Below are positions 1 through 64,000 of a stretch of 64,000 bases of DNA, piece by piece. The stretch comes from Euzebyales bacterium. Lineage in GTDB: Bacteria; Actinomycetota; Nitriliruptoria; Euzebyales; JAHELV01. Both the position numbers and the translations under genes were made by a program. The stretch lies in NCBI GenBank assembly GCA_036374135.1, contig DASUUK010000068.1:20628-84627 (forward strand). Reading direction: 5' to 3'. Positions within the stretch are counted from its first letter, which is position 1. Every line of letters begins with the position of its first letter. Under the pieces are notes generated by a model. That model worked only from the letters and a program-made list of their open reading frames with translations, was not told where the DNA came from and did not search any database.

Positions 1-1
1 C

Positions 2-1387
2 GAGCTCGACGACGCTGACGTGCGTGCGATCCTCGACGCCGCGCTGTCCTCAGGTGGCCAGTTCGCCGACCTGTACGTCGAACAGCGACGCAGCCGCTCG
101 GTGGGCGTCGACGACCAACGGGTCGAGGACCTGGTCACGGGCCTCGACCGCGGTGGTGGCGTGCGCGTGATCGCCGACGGCCGCACCGCCTATGCGTTCA
201 CCAACGTGCTGACGCGTGAGGCGCTGATCGACGCCGCGCGCACCGCGGCGGCAGGGATCGACGGGCGCGATCGCGCGACGATCGCCGACCTGCGCACCGT
301 GCAGCCGCCCTACAGCCATCCGGCACGGCGTGACCCGGCGGAGCTCGACGGTCCGGGCATGGCCGACATCGTGCGGCGCATCGACGAGGCAGCGCGCGAC
401 GTCGACGGTGCGGTCCGGCAGGTCGGCGCGACCTACGGCGACACGACCCAGGACGTGCTGCTGGTCAACTCGGAAGGTCACCGCCACACCGAGCACCGCG
501 TGCGCACGCGGCTGGCCGCGCGCGTGGTCGCGGCCCGCGACGACGTCGTCCAGACCGGGCTCGAGGCGCCGGGCGCCGCGGCCGGCCTCGAACTGCTCGA
601 CGAGCACCCGCCCGACCAGGTGGGCCGCCGCGCCGCCGAGCGTGCCGTGCTGATGCTCGACTCCCGGCCGGCGCCTGCGGAGGACATGACGGTCGTGCTC
701 GCGCCCGGCAGTGGCGGCGTGCTGTTCCACGAGGCGTGCGGCCACGGCATGGAGGCCGACATCGTCGCCAAGGGCGCCAGCGTCTACCAGGGCCGCCGCG
801 GCGACAAGATCGGCTCCGACCTGATCTCCGGGGTCGACGACGCCACGATCGCCAACGCGTGGGGCAGCTTCGGCTTCGACGACGAGGGGACGCCGGCGCA
901 GCGCACCGTCCTGTTCGACCGTGGTGTGTGCACCGACTACATGACCGATCGGCTGCGTGCCGACGAACTGGGCCTGGCACGCAGCGGCAACGCGCGTCGC
1001 CAGTCCTACGCGCACCTGCCGATCCCGCGGATGACCAACACGTACATCCTGCCGGGTGACGACGATCCCGACGAGATCGTGCGGGCGGTGCGACGCGGGC
1101 TGTTCTGCGACCAGCTGGGTGGGGGACAGGTGGACCCCGCATCCGGCGACTTCGTGTTCGGCGTGGCGGTCGCGTGGCTGATCGAGGACGGCGAGCTGAC
1201 CCACCCGGTGCGCGGGGCCAACCTGGTCGGCGACGGTCCGTCGATCCTCGCCCGCGTCGACGCGGTGGGCACGGACTTCGACGTGCGGGAGGGCATCTGC
1301 GGCAAGGACGGTCAGGGCGTCCCGGCCGGCCTGGGCAACCCCACGGTCCGCATCAGCCGCATCACGGTGGGAGGGACGGGCGCGTGA
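2..1387 (+). CDS. tldD: TldD family metalloprotease (5' end probably lies outside the window)
   Basis: HEACGH (HExxxH) zinc motif, RMTNTY, and C-terminal CGKDGQ; the frame is open to the window edge (ELDDADVRAILDAAL...). Confidence 0.92.
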   Translation, partial: ELDDADVRAILDAALSSGGQFADLYVEQRRSRSVGVDDQRVEDLVTGLDRGGGVRVIADGRTAYAFTNVLTREALIDAARTAAAGIDGRDRATIADLRTVQPPYSHPARRDPAELDGPGMADIVRRIDEAARDVDGAVRQVGATYGDTTQDVLLVNSEGHRHTEHRVRTRLAARVVAARDDVVQTGLEAPGAAAGLELLDEHPPDQVGRRAAERAVLMLDSRPAPAEDMTVVLAPGSGGVLFHEACGHGMEADIVAKGASVYQGRRGDKIGSDLISGVDDATIANAWGSFGFDDEGTPAQRTVLFDRGVCTDYMTDRLRADELGLARSGNARRQSYAHLPIPRMTNTYILPGDDDPDEIVRAVRRGLFCDQLGGGQVDPASGDFVFGVAVAWLIEDGELTHPVRGANLVGDGPSILARVDAVGTDFDVREGICGKDGQGVPAGLGNPTVRISRITVGGTGA

Positions 1388-1439
1388 TGGCCGGACATCG
1401 CACCGCTCAGCGGTCGTCCCGCGGACGTGGGGGTAGGTC

Positions 1440-2813
1440 ATGAGTGCTGACGAGTTGCTGGGCGTGCTGGACCGCATCGTCGATCGCGCGAGGGCCGACG
1501 AGGGCGTCGAGGCGTTCGGGCTGGACGAGACCGAGACCACCGTCAAGGCGCACGACGGCGCGGTCGAGTCGCTGTCGAGCGCCCGGCGTAGGGGTGTCGG
1601 CATCCGCGTCGTCAGTGACCGTCGTGTGGGCTACTGCTACACCGTCGATCTGTCGGACGATGCGCTGGCCGCCGCGCTGGACGAGGCACGCGACAACGCC
1701 TCGGTCGGCACACCCGACGACGGCAACGTGCTGCCCGGTCCGCGACCGGTGGACGACTTCGACGAGGACCAGCTGTACGACGCCGCAGTCGAGCGTGTCA
1801 CGCCCGACGAGAAGGTCGAGGCGGCCATCGCGGTGGAGCAGGCCACCCGTGGCGGCGGTCGGCACATCACCGGGACCGACGCGGCGCGCTATGGCGACAG
1901 CGTGCGGATCGCCGCGATCGCGTCCAGCACCGGCGTGCGCGCCGACTACCGGCGCAGCGACGCCTACCTGCTGGTCGAGGCGCTCGCCGGTCGCGACGGG
2001 TCGACGACCAGCGCGCTCGGACTGTCGATGGGGCGCAGCCTCGCCGAGCTCGACACTGATGCCACTGCCGCCGAGGCCGTGGACCGCGCCACGCGCCTGC
2101 TGGGTGGCACCGCGCCGTCGACCGCGCGGCTGCCGGTGGTGTTCGACCCATTCGTCACGGCGTCGTTCCTCGGGCTGGTGGCCGGCGGGCTGACCGCCGA
2201 GGCCGTCCAGCGCGGCCGCAGCCTGTTCGCCGGCAAGGTCGGCGAGCAGCTCGCCCCGTCGTTCGTGCAGCTCGTGGACGACGGCCGGCTGGTGGGGGGT
2301 CCGGCTGCGGCGCCGTGGGACGGGGAGGGCACACCGACGCAGCGGACAGTGCTGCTGGAGGATGGCGTGCTGCGGGGCTACCTGCACCACGTCGCCAGCG
2401 CCGTGCGCGACGGCACGTCCAGCACGGGCAACGCCAGCCGCCCGAGTTACAGCGCGCCTCCGGGGCTGAGCCCGACCAACTTCTACATCGAGCCGGGTAC
2501 GACGAGCCCGGCCGGGCTGATCGCCGACATCGACACCGGTTTCTACTGCCAGCAGGTGATGGGCCTGCACTCGGGTGCGAATCCCATCACCGGGGACTTC
2601 AGCGTGGGCGCCGCGGGTGTGATGATCCGCGACGGCGTGTTCGCCGAGGCGGTGCGCGAGGCCACCATCGCCGGTTCGATCCCGCAGATGCTGGAGCAGT
2701 TGATCGCGGTCGGCGACGACCTGCGCTTCCTGCCGTTCGGTGGCGCGATGGGTGGCGCGACGCTCGTGGTGGACGGCATGACGCTCGCGGGCGGGGCACA
2801 GGGGGACGCATGA
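1440..2813 (+). CDS. pmbA: PmbA/TldE family protein
   Basis: TldD/PmbA-type motifs (WDGEG, GLHSGANPITGDFSVG, EATIAG), no HExxxH motif, and directly downstream of tldD. Confidence 0.9.
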   Translation: MSADELLGVLDRIVDRARADEGVEAFGLDETETTVKAHDGAVESLSSARRRGVGIRVVSDRRVGYCYTVDLSDDALAAALDEARDNASVGTPDDGNVLPGPRPVDDFDEDQLYDAAVERVTPDEKVEAAIAVEQATRGGGRHITGTDAARYGDSVRIAAIASSTGVRADYRRSDAYLLVEALAGRDGSTTSALGLSMGRSLAELDTDATAAEAVDRATRLLGGTAPSTARLPVVFDPFVTASFLGLVAGGLTAEAVQRGRSLFAGKVGEQLAPSFVQLVDDGRLVGGPAAAPWDGEGTPTQRTVLLEDGVLRGYLHHVASAVRDGTSSTGNASRPSYSAPPGLSPTNFYIEPGTTSPAGLIADIDTGFYCQQVMGLHSGANPITGDFSVGAAGVMIRDGVFAEAVREATIAGSIPQMLEQLIAVGDDLRFLPFGGAMGGATLVVDGMTLAGGAQGDA

Positions 2814-3631
2814 GGTTCGCAACGCTCCGGCACGGGGACGGGACGACCACGGCGGCCAGGCTCGACGGCGACCGGTTGGTCCCCGTCGAGGCCGCCGACG
2901 CCGTGACGGCGCTGATGACCGGTGCCGGCGACGACGTGTCGGCGGAGGACGTCGCGGTGGCCGACGCCGATCTGGCGCCTGTCGTCGTCAACCCTCCCAA
3001 GATCGTGTGCCTGGGGCTCAACTACGAGACACACATCACCGAGATGGGCCGGGACCTGCCGGAGCACCCGACGTGCTTCGCCAAGTTCGCGGTGGCGTTG
3101 ATCGGCGCCCGCGACGACATCGTGCTTCCGTCGGTGTCGACGAAGCCCGATCACGAGGTCGAACTGGCGCTCGTGATCGGTCGGCGCGCACGCAACGTCG
3201 ACGCGCCCGACGCGTCGGATGTGATCGCCGGCTACACGATCATGAACGACGTGTCGATGCGCGACTGGCAGTTCCGCACACAGCAGTGGCTGCAGGGCAA
3301 GACGTTCGACCGGACCACCCCGCTCGGTCCGGTCCTGGTGACCGGCGACGAGATCGACCACGCCCGGGACCTGGCGATCAGCTGCGCGGTCGACGGCGAT
3401 GTGCGTCAGTCGGCGCGGACGAGCGACCTTGTGTTCCCCCCGGCGGAGGTCGTGTCGTACCTGAGTCGGATCATGACGCTGCAGCCCGGCGACGTGATCT
3501 CCACGGGGACGCCGGGCGGCGTCGGCGCGGGCTGTGACCCGCCCCGCTTCCTGCAACCCGGTCAGGTGGTCCACACGCAGATCGAGGGCATCGGCGAGCT
3601 GGTCAACACCTGTGTCGCCGACACGACCTGA
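2810..3631 (+). CDS. Fumarylacetoacetate hydrolase family protein
   Basis: Motifs KIVCLGLNY..H, EVELALVIG, NDVSMRDWQ, GKTFD, TGTPGG; ATG at 2810 overlaps the pmbA stop (ATGA). Confidence 0.92.
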   Translation: MRFATLRHGDGTTTAARLDGDRLVPVEAADAVTALMTGAGDDVSAEDVAVADADLAPVVVNPPKIVCLGLNYETHITEMGRDLPEHPTCFAKFAVALIGARDDIVLPSVSTKPDHEVELALVIGRRARNVDAPDASDVIAGYTIMNDVSMRDWQFRTQQWLQGKTFDRTTPLGPVLVTGDEIDHARDLAISCAVDGDVRQSARTSDLVFPPAEVVSYLSRIMTLQPGDVISTGTPGGVGAGCDPPRFLQPGQVVHTQIEGIGELVNTCVADTT

Positions 3632-3639
3632 CCGCGGGA

Positions 3640-4527
3640 TCAGGCGCCGAGCGATAGCGCGATCAGGCTCGCGACGCCGACGACGACGCAGTACACCGCG
3701 AAGCCGGTGAGGCGGTCCCGGGCGACGAGCGCGAGCAGCCAGCGGATCGCCAGGTAGCCGGACACGAACGCTGCCAGGATGCCTGCCGCGATCGCGGGTG
3801 CGCCGAACACGCGGTTGCCCGCCGTCAGGTCCGGCAGGCTCACGATGGTCGCACCGACCAGGGCCGGCAGCGCCAGCAGGAACGAGAACCTGGTGGCCGC
3901 GGGCCGCGTCAGCCCCGCACCCATGCCCGTCGCGATGGTCGTGCCGGATCGCGAGACCCCGGGGAACAGGGCGAAGCACTGCCCGACGCCGATGATCAGC
4001 GCGTGCCGGATGCCGATCCGATCCAGCGTCATGCCCTCGTGATCGCCGGCGTCGTAGCCGACCATGATCTGCTTGCGGTCGGTCGGCGGGCGCGCCGCCG
4101 TGATGCCTCCACGTCGCGTGCGTGCGGCCTCGCCTAGCACCAGCAACGCCCCGGTCGCGATCAGGAACGTCGCGGCCGTCGTCGGGGATTCGAACGCGGC
4201 CTCGACGACGTCGCCGAGCAGCACGCCGATGATCGCCACCGGCACGCTGCCGACGGCCAGCAGTGCCGCGAGGCGGCGGTGATAGGGGATGAGGACGGGG
4301 TCACCGATGCCGAAGACTGCCGCGAGCATCAACTTCAGGTCGGTGCGGAAGTAGAGCACGACCGCCGCGAACGTGCCCAGGTGGAGCGCGACGTCGAACG
4401 CGATCCCCGGGGTCTCGATGCCCAGGAAGTGCGGCACGAGCACGAGGTGCCCGCTCGACGAGACGGGGATGAACTCGGTCAGGCCCTGGATGAGCCCGAG
4501 CAGGACGGCACGGAGCACTTCGCCCAC
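3640..4527 (-). CDS. uppP: Undecaprenyl-diphosphate phosphatase (BacA/UppP)
   Basis: GLIQGLTEFIPVSSSGH and PGVSRSG motifs; GTG at 4527 is preceded by GAGG. Confidence 0.95.
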   Translation of the reverse strand: MGEVLRAVLLGLIQGLTEFIPVSSSGHLVLVPHFLGIETPGIAFDVALHLGTFAAVVLYFRTDLKLMLAAVFGIGDPVLIPYHRRLAALLAVGSVPVAIIGVLLGDVVEAAFESPTTAATFLIATGALLVLGEAARTRRGGITAARPPTDRKQIMVGYDAGDHEGMTLDRIGIRHALIIGVGQCFALFPGVSRSGTTIATGMGAGLTRPAATRFSFLLALPALVGATIVSLPDLTAGNRVFGAPAIAAGILAAFVSGYLAIRWLLALVARDRLTGFAVYCVVVGVASLIALSLGA

Positions 4528-4660
4528 GGCTGGATCGGTCCTCGAGGTCGCCCGGATGCTCCGGCCGAACGGCCGGAGATGACGGACACGAGCATAGGCT
4601 CTCGCCCGCCGGTGCGTGCAGGTCCGGATCGGTCGACCGGCACCGTCGCGGGTTGCGCGA

Positions 4661-5311
4661 TCACGGCGGCGCCTGTGTGAGCAGCACATCACCACCCGCC
4701 AGTCCCCGCATGGTCGCCGCCACCTCGGCCGTCGCCAGCCCCACGAGCGCGACGGGATCGTCCCCGGCGGACACGCGAAGCACAGGTCGGCGCTCGGCCA
4801 CGCGCCGTGACCGGTCCGGTGCGGCCTCGAGCACCCAGACGTCGACCGTTCCACCCGCCGTGACCTCCAACCCCGGTGGGACGGGCAGCGGCACGGCGCG
4901 CAGCTCCGGGTCGAGGCCAGCTGCCGGGCCCTCGGGTGACAGGTGCGCCCTGGTCAGCACCGCACTGGCGGGTAGCGCGAGCGCGAGTCGCTCGTCGCCG
5001 TCGACCGAGCGCGGGGCGTCGGCCGGCACCATCGCCGGTGGCAGCAGCACCGACCGCACCTGCGGACGGTCACCGACGTTGGCGTGCTCGACGGCGATCA
5101 GCGCGCGACGGGCGGGTCCGCCCCAGCGACGGTGCACGTGCGCGGTCCACCACTGACCGACCGCGACGACGGCCAGGAACGCCGCGACGAGCGCGAGCGC
5201 GCGTCGGCGTGGCGTCGTCCGCCACCAGCGTTCGCTGCACGCGTCGAGCGCCGCGGGCAGGGCGTATGGTGGCCCGTCGAGGTGGCGTCGCAGGTGGGAC
5301 AGTGAGCGCAT
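4661..5311 (-). CDS. SAF-domain protein (CpaB-like)
   Basis: N-terminal TM helix, SAF-like segment, LEVTAGGTVDV motif; position next to FmdB matches the actinobacterial SAF-FmdB-5-FCL cluster. Start is estimated. Confidence 0.65.
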   Translation of the reverse strand: MRSLSHLRRHLDGPPYALPAALDACSERWWRTTPRRRALALVAAFLAVVAVGQWWTAHVHRRWGGPARRALIAVEHANVGDRPQVRSVLLPPAMVPADAPRSVDGDERLALALPASAVLTRAHLSPEGPAAGLDPELRAVPLPVPPGLEVTAGGTVDVWVLEAAPDRSRRVAERRPVLRVSAGDDPVALVGLATAEVAATMRGLAGGDVLLTQAPP

Positions 5312-5432
5312 GGCCCGGCAGGCTGACAGCCTGCCGCCGGGCGTGCACGGCGAGGCCATGCCGGGGTGTTGACAACGTCACCGCCGTGCCGGTCCGGACG
5401 CGCCGGCGGTCCGTGGCGGGGTGTCCTCGGAG

Positions 5433-6242
5433 CTACGGCGAGAACTGGGCGCCGTCGAGGGCGCGCAGCGTCGGCCGGCCGGGCGACAGGGGCAGCCGGG
5501 GCACCATTGCGAAGAGCAGGTCGCGCAGGCGGGAGTTGTTCGCAGCGAAGACCTCCACCACCCGGTCCTTGCTGACCGGTGGCACGCTGGGGTCGTCCTC
5601 GAGACCGACGTCGTAATCGGTGATCAGTGAGACGTTGACGGCGGCCATCTGCAGCTCCCTGGCCAGCGCGACCTCGGGGTACTGCGTCATGTTGATGACC
5701 TCCCAGCCCATCGACGAGTAGAAGCGCGACTCGGCGCGGGTCGAGAACCGCGGCCCCTCGATCACCACGACCGTGCCGCGGTCGTGGACGGGGATGCGCA
5801 GGTCGCGGGCGCACTGCACGGCGACCTGCCGCATCTCCTCGTCGTAGGGGTCGGCGAGTGAGACGTGGGTCACGGGCGTCTCGTCGTGGAACGTGTCGAC
5901 GCGGTTGCGGGTTCGGTCGACGACCTGGTCGGCGACGACGAAGTGACCCGGCATCACGTCGGGCTGCAGTGAGCCGGCCGCACACGGCAGGATGACGTCG
6001 GTGGCGCCGAGCTCCGACAGGGCCCAGAGGTTCGCGCGGTAGTTGATGCGGTGCGGCGGCAGCTCGTGGTTCGGGCCGTGGCGTGGCAGAAAGCCGACCG
6101 CGCGCCCGTCGATCTCACCGATGACCACGGGCGCGGACGTCGCGCCGTACGGCGTCTCCGGGGTCACCTCACGGGCGTCGTCGAGCAGTTCGTAGAAGCC
6201 CGAGCCGCCGATGATGCCGACCGCGATCGCGCCGGGCGCCAT
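5433..6242 (-). CDS. mtnP: S-methyl-5'-thioadenosine phosphorylase
   Basis: GIIGGSG, FLPRHG, INYRANLWAL, IEGPRFSTRAES, INMT, ITDYD motifs. Confidence 0.93.
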   Translation of the reverse strand: MAPGAIAVGIIGGSGFYELLDDAREVTPETPYGATSAPVVIGEIDGRAVGFLPRHGPNHELPPHRINYRANLWALSELGATDVILPCAAGSLQPDVMPGHFVVADQVVDRTRNRVDTFHDETPVTHVSLADPYDEEMRQVAVQCARDLRIPVHDRGTVVVIEGPRFSTRAESRFYSSMGWEVINMTQYPEVALARELQMAAVNVSLITDYDVGLEDDPSVPPVSKDRVVEVFAANNSRLRDLLFAMVPRLPLSPGRPTLRALDGAQFSP

Positions 6243-6244
6243 CC

Positions 6245-6571
6245 TCAGGCGCTCTTGGCGTCGGTCGATGCGGCCGTGTCCGACGACGTGCTCTTCGCGC
6301 TGTCGGCCGTCGAGCTCGACGAGTCCGACGAGCCGGATCCGTCACCGTCCGACGACCGCGACGACCCGCTCGTCGAGCCGCTGCGCGACCGCTCGTTGCG
6401 GGTGTCGGTGACGTAGTAGCCCGAACCCTTGAAGATGATCCCAGCGGCGCTGAAGACCTTGCGCAACTGCCCTCCGCAGTGCTGGCAGGTCTGCAGCGGG
6501 TCGTCACTGAACGACTGCACGACCTCGAGGTGCCGTCCGCAGTCGCGGCACGCGTACTCGTACGTTGGCAT
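6245..6571 (-). CDS. FmdB family zinc-ribbon protein
   Basis: MPTYEYAC..C...C..CGG.LRKVFS..GIIFKGSGYY.TD signature followed by a Ser-rich tail. Confidence 0.92.
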   Translation of the reverse strand: MPTYEYACRDCGRHLEVVQSFSDDPLQTCQHCGGQLRKVFSAAGIIFKGSGYYVTDTRNERSRSGSTSGSSRSSDGDGSGSSDSSSSTADSAKSTSSDTAASTDAKSA

Positions 6572-6759
6572 GGTTGCTGCTCCCGGCGTTGAAACGGGTG
6601 TGACCGGCCCGACCGGTCCACCGGGCCCGGGCACGCGGGGGTGGCCGCGGCCGGGGCCGACCGGGGTTCGGCGGCGCACCCGGCCGTGCGGGACTGTCAC
6701 GTCCGCGCGCCAGTATGCCGAGTTGGTGCACGCCGCGGGCGCACGGGCCCCGGCAGAGG

Positions 6760-7350
6760 TCACGTCACGACCACGCCCTCCTCGGTGACGACCATGTCGA
6801 CCGGCACGTCACGGTCGTCACGCGGCACGCGGTCGACGATCTGCGTGGCGAAGGCGACGCCGATGACGGGGGTCTCCGGCCGCAGCCGCAGCAGCAGCCC
6901 GTCGTAGAACCCACCCCCGTAGCCGAGCCGGCCTCCCGCGCGGTCGAACGCGACGCCCGGAGCGACGACCACGTCCAGCCGGTCCACCCGGGCGGGGCGG
7001 CGGCCACGCCGGACGGGCTCGCGGATGCCCATCCGCCCCGGCACGAGATCGGCGTCGAGATCCGTCACCCGCATCATCTCGAGCCACGGCGGCGACATCC
7101 GGGCGATGTAGGGCAGGAACACCCCGACGCCCAGGGCGATGCGGTCGACCAGGAAGGGGTCGAGCGCGACCTCCGACCCGAAGGACGCGAACGCCAGCAG
7201 GGTCCTGGCCGTGCTGACCTCGGGGAGCTGCGACAGACGTGCACGCACCGCCGCGCTGGCGCGCGCGTGCACGTCGTGTGCCAGGGCGTCGCGGCGCGCG
7301 AGCAGCTCCCGCCGCACCCGGGCCTTCTGGTCGCGCACCAGCTCCACCAC
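6760..7350 (-). CDS. ygfA: 5-formyltetrahydrofolate cyclo-ligase
   Basis: K..VRRELLARR, SFGSEV, DVVVAPGVAFDRAGGRLGYGGGFYD motifs. Start is estimated. Confidence 0.92.
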   Translation of the reverse strand: MVELVRDQKARVRRELLARRDALAHDVHARASAAVRARLSQLPEVSTARTLLAFASFGSEVALDPFLVDRIALGVGVFLPYIARMSPPWLEMMRVTDLDADLVPGRMGIREPVRRGRRPARVDRLDVVVAPGVAFDRAGGRLGYGGGFYDGLLLRLRPETPVIGVAFATQIVDRVPRDDRDVPVDMVVTEEGVVVT

Positions 7351-7558
7351 CCGTCGGCAGGCCCCGTCGGGGACCCGTGAGCGTGCCTTCGCCGCACCGC
7401 AGGGAGGGTCCGGCCGGCCACCTGAACGGCGCCGGGGCAGCGTAGCCCGCGCGCCGTCCGGGCACCCGCGTTCCGGCGGGCGGGTCGACCCCGTAGACTT
7501 CCGTCCAGCCACATCCGACCGCAGCTGATCCCGGTCGGAAGTCGACGAGGCGAGAGGC

Positions 7559-8440
7559 ATGGCGTTGCGAGCGCGCAAGGCGGTCATCCCGGCCGCGGGT
7601 CTGGGCACCCGGTTCCTGCCTGCCACGAAGTCACAGCCCAAAGAGATGCTGCCACTCGTGGACAAGCCCGCGGTGCAGTACACCGTCGAGGAGGCGGTGA
7701 CGGCGGGCATCGACGACCTGTTGGTGGTCACGGGTCGTGGCACGCGGTCGTTGGAGGATCACTTCGATCGGGACGAGCAGCTCGAGGCCAGCCTGGCGGC
7801 CGACGGCCGTGACGATCTGCTCGCGGCGATCCGCCAGCCCGCGATGCTGGCGCGCCTCCACTACGTGCGACAGGGCCGGCCGCTGGGCCTTGGTCACGCC
7901 GTGGGATGTGCCCGAAACCACGTCGGTGACGAGCCGTTCGCCGTGCTGCTGGGTGACGACGTCCTCGGCGACGGTGGGCAGTTGCTGCGGCGGATGACCG
8001 AGCTCAACTCCGTGACCGAACGCACGGTGCTCGCCGTCACGGAGTTCGACGACGACCAGTTGCACAAGTACGGCGTGATCGCGGGTGAGCCCGATCCGAG
8101 CGACCCCGACGTCTATCACGTCACCGACATGGTCGAGAAGCCCGGGCCGACCAGCGCGCCCTCCAACCTGTGCATCATCGGCAGGTACGTGCTGACACCC
8201 GACATCTTCGATCAGATCGACGCGCTGCACCCGGGACAGGGTGGTGAGATCCAGCTCACCGATGCGATGCGGGCGCAAGCGCTCGAGAAGCCGATCCGGG
8301 CGATCCGATACACGGGTCCACGCTTCGATCTGGGGAGCAAGGCCGACTGGCTGCGGGCGACCGTGCGCCTGGCGACCGAGCGTGCTGATCTGGGTCCTGA
8401 GTTCCGGGCCTTCCTGCGTGAGGTGGTGCAGTCGTGGTGA
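7559..8440 (+). CDS. galU: UTP--glucose-1-phosphate uridylyltransferase
   Basis: KAVIPAAGLGTRFLPATKSQPKEMLP, PLGLGHAV, MVEKP, GEIQLTDA motifs. Confidence 0.96.
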   Translation: MALRARKAVIPAAGLGTRFLPATKSQPKEMLPLVDKPAVQYTVEEAVTAGIDDLLVVTGRGTRSLEDHFDRDEQLEASLAADGRDDLLAAIRQPAMLARLHYVRQGRPLGLGHAVGCARNHVGDEPFAVLLGDDVLGDGGQLLRRMTELNSVTERTVLAVTEFDDDQLHKYGVIAGEPDPSDPDVYHVTDMVEKPGPTSAPSNLCIIGRYVLTPDIFDQIDALHPGQGGEIQLTDAMRAQALEKPIRAIRYTGPRFDLGSKADWLRATVRLATERADLGPEFRAFLREVVQSW

Positions 8441-9759
8441 GCCAACCATCCGCCGACCGACCTGACGACGACGTGCACGACGCACCGCCCGACCAGCATG
8501 GCGGTGCCCAAGACGAGGTCAGCCACCACGACCACGGTCCGCCCGCGTCCGAGCTGGTTCCGCTGTCGGAGTACCTGCAGGGCATCATCGACGCGGTCTC
8601 TCCGCTGCCGCCGATCCAGCTGTCGCTGCTGGATGCGTCAGGCTGCGCGCTGGCCGCCGACGTCGTCGCGCACACCGACGTCCCACCGTTCGACAACTCG
8701 GCGATGGACGGCTACGCCGTGGTCGCCGACGCCGCGGACGGGTGGCTGCCCGTCGTCGGCGAGGTCGCGGCCGGCGACGACGAGCCGATGCCCGCCGAGC
8801 CCGGCACCGCCGTCGGGGTGATGACCGGTGCCGTGATGCCACCGGGTGCGGACGCGGTCGTGCCGGTCGAGCAGGTCGAGCGCGATGGCGACCGGGTCCG
8901 GGTGACGTCGCCGCCCGCGCACGGTGCCCACATCCGTCGCGCCGGCGAGTCGGTGCGCGCCGGCGAGACGATCCTGGTCACCGGCACCGTGCTCGACGCC
9001 GCGAGCGTCGGCATGCTCGCCGCGTTGGGTCACTCGTACGTCTCGGTCTACCCGCAGCCGCGCGTGGTCGTGGTGTCGACCGGCGAGGAGCTCGCCGACC
9101 CCGGGACCGAGCGGTCAGCCGGGGCGATCTACGATGCGAACAGCTACGTGCTGACCGTGCTGGCGCGTGACACCGGCGCGCAGACGCTGCGGCGCATGAT
9201 CGCCTCGGACGACAAGGCCGACCTGCGTGAGACGATCGAGGAACTGCTGCCCCACGCGGACGTGCTCGTGACGACCGGCGGCGTCAGCGCCGGCCGCTAC
9301 GACATGGTCAAGGTGGTCCTCGCCGAGCTCGGTGACGTGCAGTTCCGCAAGGTCGGCATGCGGCCGGGCATGCCGCAGGCGTTCGGCTTCATCGAGGCGG
9401 ACCCCGACCGCTACATCCCGTGCTTCGGTCTGCCGGGCAACCCCGTCAGCGCGTACGTCAGCTTCGAGGTCTTCGTCCGCCCGACCATCCGTCGGCTGCA
9501 GGGCCGCCGCGACCTCAGCCGGCCGCGTATCAGCGCGGCGCTCGAGGCCCCGTTGGACTCGGTCGCAGACAAGGTGGAGTTCACCCGCGTCACGCTGCGA
9601 CGGCGGGACGGGGAGTGGCAGGCGCGGCCGACCGGCGCGCAGGGCAGCGGCATCCTGCGCTCGCTGGTCGATGCGGACGGCCTCGCCGAGGTGCCGGCCG
9701 ACCGGGACCGCCTGGAGATCGGCGAGCGGGTCGTCGTGCACCTGCTGCGCAGCGTGTGA
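8437..9759 (+). CDS. moeA: Molybdopterin molybdotransferase MoeA / gephyrin-like Glp
   Basis: PPFDNSAMDGYAV, MTGAVMP.GADAVVP.E, STGEEL, TTGGVSAG, GLPGNPVSA, QGSG motifs; GTGA overlap with the galU stop. Confidence 0.95.
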   Translation: MSQPSADRPDDDVHDAPPDQHGGAQDEVSHHDHGPPASELVPLSEYLQGIIDAVSPLPPIQLSLLDASGCALAADVVAHTDVPPFDNSAMDGYAVVADAADGWLPVVGEVAAGDDEPMPAEPGTAVGVMTGAVMPPGADAVVPVEQVERDGDRVRVTSPPAHGAHIRRAGESVRAGETILVTGTVLDAASVGMLAALGHSYVSVYPQPRVVVVSTGEELADPGTERSAGAIYDANSYVLTVLARDTGAQTLRRMIASDDKADLRETIEELLPHADVLVTTGGVSAGRYDMVKVVLAELGDVQFRKVGMRPGMPQAFGFIEADPDRYIPCFGLPGNPVSAYVSFEVFVRPTIRRLQGRRDLSRPRISAALEAPLDSVADKVEFTRVTLRRRDGEWQARPTGAQGSGILRSLVDADGLAEVPADRDRLEIGERVVVHLLRSV

Positions 9760-9763
9760 CGCT

Positions 9764-10258
9764 GTGACCGATGACCGGCTGACCCACCTCGACGCGCGCG
9801 GTCACGCACGCATGGTGGATGTCGGCGACAAGGCACCGTCCGTCCGTGAGGCCACCGCGAGTGCCGAGGTCGTGTTGCGCGCGGCCACCGCGGAGCAGCT
9901 CGCGGCGGGCAGTCTGCCCAAGGGTGACGCGCTGGCCGTGGCCCGGGTGGCCGGCATCATGGCCGCGAAGCGCACCCCGGAGCTGATCCCGCTGTGCCAC
10001 ACCGTCGCGCTGGCGGGCGTCGAGGTCGATGTCGTCGTCCACCACGATCCGCCCCGAGCCGAGATCCGCACCACGGTCCGCGCCGCCGACCGCACCGGTG
10101 TCGAGATGGAGGCACTGGTCGCGGCCAGCACCGCCGCACTCGCGCTGTACGACATGATCAAGGCGATCGACCGGGGCGCCGTGGTGCGCCACGTGCGGCT
10201 CGAGCACAAGTCCGGCGGCGTGCGTGGCGAGTACCGGCGGGGTGGCGACGATGGCTGA
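9764..10258 (+). CDS. moaC: Cyclic pyranopterin monophosphate synthase MoaC
   Basis: LTHLD..G.ARMVDVG.K, GDALAVARVAGIMAAKRT.ELIPLCH, TGVEMEAL, LYDMIKA motifs. Confidence 0.95.
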   Translation: MTDDRLTHLDARGHARMVDVGDKAPSVREATASAEVVLRAATAEQLAAGSLPKGDALAVARVAGIMAAKRTPELIPLCHTVALAGVEVDVVVHHDPPRAEIRTTVRAADRTGVEMEALVAASTAALALYDMIKAIDRGAVVRHVRLEHKSGGVRGEYRRGGDDG

Positions 10259-10739
10259 GAAACCGCGACGGGCGACGGTGCTCACCGTCTCGACGCGCGC
10301 CGCCGCCGGTGTCTACGACGACGAGGCAGGTCCGCTGCTCGCCGAGCAGCTGCGCTCGGCGGGGTTCACCGTCAATCCCGTCGTCGTCGTGCCGGACGGC
10401 CGCGACGTCGTCGCCGACGCGCTGCGGACCGCACTGCCGGACGCCGACGTGATCGTGACGACCGGCGGCACGGGCCTGCACCCGCGGGACCGCACGCCCG
10501 AGGCGACCAGCGACGTCATCGAGCGCACCGTCGACGGCATCGCGGAGGCGATGCGTGCGGCCGCGCTGCGCATCACGCCGATGGGCATGTTGTCCCGCGC
10601 CATCGCGGGCGTCGCGCAGGACACGTTGATCATCAACCTGCCTGGATCGCCCAAGGGGGCGACCGAGAACCTGTCGGTCGTCCTGCGTGTGCTCGGTCAC
10701 GCCGTCGATCAGCTGCGCGGCGGCGATCACCCCCGCTGA
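10251..10739 (+). CDS. mog: MogA/MoaB family molybdopterin adenylyltransferase
   Basis: LTVS, VVPD, TTGGTG..PRD.TPEAT, SRAIAG, INLPGSPKG motifs. Confidence 0.9.
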   Translation: MAEKPRRATVLTVSTRAAAGVYDDEAGPLLAEQLRSAGFTVNPVVVVPDGRDVVADALRTALPDADVIVTTGGTGLHPRDRTPEATSDVIERTVDGIAEAMRAAALRITPMGMLSRAIAGVAQDTLIINLPGSPKGATENLSVVLRVLGHAVDQLRGGDHPR

Positions 10740-10864
10740 AGCGCCGGCGCCGCGGGGCCGGATCACGGCGTGTGTGCCCGGCATGAGCGAGGATGAGGCC
10801 CAGTCGTCGGCGGTGCGCCGGACATCCGCCGGGAAAAATCACTTCGTTGGTAGTCTGCGCCGCG

Positions 10865-11425
10865 ATGAGCTTCGTCGTCGTCGGACTGCTGGTCGCCCTG
10901 TGGACCTGGGTGCTGCTGCCCGGCCTGCTGCGCAACCGACGTGACGCCTCGACGCAGGAGCTGGGTACCGACGTCGATGGCGACGGTGACGCCCTGCCCC
11001 GGTCCGCTTCCGACCGGCGCGACGGCGACGGAGCCGGCCGCCGGATCCTCGTCCTGAGCGATCCCGAGAAGATCGTCGCCGCACAGCCGCGCAGCCGCGC
11101 CGAGCTGCGCCGACGTGCCGTGCTCGCCCGCGGCGGCTTCGCGCTGGTCGCCGCGGTCGTGGCGGGGCTTGCGCTCGGCGGCCCGTGGTGGGTGCCCGCC
11201 GCTGTCATCGGCGTGCCGTACACCCTGTACGTCGGTTTGGCCGTGCGGCTCGAACGACGCCTCGCCGAGCAGCGCGAGACCCTGCACGACATCGCGGAGG
11301 AACGCGCGCGACGACAAGCGCCGCAACCCACCGTTGCCGATCCCGACGCGATCGAGCTGGTCGTGGGCGACGCGTCGGGCATCATCGTCACGGGCTGGCA
11401 GCGGGGCCGCTCCACCGATTCGTGA
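10865..11425 (+). CDS. GlpR/SepX-like membrane protein (putative gephyrin-like receptor)
   Basis: N-terminal TM ending W..VLLP.LLR, a disordered linker, an RRR motif, two further TM helices and a coiled-coil-like tail; located between the moeA cluster and tRNA-Ala, as for actinobacterial glpR/sepX. Confidence 0.6.
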   Translation: MSFVVVGLLVALWTWVLLPGLLRNRRDASTQELGTDVDGDGDALPRSASDRRDGDGAGRRILVLSDPEKIVAAQPRSRAELRRRAVLARGGFALVAAVVAGLALGGPWWVPAAVIGVPYTLYVGLAVRLERRLAEQRETLHDIAEERARRQAPQPTVADPDAIELVVGDASGIIVTGWQRGRSTDS

Positions 11426-11452
11426 CCCCACGGGCATCACCGAGGAGGACGC

Positions 11453-12106
11453 GTGGCACAGCTCGACGACATCGGCGAGCGCGCACGGACTGAGCTCGAG
11501 ACCCTGCACCGGGCGCGTGAGGACGCGTACGCGGCGTCGCGCCGCGTCATCCGTTCTGCGGCAAACGCGATCCGCGCGGTGCATCGCTCCGAGGGGGCGA
11601 CGGCGCGCGCACTGCTCGACGAGGCGACCGACTCGCTCGACGTCGTACGGGGCGCCTCACGTGAGCGGCCACAGCTGACCGGCGCCGGCTTCGTCCTCGA
11701 CGCCCAGAAGGAGTACGCCGAAGCCCGGCTGGTCTATGGACTGCTCGTCGCCGCGTCCGACGACCTGCCCGGCCCCGACGAGCTCGACATCGACACGGCG
11801 GCGTGGCTCAACGGGCTGGCCGAGACCGTTGGCGAGCTGCGTCGACGGATGCTCGACCTCTTGCGCGCGGGCGACCACGACGGGGCCAGCGCCGCGCTCG
11901 CCGCGATGGAGGACATCATCGCGGTGCTGGTCACGATCGACTTCCCGGACGGCGTGACCGGCGGTCTGCGGCGCTCGACCGATGTCGCGCGGTCGATCAC
12001 CGAACGCAGCCGCGGCGACCTGACGACGGCGCTGCAGCTCGATCGAGTACATCGTGCACTCGCCGCCGCTGACCTCGACGGACGGGTCGGGAGCGCGGAC
12101 GGCTGA
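11453..12106 (+). CDS. Translin/TRAX-family protein
   Basis: All-helical pattern; REDAY..SR.VIR..A.AI..VH, QKEYAEA, GLAETVGELRR and LRR..DVAR...ER motifs resemble archaeal translin/TRAX; strong RBS GAGGAGG before the GTG. Confidence 0.8.
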   Translation: MAQLDDIGERARTELETLHRAREDAYAASRRVIRSAANAIRAVHRSEGATARALLDEATDSLDVVRGASRERPQLTGAGFVLDAQKEYAEARLVYGLLVAASDDLPGPDELDIDTAAWLNGLAETVGELRRRMLDLLRAGDHDGASAALAAMEDIIAVLVTIDFPDGVTGGLRRSTDVARSITERSRGDLTTALQLDRVHRALAAADLDGRVGSADG

Positions 12107-12107
12107 G

Positions 12108-12126
12108 GTCGTCGTCCAACGACGAC
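12108..12126 (+). terminator. Hairpin immediately after the translin-like gene
   Basis: GTCGTCGT-CCA-ACGACGAC, an 8-bp perfect stem one base after the stop codon; no U-tract. Confidence 0.4.
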
Positions 12127-12164
12127 ACCTGTCCTCCGCGTGGTCGTCGACGTGTGCCGTCGAG

Positions 12165-12173
12165 TGCTAGCAT
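12165..12173 (+). promoter_or_regulatory. Extended -10 promoter element for tRNA-Ala
   Basis: TGCTAGCAT (TGnTAnnnT) ends 10 nt upstream of the tRNA 5' end. Confidence 0.55.
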
Positions 12174-12183
12174 CGCGTGCCGC

Positions 12184-12256
12184 GGGGCTGTAGCTCAGTT
12201 GGTAGAGCGCCTCGGTCGCATCGAGGAGGCCAGGGGTTCGATTCCCCTCAGCTCCA
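12184..12256 (+). tRNA. tRNA-Ala(CGC), CCA not encoded
   Basis: Acceptor GGGGCTG/CAGCTCC with G3-U70; anticodon stem CCTCG/CGAGG with CGC at 12217-12219; T-loop TTCGATT; followed by CCT. Confidence 0.97.
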
Positions 12257-12271
12257 CCTCACCCCGTTCTG

Positions 12272-12301
12272 AACCCCGGAGCCATGCCGAGGCCGGGGGT
12301 T
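12272..12301 (+). terminator. GC-rich hairpin downstream of tRNA-Ala
   Basis: AACCCCGG...CCGGGGGTT inverted repeat followed by TT. Confidence 0.5.
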
Positions 12302-12648
12302 TGCTGCGTCCGAGGTCCGATGCGTGGTCGCAACATGCACCAAATTGCCACGAATGCGACCGCAGTGCGGCGTTGTCCACGTCTTGACACGGAATGCGCA
12401 GGTCTTGTTGACACGTGCCGCCGCGGATGCGTATGTCTCGTGCCAGGCGCCATGGCACGTGCCGGGGTGAGGGTGGTGAGCCGGCCATTGCGACCGCGAC
12501 CCATGACAGAGCGCTGGTTTCTGCCAGGCCGACATCATCGAGGTCCACACACTCGACTCGACCGGCGGACTGGCCTACGCAGAGCTCGACCGCGAGGACC
12601 CGCTGCGGGACGTGGCGATGCAGTCATCCTTCCTGCAGGCGTCGTTGT

Positions 12649-13488
12649 TCACGTCGGTCGTCGCCCCGGACGCGCCGTGACGACATGGGTCTCGTTGTGG
12701 AACACGAGGCCCGTGTCGTCCACGTGCGCTGCCAACGCGTCCTCGCACGCCGCGACGAGTGCGCCGAGGCGTACATCGTCGAGCGCGGCGAGTGGTCCGG
12801 CCAACGGTGAGCTCGCTGCCTCGCGACGTACGAACTCCGCGACCGAGGGGAACCGCTCCTCGCCGACTGCGATGCGCACGACGACATCGGTCAGGCCGGC
12901 CTCGTCCGCCGCCGCCCGCAGCGCTCCCGCGTCCCCGAACGCGAAGGGCGAGGCCATCATCCGCGCCGCCGCGTCACCTGCGTACTGGCCGAGCAGCCGC
13001 GAGAACACGGCGTACACCGGGTTGTGGGCCAACGGGCGCAGAACGCTGAACGCGATCGTCCCGTCCCGTGTCGCGACGCGGCGGATCTCACGGAGCACCG
13101 CGACCGGGTCGGGGAAGAACTGCACGGCCTCCTCGCACAGCACGACGTCGAACGTGTCGTCGTCGAACGGCAGCGCACCGGCGTCGGCGAGGCGCCAGTC
13201 GATGTCGGACGTCACGTCGGCCGCCGCGGCCGATGCGGCGGCGAGCATGTCGGGGTTGATGTCAACGCCCGTTATCGACCCGGTCGGGCCCACCCGTCCG
13301 CCTGCGGCACGAGCGACGACCCCGGTGCCGCAGGCAACGTCGAGCACGCGGTCGCCCGGGCGCACGTCGGCGATGGCGACGAGCCGACGTGCCATGGCGT
13401 CGAAGATCGCCGGAACCAGATACCGCTCGTAGGCGTCCGCCGCGTTGCCCTGCAGTTGCCAGCCGTCGCCCGTCATCATGTTCCGCAT
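12649..13488 (-). CDS. Class I SAM-dependent methyltransferase (UbiE-like)
   Basis: VLDVACGTG, GVDINPDML, ADAGALPF.D.TFDVV motifs; GGAG RBS 8 nt before the ATG at 13488. Confidence 0.9.
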   Translation of the reverse strand: MRNMMTGDGWQLQGNAADAYERYLVPAIFDAMARRLVAIADVRPGDRVLDVACGTGVVARAAGGRVGPTGSITGVDINPDMLAAASAAAADVTSDIDWRLADAGALPFDDDTFDVVLCEEAVQFFPDPVAVLREIRRVATRDGTIAFSVLRPLAHNPVYAVFSRLLGQYAGDAAARMMASPFAFGDAGALRAAADEAGLTDVVVRIAVGEERFPSVAEFVRREAASSPLAGPLAALDDVRLGALVAACEDALAAHVDDTGLVFHNETHVVTARPGRRPT

Positions 13489-13597
13489 CACGCGTGCTCC
13501 TGTCGAGGTGCCGCCGTGAGGATGGCGTCGGGCGTCGACACGCGCATCGGTGGATCCACGCATTCCGACACCTGTCCCCGTGTGGCACGCTGACGAC

Positions 13598-15235
13598 ATG
13601 ACGGGTCAGGCAGCCGCACTCGTTGACCGCGGGCGACGCGCGCTCGACGCGTGCAACTGGACGGCGGCGAGCGACGCGTTCGAGCAGGCGCGGGCATCGG
13701 AGGAGTCCGCCGAGGTCCTCGACGGCCTGGGGGAGGCGCGGTACTGGCAGGGCGCGTACGCCGAGTCGGCGGCGCTCCGCGAACGCGCGTACGCCCTCTA
13801 CCGCCGCCGCGGCGACCGGCCGGACGCCGCGCGTGTCGCGGTCCACCTGGCGCAGCTGCACGGCCTGGTGTACGGGAACGCGGCGGCGGTCAGCGGATGG
13901 ATCGGTCACGCGCAGCGGATGCTGGCCGACTGTGACGTGTGCGTCGTGCACGGGCTGGTCGAGCTGTTCCTCGGCGCCGTCGCGTCCGACCCCGACGAGC
14001 GTGAGCGGCGCGCCCGCGCGGCCGTCGGGATCGGACGCAGGTTCGACGCGCCGGGCCTCGAACACGATGCGCTCGGCTACGTCGGCAAGGCGCACATCGA
14101 ACGGGGTGCCGTTGCCGACGGCATGCGACTGATCGATGAGGCCGTCGCCGCCGTCGCCAGCGGCCTGGTCAGTGACGCGTGGGCGGCCGGCAGCATCTGG
14201 TGCAGCCTGTTCCATGCCTGCGAGATGGCGATCGATGTCGGACGGGCCGAGCAGTGGCTCGGCGCGGTGGATCACTACGTCGAACGCACGGACGAGCTGC
14301 CGATCTCCGCGATCTGCCGCATGCACTACGGGGGTCTGCTGACGTCCGCCGGACGTTGGGTCGACGCGGAGCGCGAGCTGCAGATCGCGCTGTCGATCTA
14401 CGACGACACCTACCGCGGCACCCGGTTCGAGCCGCTGCTGCGTCTGGCAGAGCTGCGGGCGCGCCAGGGCCGCATCGAGGAGGCCGCGCGGCTGATCGGA
14501 GGGTACGAGGACCATCCGCTCGCCGTGCTGCCCAGGGCGCGCGTGCTGCTGGCCCGCGACGCGCCGGACCACGCGCGGGCGGTGCTGGATCGCCACCTGC
14601 CACGCGGCACGTGCGACCTCCCGGCAGCGCCCGGTGTGGCGCTGGCCGTCGACGTCGCGCTCGCGTGCGGCGCCGTCGACCAGGCGCGCGAGCGCACGGA
14701 CCAGCTCGAGGCGCTCGCCGACAGCTGCGGTGTGCCCTCGGTGCGAGGGTTCGCCGCCCGCGCCCGGGCGGGGATCGCGGCCGCCACGGCCGGCCAGGCG
14801 GCGGCGGCCCACCTCGAGGAGGCGCTCGTCGCGTTCGCCGATGGTGGCATGGCCCACGACATCGCCGGCACACGACTGCAGCTCGCGACGCTGCTCGCCG
14901 ACGAGCGACCACAGGTCGCGACCGGTGAGGCCCGCTCAGCGCTCGAGGGCTTCCAGGCCATCGGAGCCGTGCGTGGCGCCGACGCCGCCGCACAGCTGCT
15001 GCGCCGTCTCGGTGAAACCGGCCCCGCTCGCCCACCTGTCGACGGCGTCCTGACCGCCCGACAGCACGAGGTGCTCGATCTGGTCGCCGAAGGCCTGTCG
15101 AACGCCGACATCGCCGAACGGCTGTTCATCAGCCGCCGCACCGTCGAGCACCACGTCAGCAGCATCCTGTCGGCGCTCCAGGTGAGGACCCGGGCGGAGG
15201 CCGCGGCACGCGCGCTGCGGGGCATCCGGACGTAA
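13598..15235 (+). CDS. LuxR-family regulator with TPR-like N-terminal region
   Basis: C-terminal LTARQHEVLDLVAEGLSNADIAERLFISRRTVEHHVSSIL HTH; helical repeat N-terminus; no Walker A. Start is estimated. Confidence 0.88.
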   Translation: MTGQAAALVDRGRRALDACNWTAASDAFEQARASEESAEVLDGLGEARYWQGAYAESAALRERAYALYRRRGDRPDAARVAVHLAQLHGLVYGNAAAVSGWIGHAQRMLADCDVCVVHGLVELFLGAVASDPDERERRARAAVGIGRRFDAPGLEHDALGYVGKAHIERGAVADGMRLIDEAVAAVASGLVSDAWAAGSIWCSLFHACEMAIDVGRAEQWLGAVDHYVERTDELPISAICRMHYGGLLTSAGRWVDAERELQIALSIYDDTYRGTRFEPLLRLAELRARQGRIEEAARLIGGYEDHPLAVLPRARVLLARDAPDHARAVLDRHLPRGTCDLPAAPGVALAVDVALACGAVDQARERTDQLEALADSCGVPSVRGFAARARAGIAAATAGQAAAAHLEEALVAFADGGMAHDIAGTRLQLATLLADERPQVATGEARSALEGFQAIGAVRGADAAAQLLRRLGETGPARPPVDGVLTARQHEVLDLVAEGLSNADIAERLFISRRTVEHHVSSILSALQVRTRAEAAARALRGIRT

Positions 15236-15401
15236 CGGTGTCCGGATGCCCGGACGCGCTGTGACGTGCGTTGACGCTACCGTGTCCACGGCAGGCGCGG
15301 ATGGCCACGACCCGGAGGCCGGACGCAGGGCGGCAGTGACGCGGGGTGTGGGGAACTCCACGTTGCGGCCGGGCCGTGTCACGCCGACGGGAGGACGCGG
15401 T

Positions 15402-16325
15402 ATGCAGGCAGGGACGACCATCGGACCGTACGAGCTGCGTGGCCTGTTGTGGACCGACGCGGTGTCGCAGATCTGGGACGCCCGCACCGACGGCGGGCCG
15501 GCGGCGGTGTACCGCGGCGTGCGCCAGGAGGCAGGCGTCCCGCATCGGGTGCGCATCTACGACGCGGCGGATCGGCGTGAGCGTGAGGCGCTCGTGCGGA
15601 CCATCGAACGCGTCGCGCCGCTGCGGCACCCGGCGCTGGCTCCGATCCACGACGCGGGCACGATCGACGAGCGCGTATACGTGGTGACCGGTGACGTCGG
15701 CGCGCTGACCCTGGGTGAGGCGGTCGGACGGTGGGGGCCGGCCGACCCCACTCGCGCGATCGAACTGCTCGAACCGCTCGCGATCGCGCTCGACGCGCTG
15801 CACGACGTCGCACTCGCGCACGGCGCCATCGGGCCACGGACGGTGCTGGTCGATGTGGACGGCGACCGGCTCGTGCTCACGGACTTCGGCCTCGACGACC
15901 GGTTGGGCCGTGGCCGCGCCAGCGGTGCAACGGCTGAGGAGGTGCCCTACGTCGCTCCCGAGCAGATCCGGGGACGTGGCACGCGCCCGGAGTCGGATCA
16001 GTACGCGCTGGCGTGCGCGCTGGCGCACCTGACGGCCGGACGACCGCCGTTCGCGGCGGGTACGTCGAACGGCCGCGGAAGTTCGGCGCCGGTGCCCGAC
16101 GGTGGGGGCGCGGTCGCGTTGAGAGCGGCCGTGCGCACCGGCATGGCGCCGAACGCGGCTGACCGGTACCAGTCGTGCGCGGCCTTGCTGGCCGCCGCCG
16201 GCGCGCCTGCGCAGGCGGCCGTGGCCCCGCCCGAGCCGCGGCAGCACGATGCGGGCGTGATGTCGGGTGGTCGCCTGGGCCGTTGGCTACGTCGTGGGGC
16301 AGGTCCCGAGCGGCGACTGTGGTGA
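15402..16325 (+). CDS. Ser/Thr protein kinase-fold protein, probable pseudokinase
   Basis: GPYEL...L, L.HP.LAPIHD.G, LTDFGL, YVAPEQ.RG, SDQYALAC motifs are present, but the catalytic loop reads HGAIGPRTVL; GGAGG RBS. Confidence 0.85.
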   Translation: MQAGTTIGPYELRGLLWTDAVSQIWDARTDGGPAAVYRGVRQEAGVPHRVRIYDAADRREREALVRTIERVAPLRHPALAPIHDAGTIDERVYVVTGDVGALTLGEAVGRWGPADPTRAIELLEPLAIALDALHDVALAHGAIGPRTVLVDVDGDRLVLTDFGLDDRLGRGRASGATAEEVPYVAPEQIRGRGTRPESDQYALACALAHLTAGRPPFAAGTSNGRGSSAPVPDGGGAVALRAAVRTGMAPNAADRYQSCAALLAAAGAPAQAAVAPPEPRQHDAGVMSGGRLGRWLRRGAGPERRLW

Positions 16326-17005
16326 TGACGCGTCGAACGCGTGCGGCGGGCCTCGTGGTGGGGGCCGCGCTGCTGGCGTCGGCGTGCGCCGGCGCCCCGG
16401 CCGAGGTGGCCGGCGGGGCGTCTCCGGCTCCCGACGACGGGACGACCGGGCGCCGCGACGGTCCGGCGACGCCGGCCGGCGGCCCCACGCGTCCAGCGGA
16501 CGACCGGTCGGCGGCCGCTGGCGACCCGGCCGCCCAGGCGTCGCCACCGGTCACGTCGGGCGCACCGGGCGCCGTGTCGTGCGCGGGCGTGGAGCGTCCA
16601 CCCCTGCAGACCGGTTCGCACCTGCTCGGTGGCCGCGAGCCACCCGTGCCGTTCTCGTCCCAGCCGCCGACGTCGGGTTGGCACGCGTCCGGGCACGTCG
16701 ACGTCGACGTACGCAGTCGGGCGCGTCCGCTGACCGAGCCGGAGCAGGTGTCGGTGCTGGAGGCTGGTGGCGTGGTGGTGACCCATCGGGGCCTGGCGGC
16801 TGACGACGTCGCTCGGCTGCGCGACCGCGTGCGCTCCCGGTATGCCGCACGCGTGGCGGTGACGCCGTACGACGGCGTCCCGAGCGGGGCCGTCGCGTTC
16901 GCGGCGTGGGGCAGGTTGCAGCGCTGTGAGGGTCTCGACCTGACCGCGCTGGATCGCTTCGTCGAACGGTTCGGGCCGAGCGGACCGATCACGGCCGGCC
17001 ACTGA
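16322..17005 (+). CDS. DUF3105-like lipoprotein
   Basis: Lipobox LASAC; PPTSGWH, LEAG.VVV, AAWGRLQRC...D...L..F motifs; GTGA overlap with the kinase stop. Confidence 0.72.
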   Translation: MMTRRTRAAGLVVGAALLASACAGAPAEVAGGASPAPDDGTTGRRDGPATPAGGPTRPADDRSAAAGDPAAQASPPVTSGAPGAVSCAGVERPPLQTGSHLLGGREPPVPFSSQPPTSGWHASGHVDVDVRSRARPLTEPEQVSVLEAGGVVVTHRGLAADDVARLRDRVRSRYAARVAVTPYDGVPSGAVAFAAWGRLQRCEGLDLTALDRFVERFGPSGPITAGH

Positions 17006-17088
17006 TCGTCCCCGAGGCGCGGCTTCGGGTGCGAACCGTTGCGGTGCACCGCCCCGCAGCATCCGCGTCGTGCGCGCCACGCTGTGCG

Positions 17089-19020
17089 TCACACGATGCC
17101 GCCGACGACCGCGCCGAGCACGAGTACCACCGCGTAGGCGCCCAGCCCGCCCAGCACGATCGCCGTACGGAACCAGACGGGCAGGCTGGCGCGCGCCAGC
17201 AGATAGGCGACCACCCCGACGAACGGCACGAGCAGCACGACCGCCATCCACGCCAGCGTGGCGCCGCGGCCCAGATCGTCGCGGCGCGCCAGGTCCCACA
17301 GCGCCAGCGCGATCCAGGCGGCGACCAGTGCGAACGGCAGCAGGTAGGCGTACAGCCCGAACAGGACCGACCAGAACCCGGTCGCGAGCAGCGGGAGTCC
17401 GGACACGAGCACCTCCGGTGCGTGGTGCGGGGCGACCTCGCCGTCGGGAGCGGCGGGCACGTCGATGGCGGCGAGATCCAGGCGTAGCTGGTCGTAGACG
17501 TCGACCGCCGGGCGGACCGGTGCGTCGACACCGCCGACCAGCTGTGGTTGCGGTGGGGGAGGGGGTTGGTCGCGCGGCGGGTTGTCGGGTGCGAGCCCGC
17601 GCGCCGCCTCGGCGACGTAGCCCAGGTTGTTCGCGGCTGTCGACAGATCCCACCGCCACGGCAGGCGCGGGCCGTCGCAGCCCTGCACGGACTGGAGGGC
17701 GACCGGGACCGTGCGGCCCGCGTCGTTGTCCGAGAAGCAGTTGGCGGCGCCCGCTGGTCCCGCGAGCGCGAGATCGGCGCGGCCCGAACCGCCCACGACG
17801 TTGTCGCGGACGTGGTTGTCCGACGCGAGCCACAGGTGGTCGGACAGGTTCGGCGTGACGAGCACGCCGTGCATCGCGTTGCCGATGATGCGGTTGCGCT
17901 CGATGCGCACGTCATTGGTGCCGGCGGCGATGATGCCACCGCCGTACGACGGCCACTCGATCTCCAACGTCGGCACGTCGTCGACGCCGTTGTCGTAGAC
18001 GAGGTTGCCCACGATGTCGACGCGCTCCGCCGGCGGCAGCAGTTCCGTGTCGAGCGTGTTCGGCACGATGCCGGCGATGTTGTGGCGCCACGTCGACGAC
18101 ACGATGTGCAGATCGCCGCTGGCGTTCGTGCCCGAGTAGCCCAGTCCGTTGCGCTCCGCCACCACGTCGCGGATCACCGCGCGACAGGGGTCACACTGCC
18201 CGATGTAGAAGCCGGCGTCGGCCGACCCCGATGCCCACGAGCTCTCGAACAGCCCGTCGACCGAATCGAACGCGTAGATGCCGTAGACCTCGTTGTTGAC
18301 CGACGTCACGTTGGTGGCGCGATAGCCCGTCACGCCGGTCCAGAACAGGCCGTTGAGCCGGGCGTTGCGCACCGTGAGGTTCTCGACGGCGACGCCGTCG
18401 GCGGTGACGCTGACCGCGTTGGGACGAACGAACCCGCCGTCGATGACGACCGCGTTCCGGTCGGTGCCGCGCAGCACCAGGGACGGCGTGTCGATCTTGA
18501 CCTCTTCGCGGTACACGCCGGGCCCCACGAGGACCAGGTCCCCCGGATCGGCGGCGTCGACGGCGCCCTGGATCGTGCGGTGGTCCTCGGGCACCCGGCG
18601 GGTCACGCCCGATGCCGCCGCCACGGCGCGCTGCGGCGCGGTGTCGGGATCGGCGGCGTAGGGTACGTCACCGACCACCAACGTGGCGTACATGCCGTCC
18701 CCGTCAGCCGTGCCGTGGAGCGTGCAGTAGTAGCGGTAGACGCCGGGACGGTCGACGGTGATCGTGGTCGCCGCGCCGGTGGGCAGCACGTCGGCGCCGA
18801 AGGTGTCGGCGGTGGACCACGACCCGTCGACCGCGACCGCGTTGTGCACGGTCTTGCCCTGGTTGTGGAACACGATCTCGGCGTCCACCGGCACCCGGGT
18901 CACGTCGCGGGTGAACACGTTGTCGAGCATGCCGATGCGGACCTCACCAGGATCGTCCCGGCTTCCGCACCCGGCGAGCACCAGGCCGGCCAGCAGCGTC
19001 AGCGCGACGCGCCACCACAC
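17089..19020 (-). CDS. Lipoprotein with cupredoxin domain, right-handed beta-helix domain and C-terminal PLDc_N-like membrane hairpin
   Basis: Lipobox VLAGC; HNAV ... YYCTLHG....GM type-1 Cu ligands; TIQGAVDAADPGDLVLVGPGVYRE and repeated N/G beta-helix coils; C-terminal W..VVLLVPFVG...YL. Start is estimated (GGAAGG RBS). Confidence 0.8.
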   Translation of the reverse strand: MWWRVALTLLAGLVLAGCGSRDDPGEVRIGMLDNVFTRDVTRVPVDAEIVFHNQGKTVHNAVAVDGSWSTADTFGADVLPTGAATTITVDRPGVYRYYCTLHGTADGDGMYATLVVGDVPYAADPDTAPQRAVAAASGVTRRVPEDHRTIQGAVDAADPGDLVLVGPGVYREEVKIDTPSLVLRGTDRNAVVIDGGFVRPNAVSVTADGVAVENLTVRNARLNGLFWTGVTGYRATNVTSVNNEVYGIYAFDSVDGLFESSWASGSADAGFYIGQCDPCRAVIRDVVAERNGLGYSGTNASGDLHIVSSTWRHNIAGIVPNTLDTELLPPAERVDIVGNLVYDNGVDDVPTLEIEWPSYGGGIIAAGTNDVRIERNRIIGNAMHGVLVTPNLSDHLWLASDNHVRDNVVGGSGRADLALAGPAGAANCFSDNDAGRTVPVALQSVQGCDGPRLPWRWDLSTAANNLGYVAEAARGLAPDNPPRDQPPPPPQPQLVGGVDAPVRPAVDVYDQLRLDLAAIDVPAAPDGEVAPHHAPEVLVSGLPLLATGFWSVLFGLYAYLLPFALVAAWIALALWDLARRDDLGRGATLAWMAVVLLVPFVGVVAYLLARASLPVWFRTAIVLGGLGAYAVVLVLGAVVGGIV

Positions 19021-19493
19021 CGTCGGGCACCTTCCGCCGTGTCCTCGGACCTCATCATCGCACCACCGGCGACGCGCACCGAGGGACGCAGCGCTGTCGA
19101 GCGGGTGGGCGCGCACGCGGTCGTGCAGACCGCTGGCGGTCGCACGTTGGCGCTCGCCCCGGGAGCCGGCCGGGTGCAGGTCCTGGGAAGGTCGTCCGGG
19201 TTGCCGCCCGCGCGCCCGGATCGTGTCTGGCTGCTCGCCGACGGTGGCGGCGGCCCGAAGCGGATGGAACAGGTCGCCGAGCCCGGTCGTTGCGGCCGTG
19301 CTGGCCCCCCGACGAACGGCGCGTGCGCTGCTGGCCGGTGACGAGGTCGCCACCGGGACGCTGCTGATGGTCGACGACGCGGCGGTCGGGGACGCGTCGG
19401 CGTTCGTGGCAGTGGCCATCGCGCAGTGAGTGACCGCGCGTGGCCACGCTCCCCGGTCGGGGGTGACCGCTACGACACCGTCGCCGTGTGGCG

Positions 19494-20318
19494 TCACCGC
19501 CAGAGCGATGGCACCGAGCCACCGGCTGCCGAGCTGCGTTGACGACTCGGCCGTGCGGCAGGCGCGATGGCAGCGGCGACCGCGCCCACGCTGTCGACCG
19601 GTGCGTCAGCACGCGACGCGGCGAGCTCGCGCCATATCGCCGGCACCACCGCGCGCAGGTAGTGGTGCAGCTGGACGAACGACCGTCCATGCTCCCGGAA
19701 CGCGTAGGAGATCGGGACCTCCGCGTACCGGAGGCCCTGGCGTAGCAGGTTGAGGGTCAGCACCTGGGCGTAGTTGTAGTCGTGGACGATCTCGGCGGTG
19801 CGCGCGGCGTCGGCGGACAGCGCGCGGTACCCGCTCTGACCGTCGGTGATGGCGGTGTCCGCCAGGCGACGCAGCGCCCAGGTGAGCACGTGGTTGCCGG
19901 CGCGGCGGTGCGGATGCATGCGCCTGATCGTCCCGGCGAAGCGCGATCCGACGACGTAGTCGGCGTCGCCACGCAGGATGGGCAGGACGAGGTTGCCGAG
20001 CTCCTCCGGCGCGTACTCACCGTCGGCGTCGCAGAAGGCGACGACGCGCACACCACAGCGCACCGCGTGACGCAGCCCGGTGCGCACCGCGGCGCCGAGC
20101 CCGCGCCGGGCGCCATGACCGATCACCGTCGCACCCGCGAGGCGCGCGAGCTCGGCGGTGGCGTCCGTCGAGCCGTCATCGACGACCACGCAGCTCACGG
20201 CGATGCCCGCTACGGTGTCCGGCGTCCGGTCGATCACAGCGGCGACGGTCGCCGCCTCGTTGTGTGCGGGCAGCACGAGCGCGATGCCGCCGGCCTGCGG
20301 AGCGGTTGGTGATCCCAT
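19494..20318 (-). CDS. GT2 glycosyltransferase (polyprenyl-phosphate sugar synthase-like)
   Basis: LPAHNEA, VVDDGSTDAT, RGLGAA, CDADGEY, VVGSRF, TDGQSGYRA motifs. Confidence 0.92.
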   Translation of the reverse strand: MGSPTAPQAGGIALVLPAHNEAATVAAVIDRTPDTVAGIAVSCVVVDDGSTDATAELARLAGATVIGHGARRGLGAAVRTGLRHAVRCGVRVVAFCDADGEYAPEELGNLVLPILRGDADYVVGSRFAGTIRRMHPHRRAGNHVLTWALRRLADTAITDGQSGYRALSADAARTAEIVHDYNYAQVLTLNLLRQGLRYAEVPISYAFREHGRSFVQLHHYLRAVVPAIWRELAASRADAPVDSVGAVAAAIAPAARPSRQRSSAAGGSVPSLWR

Positions 20319-20319
20319 A

Positions 20320-20338
20320 TGAGCTTAGGCTAACCTAA
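20320..20338. promoter_or_regulatory. IdeR/DtxR iron box
   Basis: TGAGCTTAGGCTAACCTAA matches the consensus TTAGGTTAGGCTAACCTAA at 17/19; it lies between the divergent GT2 gene and the Fe-binding protein gene. Confidence 0.88.
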
Positions 20339-20402
20339 GTCATCGCTCGATGTCGCACCCACGTGCGACGGTTCCATCGGTCGGGGTCGGAGGGCTGACA
20401 GC

Positions 20403-21470
20403 GTGATGACAGATGCAGGTCCCACTCGTGCCCGCGCCGCCACGCGAGGCGTGGCTGGCGCACATCGCCGTCGGCTGCTCGCCGTCGGGCTATGGCTCGT
20501 CGGCGCGGTCGTCCTCGCCGCGTGCACGGGCGCGGCCGGCTCGGAACGGCTGACGATCTACTCCGGACGTGGGGAGAGCCTGGTCACGCCCGTGCTCGAG
20601 GCGTTCAACGAGGAGACCGGCATCGCCATCGACGTGCGCTACGGCGACTCGGCCGACCTCGCCCTGCTGATCGACGAGGAGGGCGACGCCTCTCCGGCCG
20701 ACATCTTCTACTCGCAGACGCCGGGTGCCACCGGCTTCCTGGCTGCCAACGACCGCCTCGCCCAGCTGCCCGACGACGTGCTGACGCAGGTCGATGAGCA
20801 GTTCCGCGGAGATGACGACCGCTGGCTGGGCGTGACGGGTCGGCAACGCGTACTCGTCTACAACGCCGACGAGTTGGATGAGTCCGACCTGCCATCGTCC
20901 GTGCTGGACGTCAACGATCCCCCATACGCCGGGCGCGTCGCAGTGGCGCCGTCGAACGGATCGTTCCAGGACTTCGTCACGGCGTTGCGTCAGACCGAGG
21001 GCGACGACGTCGCGCGTGCGTGGCTGGAGGGACTCGCGGCCAACGACGCCCCGACCTATGCCAACAACAACGCCATCGTCGAGGCGGTCGGTCGCGGCGA
21101 GGTGCCCATGGGGCTGGTCAACCACTACTACAACTACCGGTTCCTCGAGGAGGACCCCGATCTGCCCAGCCGCAACCACGTCTTCGGCGGACGCGACATC
21201 GGCGCGCTGCTGATCGACTCGACCGTCGCGGTGACCGCGGCCTCCGACCACCCGGACGCACAGCGCCTGGTCGAGTTCCTGCTGAGCGAGCCGGCGCAGC
21301 GTTTCTTCGCCGACGAGACGAAGGAGTACCCGCTGGCCTCGGGGGTCGAACCCGCCGATGACGTGCCGCCGCTCGACCTGTCGACCGTGCCCGCCGTCGA
21401 CGTCAACGACCTCGGTGACGGCCTGACCGCGACACTCGAGCTCATCCGCGACAGCGGACTCGATGGGTGA
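20403..21470 (+). CDS. Fe3+ ABC substrate-binding lipoprotein (FutA/AfuA/FbpA-like)
   Basis: Lipobox VLAAC; IYSGR, E.ETGI...VRYG.S, ADIFY, GLVNHYY (tandem Tyr iron ligands), EYPL motifs. Confidence 0.9.
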   Translation: MMTDAGPTRARAATRGVAGAHRRRLLAVGLWLVGAVVLAACTGAAGSERLTIYSGRGESLVTPVLEAFNEETGIAIDVRYGDSADLALLIDEEGDASPADIFYSQTPGATGFLAANDRLAQLPDDVLTQVDEQFRGDDDRWLGVTGRQRVLVYNADELDESDLPSSVLDVNDPPYAGRVAVAPSNGSFQDFVTALRQTEGDDVARAWLEGLAANDAPTYANNNAIVEAVGRGEVPMGLVNHYYNYRFLEEDPDLPSRNHVFGGRDIGALLIDSTVAVTAASDHPDAQRLVEFLLSEPAQRFFADETKEYPLASGVEPADDVPPLDLSTVPAVDVNDLGDGLTATLELIRDSGLDG

Positions 21471-22879
21471 TCGGATCCGCAGCGCGGGCACGTGCGGTAC
21501 CGCGCCGCCGGCGTGCACGTCCGCCGCCGCTCGTCGTGGCGATGGCCGTCGCCGCGTTGGTCGCGCTGGCCGGCGCGCTGGCGGGCGTGCCGGCGCGTGC
21601 CACGTATGGCGCGCGCACGACGGCCGATGAGCCCCAGTACCTCCTGACCGCCGTCAGCCTCGCCCGCGACGGAGACCTCGACATCAGCGATGAGCTGGCG
21701 GGTCAGGTGTGGCGCGCGTTCCACGCCGCCGACCTGCCACAGCAGACCCGCCCGCTGCCCGGCGGGGTCCGCATCAGTCCGCACGATCCGTTGCTGCCCG
21801 TGCTGCTGGCGCCCGGCGTGGCCCTCGGCGGATGGGTGGGCGCCAAGGTCACGCTCGCGGTGCTGGCGGCGCTGCTGGCGGCGCTGCTCGTCGCCGTGGC
21901 CGTGACGCGCCTCGCGGTGCGACCGGCCGTCGCCGCCACGGTGACCGCGGTGCTCGCGACGTCGGTCCCTCTGGCTCCCTATGGCTCCCAGGTGTATCCC
22001 GAGCTCCCGGCGGCGCTCGTCGTCGGCATGGCGCTGGCGGCGCTGCTCGGCCCGTTGCGGCGCCGGCGTGCGGTCGCCGTGGTGGTGCTCGCGTGCTGCG
22101 CGCTGCCGTGGCTCGGCGTCAAGTACGCGCCCGTCGCGGCCGTGCTGGCCGCCGCGTTGCTGGCGCGACTGGCGCAACGGGGCCACCTGCGCCGGGCGGA
22201 GGTGGTCGTCGGCGCGCTCGCGGTCGCCGGCGTCGTCTACCTGCTGATCCACCATCGTGTCTGGACCGGCTGGACCGTCTACGCGAGCGCCGACCACTTC
22301 GTCGGCACCGGCGAGCTCGGTGTCGTCGGCACCGCACCGGACCACTGGGCGCGCACGACCCGGCTGCTCGGCCTCCTGGTCGAGCGCGCGTTCGGCATCG
22401 CGGCCTGGCAGCCCGCGTGGCTCCTGCTGGTGCCCGCCACCGTCGCCGCGCTGCGCGCACGCGTGTCGGGCTCCCGCCTGCTGGTCGCCGTCCTCGCGGT
22501 CGGCTGGCTCACGGCGTCCTACGTGGCGCTGACGATGGCCGGCTGGTGGGTGCCCGGACGTCAGATCGTCGTCGTCCTGCCCGCGGCGGTGCTGTTGATC
22601 GCCTGGTGGGCCGACCGGCATCGCCCGGCGCTGCTGGCGACCGCGGCGCTGGGCGCGGTCGGCGTGGCGTCATGGCTGCTGCTGGCGTGGGAGGCGTCGT
22701 CGGGGCGGCTGACGCTGGTCGTCGACTTCTTCGCCACGGCGAACCCGTGGTACCGCCTGTGGAGCGGCGCGCTGCCGGACTACCTCGCTCCGACCGCGGC
22801 GACGTGGTGGCGTCACGGTGTGTGGCTGGTCGTCGTCGCCTGCCTTGCCGTGGTCGGAGCGCGCACCGCACGCCGCTGA
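21467..22879 (+). CDS. Multi-pass membrane protein, GT-C (ArnT/PMT-like) glycosyltransferase candidate
   Basis: About 10-12 hydrophobic segments; ADEPQY acidic motif in the first extracytoplasmic loop; YPELP and LPWLGVKY; GTGA overlap with the SBP stop. Confidence 0.6.
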   Translation: MIGSAARARAVPRRRRARPPPLVVAMAVAALVALAGALAGVPARATYGARTTADEPQYLLTAVSLARDGDLDISDELAGQVWRAFHAADLPQQTRPLPGGVRISPHDPLLPVLLAPGVALGGWVGAKVTLAVLAALLAALLVAVAVTRLAVRPAVAATVTAVLATSVPLAPYGSQVYPELPAALVVGMALAALLGPLRRRRAVAVVVLACCALPWLGVKYAPVAAVLAAALLARLAQRGHLRRAEVVVGALAVAGVVYLLIHHRVWTGWTVYASADHFVGTGELGVVGTAPDHWARTTRLLGLLVERAFGIAAWQPAWLLLVPATVAALRARVSGSRLLVAVLAVGWLTASYVALTMAGWWVPGRQIVVVLPAAVLLIAWWADRHRPALLATAALGAVGVASWLLLAWEASSGRLTLVVDFFATANPWYRLWSGALPDYLAPTAATWWRHGVWLVVVACLAVVGARTARR

Positions 22880-22883
22880 GGCA

Positions 22884-23666
22884 TCACCGGGGCGACGCCG
22901 CCCCGCGGTCGTCGGCCCGATGGCGCTGCTGGTACCGCGCGGCGACGGTCTGCAACGCGACCTGCGGCTCGAGAGCGTCAGGCACCGGCCCCAGGCGAGG
23001 TTCGAGCGCCGCGAGCAGCTCGCGGCCCACGTCGTCGCGTCGCGCAGGGGACAGGGCGTCCGCCCGCAGCAGGTACGCGCGGACCGCCGCGTAGTCGCGC
23101 GGGCCCAGCGCGCTCGTGTCGATGTCGTCGGCGAGCACCCCGGCGGCGGCCGGCACGGTGAAGTCGTGCGGTCGTGAGGTGCCGGATCCGACGCGTTCGC
23201 GGATCACGACGGTGCCGGCGACCATGTCACCGAGCCGCTGGTTGCGACGCGACAGCATGCTGGCCAGCACGGCGCCGAGGCCGAAGGTCGCGGCGAAGTC
23301 GACGAGACCCAGGGCCGCACGGATCGCAGCGTGGCGGAACCGCACGGGCGCGCCTTCGACGGTGACGACCCGTAGGCCCATCAGCGCCTTGCCCGGGGTG
23401 CGTCCGCCGCCGCGCCACACCGTCTCGAACGCGATCGGATAGCCGAAGTACGCGAGGAACACGACGAGGGTGATCGCCGTCACGATCACCCACTCCGGGG
23501 CGCCCGGCCTGGCCACGGACGCGCCGACGGCGGCGATGAGCACGAAGTACGCGATGGTCTGCAGCGCCCAGTCGATCATCACCGCGACTCCGCGCGAACC
23601 GACCGTCGCCTCCGGAACGTCCAGCGGGACGGCCTCGGGGGAGACCAGCACATGGTCGCGGCTCAT
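22884..23666 (-). CDS. RDD family membrane protein
   Basis: SPEAV.L, SRGVA.MID, GRTPGK..MGLRVV, RLGDMVAGT motifs. Confidence 0.88.
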   Translation of the reverse strand: MSRDHVLVSPEAVPLDVPEATVGSRGVAVMIDWALQTIAYFVLIAAVGASVARPGAPEWVIVTAITLVVFLAYFGYPIAFETVWRGGGRTPGKALMGLRVVTVEGAPVRFRHAAIRAALGLVDFAATFGLGAVLASMLSRRNQRLGDMVAGTVVIRERVGSGTSRPHDFTVPAAAGVLADDIDTSALGPRDYAAVRAYLLRADALSPARRDDVGRELLAALEPRLGPVPDALEPQVALQTVAARYQQRHRADDRGAASPR

Positions 23667-23715
23667 GTGATGTCGCCACCTCCCGGACCGCTCGGACCGT
23701 GCCACGATAGGCGCT

Positions 23716-24723
23716 GTGGACATCGACGGCTTCATCGCGGGCAACCGTGCCGGTTGGGAACGGCTCGACGAGCTCGTCGGCACGGTCGAACGCGGGCGGC
23801 ACCTGTCGGCCGACGACGTCGACGAGCTGGTGTCCGGCTACGAACGGACGTCGACGCACCTGTCGATCGCGCGGACCCGCTACGACGACGCGGCGCTGAC
23901 GGCCGAACTGACACGGCGGGTCGGGCGGGCACGCGCGGCGATCTACGGCAGTCGCACGGGCACCTGGCGGGACGCCGCGCTGTTCGTGACGCACGGCTTC
24001 CCCGGAGCCGTGTGGCACGCGCGCCGGCAGATCGCGGTGTCGTTCGCGCTGTTCATGGTCCCTGCGGTCGCCATGGCCGTCTGGCTGGCATCGTCGCCCC
24101 GCGCGCTCGACGTCGCGGCGCCGCCGGTGCTGCGCGAGGCCTACGTCGAACGCGACTTCGCCGACTACTACACGGCGCAACCCTCGGCGCAGTTCGCCAC
24201 GCAGGTGACGACCAACAACATCCGCGTCAGCGTGCTCGCGTTCGCCGGCGGGGTGCTGGCATGCGTGCCGACCGCCTGGGTCCTGGTGCTCAACGGCGCC
24301 AACGGTGGCGGCGCGGCCGGCCTGTTCGCCGCGGCGGGTGAGTTGCCGCGCTTCTGGGGACTCATCCTGCCCCACGGCCTGCTCGAGCTGACGGCCGTCT
24401 TCATCGCGGGCGGTGCCGGGTTGAAGCTGGGCTGGACGCTCATAGACCCCGGCGACCGCCCGCGGGGCGAGGCGCTGGCTGCAGAAGGGCGGCGATCGGT
24501 GGCGATCGTCATCGGCCTGGTCGCGGCGTTCGTGCTTGCAGGACTCGTCGAGGGCTTCGTGACCGGGTCACCGTTGCCGACCTGGGCCCGGGTCGGCATC
24601 GGTGTGGCCGTCGAGGTCGTCTTCGTGGGCTACGTGCTGCGGTTGGGGCCACGCGCCGCGGCCGTGCCCGTCGCCGACCCCGCCGCGGCCGCCGGCGCAC
24701 GGGCCCGCGGCGAGCGCCGCTGA
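23716..24723 (+). CDS. Stage II sporulation protein M (DUF95) family membrane protein
   Basis: MDID.FI....W.RL, NNIRV..LAFAGG, LILPHGLLELTA, LAGLVEGFVT motifs; divergent from the RDD gene. Confidence 0.88.
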   Translation: MDIDGFIAGNRAGWERLDELVGTVERGRHLSADDVDELVSGYERTSTHLSIARTRYDDAALTAELTRRVGRARAAIYGSRTGTWRDAALFVTHGFPGAVWHARRQIAVSFALFMVPAVAMAVWLASSPRALDVAAPPVLREAYVERDFADYYTAQPSAQFATQVTTNNIRVSVLAFAGGVLACVPTAWVLVLNGANGGGAAGLFAAAGELPRFWGLILPHGLLELTAVFIAGGAGLKLGWTLIDPGDRPRGEALAAEGRRSVAIVIGLVAAFVLAGLVEGFVTGSPLPTWARVGIGVAVEVVFVGYVLRLGPRAAAVPVADPAAAAGARARGERR

Positions 24724-24751
24724 TCCGTCGCGCGGTCGCGTCGCTGCGGGG

Positions 24752-25411
24752 TCACCCCGGTGCACCCATGTCCGCGAGCGCCGTCGGGAGATCGGCCAGC
24801 GTCGCCAGGACCAGATCGGGTCGAGGGTCGTCCGTCGGGCGCTGGAGCAGTCCCCAGGGGCCCCGGCGCAGCCACGCCGTGCGCAGTCCGGACCGTGCGG
24901 CGGGGACCACGTCGTTGTCGATCCGGTCACCGACGTAGAGCACGCCCGCCGGTGCGCTGGCGGCGAGCTCGCACACCCGGGCGAAGAACGCGGCGGCCGG
25001 CTTGTCGGTGCCCAGGTCGTCGCTCGTGGCGAGGGCGTCGACGGGCAGGTCCAGCGCCGCGAGCTGCGCGCGGCGCCGCGCCGGCTGGTTGCCCGCCACG
25101 ACCACCGTCAGCCCCATCCCGCGCACGGCGGTCAGCGTGGCGCGCACGTCGGAGTAGACGTCGGCGTCGGTGAACCCGCCGTAGCGCCGTTCGTGCTCTT
25201 CCTCGAGTGCATGCCAGTCGACCCCGGGCGCGACCAGATCGAACACGGCGTCGTGCTCCGCGCCGCCGGCGATCACGGCGCCCAGCGCTGCGACGAAGGT
25301 CAGCCTGGTCAGCCCGAGCAGGTCCGCCCACGTGTGCCACACGCGCGTCTCGTCGATCAGTACCTCGCCGACGTCGAAGACGACGGCCTCGAGCCCCGAC
25401 GGGCGCCTCAC
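24752..25411 (-). CDS. HAD-family hydrolase
   Basis: VVFDVGEVLIDE (motif I), AGNQ, KP..FF, YVGDRIDNDV motifs. Confidence 0.88.
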   Translation of the reverse strand: MRRPSGLEAVVFDVGEVLIDETRVWHTWADLLGLTRLTFVAALGAVIAGGAEHDAVFDLVAPGVDWHALEEEHERRYGGFTDADVYSDVRATLTAVRGMGLTVVVAGNQPARRRAQLAALDLPVDALATSDDLGTDKPAAAFFARVCELAASAPAGVLYVGDRIDNDVVPAARSGLRTAWLRRGPWGLLQRPTDDPRPDLVLATLADLPTALADMGAPG

Positions 25412-26781
25412 AGGCGCCCCCTCGCCTTGACGTCGGTGTAGGCGTCCGCCAACGTCGTGGCCAGGGCGCCGGGCGCGGCGTCGACGACGGTCGCACCGGC
25501 CGCGCGCAGCCGTGCGGCGGTCGCCCGGCGGCGCTCCAGCATGTGGATGGCGGCCGCCTGGCGGTACACCTCCTCGATGCCGGTCGCGGGGGTCGAGCTC
25601 CAGCGCTCGACGACCGGGTCACGGACGGCGCCGACAACCACCAGGTGGCGCCTGCGCATCAAGCCCAGCGCAGGCAGCAGCGTGTGCGCCGCCGCCTCGT
25701 TGGCGAGCTCGCTGAGCACGATCACCAGGGCACGTCGCGGGAACTGCGCGAGCGCAGTCGTGAACGCCGTCCGGTAGTCCGACTCCACCAGCTGAGGTTC
25801 GACGGCCGCGAGGAACAGCGTCAGCCTGCGCAGCTGATCGGTCTGGCTGCGGGGTGGCAGCGTCGCCAGCACGCGGTCGGCGAACGCCAGCATCCCCACC
25901 CGGTCACCGAGGCCCGTGGCCAGCCGTGTCACGCCCTGCGCCGCGTCGATCGCATGCTCGAGCCGCGAGATGCCGTCGGCGCCGAGGCCGTCCATTTCGG
26001 GCCCCGTGGATGCGCCACGGGCCGCGCCATCACCGTCGGCCACCCCGCCGACCAGCGTCGCCATCGTGCGCCCGCAATCGACCAGGATCAGCACCACCTG
26101 GTTGCGCTCGGCGCGGTAGGTGCGCACCACGGCACGCGGCGAGCGTGCCGTGGCCGCCCAGTCGATGCGCCGCACCTCGTCGTCGACGGTGTAGTCGCGC
26201 AGGCTGTCGAAGTCGAGCCCGGCGCCGACCAGGCGGACCGCCCGGTCACCGGCCTGCAGTTGCAGCGCCCGCCGCAGACGCAGTTCGATCGGCGTGCGCG
26301 ATCGGAACCGTGGATAGACGATCACGGCGCCAGCGAGCTCGCGCCACCGCTGCCGGCCGATCAGGCCCCACGGTCCGCAGACGCGGACGGTGACGCGTCC
26401 GAGCGTGAAGTGACCGCGCCGGGACGGGTGCAGCACGACCGTGCGGTGGGCGCGGCCCCGCGGGGGGACGGTCATGGCGGCGCGGCGTGTCGGCGCGCCG
26501 AGCGCCCGGTCCAGTTCATCGGCCAACGCGACCCGCAGCGGTGCGTCGCCCGGGTTCGCGACGGTCCACGTGAGCCGGCCGGTCGCGCCGACCGTCAGCA
26601 CGTCGGGTGCGTCACGGCGCACGTCGACGCGCGCGGGTCGGGGCGTGCGGAGCCAGTCGGCGGTCGCGGCGGCCAGCAGCAGCACGTCGTACGCGAGCAC
26701 CCACCACAGCCCGCCGACCAGGGCGACGGGTGCGCCGACCGCTGCCAGCACAGCCAGGCGGCGGGTGACGACGGGCAGCAT
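25408..26781 (-). CDS. DUF58 (MoxR-associated, vWA-like) protein
   Basis: G..FDSLRDY..DDEVRRIDWAATAR, LVDCGRTM, DRVGMLAF motifs. Confidence 0.9.
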   Translation of the reverse strand: MLPVVTRRLAVLAAVGAPVALVGGLWWVLAYDVLLLAAATADWLRTPRPARVDVRRDAPDVLTVGATGRLTWTVANPGDAPLRVALADELDRALGAPTRRAAMTVPPRGRAHRTVVLHPSRRGHFTLGRVTVRVCGPWGLIGRQRWRELAGAVIVYPRFRSRTPIELRLRRALQLQAGDRAVRLVGAGLDFDSLRDYTVDDEVRRIDWAATARSPRAVVRTYRAERNQVVLILVDCGRTMATLVGGVADGDGAARGASTGPEMDGLGADGISRLEHAIDAAQGVTRLATGLGDRVGMLAFADRVLATLPPRSQTDQLRRLTLFLAAVEPQLVESDYRTAFTTALAQFPRRALVIVLSELANEAAAHTLLPALGLMRRRHLVVVGAVRDPVVERWSSTPATGIEEVYRQAAAIHMLERRRATAARLRAAGATVVDAAPGALATTLADAYTDVKARGRL

Positions 26782-26789
26782 GTGCGAGC

Positions 26790-27752
26790 TCAGCGCGGGA
26801 CGGGCGTCGAGCGCAGCAACCCCCGGAGGACGGCGTCCGCTGTCGCGCCCTCCAGCTCTACCTCCGGGCGCAGCTGCAGCCGGTGCCGCCAGGTGGGCAG
26901 GACCATCGCCTGGACCTCGTCGGGCGTGACGAAGTCGCGTCCGGACAGCCACGCCCACGCCTTCGCGGTGTGCAGCAGCATGGCGGTCCCGCGGGGACTG
27001 ACGCCGAGCTGCACCGACGGTGCGGCCCGCGTGGCACGGGCGAGCTCGACCAGGTAGCCAAGGATCCGATCGTCGACGTGGATCGAGCCCACGGCCTCGC
27101 GGGCACGGCCGATCGCGGCGGCGTCGGCCACGGTCGTCACCCCTGCGGCCGACAGGTCGGTCATGTCGAACCCGGCGTGGTGGCGGACGAGCATGGCCTG
27201 CTCCTGGTCGGCGTCGGGGTAGCCGACCGCCAGCTTCACGAGGAAGCGGTCGACCTGGGCCTCCGGCAGGGGATAGGTGCCCTCGTACTCCACCGGGTTC
27301 TGCGTCGCCACCACGAGGAACGGTGACGGCAGCGCGCGCGGTTCGCCCTCGACCGACACCTGGCGTTCCTGCATCGCCTCGAGCAGTGCCGCCTGTGTCT
27401 TGGGTGGCGTGCGGTTGATCTCGTCGCCGATCAGCAGGTTGGTGAACACCGGACCCTCGTGGAACACGAACGTCCCGGTGTCCTGCCGGTACACGACCCG
27501 GCCCAGCAGATCGCTGGGCATCAGATCCGGCGTGAACTGCACACGCTGCACGCCGAGGTCGAGCGTCGTCGCCAGCGTGGTGGCGAGCAGCGTCTTCGCA
27601 GTGCCGGGGACACCTTCCAGCAGCGCGTGGCCGCCGACCAGCAGAGCCACGAGCAGCCCGTCGACGACCTCGTCGTGCCCGACGACGATCTTGGAGAGCT
27701 CGGCGCGGACCGCCGTCAGCAGATCGTGGTGGGTGGCGGCGTCAGTCGGCAT
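26790..27752 (-). CDS. moxR: MoxR family AAA+ ATPase
   Basis: LEGVPGTAKT, RVQFTPDLMPSD, DEINRTPPKTQAALLEAMQE, TQNPVEYEGTYPLPEAQ.DRF motifs. Confidence 0.95.
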   Translation of the reverse strand: MPTDAATHHDLLTAVRAELSKIVVGHDEVVDGLLVALLVGGHALLEGVPGTAKTLLATTLATTLDLGVQRVQFTPDLMPSDLLGRVVYRQDTGTFVFHEGPVFTNLLIGDEINRTPPKTQAALLEAMQERQVSVEGEPRALPSPFLVVATQNPVEYEGTYPLPEAQVDRFLVKLAVGYPDADQEQAMLVRHHAGFDMTDLSAAGVTTVADAAAIGRAREAVGSIHVDDRILGYLVELARATRAAPSVQLGVSPRGTAMLLHTAKAWAWLSGRDFVTPDEVQAMVLPTWRHRLQLRPEVELEGATADAVLRGLLRSTPVPR

Positions 27753-28950
27753 CAGCGGGCTCCATGTCCAGCGTCAGGTTGCGCTCCACGACCTGCTCGA
27801 GCGTCGCCAGGCCGGAGGCGATCTCCAGCAGCTCGGGGTCGTCGGTCGGTGGCGGGGGATCGAGCAGTGTGGTCACCCGCCCGGCATCCTCGCCGGTGAC
27901 GGCTGCGACGGCGCGCGCGACCTCGTCGTCCGCCGCGTCCGGCGACAGCCCGAGCTGTCGCGTCAGACGGCGCCGCGATCCCGCGACGATCCGCCGCGCC
28001 GCGCTGCTCCGTGTCCGGTTGCGGGCCAGCAGCGCGCCGACCGCGGCCGTCAGATCCGAGCTCGGCAGCCGCACGCGTGATGCGTCGCGCAGCGGCCTGC
28101 CCAGCCGCCGCGCCCTCCACAGCACGACGACGCCGAAGGCGAGCAGCAGTTGGCCCACCATCGTGCGCACACCCGTCGGCACGAGGTCGGACAAGGTCTC
28201 GTCGTCACCCGCCGTGCGCAGCACCGGACGGACGATCTCGATCTCGCGACCGCCACCCGGCGTGAGCAGGCCCACCACGAGCGGCGCGTGGTCGGCGACG
28301 GCGAGCCGGGCGTTGGTCAACGGCGACGGATCGCCGAGCGCGATGACATGGCCGCGACCGAGGGGCTCGGCGACCAGCCAGGCACCGTCGGCGGCGGGGA
28401 AGCATGCTGCGGCGTCATCTGGCGTCTCGAACAGCGCGGCGCCACTGCCGGGCCTGATCTCGCGTGCGGCCAGCGTGGCGGACAGGTCGCAGTCGGCGGT
28501 CAGCCGGCGGTGGAGCAGACCGGTGCGAGCCGTCGTGTCGGGGACCAGTTCGGACGCGGGATCGGCGACGACGACGCGCGCGCCGGCCCGCACACGCTCG
28601 CGGAGGTGCTCGCGTTGCCGGGTGGTCAGCTGATCGCGCAGCAGCAGGACGACGTCGGCGTCCCCGATCGCCCCGGGGTCGACGACACCGGCCGGGCGCC
28701 CGAGCGCCGCGAGCACGTCGACCAGCGCGCGGGTGCCGTCGGCGCCCGTGGCGGTCGGATCCAGCGGCAGGCCGTCATCGGGCATCGTCGCCGTCAGCGC
28801 CGCGGTCGCCAGGATGGCGGCCGCGAGCGTCAGCAGCGCCCAGTGCCGTCGCGCCCGGTGCCACACCCATCGCCACAGCACCTGATCGTCGACGTCGTGC
28901 GGTTCCGGTGCGGTCCCGGGGCCGTGACCCTTGCGCTGCGGCGTCGTCAT
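27742..28950 (-). CDS. DUF4350-like membrane-anchored protein
   Basis: N-terminal TM, LDP.A...DGTRAL..VL, LTNARL...DHA, C-terminal TM with W.RARRLGRP; position in the moxR cluster. Confidence 0.75.
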   Translation of the reverse strand: MTTPQRKGHGPGTAPEPHDVDDQVLWRWVWHRARRHWALLTLAAAILATAALTATMPDDGLPLDPTATGADGTRALVDVLAALGRPAGVVDPGAIGDADVVLLLRDQLTTRQREHLRERVRAGARVVVADPASELVPDTTARTGLLHRRLTADCDLSATLAAREIRPGSGAALFETPDDAAACFPAADGAWLVAEPLGRGHVIALGDPSPLTNARLAVADHAPLVVGLLTPGGGREIEIVRPVLRTAGDDETLSDLVPTGVRTMVGQLLLAFGVVVLWRARRLGRPLRDASRVRLPSSDLTAAVGALLARNRTRSSAARRIVAGSRRRLTRQLGLSPDAADDEVARAVAAVTGEDAGRVTTLLDPPPPTDDPELLEIASGLATLEQVVERNLTLDMEPADAD

Positions 28951-29564
28951 GCGGCGACGAGGAGGAACGAACGGACCTGGTCAGCGGCCGTCCGCACCCG
29001 CGCGACGTCGGACGCGGTGACCGCACCGCCGTCGTACCAGGCGGATTCGAACGCCTCGGTCACGATGGACATCGGCCCTTCGGCGTCGGGCGCCGAGGCG
29101 GTGACGTCGCGGAGGTAGCCCCGCGCGGTGCGTCCTGCAACCTCGTCGATCGCGCCGACCGAGACCAGGTCTGCGAGCAGGGCCCGGTACAGACACCGCA
29201 ACGCGCGCGCCCAGGCCTCCTGCGCGACGTGCACCTCCGCCTCCCGACGCCAGTCGTCGCCGGTGCGCCCCGCGATGCGACCGGGTCGCGGCCGCCGCTG
29301 GCGGTCGCGGCGGACACGGCGTGTCAGCAGCCACGCGATCACGACGATCACCACGACCGCGCCGGCCACGACGGCCAGTGCCACCCCACCCCCTCCGGCG
29401 GACAGCACCCGATCCAGTCCGCCGGCGACCGCATCGATGACCACGGTGAGCACCCGCGACAGCAGCCCGGGTCGTGCGGGCCCGTAGGCCGGGCCGGCGA
29501 GCACCTGCTCGGTCGCGTCGCGGATGGCGCCCGCGTCGAGGTCGGACGGGGTCAGCGACGCCAC
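28947..29564 (-). CDS. DUF4129 domain protein
   Basis: One TM, A.R.LYRAL, GRTARGY, FE.AWY.G motifs; position in the moxR cluster. Confidence 0.78.
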   Translation of the reverse strand: MASLTPSDLDAGAIRDATEQVLAGPAYGPARPGLLSRVLTVVIDAVAGGLDRVLSAGGGGVALAVVAGAVVVIVVIAWLLTRRVRRDRQRRPRPGRIAGRTGDDWRREAEVHVAQEAWARALRCLYRALLADLVSVGAIDEVAGRTARGYLRDVTASAPDAEGPMSIVTEAFESAWYDGGAVTASDVARVRTAADQVRSFLLVAA

Positions 29565-29565
29565 G

Positions 29566-30699
29566 TCACCACGGGGGTCGGGGCGCCTGGCCCAGCTCGC
29601 GCGCGAGCTCGGACAGGTCGTAGCCCTCGGTGCGGACGCGGCGATCGAAGTACAGCAGCACGAACGCGACCGCGAACAGGCTGTAGCGCAGGAGGTCGCC
29701 GACGATGGCGCCGGCCGTCGCGAGGACCACCCCGATCGTCTGCGGGACGGCGGGCACGAACAGCGGCGCCTGGAACGGCAGCGAAACGACCGACGCGATG
29801 ATCGACACGATGATGCCGACGAGCAGCAGGATGCCGAACATGCGTGCAGTTCCACCGCGCACCAACTCGTTCGACCGCCGCATCGCCCCCGTCACCCCCG
29901 CCCGTTCGACCATGATCGCGGGCACGACCAGCGACAGCCGGATCAGCACGACGATCGCCGCGACGATCCCGACGAGCACCGCGAGCAGGATCAGGGCCAG
30001 GGCCACCGACTCATCGGCGCGGGCGACCGCCAGCAGGAGGATGGCCGCGATCGGTGCCACGGCACCGGCCGCGAACACGGCGAGCGAGGTCAGGAACGCT
30101 GCTCCGAGCAGCGGCCCGTAGTGGCTGCCGGCAGCGCGGACGGCGGCCATCGCGTCGATCTCGCCCATCCGGTAGCCGTGCGCGGCGACCTGGACGGCGA
30201 TCCCGTACAGCAGCGGTGTCAGCAGCAGCGAGCCCAGGCTCGACAGCAGCGCGGCCGGGCCCGTCACCATGAAGTTCGCAGGGTCGGGAGGCGCCCCGGG
30301 ATCGCTCACCGCACCCTCGAGCACGTCCGAGATCATCGTGCGCAGGTCCCCCACGGCGCCGATCGTCGAGACGCTCGACAGCAGGGCCAGGGGCACGACG
30401 ATCACGCCGACGGCGACGGCGAACGTCCGCCAGTGTCTGCCGGCGATGCGGAACATGCCGTCGAGCACGTCGCCGAGGTTCAGGGGCCGCAGCGCGTCGC
30501 GGTCCGGATCGCGCCCCCACTGCGGGTCGCGTCCCAGCTGGGGGTTGCGGCGCATCTCGGGGTCGCGGGGTCTGCCTGTCGGATCGGGCTGCGGCTGCCA
30601 GCGCGCATCGTCGGCGCGGCCGCGGTCGTCGCCGGGGCGGTGATCGGCACCCCGGTCGCGTCCGTGTCCCCCCTCGTCGGGACCCTGTCCCCAGCTCAC
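29566..30699 (-). CDS. Multi-pass membrane protein of the moxR cluster (GDPD membrane-domain-like)
   Basis: LRPLNLGDVLDG.F, P.IMVER.G...AMRRS..L, LLYFDRRVR.EGYDL motifs; low-complexity N-terminus. Start is estimated. Confidence 0.75.
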   Translation of the reverse strand: MSWGQGPDEGGHGRDRGADHRPGDDRGRADDARWQPQPDPTGRPRDPEMRRNPQLGRDPQWGRDPDRDALRPLNLGDVLDGMFRIAGRHWRTFAVAVGVIVVPLALLSSVSTIGAVGDLRTMISDVLEGAVSDPGAPPDPANFMVTGPAALLSSLGSLLLTPLLYGIAVQVAAHGYRMGEIDAMAAVRAAGSHYGPLLGAAFLTSLAVFAAGAVAPIAAILLLAVARADESVALALILLAVLVGIVAAIVVLIRLSLVVPAIMVERAGVTGAMRRSNELVRGGTARMFGILLLVGIIVSIIASVVSLPFQAPLFVPAVPQTIGVVLATAGAIVGDLLRYSLFAVAFVLLYFDRRVRTEGYDLSELARELGQAPRPPW

Positions 30700-30821
30700 G
30701 CACCCAGTCCTTGGTCGCTCATCCGGTCGTTGCCCGCGTTGACGGGCGTCGTCGCGGCGGTCCGATGCGTGCGAGCCTATCCGCCCACGCCGACGGCCGG
30801 TGCCAGTATCGGCCGGACGGC

Positions 30822-31385
30822 TCACCGTTGTCCCGGAAGACGCGACGGCGGCGGGGTGAGGGCCACGACACGCCCGGCGACCGCCAGCCACGTCGTGGCG
30901 GCGTGGTCCGCGACCGTCGCGTTGACCGCGCCCAGGAGGTCCCGGTAGCGGCGTGTGGCCGGATCCTCGGGCACGATGCCGGACCCCACCTCGTTGCTCA
31001 CGACGACGGTGCCTGCCGTACGCCGCGCCCCGCTGGCCCCGAGGTCGTCGGCCCGCGCCAGCACGGTCCGATCGTCGGACCGCTCGAACATGTCGGCGAC
31101 CCACAGGGTGAGGCAGTCGACGATGACGAACGCCTCCGCGGGCGCGGCCTCGACGGCGGCGACCGGATCGTCCGGCTCCTCGACCGTGGTCCACGACGCC
31201 GGACGTTGCGCGCGGTGACGGGCGATGCGCTCGCGCATCTCGTCGTCGCCGGCGCGGCCGGTCGCGACGAACACCACCGGTCGGTGCGACGCGCGGGCCC
31301 ACCGGACGGCCAGCGACGACTTGCCGCTCCGCGCGCCGCCGAGCAGGACGGTGAGCGCGGCGCCGGCTGCCGGTTCGTGTGGCAC
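30822..31385 (-). CDS. cobU: Bifunctional adenosylcobinamide kinase/guanylyltransferase
   Basis: LGGARSGKS, VAT, DDEM..RI..HR..RP, VDCLTLW, VSNEVG.GIVP motifs. Confidence 0.93.
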   Translation of the reverse strand: MPHEPAAGAALTVLLGGARSGKSSLAVRWARASHRPVVFVATGRAGDDEMRERIARHRAQRPASWTTVEEPDDPVAAVEAAPAEAFVIVDCLTLWVADMFERSDDRTVLARADDLGASGARRTAGTVVVSNEVGSGIVPEDPATRRYRDLLGAVNATVADHAATTWLAVAGRVVALTPPPSRLPGQR

Positions 31386-31390
31386 GGCGG

Positions 31391-31987
31391 TCAGTAGTCG
31401 ATGCCCCGCCGCGCCTGGATGCCGCGGTCGAAGGCGTGCTTGATCTTGCGCATCTCGGTCACGGTGTCGGCGATGTCGATGATCGCCTGCGGGGCGTCCC
31501 TTCCGGTCACGATCACCGTCGTCCCGTCGGGACGGTCGCGCAGGACCGACACGACCTCGTCGAGGTCGATCCAGCCGAAGTTGATCGGGTAGGTGATCTC
31601 GTCGAGCATCACCACGCGGTAGGCGCTGCTGCCGATGATCTCGCGCGCCTGGCGCCAGGCCTCCACGGCGACCGCCTGGCTGCGGTCCAGGTCGTCGGAC
31701 TCCCACGTGAAGCCGTCGCCGATCGTCCACCAGTCGATGCCGAGCGCGCGGGCGGACTGCTCCTCACCGACCTTCCAGTCGCCCGACTTCATGAACTGCA
31801 CCACGCAGACCGGCCAGCCACGCGCCCGTGCGCGCAGCAGTGTGCCGAGCGCGGCCGTCGTCTTGCCCTTGCCGTCACCGGTGTTGACCAGGAGCAGCGA
31901 CGGCGCCCACGAGCGCTCCGCCCGCGGCGGCGTGTCGGTGGGAGGGACGGTGGGGTCGCGATCCGGTGTGGGCTCGGACGTGGTCAT
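31391..31987 (-). CDS. cobO: Cob(I)yrinic acid a,c-diamide adenosyltransferase (CobA/CobO/BtuR)
   Basis: [51 protein letters not shown] motifs. Confidence 0.94.
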
Positions 31988-32667
31988 CGGTGTCGCCTTT
32001 CGGGAGCGGCCGCCGGCGTGGCGGACGGTGGTCGGGTCGCCGACCGGCGTCCCGGGGTGCACAGGTCGTCGATCACGGTCGGGTCCAGATGTTCGGCCAC
32101 CGTGTCAGCGAGCAGGTCGAACGTCTCGGTGAGTGGCGTCAGTTCGACGTCGAGCAGGGCCCGCACCAACCGGGCGTCCTCCAGCAGGCCGTGCACGCTG
32201 ACGCCCAGCACGTTGCCATCGGCGAAGCCCCGGCCAGCCGGCAGTGCCGCGGTGAGATCCCCGGGTGGGATGGTGCGGCCGTGGCGGATCTCGTACCCGT
32301 CGACAGTACGGCACGTACGGATGTCGTCCCACAGCGCCGCGGAGCGCTCCTCCCCGCGCCGCGCGCTCAGTGCGTGGTCGACGCGACCCAGCCGGATGAG
32401 CTGGCTGCGGGTGTCGGCCTCGGGCTTGACGAGCACGGGGTTCATGCGCACGTCGGGTCGGACGCCCGCGGCCCGTGCCTGGAGCGCCTGCGCCGCGCCG
32501 ATCTCGCCGCCGCCGCCGTCGACGACGCGTGCGTTGTTGGACATGTTCTGTGCCTTGAAGGGCGCGACCGCCACGCCGGCGCGCGTGGCGTGGGCGCACA
32601 GCGCGGTCGTGAGCAGGCTCGTGCCCGCCGAGCTGGCGGTGCCCTGCACCATGATCGCCCGCCCCAT
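31984..32667 (-). pseudogene. cobQ: Internally deleted cobyric acid synthase (mini-CobQ), reading frame intact
   Basis: CobQ N-terminus ([30 protein letters not shown]) joined directly to the CobQ C-terminus (GYEIRHG, GNVLG..VHGLLE, FD.LAD...EHLD) in only 227 aa. Confidence 0.8.
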
Positions 32668-32769
32668 CAGCGCGCCCGCATCGAGCGGTCGGCCGTGACG
32701 TCGGGGCGCCCGTCGCCTGCGGCGCGGCGCAGGTCGGTGCGGCTGACGTGCCGTCGGGAGGTGCGCGCG

Positions 32770-33633
32770 TCAGGCACGGCGAGCGGCTCTGGACCGGGCG
32801 GGGAGCAACGCCAGGCTGCCGTCGGGTGCCTCGACCACGTGGACGTCGGCGTCGAAGTGGGCGGCGATACGCTCCCGCGTCAGCACCTGTTGTGGCGCAC
32901 CGGCGGCGGCGACGCGCCCGTGGTCGAGCAGGACGAGCCGGTCCGCGTACTGTGCCGCCAGCGTCAGGTCGTGCATCGCCGCGAGGACCGTCAGTTCGCA
33001 CTCGTGGCGCAGCTGATCAACCAGCTCGAGCACCTGTTGACGGTGCCCGATGTCCAGTGCCGAGGTCGGCTCGTCGAGCAGCAGCACCGGGGTCTGCTGG
33101 ACGAGCGCGCGGGCCAGCACGACCCGCTGCTGCTCACCGCCGCTCAGGGTCTGCACCGGTCGCGCGGCGAAGTCGGTCAGGCCGAGGCGCTCGAGGGTGC
33201 CGGCGGCCACATCGAGATCGCTGTCGTCCTCGACGCCCAGGTACGACAGGTGCGCGGTGCGACCCAGGAGCACGTAGTCGAACACGGTCATTGCGTCGGG
33301 GATCACCGGACGCTGGGGCACGAGCGCCACGCGTCGTGCGCGGTGGCGGGTGGTCGCGGCCAACAGGTCCGTGTCGCCCACCCGGATCCCTCCGCTGGCG
33401 GGCACCGCACCGGACGCGGCGTGCAGCAGCGACGTCTTGCCCGCGCCGTTGGGACCGATCAGCGCCGTCCACCGTCCCGCGCGGACGGTCAGCGTGACGC
33501 CGTCGACCGCCGTGTGGGCGCCATATCGGACGCGCAGATCGGTCACGGCGAGATCGGCCGGTCCGTCGGTCGGGTGTCCGGACCCGCGTTCCGCGGCGCC
33601 GGTCCCTGTGCCGACGCCGGTCGTGCCGCTCAC
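32770..33633 (-). CDS. btuD: Cobalamin/iron-siderophore ABC transporter ATPase
   Basis: GPNGAGKT, LSGGEQQR, LLLDEPTSALD, AMHDL motifs; GTGA overlap with the permease stop. Confidence 0.9.
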   Translation of the reverse strand: MSGTTGVGTGTGAAERGSGHPTDGPADLAVTDLRVRYGAHTAVDGVTLTVRAGRWTALIGPNGAGKTSLLHAASGAVPASGGIRVGDTDLLAATTRHRARRVALVPQRPVIPDAMTVFDYVLLGRTAHLSYLGVEDDSDLDVAAGTLERLGLTDFAARPVQTLSGGEQQRVVLARALVQQTPVLLLDEPTSALDIGHRQQVLELVDQLRHECELTVLAAMHDLTLAAQYADRLVLLDHGRVAAAGAPQQVLTRERIAAHFDADVHVVEAPDGSLALLPARSRAARRA

Positions 33634-34748
33634 CGGGCGCCCCGGCGTCGCAGGACCACGATGAAGAACGGTGCACCCAGGAATGCGGTGACCACCCCGA
33701 TCGGCAGTTCGGCCGGCGCGAGCAGCAGCCGGGCGGCCAGGTCGGCCAGGGCCAGGAACGCGGCGCCGAACAGCATCGACAGCGGCAGCACCGTGCGGTA
33801 GCTCCAGCCGGCGAGCAGCCGCACGGTGTGCGGCACGATGATCCCGACGAAGCCGATGAGCCCGCCGACCGCCACCGCGGCGGCCGTGCCCAGCGACGCG
33901 GCCACGACGACGATCACCCGGACCCTGTTGACGTCCACGCCCAGCGCCGTGGCCTCGCGGTCGCCGACGCCGATCACGTCGAGCAGACGCCGGTGGGCGA
34001 GCAGCACCGCCGCCGACACGGCGACGTAGGGCAGCACGAGGTTGACATCGCTCCAACCCGACGTCGCGAGACGACCGAACAGCCACGAGTAGACCTGTCT
34101 GATCGACTCGATGTTGCGCAGTTGCAGGTACGACTGGATCGCGGTGAAGAACGCCGCCACCGCCACGCCGGCCAGGATGAGTGAGACGGTGCTGCGCTCG
34201 CCGGTCACCGACCGCGACAGCGTGTAGGTCGCGGCCACGCCGACCAGCGCGCCGGCGAACGCGGCGAGCGGCAGAGGATCGACGATCCACAGCCCGGGCG
34301 GTGGCCCGTGCACGATGGCCAGCGTCGCGCCGACCCCGGCGCCGGCGGCGATGCCGAGCAGGAAGGGATCGGCCAGCGGGTTGCGGAACACGCCCTGGTA
34401 CCCGGCGCCGGCCGTGGCGAGCATGGCGCCGACCAGCAGTCCGAGCGCGACGCGCGGCAGACGCAGCTGCCACAGGATCGCGAGATCGCGATCCGACAGG
34501 CCGGACGGCAGGTCGACCATCGGCAGGCCGTCGATCAGCGCGCGGAGCACACCGTCGACAGGCAGGTCGACTGGACCGAGCGCGGTGCCCGCGACCGTCG
34601 CCACCAGCACCGCACCCACACCGGCCGCCAGGGGCAGCGGCCGCACGCGACCGGTCACGCGCGGTCGCGACGGCCGCCCGTCGGCGTCGCCGCGCACCGG
34701 ATCGCCCGCGTGGTCGGCGGTCGTCGGGTCCGGAGCGGTCACGCTCAT
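33630..34748 (-). CDS. btuC: FecCD/BtuC family ABC permease
   Basis: LRLPRVALG, QGVFRNPLADP, GLIGFVGIIVPH, ELPIG..TA.LGAPFF motifs. Confidence 0.92.
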   Translation of the reverse strand: MSVTAPDPTTADHAGDPVRGDADGRPSRPRVTGRVRPLPLAAGVGAVLVATVAGTALGPVDLPVDGVLRALIDGLPMVDLPSGLSDRDLAILWQLRLPRVALGLLVGAMLATAGAGYQGVFRNPLADPFLLGIAAGAGVGATLAIVHGPPPGLWIVDPLPLAAFAGALVGVAATYTLSRSVTGERSTVSLILAGVAVAAFFTAIQSYLQLRNIESIRQVYSWLFGRLATSGWSDVNLVLPYVAVSAAVLLAHRRLLDVIGVGDREATALGVDVNRVRVIVVVAASLGTAAAVAVGGLIGFVGIIVPHTVRLLAGWSYRTVLPLSMLFGAAFLALADLAARLLLAPAELPIGVVTAFLGAPFFIVVLRRRGAR

Positions 34749-34755
34749 GTGCCGT

Positions 34756-35793
34756 TCACCCGTCGGCGTGCTCCGCGACCGCGTCGCCCACGGTCCGCAG
34801 CATCTCCACGATCCGCGGTCCCCACCGCGAGGCCACGTCCTCGTCGAGCTCGACGACGGCCCCCTCCCGGACGGCCCTGATCTGGTCCCAGCCGGGCCTG
34901 TCCGCCACGGTCTCCGCGGTCTGTCCGCAGCACTGCGCGTCGGCGAGGAAGATCAGATCGGGGTCGGCGTCGATGATGAACTCCTCCGACAGCTGCGGGT
35001 ACCCGCCCGCGTCCCCGCCCGCCTCGTCGGCGATGCTGGTCAACCCGGCGGTCTCGTAGACGTGGCCGATGAACGTGTCGCTGGTGACGGTGTAGTACAT
35101 GTCGTCGAGCTCGTGGAAGTAGGTGAGTGGCTCGTCGGTCTCGGGCAGGTTGGAGGTGATGTCGGCGATGTCGTCGCGCATCTGCTCCACGACCTCGTCG
35201 GCCTCGTCGGCGTGGCCGGTCACCGTGCCCAACTGCTCGATCTGCTCGTAGGTGTCGTCGAGCGTGGTCGCGGCGGGGGCCAGCAGGACCGGGATGTCCA
35301 GCTCGGCCAGCGCACCGGTCAGGTCGGCGCCGTCGTCGGCGATCACGACGAGGTCGGGGTCGTAGCCTGCGATCGCCTCGACGTTGGGCTCGAAGCCCGA
35401 CAGGTCGGTCGTCGGCGCCTCGGACGGGTGGGTCGAGAACTCGTCGACCGCGGCGACCTGGTCGCCCGCGCCGACGGCGAACAGCATCTCGGTGGCGGTC
35501 GGCGACAGCGACACCACCGCCTCGGGCCGCTCCTGCACCGTGACGTCGTCGTTGGCGGCCGACACCGTCACGGGGAACTGCGCGCCGTCGTCCGTCGCGG
35601 TCGGGCTGGACGACACCGACGGCGTCGGCGTGGTCGGCGCGGCGCTGGTCGACGACTGTGCGCCGCCACATGCGGTGATCGTGAGCACGAGCGCCAGCGC
35701 GGTGAGCAACGGGCGCGCGCCGGGGATGTGAGACTTCGCGGAGCCCGGTTCCACGAAACACGCGGCGGACCGGCGCTGCCGGACAAGAATCAT
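34756..35793 (-). CDS. btuF: Cobalamin-binding ABC lipoprotein (BtuF-like)
   Basis: Lipobox ITAC; VVSLSPTATEMLFAVGAG, PNVEAI...DPDLV, SRWGPR motifs; directly downstream of a cobalamin riboswitch. Confidence 0.88.
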   Translation of the reverse strand: MILVRQRRSAACFVEPGSAKSHIPGARPLLTALALVLTITACGGAQSSTSAAPTTPTPSVSSSPTATDDGAQFPVTVSAANDDVTVQERPEAVVSLSPTATEMLFAVGAGDQVAAVDEFSTHPSEAPTTDLSGFEPNVEAIAGYDPDLVVIADDGADLTGALAELDIPVLLAPAATTLDDTYEQIEQLGTVTGHADEADEVVEQMRDDIADITSNLPETDEPLTYFHELDDMYYTVTSDTFIGHVYETAGLTSIADEAGGDAGGYPQLSEEFIIDADPDLIFLADAQCCGQTAETVADRPGWDQIRAVREGAVVELDEDVASRWGPRIVEMLRTVGDAVAEHADG

Positions 35794-35799
35794 CGAGGG

Positions 35800-35819
35800 T
35801 CCCTCCTGATCCGGAGGGA
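35800..35819 (-). promoter_or_regulatory. Shine-Dalgarno-sequestering hairpin (riboswitch expression platform)
   Basis: TCCCTCC-N6-GGAGGGA 7-bp stem; its 3' arm on the minus strand is the GGAGGG RBS of btuF. Confidence 0.7.
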
Positions 35820-35894
35820 TGAACAGCCGCTCGACGGCGAGCCGGTCGCCGCACGAACTGCCCTTCATCCGAGAGCTTGAAGTTCGTGGCCGTC

Positions 35895-36052
35895 GAAGCA
35901 GGCGACCTGGCTCGTCCCCCGGGCGGTGGTCAACGAGGACGGTGACCGGCCGGCCGTGGGCCTGACAGTTGCGGGACAGCGCCGGACTCACACCGGACTT
36001 CGCTGACCGCGACGGCACCGCTGGCGTCGCAGCGGTGAACGGAGCCTACCGG
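35895..36052 (-). ncRNA. Cobalamin (B12) riboswitch
   Basis: The minus strand reads GCGAAG-TCCGGTGTGAGTCCGGCGCTGTCCCGCAACTGT ... GAGCCAGGTCGCCTGC, the conserved B12-element core; boundaries are approximate. Confidence 0.9.
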
Positions 36053-36090
36053 AGGACCTCGTCCGCAGCAATCGGCCGCCGCCGACGACG

Positions 36091-37758
36091 TCAGATCCAG
36101 CTGTTCACCCAGATGCGCATGCGCCACGCGGACTCGCTGATGCGCATCCCGTAATACAGCGGAGCCCAGAACACGAACGCGGCCAACGCGACGCCGGCGA
36201 CGCCGATGGGGACCCACCGCACGCCACGGCGTCCGAGCAGGTGCGTCGCGCCCCAGCCCAGTGTCAGCACCACGAAGGGCACCAGTGGCAGTGCGTAGAA
36301 GAAGAACAACGGTCGTTCCGGCCCGAGCCACGGGACGTACTGGCCCAGCAGGAACACCGCGATGGTGGCGGCGACGCGGTCCCGGTGGCGCACGGCCGCG
36401 TACAGGAGGAACGGATAGACCGCCAGCGCCGTCCACCAGATCGCGGGGTTACCCAGCCCGATGATCTCCTCCAACGTGCCAGGTGGCACCTCGCACGCCG
36501 CGCCCGGCTCGGGATCCAGACAGGCCTCGTAGTAGTAGACGACCGGCCGCCTGGTCAGCGGCCAGAGGATCGCTGCCGCCCGGTAGTCGTGCGTGACCAC
36601 CAGGTCGCGGTGGAACCGGAAGATGGCACGCTGCTCGTCGAACCAGCCGCTGGCGATCTGGCTCGGACCAACGTCACACACCGCCGCGCCGTCGCACGCC
36701 TCGGCCCCGGGTCGCGTGTGCTCGAAGTTGCCGAACCACACCGCGTACGACCCGACGTAGACGAGCGCCGGGACGACGATCAGCGCGGCGACGCCCAGGC
36801 CGGCCAGCCGCGCCAGCCCGCGCCATGGGCTGCCGGTCAGGGCGCGACGCCAGGCGAGCTCGCTGGCCAGCAGGTACAGGCCCGCGACGCCGATCGCGAG
36901 CAGCGCCGACCACTTGGTGGCCAGGGCCAGACCGAATGCGAGGCCCGCCAGCCACAGGTGCGCGCGCGGCATGCGTGGCACGCTGAGCGGCGTGCCGGTG
37001 CGGACCGATGCGACATCGTGCGTCCGGGTCGGATCGTCCTCGGCGTGGTCGTCGCCGGGCTGGTCGTGCACGTCCGGGATCGATGGACGAGCGTCGGTGA
37101 CCAGCGACCAGCGCAGGTCGCGATCGATCAGCAGCGCCCACACGCCGAGGGCGACGAACAGCGCCAGGAACACGTCGAGCATCGCGATCCGGCTCATCGT
37201 CAGCGCGAGCCCCTCGATGCTCAGCAGAAACGCCGTCAGCGCCGCCACGCCGCGGCGTCGGAACAGCCGCAGCGCGACGAAGTAGGTGACCGCGACCAGC
37301 AACGTGCCCGCGACTGCCGACGAGAACCGCCAGCCGAACGAGTGATCGCCGAAGACGGCGATGCTCCCGGCTATGAGCCACTTGCCCACCGGTGGATGGA
37401 CGACGAAGACCGGATCGACGCCCTGCGACGGGTCGCTCTCGACGCGCGGCTCGGCCTCCACGCCGTAGTCCAGCAACTGCGCCGCGTTCGTCGCGTAGTA
37501 CGTCTCGTCGAAGTAGATGCGGTCGGGATGGGGCAGGTACGCGAGGCGCAGCGCGGCCGCGAACAGCACGACCGCCAGCGGCAGCAGCCAGCGCACGCGG
37601 TCCGGCGGCAGCCACTCGTCGATGCTCGAGCGCCGGCGGTCCGCCGTGGCGACGTCGCCAGGCGCACCGGGCGGATCGTGAGCATCCACCGGCGCGTCGG
37701 TCGTCGTGGGCCTGTCCCTGCCGGCGACTGCGTCGGCGGTGCCGAGATCCGATGCCAT
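36091..37758 (-). CDS. pmt: Protein O-mannosyltransferase (GT39/PMT family)
   Basis: FDETYY, VHPPVGKWLIA, FGWRF, SRIAMLDVF, ATKWS, LGNPAIWW, FFFYALP motifs; divergent from rsmI, as in other actinobacteria. Confidence 0.93.
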   Translation of the reverse strand: MASDLGTADAVAGRDRPTTTDAPVDAHDPPGAPGDVATADRRRSSIDEWLPPDRVRWLLPLAVVLFAAALRLAYLPHPDRIYFDETYYATNAAQLLDYGVEAEPRVESDPSQGVDPVFVVHPPVGKWLIAGSIAVFGDHSFGWRFSSAVAGTLLVAVTYFVALRLFRRRGVAALTAFLLSIEGLALTMSRIAMLDVFLALFVALGVWALLIDRDLRWSLVTDARPSIPDVHDQPGDDHAEDDPTRTHDVASVRTGTPLSVPRMPRAHLWLAGLAFGLALATKWSALLAIGVAGLYLLASELAWRRALTGSPWRGLARLAGLGVAALIVVPALVYVGSYAVWFGNFEHTRPGAEACDGAAVCDVGPSQIASGWFDEQRAIFRFHRDLVVTHDYRAAAILWPLTRRPVVYYYEACLDPEPGAACEVPPGTLEEIIGLGNPAIWWTALAVYPFLLYAAVRHRDRVAATIAVFLLGQYVPWLGPERPLFFFYALPLVPFVVLTLGWGATHLLGRRGVRWVPIGVAGVALAAFVFWAPLYYGMRISESAWRMRIWVNSWI

Positions 37759-37814
37759 GGATGGTGCAGTCTAGCTGGGGCGCCCCTCAGCGGGCGCCGC
37801 CGGAGACGGCCGAC

Positions 37815-37834
37815 GAGGAGCACAGAGGAGCACA
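37815..37834 (+). repeat. Exact tandem duplication of GAGGAGCACA containing the rsmI RBS
   Basis: GAGGAGCACA-GAGGAGCACA, 4 nt upstream of the GTG at 37839. Confidence 0.85.
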
Positions 37835-37838
37835 GCCG

Positions 37839-38708
37839 GTGGACGAGACGAGGGCCCCCGACGGCGGTCGCATCGTGCTCGTCGCGACGCCGATCGGCAA
37901 CCTCGCCGACCTCAGCCCGCGCGCGCTGGCGGCGCTGACGGACGCGGACGTCGTCGCCGCCGAGGACACGCGACGCACCGGCCGGTTGCTGTCGCACCAC
38001 GGTCTGGCGCGCCCGCTCGTGCGGCTGGACGATCACACCGAGCGGGCGCGGGCGGCCGAGCTCGTGCGCCGGGCCGCGGACGGGCAGATCGTGGCCGTCG
38101 CCACCGACGCCGGCACGCCCGGCATCAGTGACCCCGGCTACGTCATGGTCCGGGCCGCGATCGACGCCGGGGTGCCGGTCGAGCTGATCCCCGGACCCGT
38201 GGCCGCCGTGCACGCGCTGGTCCTGTCGGGCCTGCCGACCGACCGCTTCGTGTTCGAGGGGTTCCTGCCACGTCGCCCGCGGCAGCGCCGCGACCACATC
38301 GCCGGCCTGGCCGACGAGCGGCGCACGATCGTGTGCTACCTGAGTCCGCACCGGGCCGCCGACGAGCTCGATGATCTCGCGGCCGTTCTGGGCCCCCGGC
38401 CAGCGGCGCTCGCACGCGAGCTGACCAAGCTCCATGAGCAGATCATGCGCGCTCCGCTCGACGAGCTGGCCGCGACCGTGCGACGGGTCGGTGTGCGCGG
38501 CGAGCTGACCATCGTGGTTGCTGGAGCTCCTATCGATGCCGATCACCGGGCGGCCGCGGAGCTCGACGACGCCGAGCTCGTCGACCGCGTGCGAGGACTG
38601 ATCGCCACCGGCATGGCCCGCAACGCCGCCGTCGCCGCCGTCGCGCGTGCCACGGGTCTGCCCCGCAGCCGGGTCTACGACGCGACGGTGACCGATCGCA
38701 GGCGATGA
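37839..38708 (+). CDS. rsmI: 16S rRNA (cytidine1402-2'-O)-methyltransferase
   Basis: LVATPIGNL.DLSPRA, AAEDTR, TDAGTPGISDPG, F.FEGFLP, RELTKLHE motifs. Confidence 0.95.
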   Translation: MDETRAPDGGRIVLVATPIGNLADLSPRALAALTDADVVAAEDTRRTGRLLSHHGLARPLVRLDDHTERARAAELVRRAADGQIVAVATDAGTPGISDPGYVMVRAAIDAGVPVELIPGPVAAVHALVLSGLPTDRFVFEGFLPRRPRQRRDHIAGLADERRTIVCYLSPHRAADELDDLAAVLGPRPAALARELTKLHEQIMRAPLDELAATVRRVGVRGELTIVVAGAPIDADHRAAAELDDAELVDRVRGLIATGMARNAAVAAVARATGLPRSRVYDATVTDRRR

Positions 38709-38764
38709 CCCGCGCATGATGTGTTGCCGTTCGCCCCGCGAACTGGCCCGTCGCGCGCACACAC

Positions 38765-38934
38765 CCGCGCTGTGGGGAGAGCTGTCAACGTCTGGGCGGT
38801 GAAGTCTCCCCGCTCATCGGGCGTCCGCGCTGTGGGGAGAGCTGTCAACGTCGGGGCGGTGTTGGTTCCCCGGTTGGTGGGGTGGGCCGTGGTGCGGGGA
38901 GAGTTGTCGTCGTCGGGGCGGTGAAGTCTCCCCG
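38765..38934. repeat. Three-unit tandem array of palindromic (REP-like) repeats, period 60-62 bp
   Basis: GGGGAGA at 38774, 38834 and 38896, each closed by TCTCCCC or TTCCCC; units 1 and 2 share CCGCGCTGTGGGGAGAGCTGTCAACGTC; units 1 and 3 share GGGCGGTGAAGTCTCCCCG. Confidence 0.9.
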
Positions 38935-39001
38935 GTGGGCGGGTGGCGGGTGACGCGGGGCGGTGGACGGCGGTCGTACACTGGCCGAGGAGGTGCAGCC
39001 G

Positions 39002-39121
39002 ATGGGAACGAACGCGCAGATCCGCGCGCCGTCCGCTGCCCACCGTACGCCGCCGCGCCCCGCGCCGGACGGCATGGTCATGCCATCGGGTGTCCGCCCG
39101 GACGCCGCCGCGCGGCCGTAG
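39002..39121 (+). CDS. Putative 39-aa leader/small ORF upstream of metG
   Basis: TACACT -10 at 38977, GAGGAGGT RBS at 38987, ATG 39002 to TAG 39121; contains ATG-GTC-ATG. Confidence 0.4.
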   Translation: MGTNAQIRAPSAAHRTPPRPAPDGMVMPSGVRPDAAARP

Positions 39122-39191
39122 CACGCGCCACGTCGCCGGACACCCCACCTCGCCCGTTCGAACCCGCACGCCACGATCGCGAGGCGCATCC

Positions 39192-40724
39192 ATGACCAAG
39201 GACACCTTCTACATCACGACGCCCATCTACTACGCCAACGACGTGCCGCACATCGGGCACGCGTACACGTCGGTTGCGGCTGACGTGCTCGCCAGGTGGC
39301 GCCGCCTGAACGGCGACCGGGTGTTCTTCCTGACCGGCACCGACGAGCACGGCCAGAAGGTCGCGCAGGCCGCGGCCGAGCGTGGTGTCTCGCCGCAGGA
39401 GCACGTCGACGGGATCAACCCGCGGTGGCACGAGATGAACGAGCTGCTGCGGATCTCCAACGACGACTTCATCCGCACGACCGAGCCCCGCCACACCAAG
39501 CGCGTGCAGGAGTTCATGCAGCGTCTGTACGACAACGGTGACCTGTACACCGACACCTACGCGGGTCCGTACTGCGTGCGCTGCGAGGGGTACTACACGG
39601 TCGAGGAGCTGGTGGACGGCGAGCTGTGCCCGATCCACCGCCGCCCGGTCGAACGGCTCGAGCAGGAGAACTGGTTCTTCCGGCTTTCGAAGTACGGTGA
39701 CCGCCTGCTCGAGCTGTACGACGAGCACCCGGAGTTCGTACGTCCAGCGGTCCGCCTCAACGAGGTCCGCTCGTTCGTCGCCGCCGGGCTCGAGGACATC
39801 TCGGCCTCCCGCAGCGCCTTCGACTGGGGTGTGCCGGTGCCGTGGGAACCCGGCCACGTGTTCTATGTGTGGTTCGACGCCCTGTTGAACTACGTCACCG
39901 CGGCCGGTTACGGCGACAACGGCGACTTCGCCCACCGGTGGCCCGCGGACGTGCACCTGATCGGCAAGGACATCCTGCGGTTCCACGCCGTGTACTGGCC
40001 GGCCATGCTGCTGGCCGCAGGCGTGGACGTGCCGCGGCAGGTGTACGCCCACGGCTTCCTGCTGGTGGGCGGCGAGAAGATGGGCAAGTCCAACGCGACG
40101 GGCATCGCCCCGGCGACACTGGTCGACCACTTCGGGCGGGACTGCTACCGCTACTACTTCCTGCGCGAGATCTCGTTCGGTCAGGACGGGACGTTCTCGT
40201 GGGAGTCGATGACCGACCGCTACACGGCGGATCTGGCGAACGACCTCGGCAACCTGGTCAACCGCGTGCTCAACATGGTCGGGTCGTACTGCGACGGCGC
40301 CGTGCCCGAGCCGACCGGGGATCCGGGGGAGCCCGAACAGCGGCTGGCCGCCGACCTGCAGGTGGCCACCGAGGGCATCCGCGCGTTCGACGACCTCGAC
40401 TTCAAGGCCGGGCTGGGTGCGGTGTGGACGTTCGTGTCGGGCGTCAACCGCTACGTCGAGGCGCGGGCCCCGTGGAAGCAGCGCAAGGCCGGCGACATCG
40501 ACGGGCTCCACACCACGCTGTACACCTGCGTCGACGCGCTACGGATCATCGCGGTGCTGATCTCGCCGGTGATGCCCGACGCCGCCGGGGCGTTGTGGGC
40601 CAAGCTGGGCGGAGACGACGACCTCGCGGCGCAGCGGTTCCCCGTGGCGGCCGAGCAGGGCGCCATGCCGGTCGGCGCGCAGACTACGCGCGGTGACGTG
40701 CTGTTCCCGCGGCTGGGGGACTGA
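39192..40724 (+). CDS. metG: Methionine--tRNA ligase (short form, no C-terminal tRNA-binding domain)
   Basis: FYITTPIYY, HIGH, FLTGTDEHG, YVWFDALLNY, GKDILRFHAVYWP, KMGKS motifs. Confidence 0.97.
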   Translation: MTKDTFYITTPIYYANDVPHIGHAYTSVAADVLARWRRLNGDRVFFLTGTDEHGQKVAQAAAERGVSPQEHVDGINPRWHEMNELLRISNDDFIRTTEPRHTKRVQEFMQRLYDNGDLYTDTYAGPYCVRCEGYYTVEELVDGELCPIHRRPVERLEQENWFFRLSKYGDRLLELYDEHPEFVRPAVRLNEVRSFVAAGLEDISASRSAFDWGVPVPWEPGHVFYVWFDALLNYVTAAGYGDNGDFAHRWPADVHLIGKDILRFHAVYWPAMLLAAGVDVPRQVYAHGFLLVGGEKMGKSNATGIAPATLVDHFGRDCYRYYFLREISFGQDGTFSWESMTDRYTADLANDLGNLVNRVLNMVGSYCDGAVPEPTGDPGEPEQRLAADLQVATEGIRAFDDLDFKAGLGAVWTFVSGVNRYVEARAPWKQRKAGDIDGLHTTLYTCVDALRIIAVLISPVMPDAAGALWAKLGGDDDLAAQRFPVAAEQGAMPVGAQTTRGDVLFPRLGD

Positions 40725-40759
40725 CGCCGCGGATCGGCGAACGTCGGGATCGGTGGCGT

Positions 40760-40990
40760 CTCGGCGTCGCGAGCTGCTCGAGCAGCAACCGCACCGCTAC
40801 CGCACCCGTCTCGATGAACGGCAGGTGCACCGTCGTCAGCGGCGGGGTGGTGTGCGGCGATCGGGCTGTCGTCGCTGCCGATGACCGCGAGATCAATCCG
40901 GCACGCTGAGGCCACGGTCCGCCGCCGCATGCAGGACGCCGACGGCCATCAGGTCATTGTGGACGTAGATCGCCGTCACGTCGTCGGAGC
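40760..40990 (-). pseudogene. Frameshifted C-terminal remnant of a LacI-family regulator
   Basis: TAIYVHNDLMAVGVL.AA..RGLSVP / DLAVIGSDD / PPLTTVHLP...G..AV.LLL spread over three reading frames; no HTH upstream. Confidence 0.82.
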
Positions 40991-41063
40991 GCGTTCCCCT
41001 GCGCACGGCTTGCGGGAGACGAGCCGCGAGTGCGGTCCCGAGACCAGGCCGCTCGCCACCTAT

Positions 41064-41093
41064 CCAAAGGAATCTTTGCAAACTTTTCTTGGT
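41064..41093. promoter_or_regulatory. Putative tandem operator of the ArsR-type HTH regulator
   Basis: CCAAAG-GAAT-CTTTGC overlaps GCAAAC-TTTT-CTTGG in an AT-rich patch just upstream of TACGAT (-10) and a probable leaderless ATG. Confidence 0.5.
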
Positions 41094-41110
41094 GGTCGTA
41101 CGATGGCGCC

Positions 41111-41755
41111 ATGGAACCACGTCACGTCGAGCTGGACGCCGCCCGCCTGAAGGCGCTGGCGCATCCGCTGCGCCTGCGGATCCTCGGCGCGCTGCGGATC
41201 AACGGACCGTCCACTGCCACGCGCCTCGCGGAGCGGCTGGACGAGTCGAGCGGGCTCACGAGCTACCACCTGCGGACGCTCGCCTCCGCCGGGCTCGTCG
41301 ACGAGCTGCCTGACCGGGGGAGTGGCCGCGACCGCTGGTGGCGTGCCGCGCACGACGTCAGCTCGTTCCAGTCCACCGACTTCGACGACACCGACGTCGC
41401 GCCCGCTGCCGCCTGGCTCGAGTCGTACTCGGACCGTGTGCGCGAACGCGAGGCGGCGACGTGGAGTGCCGAGCGCCACCGCTGGTCACCGACGTGGCGC
41501 GAGACGGCCGACCGGTCCGACTACTACCTGCTCGCGACCGCCGACGAGCTCCGCGCGCTGACGACCGCGATGCACGACCTGATCGAGGACGCGCTGCGCA
41601 CGACGATCGCGCGGCGTGACGGCGATGCGCCCGTGCCCGACGACGCGGAACACGTGCGCCTGCACCTGTTGGCGTTCCCGGTGCGCGAGGTCGCGGGTGT
41701 GCCTGTCGATCGTCCGTCCGCCGGGCGGAAGGGCGACGCCGATGACGACGGCTGA
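41111..41755 (+). CDS. ArsR/SmtB-like winged-helix transcriptional regulator
   Basis: LKALAHPLRLRIL..L...GP.TA..LAE.L.ESSG..SYHLR.LA..GLV.E...R..RWW pattern. Confidence 0.88.
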   Translation: MEPRHVELDAARLKALAHPLRLRILGALRINGPSTATRLAERLDESSGLTSYHLRTLASAGLVDELPDRGSGRDRWWRAAHDVSSFQSTDFDDTDVAPAAAWLESYSDRVREREAATWSAERHRWSPTWRETADRSDYYLLATADELRALTTAMHDLIEDALRTTIARRDGDAPVPDDAEHVRLHLLAFPVREVAGVPVDRPSAGRKGDADDDG

Positions 41756-43007
41756 GCGCCCACCAGGTGTCCGGCACGAGATCAGCCGGGTCACGCGGGC
41801 GTTCCTGATCTGCCACGGCCTGCGCTGGCTGCCGATCGGGTTCGCCCTGCCGATCCTGGTGCTGATCGCCACGGAACGTGGGCTCGACCTGCCGACCGTG
41901 GGCATCGTCTTCGCCACCTACGGCGTGACGACCGCGTTGCTCGAGTTGCCGACCGGCGGGCTGGCCGACGCCGTCGGCCGCAGACCGGTGCTGCTCGTCG
42001 CCACGGTCGCCGACGCGGCGTTGCTCGCGGCGCTGGCGTTCGGCACGCAGCCGTGGCACTTCGTGCTGGGCGCGTTCGGCGGCGGGGTCGGTCGCGCGCT
42101 GCTCACCGGGCCGCTCGAGTCGTGGTACGTCGACGCCGTGCGCGCGATCGAGCCCACGGTCGCGCTGCGTCGCGGACTGGCCGCCGCCGGGCTCGTCGAG
42201 GGCGTGGCCATCGCGTCCGGCGCGGCCGCCTCGGCGGTGCTGCCCACCGTCGGGGCCGACCTGCCGGTCGACGGCCCGGTGTCCCAGCTGACGCTGCCGA
42301 TCTACGGCGCGCTGATCGCGGAGGTGGTCAGCTTCGCCGCGGTGCTGGTCCTCGTGCGTGAGCCGACGCGGGCCCGCGCCGGACGCTGGACCACGACGGC
42401 GCGTTCGGTGCCCGAGGTGGTCAACGACGGGATCCGCCTCGCGACCGGCAGCCATGACCTGCGCCTGCTCATCGCGGTGTTCGTGACGGCGGCGATCGCC
42501 TATGTCGGCGTCGAGGTGCTGTGGCAGCCGCGCTTCGCGACGCTGTTGGGTGGTACGTCGAGAGCGACCCAGACGTTCGGCTACGTCGTCGTCGCCATGA
42601 GCCTCGGCGCGGGCGTCGGGGCGTGGCTCGCCGACCGGCTGCCCGGCTCGCTCGCGCACAAGCCCGCGCGGGTCGGCTCGCTCGCACTCGCCGGCGCTGC
42701 GGGCGCGATGGTCATGCTGGCCTCGGCCGACACGTTCGCGGTCGCGGTCGCGGCGTTCGTCGCGGTCTACACGACCGGCGCGATGCGCAGCGTGGTCGAG
42801 GCCGAGCTGCTGCACGACCGGGTCCCGTCGAGCCATCGGGCGACCATGGTCTCGGTGCAGTCGCTGTCCGAACAGCTGGGCAACGTGATCGCGGGCCTGA
42901 CGTTGACGCGCGTAGCGGCGGCTGCGGGCATCCCCGCCGCGTGGCTGATCGGTGCCGGGCTGCTGGTGCTCGCGGCCGTGCTGGTACTGGCCATCCGCGA
43001 GCGCTGA
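41742..43007 (+). CDS. MFS transporter
   Basis: About 12 TM segments; ELPTGGLADAVGRR and P.SHRATMVS motifs; overlaps the regulator stop. Confidence 0.9.
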   Translation: MTTAERPPGVRHEISRVTRAFLICHGLRWLPIGFALPILVLIATERGLDLPTVGIVFATYGVTTALLELPTGGLADAVGRRPVLLVATVADAALLAALAFGTQPWHFVLGAFGGGVGRALLTGPLESWYVDAVRAIEPTVALRRGLAAAGLVEGVAIASGAAASAVLPTVGADLPVDGPVSQLTLPIYGALIAEVVSFAAVLVLVREPTRARAGRWTTTARSVPEVVNDGIRLATGSHDLRLLIAVFVTAAIAYVGVEVLWQPRFATLLGGTSRATQTFGYVVVAMSLGAGVGAWLADRLPGSLAHKPARVGSLALAGAAGAMVMLASADTFAVAVAAFVAVYTTGAMRSVVEAELLHDRVPSSHRATMVSVQSLSEQLGNVIAGLTLTRVAAAAGIPAAWLIGAGLLVLAAVLVLAIRER

Positions 43008-43110
43008 CCGCCACCACTGACGTGTCGGGCGCACTGCTAGGCTTCGCTGCGCGCGGGCCTCGAGCCACCCGCGCTCACGAGCCGACCGGCCGGTGCGAAG
43101 GGTCCGCACG

Positions 43111-43890
43111 GTGTACGTCGACACGCATTGCCACCTTGAGATGGTGGAGGGTGCGCTGCCCCACGCCATGGTCGAGCGCGCCGTCGACGCGGGCGTCGAC
43201 ACGATGCTGACCGTCGGCGTCGATCTCGCGTCGTCGGCCGAGTGCGTCCAGACGGCCGGCGCGCTGCCGGCGGTGTGGGCTGTGGTCGGCATCCATCCGC
43301 ACAACGCGATCGAGGCGACCGATGCGGTGCTCGATCGGCTCGCGCAGCTGGCCGCGCACCCACGGGTCGTGGGGATCGGCGAGACAGGGCTCGACTACTA
43401 CCGCGACCACTCGCCGCGCGAACAGCAGCGCGGCTCGTTCCGGGCGCACATCGACCTGGCGCGCCGCCTCGGCAAGACGCTGGTCATCCACTGCCGAGAC
43501 GCGCATGCGGACGTGCTCGACGTGCTGACGACGTACGGGGCGCCGGACAGGGTCGTGTTCCACTGCTTCTCCGGCGACCTCGACTTCGCCAAGCAGTGCG
43601 TGGAGCACGGTTGGTACCTGTCGTTCGCCGGCACCGTCACGTTCCGCAACGCGCCGGGTCTGCGCGACGCGGCCGGCGCCGCCGCCCCGGAACTGCTGCT
43701 CACCGAGACCGATGCGCCGTACCTGTCGCCGCACCCCCACAGGGGCGAGACGAACGAACCCGCACGCGTGCCGCTGATCGCAGCGACGCTGGGTGAGGTC
43801 CACGGCATGAGCGCCGAGCAGATGGGTCAGCTGACCAGCGCGAACGCGCGGCGGGCGTTCGCGCTGCCCGCCGCCGACACGGCGGCGTGA
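43111..43890 (+). CDS. tatD: TatD family hydrolase/DNase
   Basis: DTHCHL, GIHPH, GIGETGLDYY, IHCRDA, VFHCFSG, ETDAPYL motifs. Confidence 0.95.
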   Translation: MYVDTHCHLEMVEGALPHAMVERAVDAGVDTMLTVGVDLASSAECVQTAGALPAVWAVVGIHPHNAIEATDAVLDRLAQLAAHPRVVGIGETGLDYYRDHSPREQQRGSFRAHIDLARRLGKTLVIHCRDAHADVLDVLTTYGAPDRVVFHCFSGDLDFAKQCVEHGWYLSFAGTVTFRNAPGLRDAAGAAAPELLLTETDAPYLSPHPHRGETNEPARVPLIAATLGEVHGMSAEQMGQLTSANARRAFALPAADTAA

Positions 43891-44759
43891 GTGCGCCGCC
43901 GCGACCGCTGCTCACCGCGACGCAGGTGCGCGACCTGCTGCGGCGGCACGGGCTGGCACCCAGCCGGCGGCTCGGCCAGCACTTCGTGATCGATCACAAC
44001 ACGCTGCGCCGCATGGTCTCCGACGCCGGGCTCGGCCCCGGCGACCGCGTCTGTGAGATCGGGCCCGGGCTCGGCAGCCTGACGCTCGCGTTGCGCGAGG
44101 TCGGTGCGACGGTCACGGCGATCGAGATCGACGCGGGCATGGTCCGCGCCCTGGCCGAGGTCGTGGGCGACGACCCGGGCGTACGTCTGATCCACGCCGA
44201 CGTCCGTGACGTCGACCTCGTCGCGGAGGTCCCGGCGCCGGCGTCGGTCGTCGCGAACCTGCCGTACGTGATCGGCACGGCGGTGACGCTCGACACGCTG
44301 GCGCTCGAGCACTTCGAGCGCCTGGACGTGATGGTCCAGCGTGAGGTCGGCCAGCGCTGGACGGCGTCCGTCGGCGACCCGCACTTCGGCGCCGTCAGCC
44401 TGAAGGTCGCGGCGTACGCGCACGCCCGCGTGAGCGCGCGGATCAGCCGGCGGGCGTTCCACCCCGTGCCCGGTGTCGACTCGGTGACGGTCGCGCTCGA
44501 ACCGTGCGCGTGGCCCTACGCCGTGCCGCGGGCGACGGTCCTGGCCGTCGTGGACCAGGGTTTCACGCAGAGACGCAAGCGGCTGCGCAACGCCCTGGCG
44601 CCGCTGTTGTCACCCGGGATCGTCGACGACGCGATGGCGGATGTGGGTCTGTCGCCCGATGTTCGGGCGGAACGCCTGCCGTTGTCGACGTGGTGTGACC
44701 TGGCGGATGCACTGCGCAATCGCCACATTGCCGACGGCGTCCCGTTCGCCCTACCATGA
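43887..44759 (+). CDS. rsmA: 16S rRNA dimethyladenosine transferase RsmA/KsgA
   Basis: LGQHFVID, EIGPGLG.LT, AIEID, VANLPY, MVQREV, P.VDS, F.QRRKRLRNAL motifs. Confidence 0.95.
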   Translation: MSAPPRPLLTATQVRDLLRRHGLAPSRRLGQHFVIDHNTLRRMVSDAGLGPGDRVCEIGPGLGSLTLALREVGATVTAIEIDAGMVRALAEVVGDDPGVRLIHADVRDVDLVAEVPAPASVVANLPYVIGTAVTLDTLALEHFERLDVMVQREVGQRWTASVGDPHFGAVSLKVAAYAHARVSARISRRAFHPVPGVDSVTVALEPCAWPYAVPRATVLAVVDQGFTQRRKRLRNALAPLLSPGIVDDAMADVGLSPDVRAERLPLSTWCDLADALRNRHIADGVPFALP

Positions 44760-44823
44760 CTCGCCGATCACCTGATCCGCCCGGCCGCGCCCGCCGGATC
44801 GCCGACGCCGGGAGTTCGCATCG

Positions 44824-45831
44824 GTGGCTGCAGACGGAACCCACGGCACCGCACTGCGCATCCGCGTCCCCGCGAAGTTGAACCTGTACCTCGCCGTGCG
44901 CGGTCGTCGGGCCGACGGGTTCCACGATCTGGTCACCGTGTTCCAGACGGTGTCGTTGTACGACCAGCTGCGGATCGCCCTCCTGGGCCTGCCCGGGCGT
45001 CGCCACCACCCGGCCGCCCGCAGCAGGATGCGGGTCGAGCTGTGGGCGGACCCCGCCGTGCCGCAGGGGCGTGACAACCTCGCACTGCAGGCGGCGTTGC
45101 GCCTCGGCCGGCTCAGCGGCATCGTGCCCGCCGCCGGTGGCGTCGAACGCGATGCGGTGCGCACCGTCATCGACCTCGACAAGCAGATCCCGATGACCGC
45201 GGGGATGGCGGGTGGTTCCGCCGACGCCGCCGCGGTGCTCGTCGCGTTGAACCGGCTGTGGCGCTGCGGGCTGACCGTCGAACAGCTCCGCGAGGTCGCG
45301 GCCGACCTGGGCTCGGACGTGCCGTTCTGTGTGACCGGTGGCACCGCGCTGGGGTCGGGGCGTGGCACGGAGGTCACGCCGGTCCTGGCGCGCGGACCGT
45401 TCCACTGGGTGATCTGTCCGGATGCCGAGCCGTTGTCCACCGCCGACGTGTACCGCATGTGGGATCGACGCTCGCGCCCACGCGACACCCGGCCCGACGA
45501 CGTGCTCTACGCGGTGCGCTCCAGCGATCCGCGGCAGCTCGCCGCGGCACTCCACAACGAGCTGGAGGACGCCGCCTTCGCACTGCGCCCGCGCCTGGCG
45601 GACCGCAAGCGGCACCTGGTCGAGGCGGGCGCGCTGACGGCCGTCCTGGCCGGTAGCGGTCCCACGATGCTCGCGTTGGCCGCCGACGAGGCAGCGGCGC
45701 ATACGCTGGCCCTCGAGATCGGGCAATGGTGCCCCGACGCGATCGTCGCGACGTCACCCGCCGGCGGTCCCGAGCTGGTGCGCGGCGTCAACCAGTCCGA
45801 CACCGGGCCGCTGCTGCGGACGTTAGAGTAA
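44824..45831 (+). CDS. ispE: 4-(cytidine 5'-diphospho)-2-C-methyl-D-erythritol kinase
   Basis: PAKLNLYL.V, GFHDL.TVFQ, K.IP..AGMAGGSADAAA, LGSDVPF, GSGPT motifs. Confidence 0.94.
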   Translation: MAADGTHGTALRIRVPAKLNLYLAVRGRRADGFHDLVTVFQTVSLYDQLRIALLGLPGRRHHPAARSRMRVELWADPAVPQGRDNLALQAALRLGRLSGIVPAAGGVERDAVRTVIDLDKQIPMTAGMAGGSADAAAVLVALNRLWRCGLTVEQLREVAADLGSDVPFCVTGGTALGSGRGTEVTPVLARGPFHWVICPDAEPLSTADVYRMWDRRSRPRDTRPDDVLYAVRSSDPRQLAAALHNELEDAAFALRPRLADRKRHLVEAGALTAVLAGSGPTMLALAADEAAAHTLALEIGQWCPDAIVATSPAGGPELVRGVNQSDTGPLLRTLE

Positions 45832-45866
45832 TCGCCATCCCCGCACGCGTGCTCCGCAGCGGGCGA

Positions 45867-45940
45867 TGGGAGGTGGTGAAATGGCATCACGCCGTCCTTT
45901 GGAGTCGGAGTTGAAGGTTCGATCCCTTCCCTCCCAGCCA
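45867..45940 (+). tRNA. tRNA-Gln(TTG), CCA encoded
   Basis: Acceptor TGGGAGG/CCTCCCA, anticodon TTG at 45899-45901, T-arm GAAGG-TTCGATC-CCTTC; upstream of glmU, as is typical in actinobacteria. Confidence 0.93.
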
Positions 45941-45983
45941 CAGTGCACAGCCCGCTGAGCCGTCGAAGTCGAGAGATCATCTC

Positions 45984-47360
45984 ATGACCCGCGCAGCCGT
46001 CGTCCTGGCCGCTGGAAGAGGAACCCGCTTCAGGTCCGACCTCGCCAAGGTCCTGCACCCCGTCGCGGGTCGCTCCCTGCTCAGATGGGTGCTGCACGCG
46101 TTGCGCCCGCTGGACCTGGACGTGGTCGTCGTGGTCGTCGGCCACCAGGGTGACCGCGTCGCCGACGAGGCGGGACAGGTGCCGGACCTGCCCCTGATGA
46201 TCGTCGAGCAGGCCGAGCAGCGGGGGACCGGTCACGCCGTGCGCACCGCGTTCGACGCCGGCGCGCTGGACGGGATCGACAGCGTGCTGGTCGTGCCCGG
46301 CGACGCGCCGATGATCGCCGGTGCGCCACTGGAGGAGATCTTCGCGGCGCAGCGCGGCCACGCCGCCGCGATGATGGTCACCGAGCTCGGGGATCCGACC
46401 GGCTACGGACGGATCCTGCGCGACCGGGACGGGGCGGTGTCGCGCGTCGTCGAGGAACGCGACGCCACACCGGACGAGCGGGCCGTGCGCGAGGTCAACG
46501 TGTCGATGTACGTGTTCGCGGCCGCCGCGCTGCGACGCGAGCTCGGCCGGCTGTCGACGGACAACGCGCAGGGTGAGGAGTACCTGACCGACGTCATCGC
46601 TCCGCTGGTCGCCGGCGGGGTCGTCGCGGTGCACGCCCCGGCCGTCAGCGTCCGCGGGGTCAACGACCGTGGCCAGCTCGCAGGCGCCGGACAGGTGCTG
46701 CGGGCCAGCATGCTCGACCAGCTGATGCTCGACGGCGTCACCGTCGTCGACCCGGCGACCACGTACGTGCACGCCGACTGCGTCATCGAGCCCGACGTCA
46801 CGCTGCTGCCGGGCACCCACCTCGAGGGCCACACCAGGGTCGCGTCCGGGGCGACGGTCGGGCCCGACACGAGGCTGGTCGACACGACCGTCGGCGCCGA
46901 TGCCACGATCACCTACTCGGTGGCGTTGTCGGCATCCGTCGGGCCGTCGGCGAACGTCGGCCCGTTCTCCTATCTGCGCCCCGGCGCCGAGCTGTCCGAC
47001 CGTGCCAAGGCCGGCGCGTTCGTCGAGGTCAAGCAGTCGGTGATCGGGCCTGGGAGCAAGGTCCCGCACCTGTCCTACATCGGCAACACCGTGATCGGGA
47101 CCGACACCAACGTCGGGGCCGCGACGGTCACGGTGAACTACGACGGCTACCGCAAGCACCAGACGACGATCGGTGATCGGGTGAGGATCGGGTCGGACAC
47201 GATGCTCATCGCACCGGTCAAGGTGGGTGATGACGCGTACACCGGCGCCGGATCGGTGATCACGACCGACGTGCCCGCGGGCGCGCTCGCCGTCGAACGC
47301 ACCGAACAACGCATCGTCGAGGGCTACGCCGAGCGCCGGCGTGCGGCCCACGAGGGCTGA
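45984..47360 (+). CDS. glmU: Bifunctional GlmU
   Basis: VLAAGRGTRF, EQ.GTGHAV, GYGRI.R, EEYLTD, hexapeptide repeats, PHLSYIG, NYDG motifs. Confidence 0.96.
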   Translation: MTRAAVVLAAGRGTRFRSDLAKVLHPVAGRSLLRWVLHALRPLDLDVVVVVVGHQGDRVADEAGQVPDLPLMIVEQAEQRGTGHAVRTAFDAGALDGIDSVLVVPGDAPMIAGAPLEEIFAAQRGHAAAMMVTELGDPTGYGRILRDRDGAVSRVVEERDATPDERAVREVNVSMYVFAAAALRRELGRLSTDNAQGEEYLTDVIAPLVAGGVVAVHAPAVSVRGVNDRGQLAGAGQVLRASMLDQLMLDGVTVVDPATTYVHADCVIEPDVTLLPGTHLEGHTRVASGATVGPDTRLVDTTVGADATITYSVALSASVGPSANVGPFSYLRPGAELSDRAKAGAFVEVKQSVIGPGSKVPHLSYIGNTVIGTDTNVGAATVTVNYDGYRKHQTTIGDRVRIGSDTMLIAPVKVGDDAYTGAGSVITTDVPAGALAVERTEQRIVEGYAERRRAAHEG

Positions 47361-47369
47361 GGCACACCG

Positions 47370-48338
47370 ATGGAGGTCATCACGAAGAAGCGGATGCAGG
47401 TGTTCTCAGGCCGCGGCTATCCGGAGCTGGCCCGGGAGGTCGTCGACCACCTGGGCATGCGACTCGGCTCGGTCGACATCCACGAGTTCTCCAACGGCGA
47501 GCTGTACGTGCGCTTCCGGGAGAACGTGCGCGGCAGCGACGTCTTCCTCATCCAGACCCACAGCGCCCCGGTGAACAGCAACATCTGGGAGCAGCTGATC
47601 ATGATCGACGCGGCCAAGCGCGCGTCGGCCAAGCGCATCATCGCCGTGTGCCCGTACTACGGGTACGCGCGCGCGGACCGCAAGGCCCGGTCCCGCGAGG
47701 CGATCACCGCCCGCCTGCTCGCCGACGTGCTGACCACGGCCGGTGCCGATCGCGTCGTGTCGGTCGACCTGCACACCGGGCAGATCCAGGGGTTCTTCGA
47801 CAAGCCGCTCGATCACCTGACCGCGCTGCCGTTGCTGGTGAACTGGCTGGCCGAGCGCTTCCCGGACCAGGATCTGGTGATCGCGTCACCCGACGCCGGC
47901 GGTGTCAAGCTGGCCTCGAAGTACCAGGCGATGCTGCCGAGCGCGCAACTGGCGTTCCTGGCGAAGACCCGCGAGGCGCACAACGTGGCGCGCACGCTGG
48001 CGGTCGTCGGCGACGTGGAGCGACGGACCTGCGTGCTGGTCGACGACATGATCGACACCGCCGGCACCATCTGCGGGGCCGCCGAGGCACTCATGAACCG
48101 CGGAGCGGCGCGGGTCGTGGTCGCCGCCACCCATCCGGTGCTGTCGGGCCCCGCGTGCGAGCGGTTGGCGAAGTCGGCGATCGACACGGTCGTGGTCACC
48201 AACACCATGCCGATCCCCGACGCCTGCAACTGCGCCAAGATCGAGGTCGTGTCGATCGCTCCGATCGTGGCCAGCACGATGAAGGCGATCTTCGAGGACG
48301 AATCCGTCAGCGAACTGTTCGACGACCGCAACCAGTGA
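47370..48338 (+). CDS. prs: Ribose-phosphate pyrophosphokinase
   Basis: FSNGE, PYYGYARADRK, DLHTGQIQGFF, SPDAGG, LVDDMIDTAGT motifs. Confidence 0.97.
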   Translation: MEVITKKRMQVFSGRGYPELAREVVDHLGMRLGSVDIHEFSNGELYVRFRENVRGSDVFLIQTHSAPVNSNIWEQLIMIDAAKRASAKRIIAVCPYYGYARADRKARSREAITARLLADVLTTAGADRVVSVDLHTGQIQGFFDKPLDHLTALPLLVNWLAERFPDQDLVIASPDAGGVKLASKYQAMLPSAQLAFLAKTREAHNVARTLAVVGDVERRTCVLVDDMIDTAGTICGAAEALMNRGAARVVVAATHPVLSGPACERLAKSAIDTVVVTNTMPIPDACNCAKIEVVSIAPIVASTMKAIFEDESVSELFDDRNQ

Positions 48339-48379
48339 TCCGCGCGGGACACGCGCGCCTTCGAACGTAAGGAGACCAC

Positions 48380-48814
48380 GTGGAGCTGTCGGCACCCCTG
48401 CGCTGGCTGGGAGCCCTGGCCATCATGCTCGTCGTCGTGCTGATCGTCGTGCCGATGCTGCTCGACACCGTCACCGACACGATCGTGTTCGGCGAGGACG
48501 CGTCGGAGCCTGCCGCGGCGGCCGACGGGACGCCGTCAGAGGTCGCGAGCGAGGCGGTGGCATCGGGCGACGGTGGCGGCAACCAGGGTGGCGGCAACCA
48601 GGGTGGCGGCAACCAGGGCCGTGGCGGCAACCAGGGTGCCGACGGTGACTTCCCGACGACCTACACGGTGGTCGCGGGCGACACGGGCACCAAGATCTCG
48701 GAGCAGTTCTACGACTCACCGGACGGGTGGGCGCTGATCGCACAGGCCAACGACATCGATCCGTACGCGCCGCTGCGGGTCGGCCTGGAACTGACCATCC
48801 CGGCGCCCGAGTAG
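48380..48814 (+). CDS. Membrane-anchored LysM-domain protein
   Basis: N-terminal TM, Gly/Asn/Gln linker, C-terminal YTVVAGDT..KI...FY.....W.LIAQAN.I.....L.VG.EL.IP. Confidence 0.85.
   Translation: MELSAPLRWLGALAIMLVVVLIVVPMLLDTVTDTIVFGEDASEPAAAADGTPSEVASEAVASGDGGGNQGGGNQGGGNQGRGGNQGADGDFPTTYTVVAGDTGTKISEQFYDSPDGWALIAQANDIDPYAPLRVGLELTIPAPE
48572..48634 (+). repeat. In-frame 15-bp tandem repeat (GGTGGCGGCAACCAG) x3 plus one variant, encoding GGGNQ
   Basis: Read directly from the sequence; the fourth copy is offset by one extra codon. Confidence 0.92.
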
Positions 48815-48997
48815 AGGGCGCGACGCTCGCGGCGTCCGGCGTAGACGGTCCTCCAGACGTACGTTCCTCGAAGTTGTGGCCGTCGGGCGGCCTGCCTACA
48901 CTGGCGATTCCCCCGGTGCCGGGCCCCGCGTTCGCTTGCCCACACAACGGGTTCAAGGATTCTCGTCTTCGAGCAGTGATCTCAAGGAGTGCAGGCG

Positions 48998-49687
48998 ATG
49001 GCTGACCAGGTGACGCTCACCGCGGAGGCCCGCGAGGGCGGCGGCAAGGGCGAGGGACGCCGCCTGCGACGCGCCGGGCGCGTGCCCGCGATCGCCTACG
49101 GCGCGGGCCTCCGGGCGACCCCGGTGTCGGTCGACGCGCTCGAGCTCTATCACGCGCTGCGCACCGATGCCGGTCTCAACGCACTGATCAGGCTGGAGGT
49201 CGACGGCGACACGCACCTGACACTGGCGCGCCAGCTCCAGCGCCACCCGGTGCGGCGCGAGATCATGCACGTCGACTTCGTGGTCGTCGACCGCGCGCGC
49301 AAGGTCACTGTCGACGTGCCGATCCACCTCGTCGGCGACGCGCCCGGAGCCGACGAGGGTGGCGTCGTCGACCAGGTCCGGTTCAACGTCCCGGTCGAGG
49401 TCCTGCCGCTGGAGGTGCCCGACAGCGTCGAGTTCGACATCTCCGACATGCAGGTCGGTGACGTCAAGCGCCTCGGAGACCTGCCGCTGCCCGAAGGTGT
49501 CGAGCTCCTCGACGACCCCGACTACGCGGTGGTCTCGGTCTACGTGCCCCAGGCCGAGGTGCCCGAGGACGAGGTGGCCGAGGACGCCCTGGAGGGCGCC
49601 CTGGGCGACGAGGCGGCTCCCTCCGACGCCGGCGACGTCGAGGCCTCCGAGGAGGGTGGCGGCGACGGCGGCTCCAGCGACGAGTAG
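48998..49687 (+). CDS. rplY: 50S ribosomal protein L25/general stress protein Ctc
   Basis: GKG..RRLRRAGRVPAI.YG, Q.HPV....MHVDF, VDVPIHL.G motifs; acidic tail; AAGGAG RBS. Confidence 0.95.
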   Translation: MADQVTLTAEAREGGGKGEGRRLRRAGRVPAIAYGAGLRATPVSVDALELYHALRTDAGLNALIRLEVDGDTHLTLARQLQRHPVRREIMHVDFVVVDRARKVTVDVPIHLVGDAPGADEGGVVDQVRFNVPVEVLPLEVPDSVEFDISDMQVGDVKRLGDLPLPEGVELLDDPDYAVVSVYVPQAEVPEDEVAEDALEGALGDEAAPSDAGDVEASEEGGGDGGSSDE

Positions 49688-49712
49688 TCGCCGGTTCCGT
49701 TCGACCTCCGCG

Positions 49713-50300
49713 GTGGAGGACCGCACGTTGATCGTCGGTCTGGGCAACCCGGCCGGCGAGTACGGCGGCACGCGCCACAACCTCGGCGCCGACGCGGTGC
49801 GGGAGCTCGCCGAGGACCTCGGCCTGCGGCTGAAGCGCCACCGTGCGGGCGGGGTCGCCGCTGACGGGCGGATCGGCCCGGGTGGGCCGGCCGTCACGCT
49901 GTTCGTCCCGAGCGGTTACATGAACAACTCCGGCGGGCCGGTCCAGCGGGCGCTGCGCTTCTACAAGCTGGGTCTGGACCGCCTGGTCGTCGTCTACGAC
50001 GACATCGATCTGGAGGCGTGGTCCGTCCGCCTCAAGCGCGGCGGTGGACCCGGCGGCCACAACGGCGTGCGCGACATCATCCACCGGTGTGGCGGCCGCG
50101 ACTTCCTGCGCGTGCGGATCGGCGTGGGGCGTCCGCCGGGACAACAGGACGCGGCGAGCTACGTGCTGGCCCGGATCCCATCACGTCTGCACGGCACCGC
50201 GATCGACACGGTCCACCGGGCCGCCGCCGCGACACGCGACCTGGTGACCGACGGCCTCGAGGCCGCCCAGAACATCCACCACGCCCCGCACCCCGCCTGA
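49713..50300 (+). CDS. pth: Peptidyl-tRNA hydrolase
   Basis: LIVGLGNP..EY..TRHNLG, YMNNSG, VVYDDIDL, GGHNG, R.RIGVGRP motifs. Confidence 0.95.
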   Translation: MEDRTLIVGLGNPAGEYGGTRHNLGADAVRELAEDLGLRLKRHRAGGVAADGRIGPGGPAVTLFVPSGYMNNSGGPVQRALRFYKLGLDRLVVVYDDIDLEAWSVRLKRGGGPGGHNGVRDIIHRCGGRDFLRVRIGVGRPPGQQDAASYVLARIPSRLHGTAIDTVHRAAAATRDLVTDGLEAAQNIHHAPHPA

Positions 50301-50331
50301 ACGCCGCCACCCCGGAGTTCGGCGCGGGTGG

Positions 50332-51180
50332 TCATGGTTCGGGGTGGTGGGCATCTGTCGGGGTGGGGGACAGGTGCGCGTCGATCGACAGGACCAGAAG
50401 GTAGCCCACGAGCACGGTGACCTGGACCAGCAGCAGGTAGATGGTGAACAGGACCACCCGTCCGACGTCCATCGAGCCACCGAACGCGCGACCCACGGCG
50501 ATGCCGTAGCGCAGCACGAGGATCCACCCCAGCGACATGCCGGCCAGGAACGATCCCGTGGCCAGCGACCCCCACACGGTCGCGCTCCAGCGCAGGCTCC
50601 GGCTGGCGAACAGCCGGTAGAGGACGATCAGCAGCACCGTCGCCGACAACCAGCCGATCCAGAACGTGAGGTAGACACCGAGCACCTGGCCGGTCGTGCC
50701 GCCGCCCAGCATGTCCGGCAGCGCCGCGACCGTCAGCAGCCCCGCAACCGTGACGAGGGGGAACACGCCGACGTACGGCAGGACCCGCACGCGGCCCAGC
50801 AGCGTGCGGTTCGTGCGCTGCGCGCCCTCAAGCGCATCGACGGCGCGCAACATCCCCTCCCCGTACGTCGTGGCAGCCAGAAGCGACGCGATCAGCGAGC
50901 CGATGCCGAGCCTCGGCCCGGCGTCGGCGAGCGTGCGCACGATCTGGCGGGCGCCCATGTCCGACGGGGCGAACGCGGCGAGGTCGCGCACGAGCGTGGC
51001 GACGCGATCTGGGCCGGCGACCAGCCCGGCGCCGTACAGACCGAGCAGCAGCAGCGGCACGATCGCGATGCCCGCGTACAGCGTGAGACCTGCGGCCAGC
51101 AGCATCAGATCGTGGCCCCGTGCACGCCGCAGGGTGTCGGTCATCACGCTGCGCGCCACACCGGACCATCGCCGAAGCAT
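50332..51180 (-). CDS. YihY/virulence factor BrkB family membrane protein
   Basis: AAGLTLYA.IA..PLLL, multiple TM segments, LYRL, W..VLRY...GRAFG. Start is estimated. Confidence 0.78.
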   Translation of the reverse strand: MLRRWSGVARSVMTDTLRRARGHDLMLLAAGLTLYAGIAIVPLLLLGLYGAGLVAGPDRVATLVRDLAAFAPSDMGARQIVRTLADAGPRLGIGSLIASLLAATTYGEGMLRAVDALEGAQRTNRTLLGRVRVLPYVGVFPLVTVAGLLTVAALPDMLGGGTTGQVLGVYLTFWIGWLSATVLLIVLYRLFASRSLRWSATVWGSLATGSFLAGMSLGWILVLRYGIAVGRAFGGSMDVGRVVLFTIYLLLVQVTVLVGYLLVLSIDAHLSPTPTDAHHPEP

Positions 51181-51310
51181 GCCCACATCGTGCCAGCGCG
51201 GACGCACCGCTCCGCCGTAGCCCCCGCGTGACCGCGTCGGCGTCACCCGCGCCGGTGCGATGCGCGCATGACCGACGGGGCCGGTCCGGTGGCGCCGCTG
51301 CTCCGCGGCC

Positions 51311-54300
51311 ATGTCACCATTGGAGCATGATCCCCTCACGCGGCGGCTCGTCGCACGCTCCGATCCCTGCACGCACCGACGTGCCGACGGCGTGACCAGG
51401 GGCACCGCACCGCTCGCGCGGCTGACAGAGATCGTCCGCTCGACGGTCGATCCCGACCTGCTGCTGCCCGGCGCGCTCCACGTCGGTCCGGCGCTGCGGC
51501 CGGTCACGTGCGCGTTGCTGGCCGGGTCGGCGCGCCCACTGCTGATCGTGACCCCGACGGCGCGTGACGCCGAGCAGCTCGTCGACGGGCTCGGCGCGTT
51601 CGTCGGCGTCGATCGCGTGGCGCTGTTCCCGGCGTGGGAGACCCTGCCCCACGAACGGCTGTCGCCGCAGCCGGCGACCGTCGGGACGCGGCTGCGCGCA
51701 CTCGACCGCCTGGCCGCGGGGGAGCTGGACGCCCTCGTCGCACCGGTGCGCGCGCTGCTCCAGCCGATGGATCGACGCCTGGCGGAGCGACGTCCCATCC
51801 GGCTGTCGTCGTCGTACGACGGCGGCCTCGACCAGCTCGTGCGCGAGCTGGCGACGCTCGGCTATGTGCGCACGACCATGGTCGGCCAGCGCGGTGAGTT
51901 CGCCGTCCGCGGCGGGATCGTCGACATCTTCGGCTCGAGCGACGACCACGCCGTGCGCGTCGAGTTCTGGGGCGACGACGTCGATCAGCTCCGCTGGTTC
52001 GGCGTGGCCGACCAGCGGGCACTGGAGTCCGTCGACACGGTCGACGTGTACGCCGCGCGCGAGCTGGTGCTCGACGACGAGACCGCCGGCACGGCGCGGG
52101 CGCTCGCGCCGAGGCTCCCCGAGCTCGCCGACCGTCTCGGCATGCTGGCCGACGGCATCGTGTTCGAGGGCGCCGAATCGCTCATCACGGCGATGCAGCC
52201 CGCTCCGGCCTGGCTGCCCGAGCTCATGCCGGCCGGCACCGGGATGGTGCTGGTCGACCCCGCACGGCTTGAGGGACGCGGCGCGGAGCTGCACGAGCAG
52301 GCGGAGGCGCTCGCGATCGCGGGCTGGTCGGAGGCCGGCGGCGGCCTCATCCGCGACGACGGTGTCGGCTTCGGCGAGTACAAGCAGATCACCGACCGCT
52401 TCACCGGTGACCTCTGGACGCTCGATCCGTTCGGTCCGCCGGACATCGCGGGGCGCCCGTGGGACTCGTTCCGCGGTGACGTCGCCGAGGCCGCCCGACG
52501 GGTGGCCGAGCTGACCCGCGACGACGTGCGTGTCGTGCTGACGACCGCCGGCCATGGCTCGGCCGTGCGGCTCGGCGAGGTCCTGCGTGAGCACGGTCTC
52601 GCCGCGCCGGTCGTCGACACGGTGACCGATGAGCGGATCGCGATCACCGAGTCCCAGCTGCGCGACGGTTTCGTGGCACCTGAGCTTGGTGTGGCGCTGC
52701 TGGGTGAGTGGGACCTGTTCGGTCCCCGCCGCTCGCGCGCCGGCCGCCGCCTGCCCAGCAAGCGGACCGCCCAGGCGACGGTGCTCGACCTCGCGCCGGG
52801 AGACCCGATCGTGCACGCCGTCCACGGCGTCGGTGTCTACCGCGGCATCACGACCCGTCAGCTGCGCGGCCCGACCACCGCGGTGGGAGGACAGGCCGCC
52901 GGCTGGCTGACGCGCGACTACGTGATCGTCGAGTACGCCGGCGGCGACCGCCTGTTCGTCCCCAGCGACAACGTCGATGCGCTCGCACCCTACATCGGCG
53001 GTGAGGATCCACGCGTCATGCGCATGGGCGGCACCGACTGGGAGCGCGCGAAGGGCAAGGTCCGCAAGGCGGTCCGCGAGATGGCCGGCGAGCTGCTGCG
53101 CCTGTACCAGGCGCGCATGCACGCGCCCGGCGCCGCGTTCGCTCCGGACACGCCGTGGCAGGGCGAGCTGGAACAGGCGTTCGCGCACGTCGAGACCCCC
53201 GACCAGCAGGCCGCGATCGACGAGGTCAAGCGCGACATGGAGGCGCCGATCCCGATGGACCGCCTGATCTGCGGCGACGTCGGATTCGGCAAGACCGAGA
53301 TCGCCGTGCGCGCCGCGGCGAAGGCGGTGTTCGACGGTGGTCAGGTCGCGGTGCTCGTGCCTACCACGCTGCTGGCCCAGCAGCACGGCGAGACGTTCGC
53401 CGAGCGCTTCGCCGGGTTCCCTGTCCGCATCGAAACCTTGTCGCGGTTCGCCGGTCCGGCCAAGCAGCGGGAGGTGCTCGACGGTGTGGCGGCCGGGACC
53501 GTCGATCTGGTGATCGGGACGCACCGGCTGCTGTCGAGCGACGTCGAGTTCCGCAACCTGGGGCTGGTCGTCGTCGACGAGGAGCAGCGCTTCGGGGTCG
53601 CGCACAAGGAGAAGCTCAAGCAGCTGCGCACCAGCGTCGACGTGCTGACGATGACGGCGACGCCGATCCCGCGGACGATGGAGATGGCCATCACGGGCAT
53701 CCGCGACCTGTCGACGATCGACACGCCGCCCGAGGAACGACAGCCGATCGTCACCCACGTCGGTCCGTTCGACGAGTCGATGGCGGCGTTGGCGATACGT
53801 CGGGAGCTGCTGCGCGAGGGCCAGGTGTTCTGGCTGCACAACCAGGTGTCGACCATCTCCGCGGCCGCCCAGGCCGTGCGTGACCTGGTGCCCGGCGCGC
53901 GGGTCGAGATCGCCCACGGGCAGATGGCCGAGTCCGAGCTCGAACGCATCATGATCCGTTTCTGGGAGCGCGAGTTCGACGTGCTCGTGTCCACGACGAT
54001 CATCGAGAGCGGGCTGGACATCCCCAACGCCAACACGTTGATCATCGAACGCGCCGACCTGCTCGGGCTGGCGCAGCTGTACCAGCTGCGGGGCCGCATC
54101 GGCCGCTCGGTCGTGCGCGGTTACGCCTACATGTTCCATGCCGAGCGGCGGGCGCTGACCGAGGAGGCCTACACGCGGCTGGAGACGCTGGCCACCCACA
54201 CCGGCCCGGGGTCGGGGCTGTCGATCGCGCTGCGCGACCTTGAGATCCGTGGTGCGGGCAGCGTGCTGTCGGCCGACCAGTCCGGCCACATCGCCACGGT

Positions 54301-54829
54301 CGGCTTCGAGGCGTACGCCCAGCTCATGCGTGAGGAGATGGCGGAGCTGCGCGATCCCGCTGCCGCGGAACGCGAGCGCGCGCAGGCCGCGGAGATCTCG
54401 ATCGACCTTCCCGTCGACGCCCACCTGCCGCCGGAATACATCGCCGACGAGGGACTGCGGCTGCAGGCGTACCGGCGCATCGCCGGCATCCGCGACGGTG
54501 CCGGCGCGCGGGACGTGACCGACGAGCTCACCGACCGGTACGGTTCACTTCCCGAGCCGGCCACGCGGCTGATCACGATCGCCGCGCTCCGCGCCGCCGC
54601 CCGGCGCTGGGGCATCACCGAGATCGGGGTCACCCCGCGCCGGACCGTCCGCGTGCAACCGGTGCACCTCTCCGAGTCCCAGCGGGTCCGCCTCCGCCGC
54701 GAACGTCCGCGGGCGTTGTGGAACGAGGTGGCGGGTGCGCTCGAGTTGCCGATGCCGCCGGGCGACGTGGAGCTCGTGGGATGGGTCGCGCGCGAGCTCA
54801 AGGCCGTGCTCGGACGCCGTCGCCAGTGA
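51311..54829 (+). CDS. mfd: Transcription-repair coupling factor
   Basis: FPAWETLPHE, GEFAVRGGIVDIF, DRLICGDVGFGKTE, VDEEQRFG, TATPIPRT, GLAQLYQLRGRIGR, DLEIRGAG motifs. Confidence 0.97.
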   Translation: MSPLEHDPLTRRLVARSDPCTHRRADGVTRGTAPLARLTEIVRSTVDPDLLLPGALHVGPALRPVTCALLAGSARPLLIVTPTARDAEQLVDGLGAFVGVDRVALFPAWETLPHERLSPQPATVGTRLRALDRLAAGELDALVAPVRALLQPMDRRLAERRPIRLSSSYDGGLDQLVRELATLGYVRTTMVGQRGEFAVRGGIVDIFGSSDDHAVRVEFWGDDVDQLRWFGVADQRALESVDTVDVYAARELVLDDETAGTARALAPRLPELADRLGMLADGIVFEGAESLITAMQPAPAWLPELMPAGTGMVLVDPARLEGRGAELHEQAEALAIAGWSEAGGGLIRDDGVGFGEYKQITDRFTGDLWTLDPFGPPDIAGRPWDSFRGDVAEAARRVAELTRDDVRVVLTTAGHGSAVRLGEVLREHGLAAPVVDTVTDERIAITESQLRDGFVAPELGVALLGEWDLFGPRRSRAGRRLPSKRTAQATVLDLAPGDPIVHAVHGVGVYRGITTRQLRGPTTAVGGQAAGWLTRDYVIVEYAGGDRLFVPSDNVDALAPYIGGEDPRVMRMGGTDWERAKGKVRKAVREMAGELLRLYQARMHAPGAAFAPDTPWQGELEQAFAHVETPDQQAAIDEVKRDMEAPIPMDRLICGDVGFGKTEIAVRAAAKAVFDGGQVAVLVPTTLLAQQHGETFAERFAGFPVRIETLSRFAGPAKQREVLDGVAAGTVDLVIGTHRLLSSDVEFRNLGLVVVDEEQRFGVAHKEKLKQLRTSVDVLTMTATPIPRTMEMAITGIRDLSTIDTPPEERQPIVTHVGPFDESMAALAIRRELLREGQVFWLHNQVSTISAAAQAVRDLVPGARVEIAHGQMAESELERIMIRFWEREFDVLVSTTIIESGLDIPNANTLIIERADLLGLAQLYQLRGRIGRSVVRGYAYMFHAERRALTEEAYTRLETLATHTGPGSGLSIALRDLEIRGAGSVLSADQSGHIATVGFEAYAQLMREEMAELRDPAAAERERAQAAEISIDLPVDAHLPPEYIADEGLRLQAYRRIAGIRDGAGARDVTDELTDRYGSLPEPATRLITIAALRAAARRWGITEIGVTPRRTVRVQPVHLSESQRVRLRRERPRALWNEVAGALELPMPPGDVELVGWVARELKAVLGRRRQ

Positions 54830-54903
54830 CGGTCGGGGCGTTCAGCCGGCCGGCCGGTGCGCCACTACACTGACGCCCCATCTCGGCACGCAGGAGCGAC
54901 TTC

Positions 54904-55536
54904 GTGACAACCCTTGCGCAGCGACTGGCCGTCGTGCTCGTGGTGCTGATGGCGACGGCCTGCTCACTGACCGGCACCGGCGACCCTTCGACCGCCGCGA
55001 CCGTCGGCGACCGCGCGATCCCGGCGACCGACATCGACGAGATGCTCGCGTCGATCCGCAACAGCTCGGCGTTCCAGCAGCAGTCGCAGGGTGACACCAG
55101 CGGCCAGTTCGTGCTCGACGCGCAGACGCAGCTCGTCACCCAGTTCGTCAGGTCCGAGATCCTGGCGGTGGTCGCCGAGCAGGAGGGCCTATCGGTCAAC
55201 GACGAGGAGGTGGCCGCCGCCCGCCAGGATCTCGTCGACCAGGTCGGCAGCGAGGAGGCCCTGCAGGCCGCCATCGCCGAGCAGGGCCTGTCGGAGGAGT
55301 TCCTGATGCAGCAGCTGCGCGATCAGCAGACCCAGGCGCTGCTGCAGGATGAGATCGGCGCATCGACCAACCTCGCCGAGTACATCCAGCAGGAGATCGC
55401 CGACGTCCCGATCGAGGTCAACCCGCGGTACGGGCAGTGGGATCCCGACGCGTTGGCGGTCGCGCCGTTCGATCCGCTCGCGATCGCGGGCGGCGAGGAG
55501 CCGACCGGCAACGAGACGCCCACCGAAGCTCCTTGA
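54904..55536 (+). CDS. SurA N-terminal-domain lipoprotein
   Basis: Lipobox MATAC; AATVGD..I, helical SurA_N-like body, IEVNPRYG.WD; located between mfd and mazG. Confidence 0.75.
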   Translation: MTTLAQRLAVVLVVLMATACSLTGTGDPSTAATVGDRAIPATDIDEMLASIRNSSAFQQQSQGDTSGQFVLDAQTQLVTQFVRSEILAVVAEQEGLSVNDEEVAAARQDLVDQVGSEEALQAAIAEQGLSEEFLMQQLRDQQTQALLQDEIGASTNLAEYIQQEIADVPIEVNPRYGQWDPDALAVAPFDPLAIAGGEEPTGNETPTEAP

Positions 55537-56693
55537 CCGGCGCGGTCGCGGCACCTGCGCGTCTGGTCCTGATCGACACGGTCGACCAGCTGCCGGGCCT
55601 GCTGCCGCTGCACGCGTGGAGCGCCCTGTCGTCGACTGACCTCATACTCGTCGGCGATGCCGCGCACCCGATGGTCGCCCACCTGGTCAACGCCGACCTG
55701 CGCCACGAGATCGTGCCCGAGCCCGCCGAGCCGGCCGCGCTCAGCCGTCGTGACCTGCTCGGCGGTGTCGATCCGATCCAGCGCGCGCGGGTCTCGTGGA
55801 TCATCGACCGGGTGCGTGAGGCCGGCGCGACAGCGTACGTGTATGGCCCCGGCGACAGCGAGGGGTTCACCCGCTCGCTGGGGTTCGAGGCCGCGCGCAG
55901 CCAGATCGAGGTCGAGGTCGTCTACTTCGGGGTCGCTCCGCCGGGCGTGACCCTGCTCGAGCTCGTCGAGGTCGAACGCCGGCTGCGCGGTCCCGACGGC
56001 TGCCCGTGGGACCGTGAGCAGGACCACGCGAGCCTCGCGCCCTACGCGGTGGAGGAGGTCTACGAGCTGCTGGCGGCGATCACTGACGGCACCTCCGACG
56101 ACATCGCCGAGGAGCTCGGTGACGTGCTGCTACAGGTCGTGTTCCACGCGCAGATCGCCGACGACGACGAGCGCTTCGACATCGATGCGGTTGCACGTGG
56201 CATCGTCGACAAGCTGGTGCGCCGTCACCCGCACGTGTTCGGGAACGCCCGAGCTGACTCCGCGGCATCGGTGATGGCCAACTGGGAGCAGCTCAAGGCC
56301 GCCGAGAAGCCCGAGCGCGACGGCGTGTTCGACGGCATCGTCGAGGGGCAGCCCTCGGTGGCGCTGGCCGTGGCGGTCCAGGGACGTGCGGCCAGGCACG
56401 GGTTCGTGTGGCCCGACGTCGACGGCGCCGTCGCAAAGGTGCGCGAGGAGCTTGACGAGGTGGCGGCGGCGTCCGACGAGCGGCAGGCGCACGAGGTGGG
56501 CGATCTGCTCCTCGCCGTCGTTGCGCTCGCCCGCCACCTCGAGGTCGACCCCGAGCTGGCACTGCGCGCCGGCGTCGCGCGGTTCCGCGCCCGCTTCGAG
56601 CGTGCGTTCGAGCTTGCGGGGGATGAGCCCGGCCAGCTGTCCCCTGCGGCCTGGCTGCGGCTGTGGGACCGGGCCGGACCAGAGGCGACCTGA
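55533..56693 (+). CDS. mazG: MazG nucleoside triphosphate pyrophosphohydrolase with N-terminal extension
   Basis: LRGPDGCPWDREQ.H.SL.PY..EE.YE, EELGDVLLQVVFHAQIA, KLVRRHPHVF, EELDEV, EVGDLL motifs; TTGA overlap with the upstream stop. Confidence 0.92.
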   Translation: MTGAVAAPARLVLIDTVDQLPGLLPLHAWSALSSTDLILVGDAAHPMVAHLVNADLRHEIVPEPAEPAALSRRDLLGGVDPIQRARVSWIIDRVREAGATAYVYGPGDSEGFTRSLGFEAARSQIEVEVVYFGVAPPGVTLLELVEVERRLRGPDGCPWDREQDHASLAPYAVEEVYELLAAITDGTSDDIAEELGDVLLQVVFHAQIADDDERFDIDAVARGIVDKLVRRHPHVFGNARADSAASVMANWEQLKAAEKPERDGVFDGIVEGQPSVALAVAVQGRAARHGFVWPDVDGAVAKVREELDEVAAASDERQAHEVGDLLLAVVALARHLEVDPELALRAGVARFRARFERAFELAGDEPGQLSPAAWLRLWDRAGPEAT

Positions 56694-56836
56694 CCGTTCG
56701 GCCACCGTGGCGTCGAGTGCCGGGCCGCGTGTGCCCGGCAGCATCGAAGGCCCGGTAGACAGGGCCACCGCGCGGACACGGGCGGCGGCCGGTGCAGCGA
56801 CCCCCATGTGCAGCGATCGAAGGGAGTGACCGGACG

Positions 56837-57652
56837 GTGAGCGACGCGTGCCCGCGATCCGCGGGCGGACAGGGGCCGGATGACCGTGGGCGGTCCTCCA
56901 GTGCTGCCGGACGGTACGACAGATCCGGTGCACGGCCCGTGCGCTCGCGGCCGGGACCCGACCGCGAGCGGCCGATGCGTGCCGTCGAGCGCGAGTGGCG
57001 CGATGATGACGGGCCGCTCGGCGCCCCACAGCACGGGGAGGCGACGCTGGTCGACCCGTCCCATCAGCGGGCCGAGGCACCGGACCCGAGCGATGCGCGG
57101 GCCATGCACGGCGAGCCTGAGGAGATCGAGACGCCGGTGTCGGCGGGTGAGCGCGTCCGCGGCACCGTCGACGCGGCGCTGACCGCCCTGCGGTCATCCG
57201 TCCCGGTCCGCACAGTGCTCTTGCTGCTCCCGCCCCTGTTCCTGCCTCCGTTGGTCTTCGACCTGTCCTTCGGTGCGACGCTGCTCGTGTGGCTCCTCCT
57301 GCTGTGGCTGGTCGGTGCGACGGCGGTCGTCACCACCCTCATGGCGGACGGGGCGGATCTGCTGGCCATGCGGGCCATAGGGCGCCACCTCGAGCAGCTC
57401 GCGGCCGGCGTCCAGCGACCGGCTGAACGGCCCGCCGACGACGAGGCGCTGCTCGTCGTCGGTGAGCAGCTGGATGCCCTGAACGACCGCCTCGACGCGC
57501 TCGACACGCGGCACCCCACCTCCGGTGCAGGTCCGATCGACCATCGGCCACCTGAGCAGTGGTCGGGTTCGCGTGGGGTGGCCGACAATGACGGGGACCA
57601 CCATGACGTCGCACACGGACGTCACTGGAGCTCTCCTCGATGGCAACGATGA
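56837..57652 (+). CDS. Hypothetical membrane protein (two central TM helices)
   Basis: Coding-like codon usage; hydrophobic VLLLLPPLFLPPLVFDLSFGATLLVWLLLLWLVG core flanked by charged regions. Start is uncertain (56837 or 56975). Confidence 0.6.
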   Translation: MSDACPRSAGGQGPDDRGRSSSAAGRYDRSGARPVRSRPGPDRERPMRAVEREWRDDDGPLGAPQHGEATLVDPSHQRAEAPDPSDARAMHGEPEEIETPVSAGERVRGTVDAALTALRSSVPVRTVLLLLPPLFLPPLVFDLSFGATLLVWLLLLWLVGATAVVTTLMADGADLLAMRAIGRHLEQLAAGVQRPAERPADDEALLVVGEQLDALNDRLDALDTRHPTSGAGPIDHRPPEQWSGSRGVADNDGDHHDVAHGRHWSSPRWQR

Positions 57653-58215
57653 CCACCTCCCTGGCCTTCACCGGCGACGCGACGGTCAACCGCTATCTGA
57701 GCACCAACCACGTCGCGCTGCTGGTCGGACTCGTGCTGGACCAGCACGTCCCCACGGAACGTGCCTACATCGCTCCGCGCGAGCTCGCGCGGCGGTTGTT
57801 CACCGATCTCGACGCGGCCACGGTGGCGTCCCTGCCGGTCTCCGAGATCGAGTCGTGCTTCCGTCAGCCTCCGGCACTGCACCGCTACCCAGGTGTCATG
57901 GCCCGCCGTGTGCACCGGTTGTGCCGGCACGTCCGTGACCGCTACGACGGTGACGCTGCGGCGTTGTGGACCGGCGTCGGCGACGCGTCCGTCCTCTACG
58001 ACCGGATCCGCGCGCTGCCGGGCTTCGACGAGCGACTGACGCGTGTCCTCGTCGCGCTGCTCGGCAAGCGGCTCGGTGTCCGGCCGACCGGATGGGAGCG
58101 CGTCGCCGGAGACTACGCCCTCCCGGGCCGGCGGTCCGTCGCCGACGTGGTCGACCGCGACACGCTCCAGCAGGTGCGCACCTATACGCGGGCGCACGCG
58201 CGCATCAGCGCGTAA
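57640..58215 (+). CDS. Actinobacterial HhH-GPD-type base-excision-repair-like protein
   Basis: ALLVG.VLDQ.VP.E.A, PPALHRYP..MARRV..LC, LPGF, ALLGKRLGV.P.GW, RRSVADV motifs. Confidence 0.75.
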   Translation: MATMTTSLAFTGDATVNRYLSTNHVALLVGLVLDQHVPTERAYIAPRELARRLFTDLDAATVASLPVSEIESCFRQPPALHRYPGVMARRVHRLCRHVRDRYDGDAAALWTGVGDASVLYDRIRALPGFDERLTRVLVALLGKRLGVRPTGWERVAGDYALPGRRSVADVVDRDTLQQVRTYTRAHARISA

Positions 58216-58243
58216 CCCGCTCCACCCCGGACCCGCGGTCGTC

Positions 58244-60061
58244 TCAGGACGGCGTCAGCGTGGTCCCGCTGGCCCAGTCGGCGTGGAGCCGACGGTAGAC
58301 CTCGCTGTCGGCGAGCAGCTCGGCGTGGGTGCCGGTGGCCACGATCCGGCCGGCGTCGAACACCACGACCTGGTCGGCGTTCTCGGCCGTCGCCAGTCGG
58401 TGCGCGATGGTGATGCTGGTGCGGCCTGCGGTCAGGCGCTCGATCGCGCGCCGCAGTTGCACGTCGAGCGCGGGATCGACGGCCGAGGTCGCCTCGTCGA
58501 GGACGAGGACGTCGGGATCGGCGATCCATGCGCGCACCAGTGCGACGAGCTGGCGCTCTCCGGCGGACAGCTGGCCCCCACGCTGGCCGACCGGCGTCGC
58601 GATGCCCTGCTCGCGGGTGGCCAGCCAGTCGTCGAGCTCGAGATCTTCGAATGCCCGACGCACCTCGGTGTCATCGGCGTCAGGCCGTCCGTAGCGGACG
58701 TTGTCGGCGAGCGAGCCGTCGAACAGGAACCCTTCCTGCGGCACGAACGCGACTCTGCTGCGCAGCGTCGCGGCGGCCACGTCGTCCAGGGGCACGCCGC
58801 CCAGCAGGATGCGGCCGGCGTCGGGGCGCAGCAGCCGCACGAGCAGCTTGGCGAACGTCGTCTTGCCGGATCCGGTCTCGCCGACGACGGCGATGCGTCG
58901 GCCCGCCGCCAGTGTCACATCCACGTCGTGGAGCACCTCGGCGCCGTCACCGTAGGCGAACCGCAGGTGCCGGGCGACGACGGACAGGCCGCCGGCCGGC
59001 AGGTCGCGACCCTGCTCGCGGTCGTCGAGGTCCGCCGGCATGTCGAGCACCCGCAGGATCCGCCGGACGCCCGACGCCGCGACCTGCGCCTGATCCAGTG
59101 TCTCCACGAGCATCTGCACAGGCTCGATGAACTGGTTGACCAGGAACAGGAACGCGATCAGGGTGCCGGCCGACACGCCGTCGATGACGAAGAGCCCGAC
59201 GAGCAGCACGATCGCCTGCACCAGCGCCGAGAAGACCTCGCCGCTGCTGAACAGCGCCGCGGCGGTGCGGTGCGTGCGGTACTCGGCGGAGAACTGGGCC
59301 GCGAGGCGGTCGCGCAGACGCCGCCGCGTCCGCTGCTCGGCGCCGTAGGCGCGCACCGTCGGCAGCCCGGCGATCGCCTCGCCGATCGCGGCCATGCTGT
59401 CGGCGACCCGGATGCGGACCTGGTCGTACGCCCGTTGGAGCAGCCGTTGGAACCAACGCAGCAGCAGGCCGTAGCCGAACGTGATGCCGGCGACCACCAG
59501 CGCCAGCTCCCAGCGGTAGACGACCATCACCGCCATGACCAGGACGACGCGCATCACCCCGAGGATCAGGTTGATGCCGCCCCAGCCGAGGAACTGCTGG
59601 ATCTCCTGCACGTCGGACGTCACCCGCGCGACGAGGGCACCGCGACGCTCGCCCTGGACGTGCAGCAGCGACAGCCGGTGCAGGTGGGCGAACGTCATGA
59701 CGCGCAGCTCGCACAGACCCCGCGCGGACGCGGTGCTCATGCGCACCTGCGCGTGGCGGTTGGCCAGCGCGGTGAGCGTCAACACGACCAGCGCGAGCGC
59801 GCCGAACGCGGCGACGGTACCGATCGCGATCGTGTCGGTGCCGAGGATGTAGCGGTCGATCACGACCTGCAGGCTGACCGGGACGACCAGCCTGCCCATG
59901 GCACCGACGAAGCCGAAGGCCACGGTCGCCAGCAACCCGCGGCGCAGCGTCGGTGCCAGCGCCAGTGCGCGCCGCAATGCCGTCGTCGTCGGGATCGCGG
60001 CGTCCGCCGCCGGACCGGGGTTGCGCTTCACCGACCGCCCGGTGCCCCTGCGGCGCGTCAT
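58244..60061 (-). CDS. ABC exporter, TMD-NBD subunit 2
   Basis: Six-TM domain plus VGETGSGKTT, LSAGERQL, LVLDEATSAVD, IAHRL motifs. Confidence 0.93.
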   Translation of the reverse strand: MTRRRGTGRSVKRNPGPAADAAIPTTTALRRALALAPTLRRGLLATVAFGFVGAMGRLVVPVSLQVVIDRYILGTDTIAIGTVAAFGALALVVLTLTALANRHAQVRMSTASARGLCELRVMTFAHLHRLSLLHVQGERRGALVARVTSDVQEIQQFLGWGGINLILGVMRVVLVMAVMVVYRWELALVVAGITFGYGLLLRWFQRLLQRAYDQVRIRVADSMAAIGEAIAGLPTVRAYGAEQRTRRRLRDRLAAQFSAEYRTHRTAAALFSSGEVFSALVQAIVLLVGLFVIDGVSAGTLIAFLFLVNQFIEPVQMLVETLDQAQVAASGVRRILRVLDMPADLDDREQGRDLPAGGLSVVARHLRFAYGDGAEVLHDVDVTLAAGRRIAVVGETGSGKTTFAKLLVRLLRPDAGRILLGGVPLDDVAAATLRSRVAFVPQEGFLFDGSLADNVRYGRPDADDTEVRRAFEDLELDDWLATREQGIATPVGQRGGQLSAGERQLVALVRAWIADPDVLVLDEATSAVDPALDVQLRRAIERLTAGRTSITIAHRLATAENADQVVVFDAGRIVATGTHAELLADSEVYRRLHADWASGTTLTPS

Positions 60062-61917
60062 CGGTCACCTCCGCGGGCGGTCGACCGGTGGCCGGCGGAG
60101 GACGCACCACCATCACGATCGATCCCACCGGCACCGGCCCGCAGCCGCCGCTCCGCGTCCTCCTCGTAGGCACGCAGCAGCCGGGCGTACCCGGGGAGGT
60201 GGGCCAGCAGTGCCTCGTGCGTGTCGTGGGCGATGATCCGACCCTCGTCGACGAACGCGACCTCGTCGGCGAGCGCGATGCTCGACGGCCGGTAGGCCAC
60301 CATCAGCACGGTCGACGGCAGCGCGGCCTGGGACAGGCCACGCAGGATCTCCGCCTCGACCGAGGGGTCGACGGCCGAGGTCGCGTCATCGAGGATCAGC
60401 AGCCGCGGCCGCTGCGCCAGTGCGCGCGCGAGCGCGAGCCGCTGCCGTTGGCCACCCGACAGTGCCACCCCACGTTCGCCGATGCGCGTGTCGTAGCCGT
60501 CCGGCAGCGCCGACACGAAGCCGTCCGCCCGGGCGAGCCGGGCGGCGCGGCGCACGTCGTCGTCCGTCAGGCCGTCGTGCAGGGCGATGTTGCCCCGGAC
60601 GGTGTCGTCGAACAGGAAGCCGTCCTGCGCGACGTACGCCAGCTCCCGCGGCAGTTCGCCCGCCGCGAACTCCCGCACGTCGCGCCCGTCGACGCGGATG
60701 GTGCCGTCGACCGGATCCCACAGCCGCGCGAGCAGCAACGTCAGCGTGGTCTTGCCCGCCCCCGTCGGGCCGACGACGGCGACGGTGCGTCCGGCCGGGA
60801 TCGCGAGGTCGACGTCGGACAGCACGGGCGGGCCGCCGTCGTACGAGAACGTCACCGCGCTCCCGTCAACCGGGGCCGGACTGGCGGCTGACACCGCGCG
60901 CCGTTCGCCGTAGGCGATGCGATCGTCGGCGGTCAGCACGGACTGCACGCGGTGCCACGCGGGCACGCTGTCACCGAGCTGCCACAGCGTGAAGCCGATC
61001 AGGCGTGACGGCAGCAGCACCAGCGACAGCAGGAACGTCACGGAGACCAGCTGACCCGCGGAGATGGCGTCGGCCGAGATCCGCCAGGCGCCCAGCACCA
61101 CCACGACGACGGTGATGAGCCCCGGCAGCACCTCCTGCGCCGCGTTGAACCACGCGCGCAGCACACCCAGATCGATGAGGTGGTCGCGCAGCGCCTCGGC
61201 GTCGCGCCGAAGACGGGCGACCTCGAGGGCCTCGCGGCCCAGCGCCTTCACCGTCAGCGCCCCGTCGAAGCTCTCGTGGGCGGTCGTGGCCACGGCGCCA
61301 CGCATGCGCTGTACCTGTTGGCCGAGCTCGGCCATCCGCCAGCTGCCGCGCACGTTGATCGCCACGCTGACCATGACCCAGACGATCGCCGCCAACCCGA
61401 GCCACGGATCGGTCACGGTGATGATCGTCGCGGCACCGATCAGCAGTGCGGCCGCTCCAACGCCGTACGGCAGCGGGGCCAGCACATAGGTGGCCTGGGT
61501 CGTGTCCGCCTCCGCGATCGACAGGAGATCGCCCGTGGCATGCCGGTCGTACCACCGCATCGTCAGCCGCAGCTGGTGGTCGACGATCCGCTCCCGCAGG
61601 TCGTTCTTGGTGCCGTACTGCAGCGCGGCGGCAGCGGCTCGGCGGACCGTCACCCCGATCGCCTTCGCGAGCCCGACACCGATGATCAGCGTCACGGCGA
61701 GCCGCGCCCGGCCCGGGTCCGCGCCACCTGAGACCACGGGCACGATCAGCTCGTCGGTGATCCATCCCAGCACCAACGACGACGCGATGATGCCCCCCAC
61801 GAACAGCAGCGAGCCGCCGACGGCGGCGATGAACGGCAGCGGGCGCCCCCGCACGTGCTCGGCGACGACGCGCAGACCGGTGCGGACGACCGTGGCAGGC
61901 GGCAGCGAGGTGGACAT
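60058..61917 (-). CDS. ABC exporter, TMD-NBD subunit 1
   Basis: Six-TM domain plus VGPTGAGKTT, LSGGQRQRL, LILDDATSAVD motifs; the degenerate Walker B (DD) and missing switch His (AYR) fit a heterodimeric exporter. Confidence 0.93.
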   Translation of the reverse strand: MSTSLPPATVVRTGLRVVAEHVRGRPLPFIAAVGGSLLFVGGIIASSLVLGWITDELIVPVVSGGADPGRARLAVTLIIGVGLAKAIGVTVRRAAAAALQYGTKNDLRERIVDHQLRLTMRWYDRHATGDLLSIAEADTTQATYVLAPLPYGVGAAALLIGAATIITVTDPWLGLAAIVWVMVSVAINVRGSWRMAELGQQVQRMRGAVATTAHESFDGALTVKALGREALEVARLRRDAEALRDHLIDLGVLRAWFNAAQEVLPGLITVVVVVLGAWRISADAISAGQLVSVTFLLSLVLLPSRLIGFTLWQLGDSVPAWHRVQSVLTADDRIAYGERRAVSAASPAPVDGSAVTFSYDGGPPVLSDVDLAIPAGRTVAVVGPTGAGKTTLTLLLARLWDPVDGTIRVDGRDVREFAAGELPRELAYVAQDGFLFDDTVRGNIALHDGLTDDDVRRAARLARADGFVSALPDGYDTRIGERGVALSGGQRQRLALARALAQRPRLLILDDATSAVDPSVEAEILRGLSQAALPSTVLMVAYRPSSIALADEVAFVDEGRIIAHDTHEALLAHLPGYARLLRAYEEDAERRLRAGAGGIDRDGGASSAGHRSTARGGDR

Positions 61918-62004
61918 GCGCGTGGTGACGCCCCCCAATGGGTCCGCAGATCGGTAGGCAGCTCATCAACTCTACGTGTGTGACCCGCCGCCGGCGGGAT
62001 GTGC

Positions 62005-63006
62005 TCAGGCTGCGACGCGGGCGGTCGCCAGCGTGTAGGCGGGGGAGCGGCCCACGGCCGACCGCAGCACGCCCAGCAGGTTGCCCGCGTTCGCGACGGC
62101 CGCGCGCGCGGCGAGGCGCCCGGCCGTCAGCCCCAGCATGCGGCGCTGCGTGCGCGGCAGCGATCCGGCGGCGCCCGCGAACAGTGGCAGGTAGGCGGCG
62201 CGGATCGTCGGTGGCAGCGGTGGCCAGCGCAGGAAGCGGACCGCGTCGCGTGCCTGCTGGCCGACAACGAGCTCTGGCTCGAAGGCGTCGAGCGCGTCGG
62301 TCAGCTCCGCCACCGTGCGGGGCATCCCGTCGCGCAGCGGAAGGGCGACATCATCGGCGCGCAGCCGCGCGCCGGCGTCCGGGTCGCGCAGCAGCGGCGC
62401 GAGGGCAACCCGTTCGTCGAGCAGCGCCGCGAGTCGTGACTGCTCGGCGACGAAGCGGTCCGCTGAACGCGCGTCGATCGGATGCGGCGACCACAGCCGG
62501 TCTGCCGCCAGGAACGACGACGTGAGGGCGAGTGACACCCAGGCCAACAGGTGTGGATCACCGGCGCGGTACCGACGGCCGTCGGGCGCGGTGCCGTGCA
62601 CCACACGGTGGGCGCGGCGCACCGCCTGTGCGGCGCGCAGCACCTCGGCGGTCGTCCCGAACGTCGACGTCGTGACCCAGGCCGACGTCGACTGCAGCCG
62701 CGCCAACGGGTCCTCCCGGTACCGCGAATGCCCCGCGACCCCTGCCATCGCCAGCGGGTGCAGCGTCTGCAGCAGCAGCGCGCGCACACCGCCGGCTATC
62801 GCCGCGGGCTCGGCGATGACCTGCCACGACGGTGAGCCCGGACCGCACAGGCCCGGGTCGTGGTCGCCTACCGGACCCGGGCGACGCGTGCCGAAGACCC
62901 GCCGCATCATCGCCTGGACCCGGCCGCGTAGGACCGGCAGGCCGTTGGGTACGGTACCGGCGACCGCCACGATCGGCTGCACCGGTCGCGGTCCACCCAG
63001 CCACAT
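62005..63006 (-). CDS. MpaB/DUF2236 family oxygenase-like protein
   Basis: GPGS.SWQV, GGVRALLLQ.LHPLAMAGV..HS, DP..RL..T, H..V.G...DG..Y.A.DP.LL.WV motifs. Start is estimated. Confidence 0.85.
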   Translation of the reverse strand: MWLGGPRPVQPIVAVAGTVPNGLPVLRGRVQAMMRRVFGTRRPGPVGDHDPGLCGPGSPSWQVIAEPAAIAGGVRALLLQTLHPLAMAGVAGHSRYREDPLARLQSTSAWVTTSTFGTTAEVLRAAQAVRRAHRVVHGTAPDGRRYRAGDPHLLAWVSLALTSSFLAADRLWSPHPIDARSADRFVAEQSRLAALLDERVALAPLLRDPDAGARLRADDVALPLRDGMPRTVAELTDALDAFEPELVVGQQARDAVRFLRWPPLPPTIRAAYLPLFAGAAGSLPRTQRRMLGLTAGRLAARAAVANAGNLLGVLRSAVGRSPAYTLATARVAA

Positions 63007-63143
63007 GGTCGTACCCACGTTCGCCACGGTAGCGGCGGAACGTGTGACCGGAGGAGCGGAAGTGGCCCCCGACGGCGTGTGGCGCGGTGTAGCGTGCATG
63101 CCAGCTGAGGGGGTCGACGAGCGAGACGAAGGACGAGACGGCA

Positions 63144-64000
63144 ATGCGAATCGGCATCCTCACCGGAGGAGGCGACGTCCCCGGTCTGAACCCCTGCATC
63201 AAGGCCGTCGTGAACCGGGTCATCGACGACGGCCACGAGGTGCTCGGCATCCGTCGTGGCTGGGGTGGCCTGCTCGCGTGCCAGACCGACGACCCCATGT
63301 CGATCAAGGAGAACACCCTGCCGTTGGACCGCAACGTCGTGCGGCGGGTCGACCGGTCCGGGGGCACCTTCCTGCACACGTCGCGGACCAATCCGGGAAA
63401 GGTGATGCCCGCCGACGTGCCCGCGTTCCTGGCGGACCGCGCGTCCGGCGACGGGCCGTTCGACTTCACCGACCATGCGCTGTCGGTCATCGAGGCCCTC
63501 GGCATCGACGCCCTGATCCCGATCGGTGGCGACGACACGCTGTCCTACGCGCTGCGCATGCACGAGGAGGGCGTACCGGTCGTCGCCATCCCGAAGACGA
63601 TGGACAACGACGTCCACGGGACCGACTACTGCATCGGCTTCTCGACCGCGGTCAGCCGCAGCGTGCAGTTCATCCACTCGCTGCGCACCTCGACCGGATC
63701 ACACGAGCGCATCGCCGTCATCGAACTGTTCGGCCGGTACTCGGGCGAGACATCCCTGATCGCCGCCTACCTGGCCGGTGTCGACCGGGCGGTGATCTCG
63801 GAGGTGCCGGTCGACGTCGGACGGCTGTCGGATCTGCTGATGGTCGACAAGCGGTCGAACCCCAGCAACTACGCGATGGTCACCGTGTCCGAGGGCGCCA
63901 CGATCGAAGGTGGTGAGATGCTGCTCACCGGCGAGGCTGACGCGTACGGCCACCGCAAGCTCGGCGGCATCGGCGCCATGCTCGGAGAGGAGATCGAGGC
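63144..64000 (+). CDS. pfkA: PfkA-family phosphofructokinase with PPi-type signature (3' truncated by the window edge)
   Basis: [48 protein letters not shown] motifs. Confidence 0.93.

Follow-up and report, generated by a model that had tools for sequence, protein, structure and literature searches.

What kind of protein is encoded directly upstream of the tRNA-Ala(CGC) gene of a Euzebyales bacterium, and does its place beside a tRNA say anything about its role? The locus lies in a window of 64,000 nucleotides (the whole stretch of DNA that was analysed), taken from contig DASUUK010000068.1 of assembly GCA_036374135.1. A sequence-only reading of this DNA had pointed to a translin/TRAX-type nuclease, inserted next to the tRNA and possibly devoted to tRNA maturation or turnover. 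The analysis described here keeps the first half of that proposal and parts with the second. The gene likely specifies a homo-oligomeric, C3PO-like Mg/Mn nuclease for RNA fragments that has been vertically inherited and often lost, and whose adjacency to the tRNA is uninformative.

The gene and its surroundings

The gene, here called TRAX, sits near the end of a run of co-directional genes whose order recurs in relatives:

7559-10739, plus strand: upstream part of the conserved block, galU to mog
7559-8440, plus strand: galU (Pfam; synteny in relatives)
8434-9759, plus strand: moeA/glp (Pfam; synteny in relatives)
about 9764-10258, plus strand: moaC (Pfam; synteny in relatives)
10224-10739, plus strand: mog (Pfam; synteny in relatives)
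10793-11425, plus strand: gene of a SepX/GlpR-like membrane protein, 27 nt ahead of TRAX (NCBIfam SepX_GlpR models, which it matches at E 6e-7 to 3e-6, short of their curated cut-offs)
11442-11449, plus strand: Shine-Dalgarno-like GAGGAGGA, 3 nt 5' of the TRAX GTG (sequence reading)
11453-12106, plus strand: TRAX-type translin-superfamily gene, GTG start, 217 aa, TGA stop
12184-12258, plus strand: tRNA-Ala(CGC) (ARAGORN), discriminator A12256

The GTG start is favoured because the N-terminus that it yields agrees with the MxxLxxI consensus of 74 homologues. What the sequence-only reading had said of the gene itself holds up well. It described a helical protein of 217 residues carrying KEYAE (residues 86-90) and GLAETVGE (residues 121-128), and the predicted model of the product is indeed all-helical; the strong ribosome-binding site that it noted corresponds to GAGGAGGA; and the tRNA begins 77 nt away, after a spacer at 12107-12183, with CCT rather than an encoded CCA following the discriminator. 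Several metagenome assemblies made independently from soil and rhizosphere samples contain the locus, which is therefore no assembly artefact; a search of sequencing runs for it returned soil and rhizosphere DNA metagenomes only. Comparison with relatives gives dN/dS values of 0.20-0.38, which identify TRAX as a real, functional gene under purifying selection. It is present in a single copy, with one match to the family in the window's genome.

A TRAX-type protein by sequence and fold

Among PDB sequences, the best match to the window protein in a single-sequence phmmer search is AfTrax of Archaeoglobus fulgidus (3ZC0/3ZC1; E=2.6e-18, residues 9-201), followed by NEQ131/NeC3PO of Nanoarchaeum (E=2e-5). 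A profile built from the 74 homologues sharpens both matches (3e-36 for AfTrax, 1e-14 for NeC3PO) and extends to Drosophila Trax (3e-4) and human TRAX (2e-3); translin chains were not reached by this profile among the PDB sequences. The Translin family model, which had been put forward earlier as a check, gives a split answer: a Pfam scan of the window protein returned no Translin match even at E<=1, and yet PF01997 is matched by 48 of the 74 close homologues at that threshold (best 5e-8), being a model that is only weakly sensitive to this clade. With Pfam silent on the protein itself, the homology is therefore shown through PDB sequences, the family profile and the fold.

An AlphaFold2 model of the single chain, built on the homologue alignment, consists of helices only (pLDDT 96.7, pTM 0.90) and contains the seven-helix, all-alpha translin fold. 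Searched against the PDB with Foldseek, its first 13 matches are all AfC3PO or NeC3PO chains, with rmsd values of 1.7-3.7 A and target-normalised TM scores of 0.78-0.90, mostly at least 0.85 and at best 0.88-0.90; eukaryotic C3PO and translin structures rank behind them. A comparison of the predicted structure with archaeal Trax, also suggested beforehand, thus comes out in favour of the family. On sequence and predicted fold together, the window protein is a TRAX-type member of the translin superfamily, and this membership is secure.

The names carried by database records are a separate matter. NCBIfam PRK14562 models, entitled 'haloacid dehalogenase superfamily protein' (NF011160), match the protein at 4e-66, below their cut-offs, and close homologues are named 'translin' by JGI and 'hypothetical protein' or 'haloacid dehalogenase' in GenBank. 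A haloacid dehalogenase would have a Rossmann-like alpha/beta core and a DxD nucleophile; this assignment is ruled out by a model that is wholly helical and that matches only C3PO and translin structures. The HAD name on the NCBIfam models and on some GenBank records is a legacy misnomer.

The acidic tetrad and a candidate mechanism

TRAX proteins are set apart from translin by an acidic, metal-binding tetrad of Glu, Glu, Asp and Glu. The corresponding codons of the window gene are the following:

11711-11722, plus strand: ExxE codons E87 (11711-11713) and E90 (11720-11722), counterparts in the alignment of NeTrax Glu82/Glu85, the first pair of metal ligands
11822-11836, plus strand: ExxGE codons E124 (11822-11824) and E128 (11834-11836); E124 is the counterpart of AfTrax D114 and NeTrax D117 at the M2 metal site, and E128 that of NeTrax Glu121

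All four positions are thus kept as carboxylates, with Glu in place of Asp at the third. The correspondence comes from HMMER alignments, which uphold the earlier by-eye placement of ExxE...ExxGE on the TRAX catalytic residues, including the substitution of Glu for Asp. E87, E90, E124 and E128 are invariant in 92 of 92 bacterial homologues from three phyla, so that the Asp-to-Glu exchange at position 124, found in every one of these sequences, is not peculiar to the window gene. A set of basic residues is invariant as well (R22, R30, R41, H44, R45, K86, R130, R131, R138, R174, R180 and R187).

The functional weight of these positions is best established for NeC3PO, where structure and mutagenesis have demonstrated that Glu82, Glu85, Asp117 and Glu121 coordinate two cations, and where the substitutions E82Q, D117N and E121Q strongly reduce cleavage (PMC5100593). 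The same source equates AfTrax D114 with NeTrax Asp117 and gives the tetrad of human TRAX as Glu123/Glu126/Asp193/Glu197. Since the tetrad is invariant, nuclease activity of the window protein is strongly suggested by its sequence.

Could the protein instead have become a translin-like binder or chaperone of RNA or DNA, its second metal site disabled by the exchange of Asp for Glu? Every characterised TRAX protein has Asp at the M2 site, the many invariant Arg, Lys and His residues suggest strong nucleic-acid binding, and eukaryotic translin is likewise non-catalytic. Nevertheless, Glu retains the carboxylate, the family profile fits TRAX rather than translin chains, and the four acidic residues have stayed unchanged over 92 sequences that are as little as about 45-50% identical to the window protein, a constancy that would be difficult to account for if no metal were bound there. 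A non-catalytic role therefore seems improbable.

For the preferred reading, that of a C3PO-like nuclease, we infer the metal-dependent activity from the invariant tetrad, and the oligomeric state and the class of substrate by analogy with AfC3PO and NeC3PO. Because the genome has one family member only, any C3PO-like assembly would be homo-oligomeric, and the sole subunit most likely forms a hollow, probably octameric particle, as in Archaeoglobus and Nanoarchaeum. The four carboxylates E87, E90, E124 and E128 would face the cavity and bind two Mg2+ or Mn2+ ions, and the bound metals would support endonucleolytic cleavage of short single- or double-stranded RNA, possibly also of DNA. In the cell, TRAX would have a housekeeping task, scavenging or processing fragments of nucleic acids, and one that lineages can do without often enough for the gene to be lost many times.

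Distribution and origin

The family is no rarity in bacteria. More than 3,500 homologues are found at E<=1e-3 in a large protein collection, and the genome records in which close relatives turn up belong to Nitriliruptorales, Egibacteraceae, many unclassified Actinomycetota, Armatimonadota and Chloroflexota, the last represented by Dehalococcoidia, Anaerolineae, Ktedonobacteria and Thermomicrobia. TRAX occurs in 19 of 41 close relatives and in 165 of 401 genomes drawn evenly from the window's phylum, Actinomycetota (41%, corresponding to 122 of 248 genera). Among 201 sampled Chloroflexota genomes it is present in 112 (56%), some of them only about 1.4-1.5 Mb in size. For comparison, 14 well-known control genomes gave matches in three archaea only. 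Chloroflexi genes of the translin superfamily are also on record (Gupta, Kale and Kumar 2012, J Mol Evol 75:155, as cited in PMC5100593 and PMC5424206), and the description of translin/TRAX as mainly eukaryotic and archaeal, on which the sequence-only reading had leaned, is outdated. The literature searched yielded neither a paper on actinobacterial translin/TRAX nor a biochemical study of any bacterial member.

Where did the gene come from? A maximum-likelihood tree was computed from 119 bacterial sequences and AfTrax, the single archaeal sequence; in it the bacterial proteins form a compact group, which a very long branch separates from AfTrax. The window protein pairs with its congener (support 100*), and the cluster of sequences from its order that contains this pair has weak support (SH-aLRT 89, unstarred); Actinomycetota sequences from outside the glp context group with those of Chloroflexota and Armatimonadota (97*). 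Rooting on one long outgroup makes the deeper branching order unreliable; within the window's order the tree follows taxonomy. The same chromosomal slot, moreover, holds TRAX at Actinomycetota loci where the gene product is only about 45-55% identical to that of the window. This shared position in diverged loci, together with a tree that tracks taxonomy within the order, favours ancestral presence and repeated loss; TRAX has probably been in Actinomycetota and Chloroflexota for a long time, passed down vertically and lost often.

Two other origins were considered and rejected. Recent transfer from archaea, raised earlier as something for a phylogeny to settle, is unlikely given a tight bacterial group so distant from AfTrax and following taxonomy within the order. 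Insertion at a tRNA hotspot, the event implied by the phrase 'inserted at the glpR-tRNA-Ala locus', does not fit either: TRAX is on the 5' side of the tRNA, no mobile elements adjoin it, and diverged Actinomycetota families have it in one and the same slot.

The genomic context outside Actinomycetota adds a hint about function. At many Chloroflexota loci, TRAX is the last gene of a tight co-directional string, preceded by rnhB (RNase HII), yraN, one or two Zn_ribbon_8 genes and sometimes thiE. This rnhB-yraN-Zn ribbon context is independent of the Actinomycetota block and fits a nuclease role. The product of yraN belongs to UPF0102 and is endonuclease-like. The window has a Zn_ribbon_8 gene as well, some 5 kb upstream of TRAX and on the opposite strand, beside a 5-formyltetrahydrofolate cyclo-ligase gene.

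A wider proposal can be built on this context, namely that bacterial C3PO-like particles constitute an overlooked but widespread housekeeping RNase with which Terrabacteria dispose of short RNA by-products, perhaps jointly with RNase HII and YraN. The partnership is proposed because the Chloroflexota string hints at joint action, and it would echo a genetic interaction of translin with RNase H2 that has been reported in fission yeast (PMC9246224). The by-products in question could include tRNA leaders released by RNase P (among them those of tRNA-Ala read-through), RNA primers or remnants of R-loops. In this broad form the proposal is speculative and, on present evidence, rather unlikely.

The tRNA neighbour as inherited gene order

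The position of TRAX beside a tRNA was one ground on which a part in tRNA maturation had been suggested, and the question is whether the two genes travel together. The conserved order is galU, moeA/glp, moaC, mog (not always present), the SepX/GlpR-like gene (likewise optional), TRAX and tRNA-Ala(CGC), and from moeA onwards it recurs at most Actinomycetota loci. In a first set of 32 informative Actinomycetota loci, the tRNA follows TRAX within 100 nt on the same strand in 22 and at 0.5-2.2 kb in another 8. The 32 Actinomycetota loci of a phylum-wide sample were picked to cover as many family codes as possible: tRNA-Ala(CGC) directly adjoins TRAX in 10, lies within 2.8 kb in 8 more, and is absent from the vicinity in 13. 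Where Actinomycetota TRAX genes occur in other contexts, one tRNA-Asp and one tRNA-Gly were seen.

More telling are the relatives that have no TRAX. Nine such genomes were compared, three of them from the same genus, and eight had a contig long enough to be informative. All eight retain the complete block, with tRNA-Ala(CGC) immediately behind it; for instance, the tRNA begins about 56 nt and about 118 nt past the glpR-like gene in two of them (G001 and G004, respectively). TRAX is cleanly absent from these loci, with no remnant of the gene. Outside the phylum, tRNA-Ala was not found at about 45 Chloroflexota and Armatimonadota TRAX loci, where any tRNA within 200 nt occurred only twice, in both cases a tRNA-Arg on the opposite strand and at about the level expected by chance. 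A recurrent, TRAX-dependent linkage to tRNA genes was thus not found in independent lineages; the association is limited to one syntenic block of Actinomycetota.

The spacer between the two genes offers a further line of evidence:

12107-12129, plus strand: hairpin directly 3' of the TRAX stop (dG about -12 kcal/mol) that lacks a U-tract and is not shared by relatives
12165-12173, plus strand: TGCTAGCAT, extended -10-like promoter element of the tRNA, 10 nt 5' of the tRNA start (spacer comparison)

A motif resembling GCTA[GCT][CG]AT precedes tRNA-Ala(CGC) in 17 of the 18 spacers compared, from loci with and without TRAX. It takes the form TGCTAGCAT, TGCTACCAT or CGCTATCAT; the one remaining spacer has GCTAGGCT. 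The element came to light only through the comparison of spacers among relatives. A scan of positions 10600-12700 for consensus promoters and terminators found nothing, and no canonical terminator. The operon structure and the tRNA promoter are to be read as suggestions from sequence conservation.

A conserved block, a tRNA that persists without TRAX and a candidate promoter element of its own show the adjacency to be inherited gene order. The tRNA-Ala(CGC) gene would then be transcribed as a unit of its own, tied to the end of the block whether or not TRAX is there, and we consider this arrangement the likely one. Transcription may nonetheless run from one gene into the other. The -10 element begins only 7-14 nt past the TRAX stop in some relatives, and the sole candidate terminator in the window's spacer is the U-less hairpin at 12107-12129; for these reasons read-through from TRAX into the tRNA is plausible.

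How do these observations bear on the idea that TRAX matures or turns over the neighbouring tRNA-Ala(CGC) or pre-tRNA leaders, and has been kept beside the tRNA for that purpose? The frequent close spacing in Actinomycetota is in its favour, as are some relatives in which the TRAX stop is too close to the promoter of the tRNA for a terminator to fit, so that a joint mRNA-tRNA transcript is plausible. There is also precedent in the family, as fungal C3PO of Neurospora degrades 5' pre-tRNA fragments (Li 2012, on the account given in PMC5100593) and archaeal TRAX shares an operon with SepRS (PMC5424206). Against it stand the retention of the tRNA in every informative TRAX-less locus, its own conserved -10 element whether or not TRAX is present, the many TRAX loci of three phyla that have no tRNA-Ala nearby, and the fact that the adjacency goes back to one ancestral arrangement and not to independent events. 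Proximity to the tRNA, on which the earlier suggestion of tRNA maturation had relied, therefore lends it no support, and we regard such a dedicated role as a poor candidate.

A still weaker candidate, and a very improbable one, is that TRAX acts with or regulates the cell-division or Moco genes of the glp-moaC-mog-sepX operon: the gene does follow the sepX/glpR-like gene closely on the same strand, in an order kept across diverged Actinomycetota families and with a median gap to the upstream neighbour of about 8-14 nt in relatives, but the operon is intact without TRAX in many close relatives, TRAX lacks these neighbours in Chloroflexota, in Armatimonadota and at 11-13 of the 32 phylum-wide Actinomycetota loci, and its fold offers no hint of a divisome or Moco link.

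Significance

Taken by itself, the window gene is a further member of the known TRAX family and of modest interest. The wider picture is that this family is common in two large phyla, being present in roughly half of the sampled genomes of Actinomycetota and Chloroflexota, and that its GenBank records, often labelled 'hypothetical' or, wrongly, 'haloacid dehalogenase', call for correction. An intact, single-subunit nuclease of the C3PO type would be a concrete candidate for RNA-fragment turnover in these bacteria, and with E124 nature has supplied a second metal site in which Asp is exchanged for Glu. The tRNA adjacency, as inherited synteny, should not be taken for functional linkage.

Comparison with known systems

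Within bacteria, the nearest counterparts are the Chloroflexi proteins of the translin superfamily, which belong to the same clade, are 43-57% identical to the window protein and all carry its E/E/E/E tetrad. Their genes differ in context, lying in the rnhB-yraN-Zn ribbon string rather than in the slot between sepX/glpR and tRNA-Ala(CGC); neither the Actinomycetota members nor this position was found in the literature searched.

Among characterised systems, AfTrax/AfC3PO (3ZC0, 3ZC1) is closest in sequence, at about 32-34% identity over the full length and with a target-normalised TM score of 0.88. It has the same seven-helix fold and the ExxE ... xxxGE positions, and in both organisms the protein is the sole family member in the genome and a homo-oligomer is to be expected. 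The window protein differs in being bacterial, in having a C-terminus about 15-20 residues longer and in presenting E124 where AfTrax has the catalytic Asp114.

NeTrax/NeC3PO (5JR9, 5JRC, 5JRE) has the same fold, with a target-normalised TM score of 0.88-0.90 and an rmsd of 1.7 A, although identity is only about 20%. It offers the template for a two-metal mechanism, its Glu82/Glu85/Asp117/Glu121 corresponding to E87/E90/E124/E128, again with Asp117 there and Glu in the window protein.

Eukaryotic TRAX, as found in human (3PJA) and Drosophila (3AXJ/3RIU) C3PO, agrees with the window protein in superfamily, in fold and in the position of the tetrad (human Glu123/Glu126/Asp193/Glu197), whereas identity is only 14-20% with TRAX chains and 11-15% with translin chains. 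In eukaryotes, C3PO assembles as a hetero-octamer in which translin forms a distinct, non-catalytic subunit, and the RNAi-related roles of this complex are inapplicable in bacteria.

Family assignment and the gene preceding TRAX

The family of the TRAX gene (window 11453-12106), a TRAX-type member of the translin superfamily, is matched by the NCBIfam models NF011156-NF011161 (PRK14562.1-x), which are titled 'haloacid dehalogenase superfamily protein', a name also carried by some of its GenBank homologues. A haloacid dehalogenase identity can be ruled out for the window protein, as its predicted fold is all-helical and C3PO-like. Judged by this fold, the haloacid dehalogenase naming is a misannotation that is propagating through the family.

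TRAX is preceded by the sepX/glpR-like gene of the glp block (galU, moeA/glp, moaC, mog and sepX/glpR-like):

10793-11425, upstream of TRAX: SepX/GlpR-like gene

Its product has no Pfam match, and its matches to NCBIfam's divisome models for SepX/GlpR are weak: at E 6e-7 to 3e-6 they fall far short of the cut-offs. The gene is a divergent SepX/GlpR family member, occupying the conserved slot after moeA/glp-moaC-mog.

The spacer upstream of tRNA-Ala(CGC)

Comparison of the spacers of related loci identified a recurrent element ahead of the tRNA gene:

12165-12173, with counterparts at the corresponding position of L002-L012 and L102-L110: extended -10-like element

It reads TGCTAGCAT, TGCTACCAT or CGCTATCAT and lies 10-45 nt upstream of tRNA-Ala(CGC). 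When 18 related loci were compared, 17 carried it, with and without TRAX alike; the single exception, L107, has GCTAGGCT instead. A generic promoter scan did not detect the element. Two intact tRNA-Ala(CGC) genes follow TRAX in locus L037, at distances of 0.6 and 3.3 kb. In locus L110, a GCTACCAT element and, after it, a partial copy of the same tRNA (GGGGCTGTAGCTCAATTGGTAGAGTGCCTCGGTCGCC...) fall within the 130 nt that precede the intact gene:

L110 (G009:C1), ~100 nt upstream of intact tRNA-Ala(CGC) at 2577: degenerate tRNA-Ala(CGC) copy

By sequence, this copy looks like a decayed tandem duplicate.

TRAX in other genomic contexts

In several Actinomycetota families, TRAX genes reside in contexts lacking the glp block (L113, L118-L120, L122, L126, L127, L130, L131, L133 and L081). 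In the maximum-likelihood tree, they cluster with Chloroflexota and Armatimonadota sequences (SH-aLRT 97), apart from the glp-block Actinomycetota, a grouping that reflects either deep-branching classes or old inter-phylum transfer.

Within Chloroflexota, a conserved, co-directional gene order precedes TRAX, namely rnhB (RNase HII), yraN (UPF0102), Zn_ribbon_8 (one gene or two) and, in some cases, thiE:

L024, L043, L060, L074, L077, L079, L033, L042 and L046, 0.4-2.7 kb upstream of TRAX, co-directional: rnhB-yraN-Zn_ribbon_8 string

Among Chloroflexota TRAX loci, a neighboring zinc-ribbon gene is present in 27, yraN in 15 and rnhB in 13. The window itself carries a gene of the same Zn_ribbon_8 family as that directly upstream of TRAX in Chloroflexota:

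6245-6760 (-): Zn_ribbon_8 (FmdB-like) gene, divergent from galU
6760-7740 (-): 5-formyltetrahydrofolate cyclo-ligase gene, divergent from galU

This may be the leftover of an older linkage, or else a coincidence. The Chloroflexota gene string suggests that bacterial TRAX is functionally tied to RNA:DNA-hybrid or nucleic-acid processing.

Follow-up and report, generated by a model that had tools for sequence, protein, structure and literature searches.

Several described systems build a lipid-linked sugar on one side of the membrane and use it on the other. In the three-component systems GtrA/B/C, ArnC/ArnEF/ArnT, PpgS/Rv3632/Rv3779 and CsbB/GtcA/YfhO, a GT2 synthase is followed by a flippase and a GT-C transferase. 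Their acceptors are O-antigen, lipid A, arabinogalactan or teichoic acids; Arn modifies lipid A and the PpgS/Rv3779 pair modifies arabinogalactan. Like these, the Ppm1/Pmt pairs (GT39) of Corynebacterium, Mycobacterium and Streptomyces use a GT2 at the cytoplasmic face to make a polyprenyl-phosphate sugar, which a GT-C enzyme transfers outside. Pmt is a general housekeeping enzyme. In the literature searched, none of these three-component systems is known to be under IdeR/DtxR control or to lie in an FbpABC operon. Literature searches gave no description of a system such as the one proposed below, and no IdeR/DtxR regulon member described as a GT-C or a polyprenyl-phosphate sugar synthase.

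Genes and predicted operator of the window

The window analysed here is the whole stretch of 64,000 nt, and its source genome is a soil MAG, for which the sequencing runs found were of DNA only. The following features were assigned.

17089-19020, minus strand: type-1 cupredoxin/NosD-like beta-helix lipoprotein that ends in a PLDc_N membrane tail (domain matches, lipobox)
19021-19493, minus strand: 473 nt separating the GT2 stop from the start of the cupredoxin/beta-helix gene (GC3 frame plot)
19494-20318, minus strand: GT2 glycosyltransferase, polyprenyl-phosphate sugar synthase-like, 274 aa (PF00535, DDGS and DAD motifs)
20320-20338, no strand: predicted IdeR/DtxR-type operator TGAGCTTAGGCTAACCTAA (17/19 against the consensus TTAGGTTAGGCTAACCTAA)
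20327-20332, minus strand: TAGCCT, candidate -10 hexamer for leaderless transcription of GT2 (read from sequence; lies within the box)
20403-21470, plus strand: FbpA/HitA-type ferric-iron binding lipoprotein (lipobox LAAC, YY motif)
21467-22879, plus strand: membrane glycosyltransferase of 470 aa with a predicted GT-C fold, family unclassified (AF2 model and Foldseek)

The preliminary description had reported a 17/19 IdeR box that covers TAGCCT and lies 1 nt from GT2 and 64 nt from FbpA, and all these values agreed when the coordinates were re-read. The single nucleotide is 20319, the GT2 ATG occupies 20318-20316 on the minus strand, and the 64 nt separate the end of the box from the FbpA GTG (20403). 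At the sequence level, the match to the IdeR consensus is far beyond chance. With up to four mismatches allowed, the box is the only site in the 3.98-Mb genome, and the chance expectation from six Markov-1 simulated genomes was 0. The whole genome holds just three sites with up to five mismatches, which leaves room for a local IdeR motif that departs from the mycobacterial one. Two genomes of the same genus (L008 and L006) keep an 18-nt core of the box, AGCTTAGGCTAACCTAAG, unchanged between diverged flanks, a comparison spanning three species of the genus including the window's own. TAGCCT (20332-20327) ends 8 nt upstream of the GT2 ATG, a Shine-Dalgarno sequence is absent, and this geometry is identical in L008; we predict that the GT2 transcript is leaderless. 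A consensus promoter scan gave no match.

FbpA matched PDB entry 7w3w with an E value of 1.6e-74, besides many further FbpA/HitA entries and the Pfam families SBP_bac_6, 1, 8 and 11. It is unique in the genome (a single tblastn match). Its GTG start is preceded by a GGAGGG ribosome-binding site, and its stop overlaps the GT-C start (GTGA, 21467-21470), as the preliminary description had seen in calling the two genes coupled. A normal FbpB/FbpC pair is encoded on contig C74, in line with an IdeR-type gene; this ideR-fbpC-fbpB operon has no recognisable IdeR box.

GT2 matched PF00535 with an E value of 1.3e-21. Its top NCBIfam matches were AglJ, PpgS, dolichyl-P-hexose transferase and ArnC, every score being under the family cut-off; PpgS and ArnC belong to the three-component systems named above. 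The protein is accordingly classed as of the polyprenyl-phosphate sugar synthase type, with activity and sugar as predictions.

The membrane protein encoded at 21467-22879 had no sequence matches in Pfam, NCBIfam or PDB. Its AF2 model (pLDDT 87.5, pTM 0.90) was compared with the PDB using Foldseek, and the top 11 matches were all GT-C enzymes at a probability of 0.96-1.0, with modest E values (1.6e-3 to 4e-2) and TM scores (0.4-0.5). The structural search that had been suggested for this gene thus returned the expected GT-C fold. ALG12, ALG9, ALG3 and PimE were among the matches. D54-E55-P56-x-Y58 in the first outer loop is invariant among relatives, basic and His residues are also conserved, and the N-terminus can be aligned from about residue 3. 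The family measures about 450 aa and lacks a large soluble domain. We regard the protein as a predicted GT-C-fold enzyme of no described family, with putative transferase activity.

Conservation across related loci

We compared 47 fully flanked related loci from Nitriliruptoria, Acidimicrobiia and Thermoleophilia. An iron link in the form of FbpA/B/C, ideR, Fea1, imelysin or IdeR-like boxes was found in 46 of them. GT2 orthologues, about 60-70% identical, adjoin the GT-C gene in 39 of the 47; FbpB was counted in 31, an adjacent ideR of the three-domain IdeR type in 27, FbpA in 26 and FbpC in 25. In most relatives the GT-C gene follows fbpB. Single-chain fusions join GT-C+flippase+GT2, GT-C+GT2, epimerase+GT-C, flippase+GT-C and GT-C+cupredoxin. 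Many relatives carry GT2 fused to a flippase-like domain (LPG_synthase_TM, MprF-type, as in L054, L063, L046 and L076), which the window GT2 lacks; both the epimerase and the flippase-like domain of relatives are absent from the window. Judged from these loci, the GT2/GT-C pair with iron-uptake clusters is conserved in several actinobacterial classes.

IdeR-like boxes are strongly enriched in the 1.07 Mb of related loci, with 24 observed against 0.1 expected at up to four mismatches, and 65 against 1.9 at up to five. Depending on the genome, a box immediately precedes fbpA or the epimerase, GT-C, Fea1 or small cupredoxin gene. It could be argued that the window's box is a relic, or the site of another DtxR-family regulator, and that the iron linkage is island-like co-inheritance only. 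The genome does hold two DtxR-family genes, the ideR of C74 and an MntR-like paralogue on C47, and the negative promoter scan would fit as well. Nevertheless, we consider this the least probable of all readings, as the box is unique, conserved, palindromic and placed at the start of both genes, boxes still precede GT-C or epimerase genes detached from fbpA (L030, L046, L060, L029 and L082), and the adjacent ideR genes are of the three-domain type. Binding of IdeR and an iron response of the GT2, FbpA and GT-C genes are therefore what we predict.

Tagged lipoproteins as candidate acceptors

Three unrelated iron-related families of lipoprotein recur near GT-C: a small cupredoxin, Fea1 and imelysin. 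Common to them are the N-terminal tag C-G-x-D-D-G-x-x-V-R-x-L/I-G, immediately after the lipidated Cys, and a long Ser/Gly/Ala tether; 35-38 such tagged, Ser/Gly-tethered lipoproteins were found in related loci. The small cupredoxin genes often lie less than 100 bp from the GT-C gene.

Co-occurrence was assessed in a sample of 101 genomes of the class to which the window belongs, 47 GT-C-positive and 54 GT-C-negative. The small cupredoxin lipoprotein was present in 32/47 of the former and 0/54 of the latter (Fisher p 3.6e-15, a value uncorrected for shared ancestry). Fea1 occurred in seven GT-C-positive genomes and one GT-C-negative genome, and the lone Fea1 from the GT-C-negative genome has neither the tag nor an (SG)n tether. 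About 10 of the 47 GT-C-positive genomes have neither small cupredoxin nor Fea1, the two tagged families searched across the genomes, several of the 10 being incomplete assemblies.

The window's own genome encodes only two tag-bearing lipoproteins, the cupredoxin/beta-helix protein and a small cupredoxin. Of the recurrent partner types it retains only the cupredoxin.

C113:9122-9763: small cupredoxin lipoprotein, 54 nt behind an IdeR-like box

This small protein adopts a cupredoxin fold in which the His, Cys, His and Met ligands are invariant. A copper lipoprotein partner, as had been proposed, thus does recur, but it is this different, small type-1 cupredoxin encoded elsewhere and not the protein beside GT2.

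The cupredoxin/beta-helix protein itself was found in 0 of 80 related loci and in none of four same-genus genomes, and its family elsewhere sits in unrelated gene contexts. The most likely start of its gene is GTG 19020, which has a GGAAGG ribosome-binding site and yields the signal peptide MWWRVALTLLAGLVLAGC, and not 19497. The 473 nt separating it from GT2 showed no clear coding signal in the GC3 frame plot, so a shared transcript with GT2 is uncertain. This stretch gave no Rfam match and no consensus promoter or terminator, and its sequence is not conserved upstream of homologues. The N-terminus of the protein, CGSRDDPGEVRIG, is similar to the shared tag, its near clade retaining CGGDDDxGxxRIG, and a Ser/Gly tether is lacking. 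We treat it as a neighbour whose membership in the system is uncertain. Of the four genes and box first proposed as a unit, GT2, GT-C, the iron genes and the boxes recur, and this gene drops out. The exact four-gene layout therefore does not stand, whereas comparative linkage and fusions uphold a GT2-to-GT-C system induced by iron starvation and tied to metal-binding lipoproteins, a core proposal that we regard as well supported by the sequence comparisons.

As to the acceptor, N-terminal peptides of actinobacterial lipoproteins, the same region as is tagged here, undergo Ppm1-dependent glycosylation (PMC3460810). The conserved tag contains no Ser or Thr and hence no hydroxyl residue, so it could at most be a docking element, and the GT2/GT-C system probably O-glycosylates the Ser tethers of the iron and copper lipoproteins.

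The same IdeR-controlled route might instead serve a membrane glycolipid, a lipoglycan or a wall polymer, so that iron limitation would alter surface charge or metal binding and the tagged lipoproteins would merely be co-regulated. The small GT-C without a large soluble domain, its resemblance to enzymes using lipid-linked acceptors (the ALG12, ALG9, ALG3 and PimE matches), the GT-C-positive genomes devoid of small cupredoxin and Fea1, the minimal loci consisting only of GT2, box, GT-C and ideR (L082, L057 and L058) and the tag's want of Ser and Thr all speak for such an acceptor. Co-inheritance of GT-C with Ser/Gly-tethered lipoproteins that often adjoin it, the GT-C+cupredoxin fusion and the untagged, untethered Fea1 of the GT-C-negative genome speak against it, and we hold it to be unlikely, though to be taken seriously.

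Much less credit is due to the idea that GT-C works on or with the Fbp transporter, either glycosylating FbpA or replacing the operon's missing permease as membrane partner. It would agree with the translational coupling to fbpA, with the position after fbpB in relatives and with a high-similarity FbpA subtype that tracks GT-C (30/47 GT-C-positive against 1/54 GT-C-negative genomes). However, FbpA carries neither tag nor tether, most GT-C-negative genomes encode it too, the FbpB/FbpC pair exists on C74, some loci have GT2 and GT-C without Fbp genes, and the fold is that of a GT-C and not of an ABC permease.

We therefore favour, as the probable reading, an IdeR-repressed polyprenyl-phosphate-sugar glycosylation within Fe3+ uptake, with the tagged, tethered lipoproteins as the most likely acceptors. 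The window would hold the core, under IdeR control, of an iron-acquisition island conserved in actinobacteria. With enough iron, Fe-IdeR, the product of the C74 gene, would bind the 19-bp operator; as this overlaps the probable leaderless GT2 promoter and lies upstream of fbpA, repression would reach both arms. Under iron shortage, FbpA, GT2 and GT-C would be made together, the last by translational coupling to FbpA, and FbpA would serve the FbpBC importer encoded elsewhere in the genome. GT2 would load a sugar onto polyprenyl phosphate at the cytoplasmic face, the lipid-linked sugar would be flipped, in many relatives by the domain fused to GT2, and GT-C would move the sugar to an outer-face acceptor. 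Such acceptors may be small type-1 cupredoxin, Fea1-like and imelysin-like lipoproteins, the candidate in the window's genome being the C113 small cupredoxin.

Comparison with known systems

The set of extracytoplasmic partners resembles that of two systems for high-affinity iron uptake, EfeUOB and Chlamydomonas FOX1/FTR1/FEA1. EfeO consists of two halves, cupredoxin and imelysin (M75) (PMC3143127, PMC9174327). E. coli EfeO was among the fold matches of the small cupredoxin, and Fea1 (PF07692) is an algal low-iron-induced periplasmic protein. Unlike in those systems, each domain here is a lipoprotein of its own with a long Ser/Gly tether; the importer is FbpABC instead of an EfeU/Ftr1 permease, and a glycosylation module is present as well.

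Like the mycobacterial and corynebacterial IdeR-DtxR regulons, the locus has a predicted 19-bp palindromic operator, of the kind that lies across iron-uptake promoters. In C. diphtheriae, sigB, dtxR and galE are contiguous, placing an epimerase gene beside the repressor gene (Oram et al. 2006, as given in PMC5784534). Unlike in those regulons, regulation of the window is deduced from its sequence.

Auracyanins and the neisserial Laz and AniA likewise attach a type-1 cupredoxin to the membrane through a lipid anchor and a linker of low complexity, and an auracyanin was the best fold match of the small cupredoxin. Their linkers are glycosylated, those of Laz and AniA by a general O-glycosylation system. 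The machinery differs, Neisseria using en-bloc O-oligosaccharyltransferases, and these systems have neither iron-repressor control nor a link to Fe3+ import.

With the three-component systems the module shares the predicted order of steps and, as in Arn, an SDR epimerase/dehydratase that is often attached in the window's relatives. The flippase of the window's relatives is an MprF-type LPG_synthase_TM domain, whereas the three-component systems use GtrA or ArnEF. Unlike Pmt, the window GT-C has no PMT or PMT_2 match, is of about 450 aa and has no soluble domain; separate PMT-family genes are also present in the genome. In contrast to the general Pmt, the module appears to be dedicated: it is linked to IdeR, its genes lie within operons for Fe3+ uptake, and tagged lipoproteins are inherited along with it.

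Gene layout and the IdeR-type box

The region 17089-22879 consists of four genes and one operator, in a window with a G+C content of 72% on contig C68 of a 3.98-Mb soil metagenome-assembled genome (MAG). The nearest relatives of this genome are MAGs of Nitriliruptorales, Egibacteraceae and Euzebyaceae.

Features of the region 17089-22879
17089-19020, minus strand: lipoprotein left of GT2, with a cupredoxin domain, a NosD-like beta-helix and a PLDc_N membrane tail by domain matches (the beta-helix protein)
19494-20318, minus strand: GT2, 274 aa (PF00535, E 1.3e-21)
20320-20338: IdeR/DtxR-type box
20403-21470, plus strand: FbpA/HitA-type ferric-iron binding lipoprotein (PDB 7w3w, E 1.6e-74)
21467-22879, plus strand: polytopic membrane protein, 470 aa (predicted GT-C), whose GTG start overlaps the FbpA stop (GTGA)

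The preliminary description had read the two genes of the right arm as coupled, and the GTGA overlap agrees with this. Twenty-eight PDB entries of FbpA/HitA/FutA type align to residues 50-353, about the full length, of the 20403-21470 product, and an NHYYNY motif and an LAAC lipobox are visible in its translation. By homology and by its tyrosine pair, the protein is clearly predicted to be a ferric-iron substrate-binding protein (SBP) of the FbpA/HitA type, and it is the sole FbpA in the genome. The GT-C gene is followed by genes for an RDD-family membrane protein (22884-23783, minus strand) and a SpoIIM-family protein (23716-24723, plus strand), with the same synteny in two loci of the genus (L008 and L006). 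Left of the beta-helix gene are a TPR-LuxR regulator (13550-15235, plus strand) and a protein-kinase-like gene (15246-16325, plus strand).

The box, TGAGCTTAGGCTAACCTAA, agrees with the IdeR consensus TTAGGTTAGGCTAACCTAA, a 19-bp inverted repeat, at 17 of 19 positions. One nucleotide separates it from the GT2 ATG, and on the other side the FbpA GTG is 64 nt away. A minus-strand TAGCCT, of the TANNNT hexamer type, is situated inside the box and ends 8 nt before the GT2 ATG. When re-read in the sequence, every position and distance that the preliminary description had given for the box, TAGCCT, GT2 and FbpA was correct. FbpA has a GGAGGG Shine-Dalgarno sequence and GT2 has none; a sigma-70 promoter scan was empty.

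With at most four mismatches to the consensus, the box is the only site genome-wide, and the two next-best sites have five. Simulated genomes (Markov-1, n=6) contained no site at ≤4 mismatches and 0.83 per genome at exactly 5. Two further species of the genus have diverged flanks around an unchanged 18-nt core of the box, and in one of the two the position of the box relative to the GT2 ATG is identical. The third IdeR-like site of the genome, TAAGGTCAGGCTGCCCTTA at C21:14120-14138, has 5 mismatches. It is situated downstream of an ABC-2 exporter pair and an ECF sigma factor; the contig ends 330 nt away, and the target gene of the site is beyond view.

An IdeR-type repressor gene with Fe_dep_repress and Fe_dep_repr_C domains is found at C74:80813-81610. 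It stands in line with the adjoining fbpC (an ABC ATPase with a TOBE domain) and fbpB, the genome's only FbpB-type double permease. The transporter is thus split between two loci: FbpA is encoded with the glycosylation genes, fbpB and fbpC with the repressor. No IdeR-like box at ≤6 mismatches was found near the one-strand ideR-fbpC-fbpB operon (C74:78027-81610). Expression of the repressor and of the importer's membrane half may be constitutive, with the SBP predicted to be iron-regulated. Public sequencing runs matching the sequence were soil metagenome DNA only; RNA runs were sought and none was found.

The predicted GT-C protein and its probable donor pathway

The 470-residue protein belongs to a family in which none of 37 members had a Pfam match, even at E up to 1; it had no NCBIfam match, and a profile search matched no PDB sequence at E up to 10. 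By sequence, then, it matches none of the PMT/PMT_2/ArnT-type family models (GT39, GT83). Homologues number in the thousands, all annotated as hypothetical, and clustering at 50% gave 3,549 representatives at E ≤1e-3 and 292 at ≤1e-30.

We modelled the protein with AlphaFold2 from the 37-sequence alignment (pLDDT 87.5, pTM 0.90) and searched the PDB with Foldseek. The top 11 matches were all GT-C enzymes (ALG12, AftB, ArnT, AglB, STT3, ALG9 and EmbC; probability 0.96-1.0, E 1.6e-3 to 4e-2, TM 0.37-0.51), followed by MFS transporters at a probability <0.2. This structural search of 21467-22879 supports the GT-C-like fold that had been suggested for it from the sequence. D54, E55, P56, Y58, D68, D72, D75 and E76, and likewise R83 and H86, are invariant among the 37 sequences and located in the outer loop after TM1 (helix 21-38). 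An acidic motif in the first extracytoplasmic loop occupies the hallmark position of GT-C enzymes. The Foldseek matches and this motif together support a predicted GT-C-fold protein outside any named GT-C family.

GT2 shows DDGS and DAD motifs in its translation. Its best NCBIfam matches are AglJ, PpgS, dolichyl-P-hexose transferase (DPhHxTase) and ArnC, all far under the equivalog cut-offs; they point to a polyprenyl-phosphate sugar synthase as the subfamily type, with no specific sugar indicated.

We scanned at one genome per species, which gave 329 relatives, and analysed the best 80 loci; these belong to Nitriliruptoria, Thermoleophilia and Acidimicrobiia, the last with Microthrix and sponge symbionts among them, and 47 of the 80 were fully flanked. 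The usual order among these best 80 loci is ideR-fbpC> <(flippase-like::GT2) [epimerase]-fbpA-fbpB-GT-C-[Fea1]>, and a minimal form, GT2<-box->GT-C <ideR, is present too. At least one iron link was found in 46 of the 47 fully flanked loci.

Genes neighbouring GT-C in the fully flanked loci
GT2: 39/47
FbpB: 31/47
ideR gene: 27/47
FbpA (strong match): 26/47
FbpC: 25/47

In 1.07 Mb of related loci, 24 IdeR-like boxes were found at ≤4 mismatches against 0.1 expected, and 65 at ≤5 mismatches against 1.9 expected. They lie, in various genomes, immediately upstream of fbpA, epimerase, GT-C, Fea1 and small cupredoxin genes. Since epimerase and GT-C genes are among those directly preceded by boxes, the glycosylation genes are box-bearing even when detached from fbpA.

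Many relatives have a GT2 with an N-terminal LPG_synthase_TM (MprF-type flippase-like) domain, and an SDR epimerase adjoins the module. Distant members of the GT-C family occur as single-chain fusions of GT-C with a flippase-like domain and GT2 (1,021 aa) or with GT2, and also as epimerase with GT-C, flippase-like with GT-C, and GT-C with cupredoxin. Adjacency in 39 of the 47 loci, together with these fusions, indicates genetic coupling of GT-C to a predicted polyprenyl-phosphate donor synthase. In the standard chain, tailoring of a nucleotide sugar is followed by polyprenyl-phosphate sugar synthesis, flipping and GT-C transfer. The flippase-like domain, the fusions and the adjacent epimerase of the relatives fit this lipid-carrier chain. 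In the genus of the window, the fused flippase-like domain has been lost, as has the epimerase next to the module. Among those neighbours whose domains were scanned, there was no ArnB aminotransferase, ArnA formyltransferase or ArnD deformylase. In marine Acidimicrobiia and in other loci, a FAD amine-oxidase/UGM-like flavoprotein (L054, 10339-11715, plus strand) and a second SDR epimerase (L054, 9313-10275, minus strand) accompany the module; the window has neither.

GT-Cs of the ordinary PMT family are encoded in the genome as well, so the module here is an extra, specialised system. A canonical one is encoded in the same window (36091-37770, minus strand; PF02366, 45 bits). At C88:30439-33524, a second, PMT-like gene is flanked on one side by a GT2 paralogue (39% identity to the GT2 of the window) and on the other by an SDR epimerase; no iron link was seen for this paralogous trio.

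Lipoproteins of the GT-C loci

The preliminary description had joined all four genes and the box in one system, with the beta-helix protein as its copper-binding lipoprotein. The box, GT2, FbpA and GT-C of this layout stand, and GT2, FbpA and boxes recur with GT-C elsewhere. The beta-helix protein is the one correction: it was found in 0 of the 80 loci (best 80 of 329) and in 0 of 4 same-genus loci, and its homologues lie beside ferritin, multicopper oxidase or gal genes. By this comparison it is a neighbour, not a conserved module member.

In the beta-helix gene, codon-position G+C gives a coding signal only from about 19000 downward, and the likeliest start is GTG 19020, with a GGAAGG ribosome-binding site and the signal peptide MWWRVALTLLAGLVLAGC; a long reading of 802 aa was rejected on these grounds. 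The 473 nt between the GT2 stop and this start contain no Rfam match, RNA element, consensus promoter or terminator, and are not conserved upstream of homologues. The protein is a member of a large family (about 645 aa). A homologue 79% identical is divergent from a ferritin gene (L095, 5328-7929), and in L096 a homologue is followed by a multicopper oxidase; a ferritin remnant was sought upstream of the window gene and none was found. Such neighbours hint at a metal-redox role of the family, independent of the glycosylation module. Two independent metagenome contigs with close homologues, L097 and L098, are uninformative on the upstream context because both break just before the gene, 125-150 nt upstream of its start, and this region may be variable or difficult to assemble. 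A TPR-LuxR gene is also found downstream of the homologue in L097.

A different set of lipoproteins accompanies the module. Starting from the C-terminal cupredoxin domain of one GT-C fusion protein, we traced small cupredoxin lipoproteins of about 160-210 aa, whose genes are neighbours of GT-C in about 25 loci, in many cases less than 100 bp away. No variation occurs in the ligands H88, C147, H160 and M165 across 19 sequences. The Pfam match to Cupredoxin_1 is weak (E 1.7e-6 to 1e-3). In the model the folded domain has pLDDT >90, and the best fold matches are auracyanin, azurin, small laccase and EfeO (E about 1e-5). The modelled fold and the His/Cys/His/Met ligands indicate a type-1 (blue) copper protein.

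The small cupredoxin and the Fea1-like (PF07692) and imelysin (PF09375) lipoproteins found with it in these loci have a common type of N-terminus: the lipobox Cys, a C-G-x-D-D-G-x-x-V-R-x-L/I-G tag and a Ser/Gly/Ala tether of 20-80 residues. We counted 35-38 tagged, tethered ORFs in 35 of the best 80 loci; FbpA proteins have neither tag nor tether. A box at ≤5 mismatches lies within 260 nt upstream of 9 of 35 tagged genes, against about 0.55 expected.

The phyletic distribution was compared among 101 genomes from the window's class only.

Occurrence in 47 GT-C-positive and 54 GT-C-negative genomes
Small cupredoxin lipoprotein (E ≤1e-10): 32/47 positive, 0/54 negative
Fea1: 7/47 positive, 1/54 negative
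High-similarity FbpA subtype: 30/47 positive, 1/54 negative

For the small cupredoxin, the association with GT-C has a Fisher p of 3.6e-15, uncorrected for phylogeny, and presence is patchy within families. All 7 Fea1 proteins of GT-C-positive genomes carry both tag and (SG)n tether, and the lone Fea1 of a GT-C-negative genome carries neither. FbpA overall is found in 84 of the 101 genomes, GT-C-positive and -negative alike, in two subtypes. One (about 55-80% identity, with a conserved N-terminus) is nearly confined to GT-C-positive genomes; the other (about 50% identity) is found in GT-C-negative genomes, even inside one family. This split suggests that the whole iron/GT-C island has been gained or lost as a unit.

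The main rival to the tethers as acceptor retains the GT2/GT-C pathway, with a lipid or a wall polymer as the recipient of the sugar. It draws support from the small size of GT-C and from the 10 GT-C-positive genomes in which neither small cupredoxin nor Fea1 was detected; we consider it rather unlikely.

The window genome was searched for Fea1 and imelysin, and both are absent. It encodes one small tagged cupredoxin lipoprotein (C113:9122-9763), with an N-terminus of MRLRILAVALLLLGAC followed by SGADEGVRTIGSESGSGSGSASG... and a tether of about 70 residues, 47% identical to its counterpart in a related locus (L011). An IdeR-like site at C113:9050-9068, GAAGGTTAACCTACCCTTA, precedes its start by 54 nt; the genome has only three such sites. 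A six-frame regex search of the whole genome yielded just two proteins with a signal peptide followed by the tag motif, this cupredoxin and the beta-helix protein, where the motif reads CGSRDDPGEVRIG. The motif is not general in the beta-helix family (3/117), and the closest clade retains CGGDDDxGxxRIG. The motif and its retention in that clade make a weak case that the window's beta-helix protein was recruited into the glycosylation system, which we consider possible but doubtful.

Proposed pathway and comparison with known systems

In our view the module is real and conserved, a variant of lipid-carrier glycosylation that is linked to iron uptake and has apparently not been described before. 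Sequence features, modelled folds, gene linkage, fusions and patterns of co-occurrence are what we observed; each biochemical and regulatory step that follows is inferred. Fe-IdeR would repress the GT2/fbpA divergon. At low iron, FbpA, the putative polyprenyl-phosphate sugar synthase and GT-C would be co-expressed, with the tethered cupredoxin made from its own box. GT-C would then glycosylate the Ser/Gly tethers. GT-C active sites sit at the membrane surface, where the tag may be a docking element. By analogy with EfeO and FOX1/FEA1, the decorated lipoproteins could deal with iron inside the wall, handing Fe3+ over to FbpA for onward transfer to FbpBC.

The boldest reading, to which we give somewhat less than an even chance, is a dedicated, iron-starvation-induced protein O-glycosylation with its own targeting signal, in which the new GT-C family recognises the short tag after the lipidated Cys and glycosylates the (Ser-Gly)n tether next to it in three unrelated families of iron-handling lipoproteins (type-1 cupredoxin, Fea1 and imelysin). 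If so, glycan-stiffened, protease-resistant stalks would hold iron-capturing and iron-oxidising domains out in the wall and feed the FbpABC importer. Such a system would be a bacterial equivalent of algal FOX1/FEA1 and the first case of a glycosylation pathway within an IdeR regulon. Iron acquisition in bacteria would gain a glycosylation step, post-translational or at the envelope, and an IdeR/DtxR regulon would gain a glycosyltransferase pair; we found neither described. Tethered cupredoxin, Fea1 and imelysin lipoproteins together with FbpABC suggest a possible mode of iron capture in monoderm Actinomycetota without obvious siderophore systems, among them Acidimicrobiia, Nitriliruptoria, Microthrix and sponge symbionts. 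A large membrane-protein family (at least 3,500 clusters at 50% identity, without a Pfam or NCBIfam model) is defined here as a predicted GT-C glycosyltransferase, which provides a donor pathway open to testing, along with candidates for the acceptors and for a recognition tag. Combined, tag and tether could be carried over to Gram-positive hosts as a glycosylation signal for glyco-engineering.

Our literature search found no relevant iron-regulated GT-C or polyprenyl glycosylation system. The only parallel found, a loose one, is the contiguous sigB-dtxR-galE genes of Corynebacterium diphtheriae, as cited in PMC5784534 from Oram et al. 2006. Pmt-independent glycosylation of lipoproteins in corynebacteria was considered and found no support in PMC3460810. 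Like Ppm1/Pmt lipoprotein O-mannosylation (PMC3460810) and the three-component systems Gtr, Arn and PpgS-Rv3779, the module would work through a lipid carrier. It differs from all of these in its new GT-C family, its MprF-type flippase-like domain, its predicted IdeR control, and its integration into the FbpABC operon with dedicated tagged lipoproteins.
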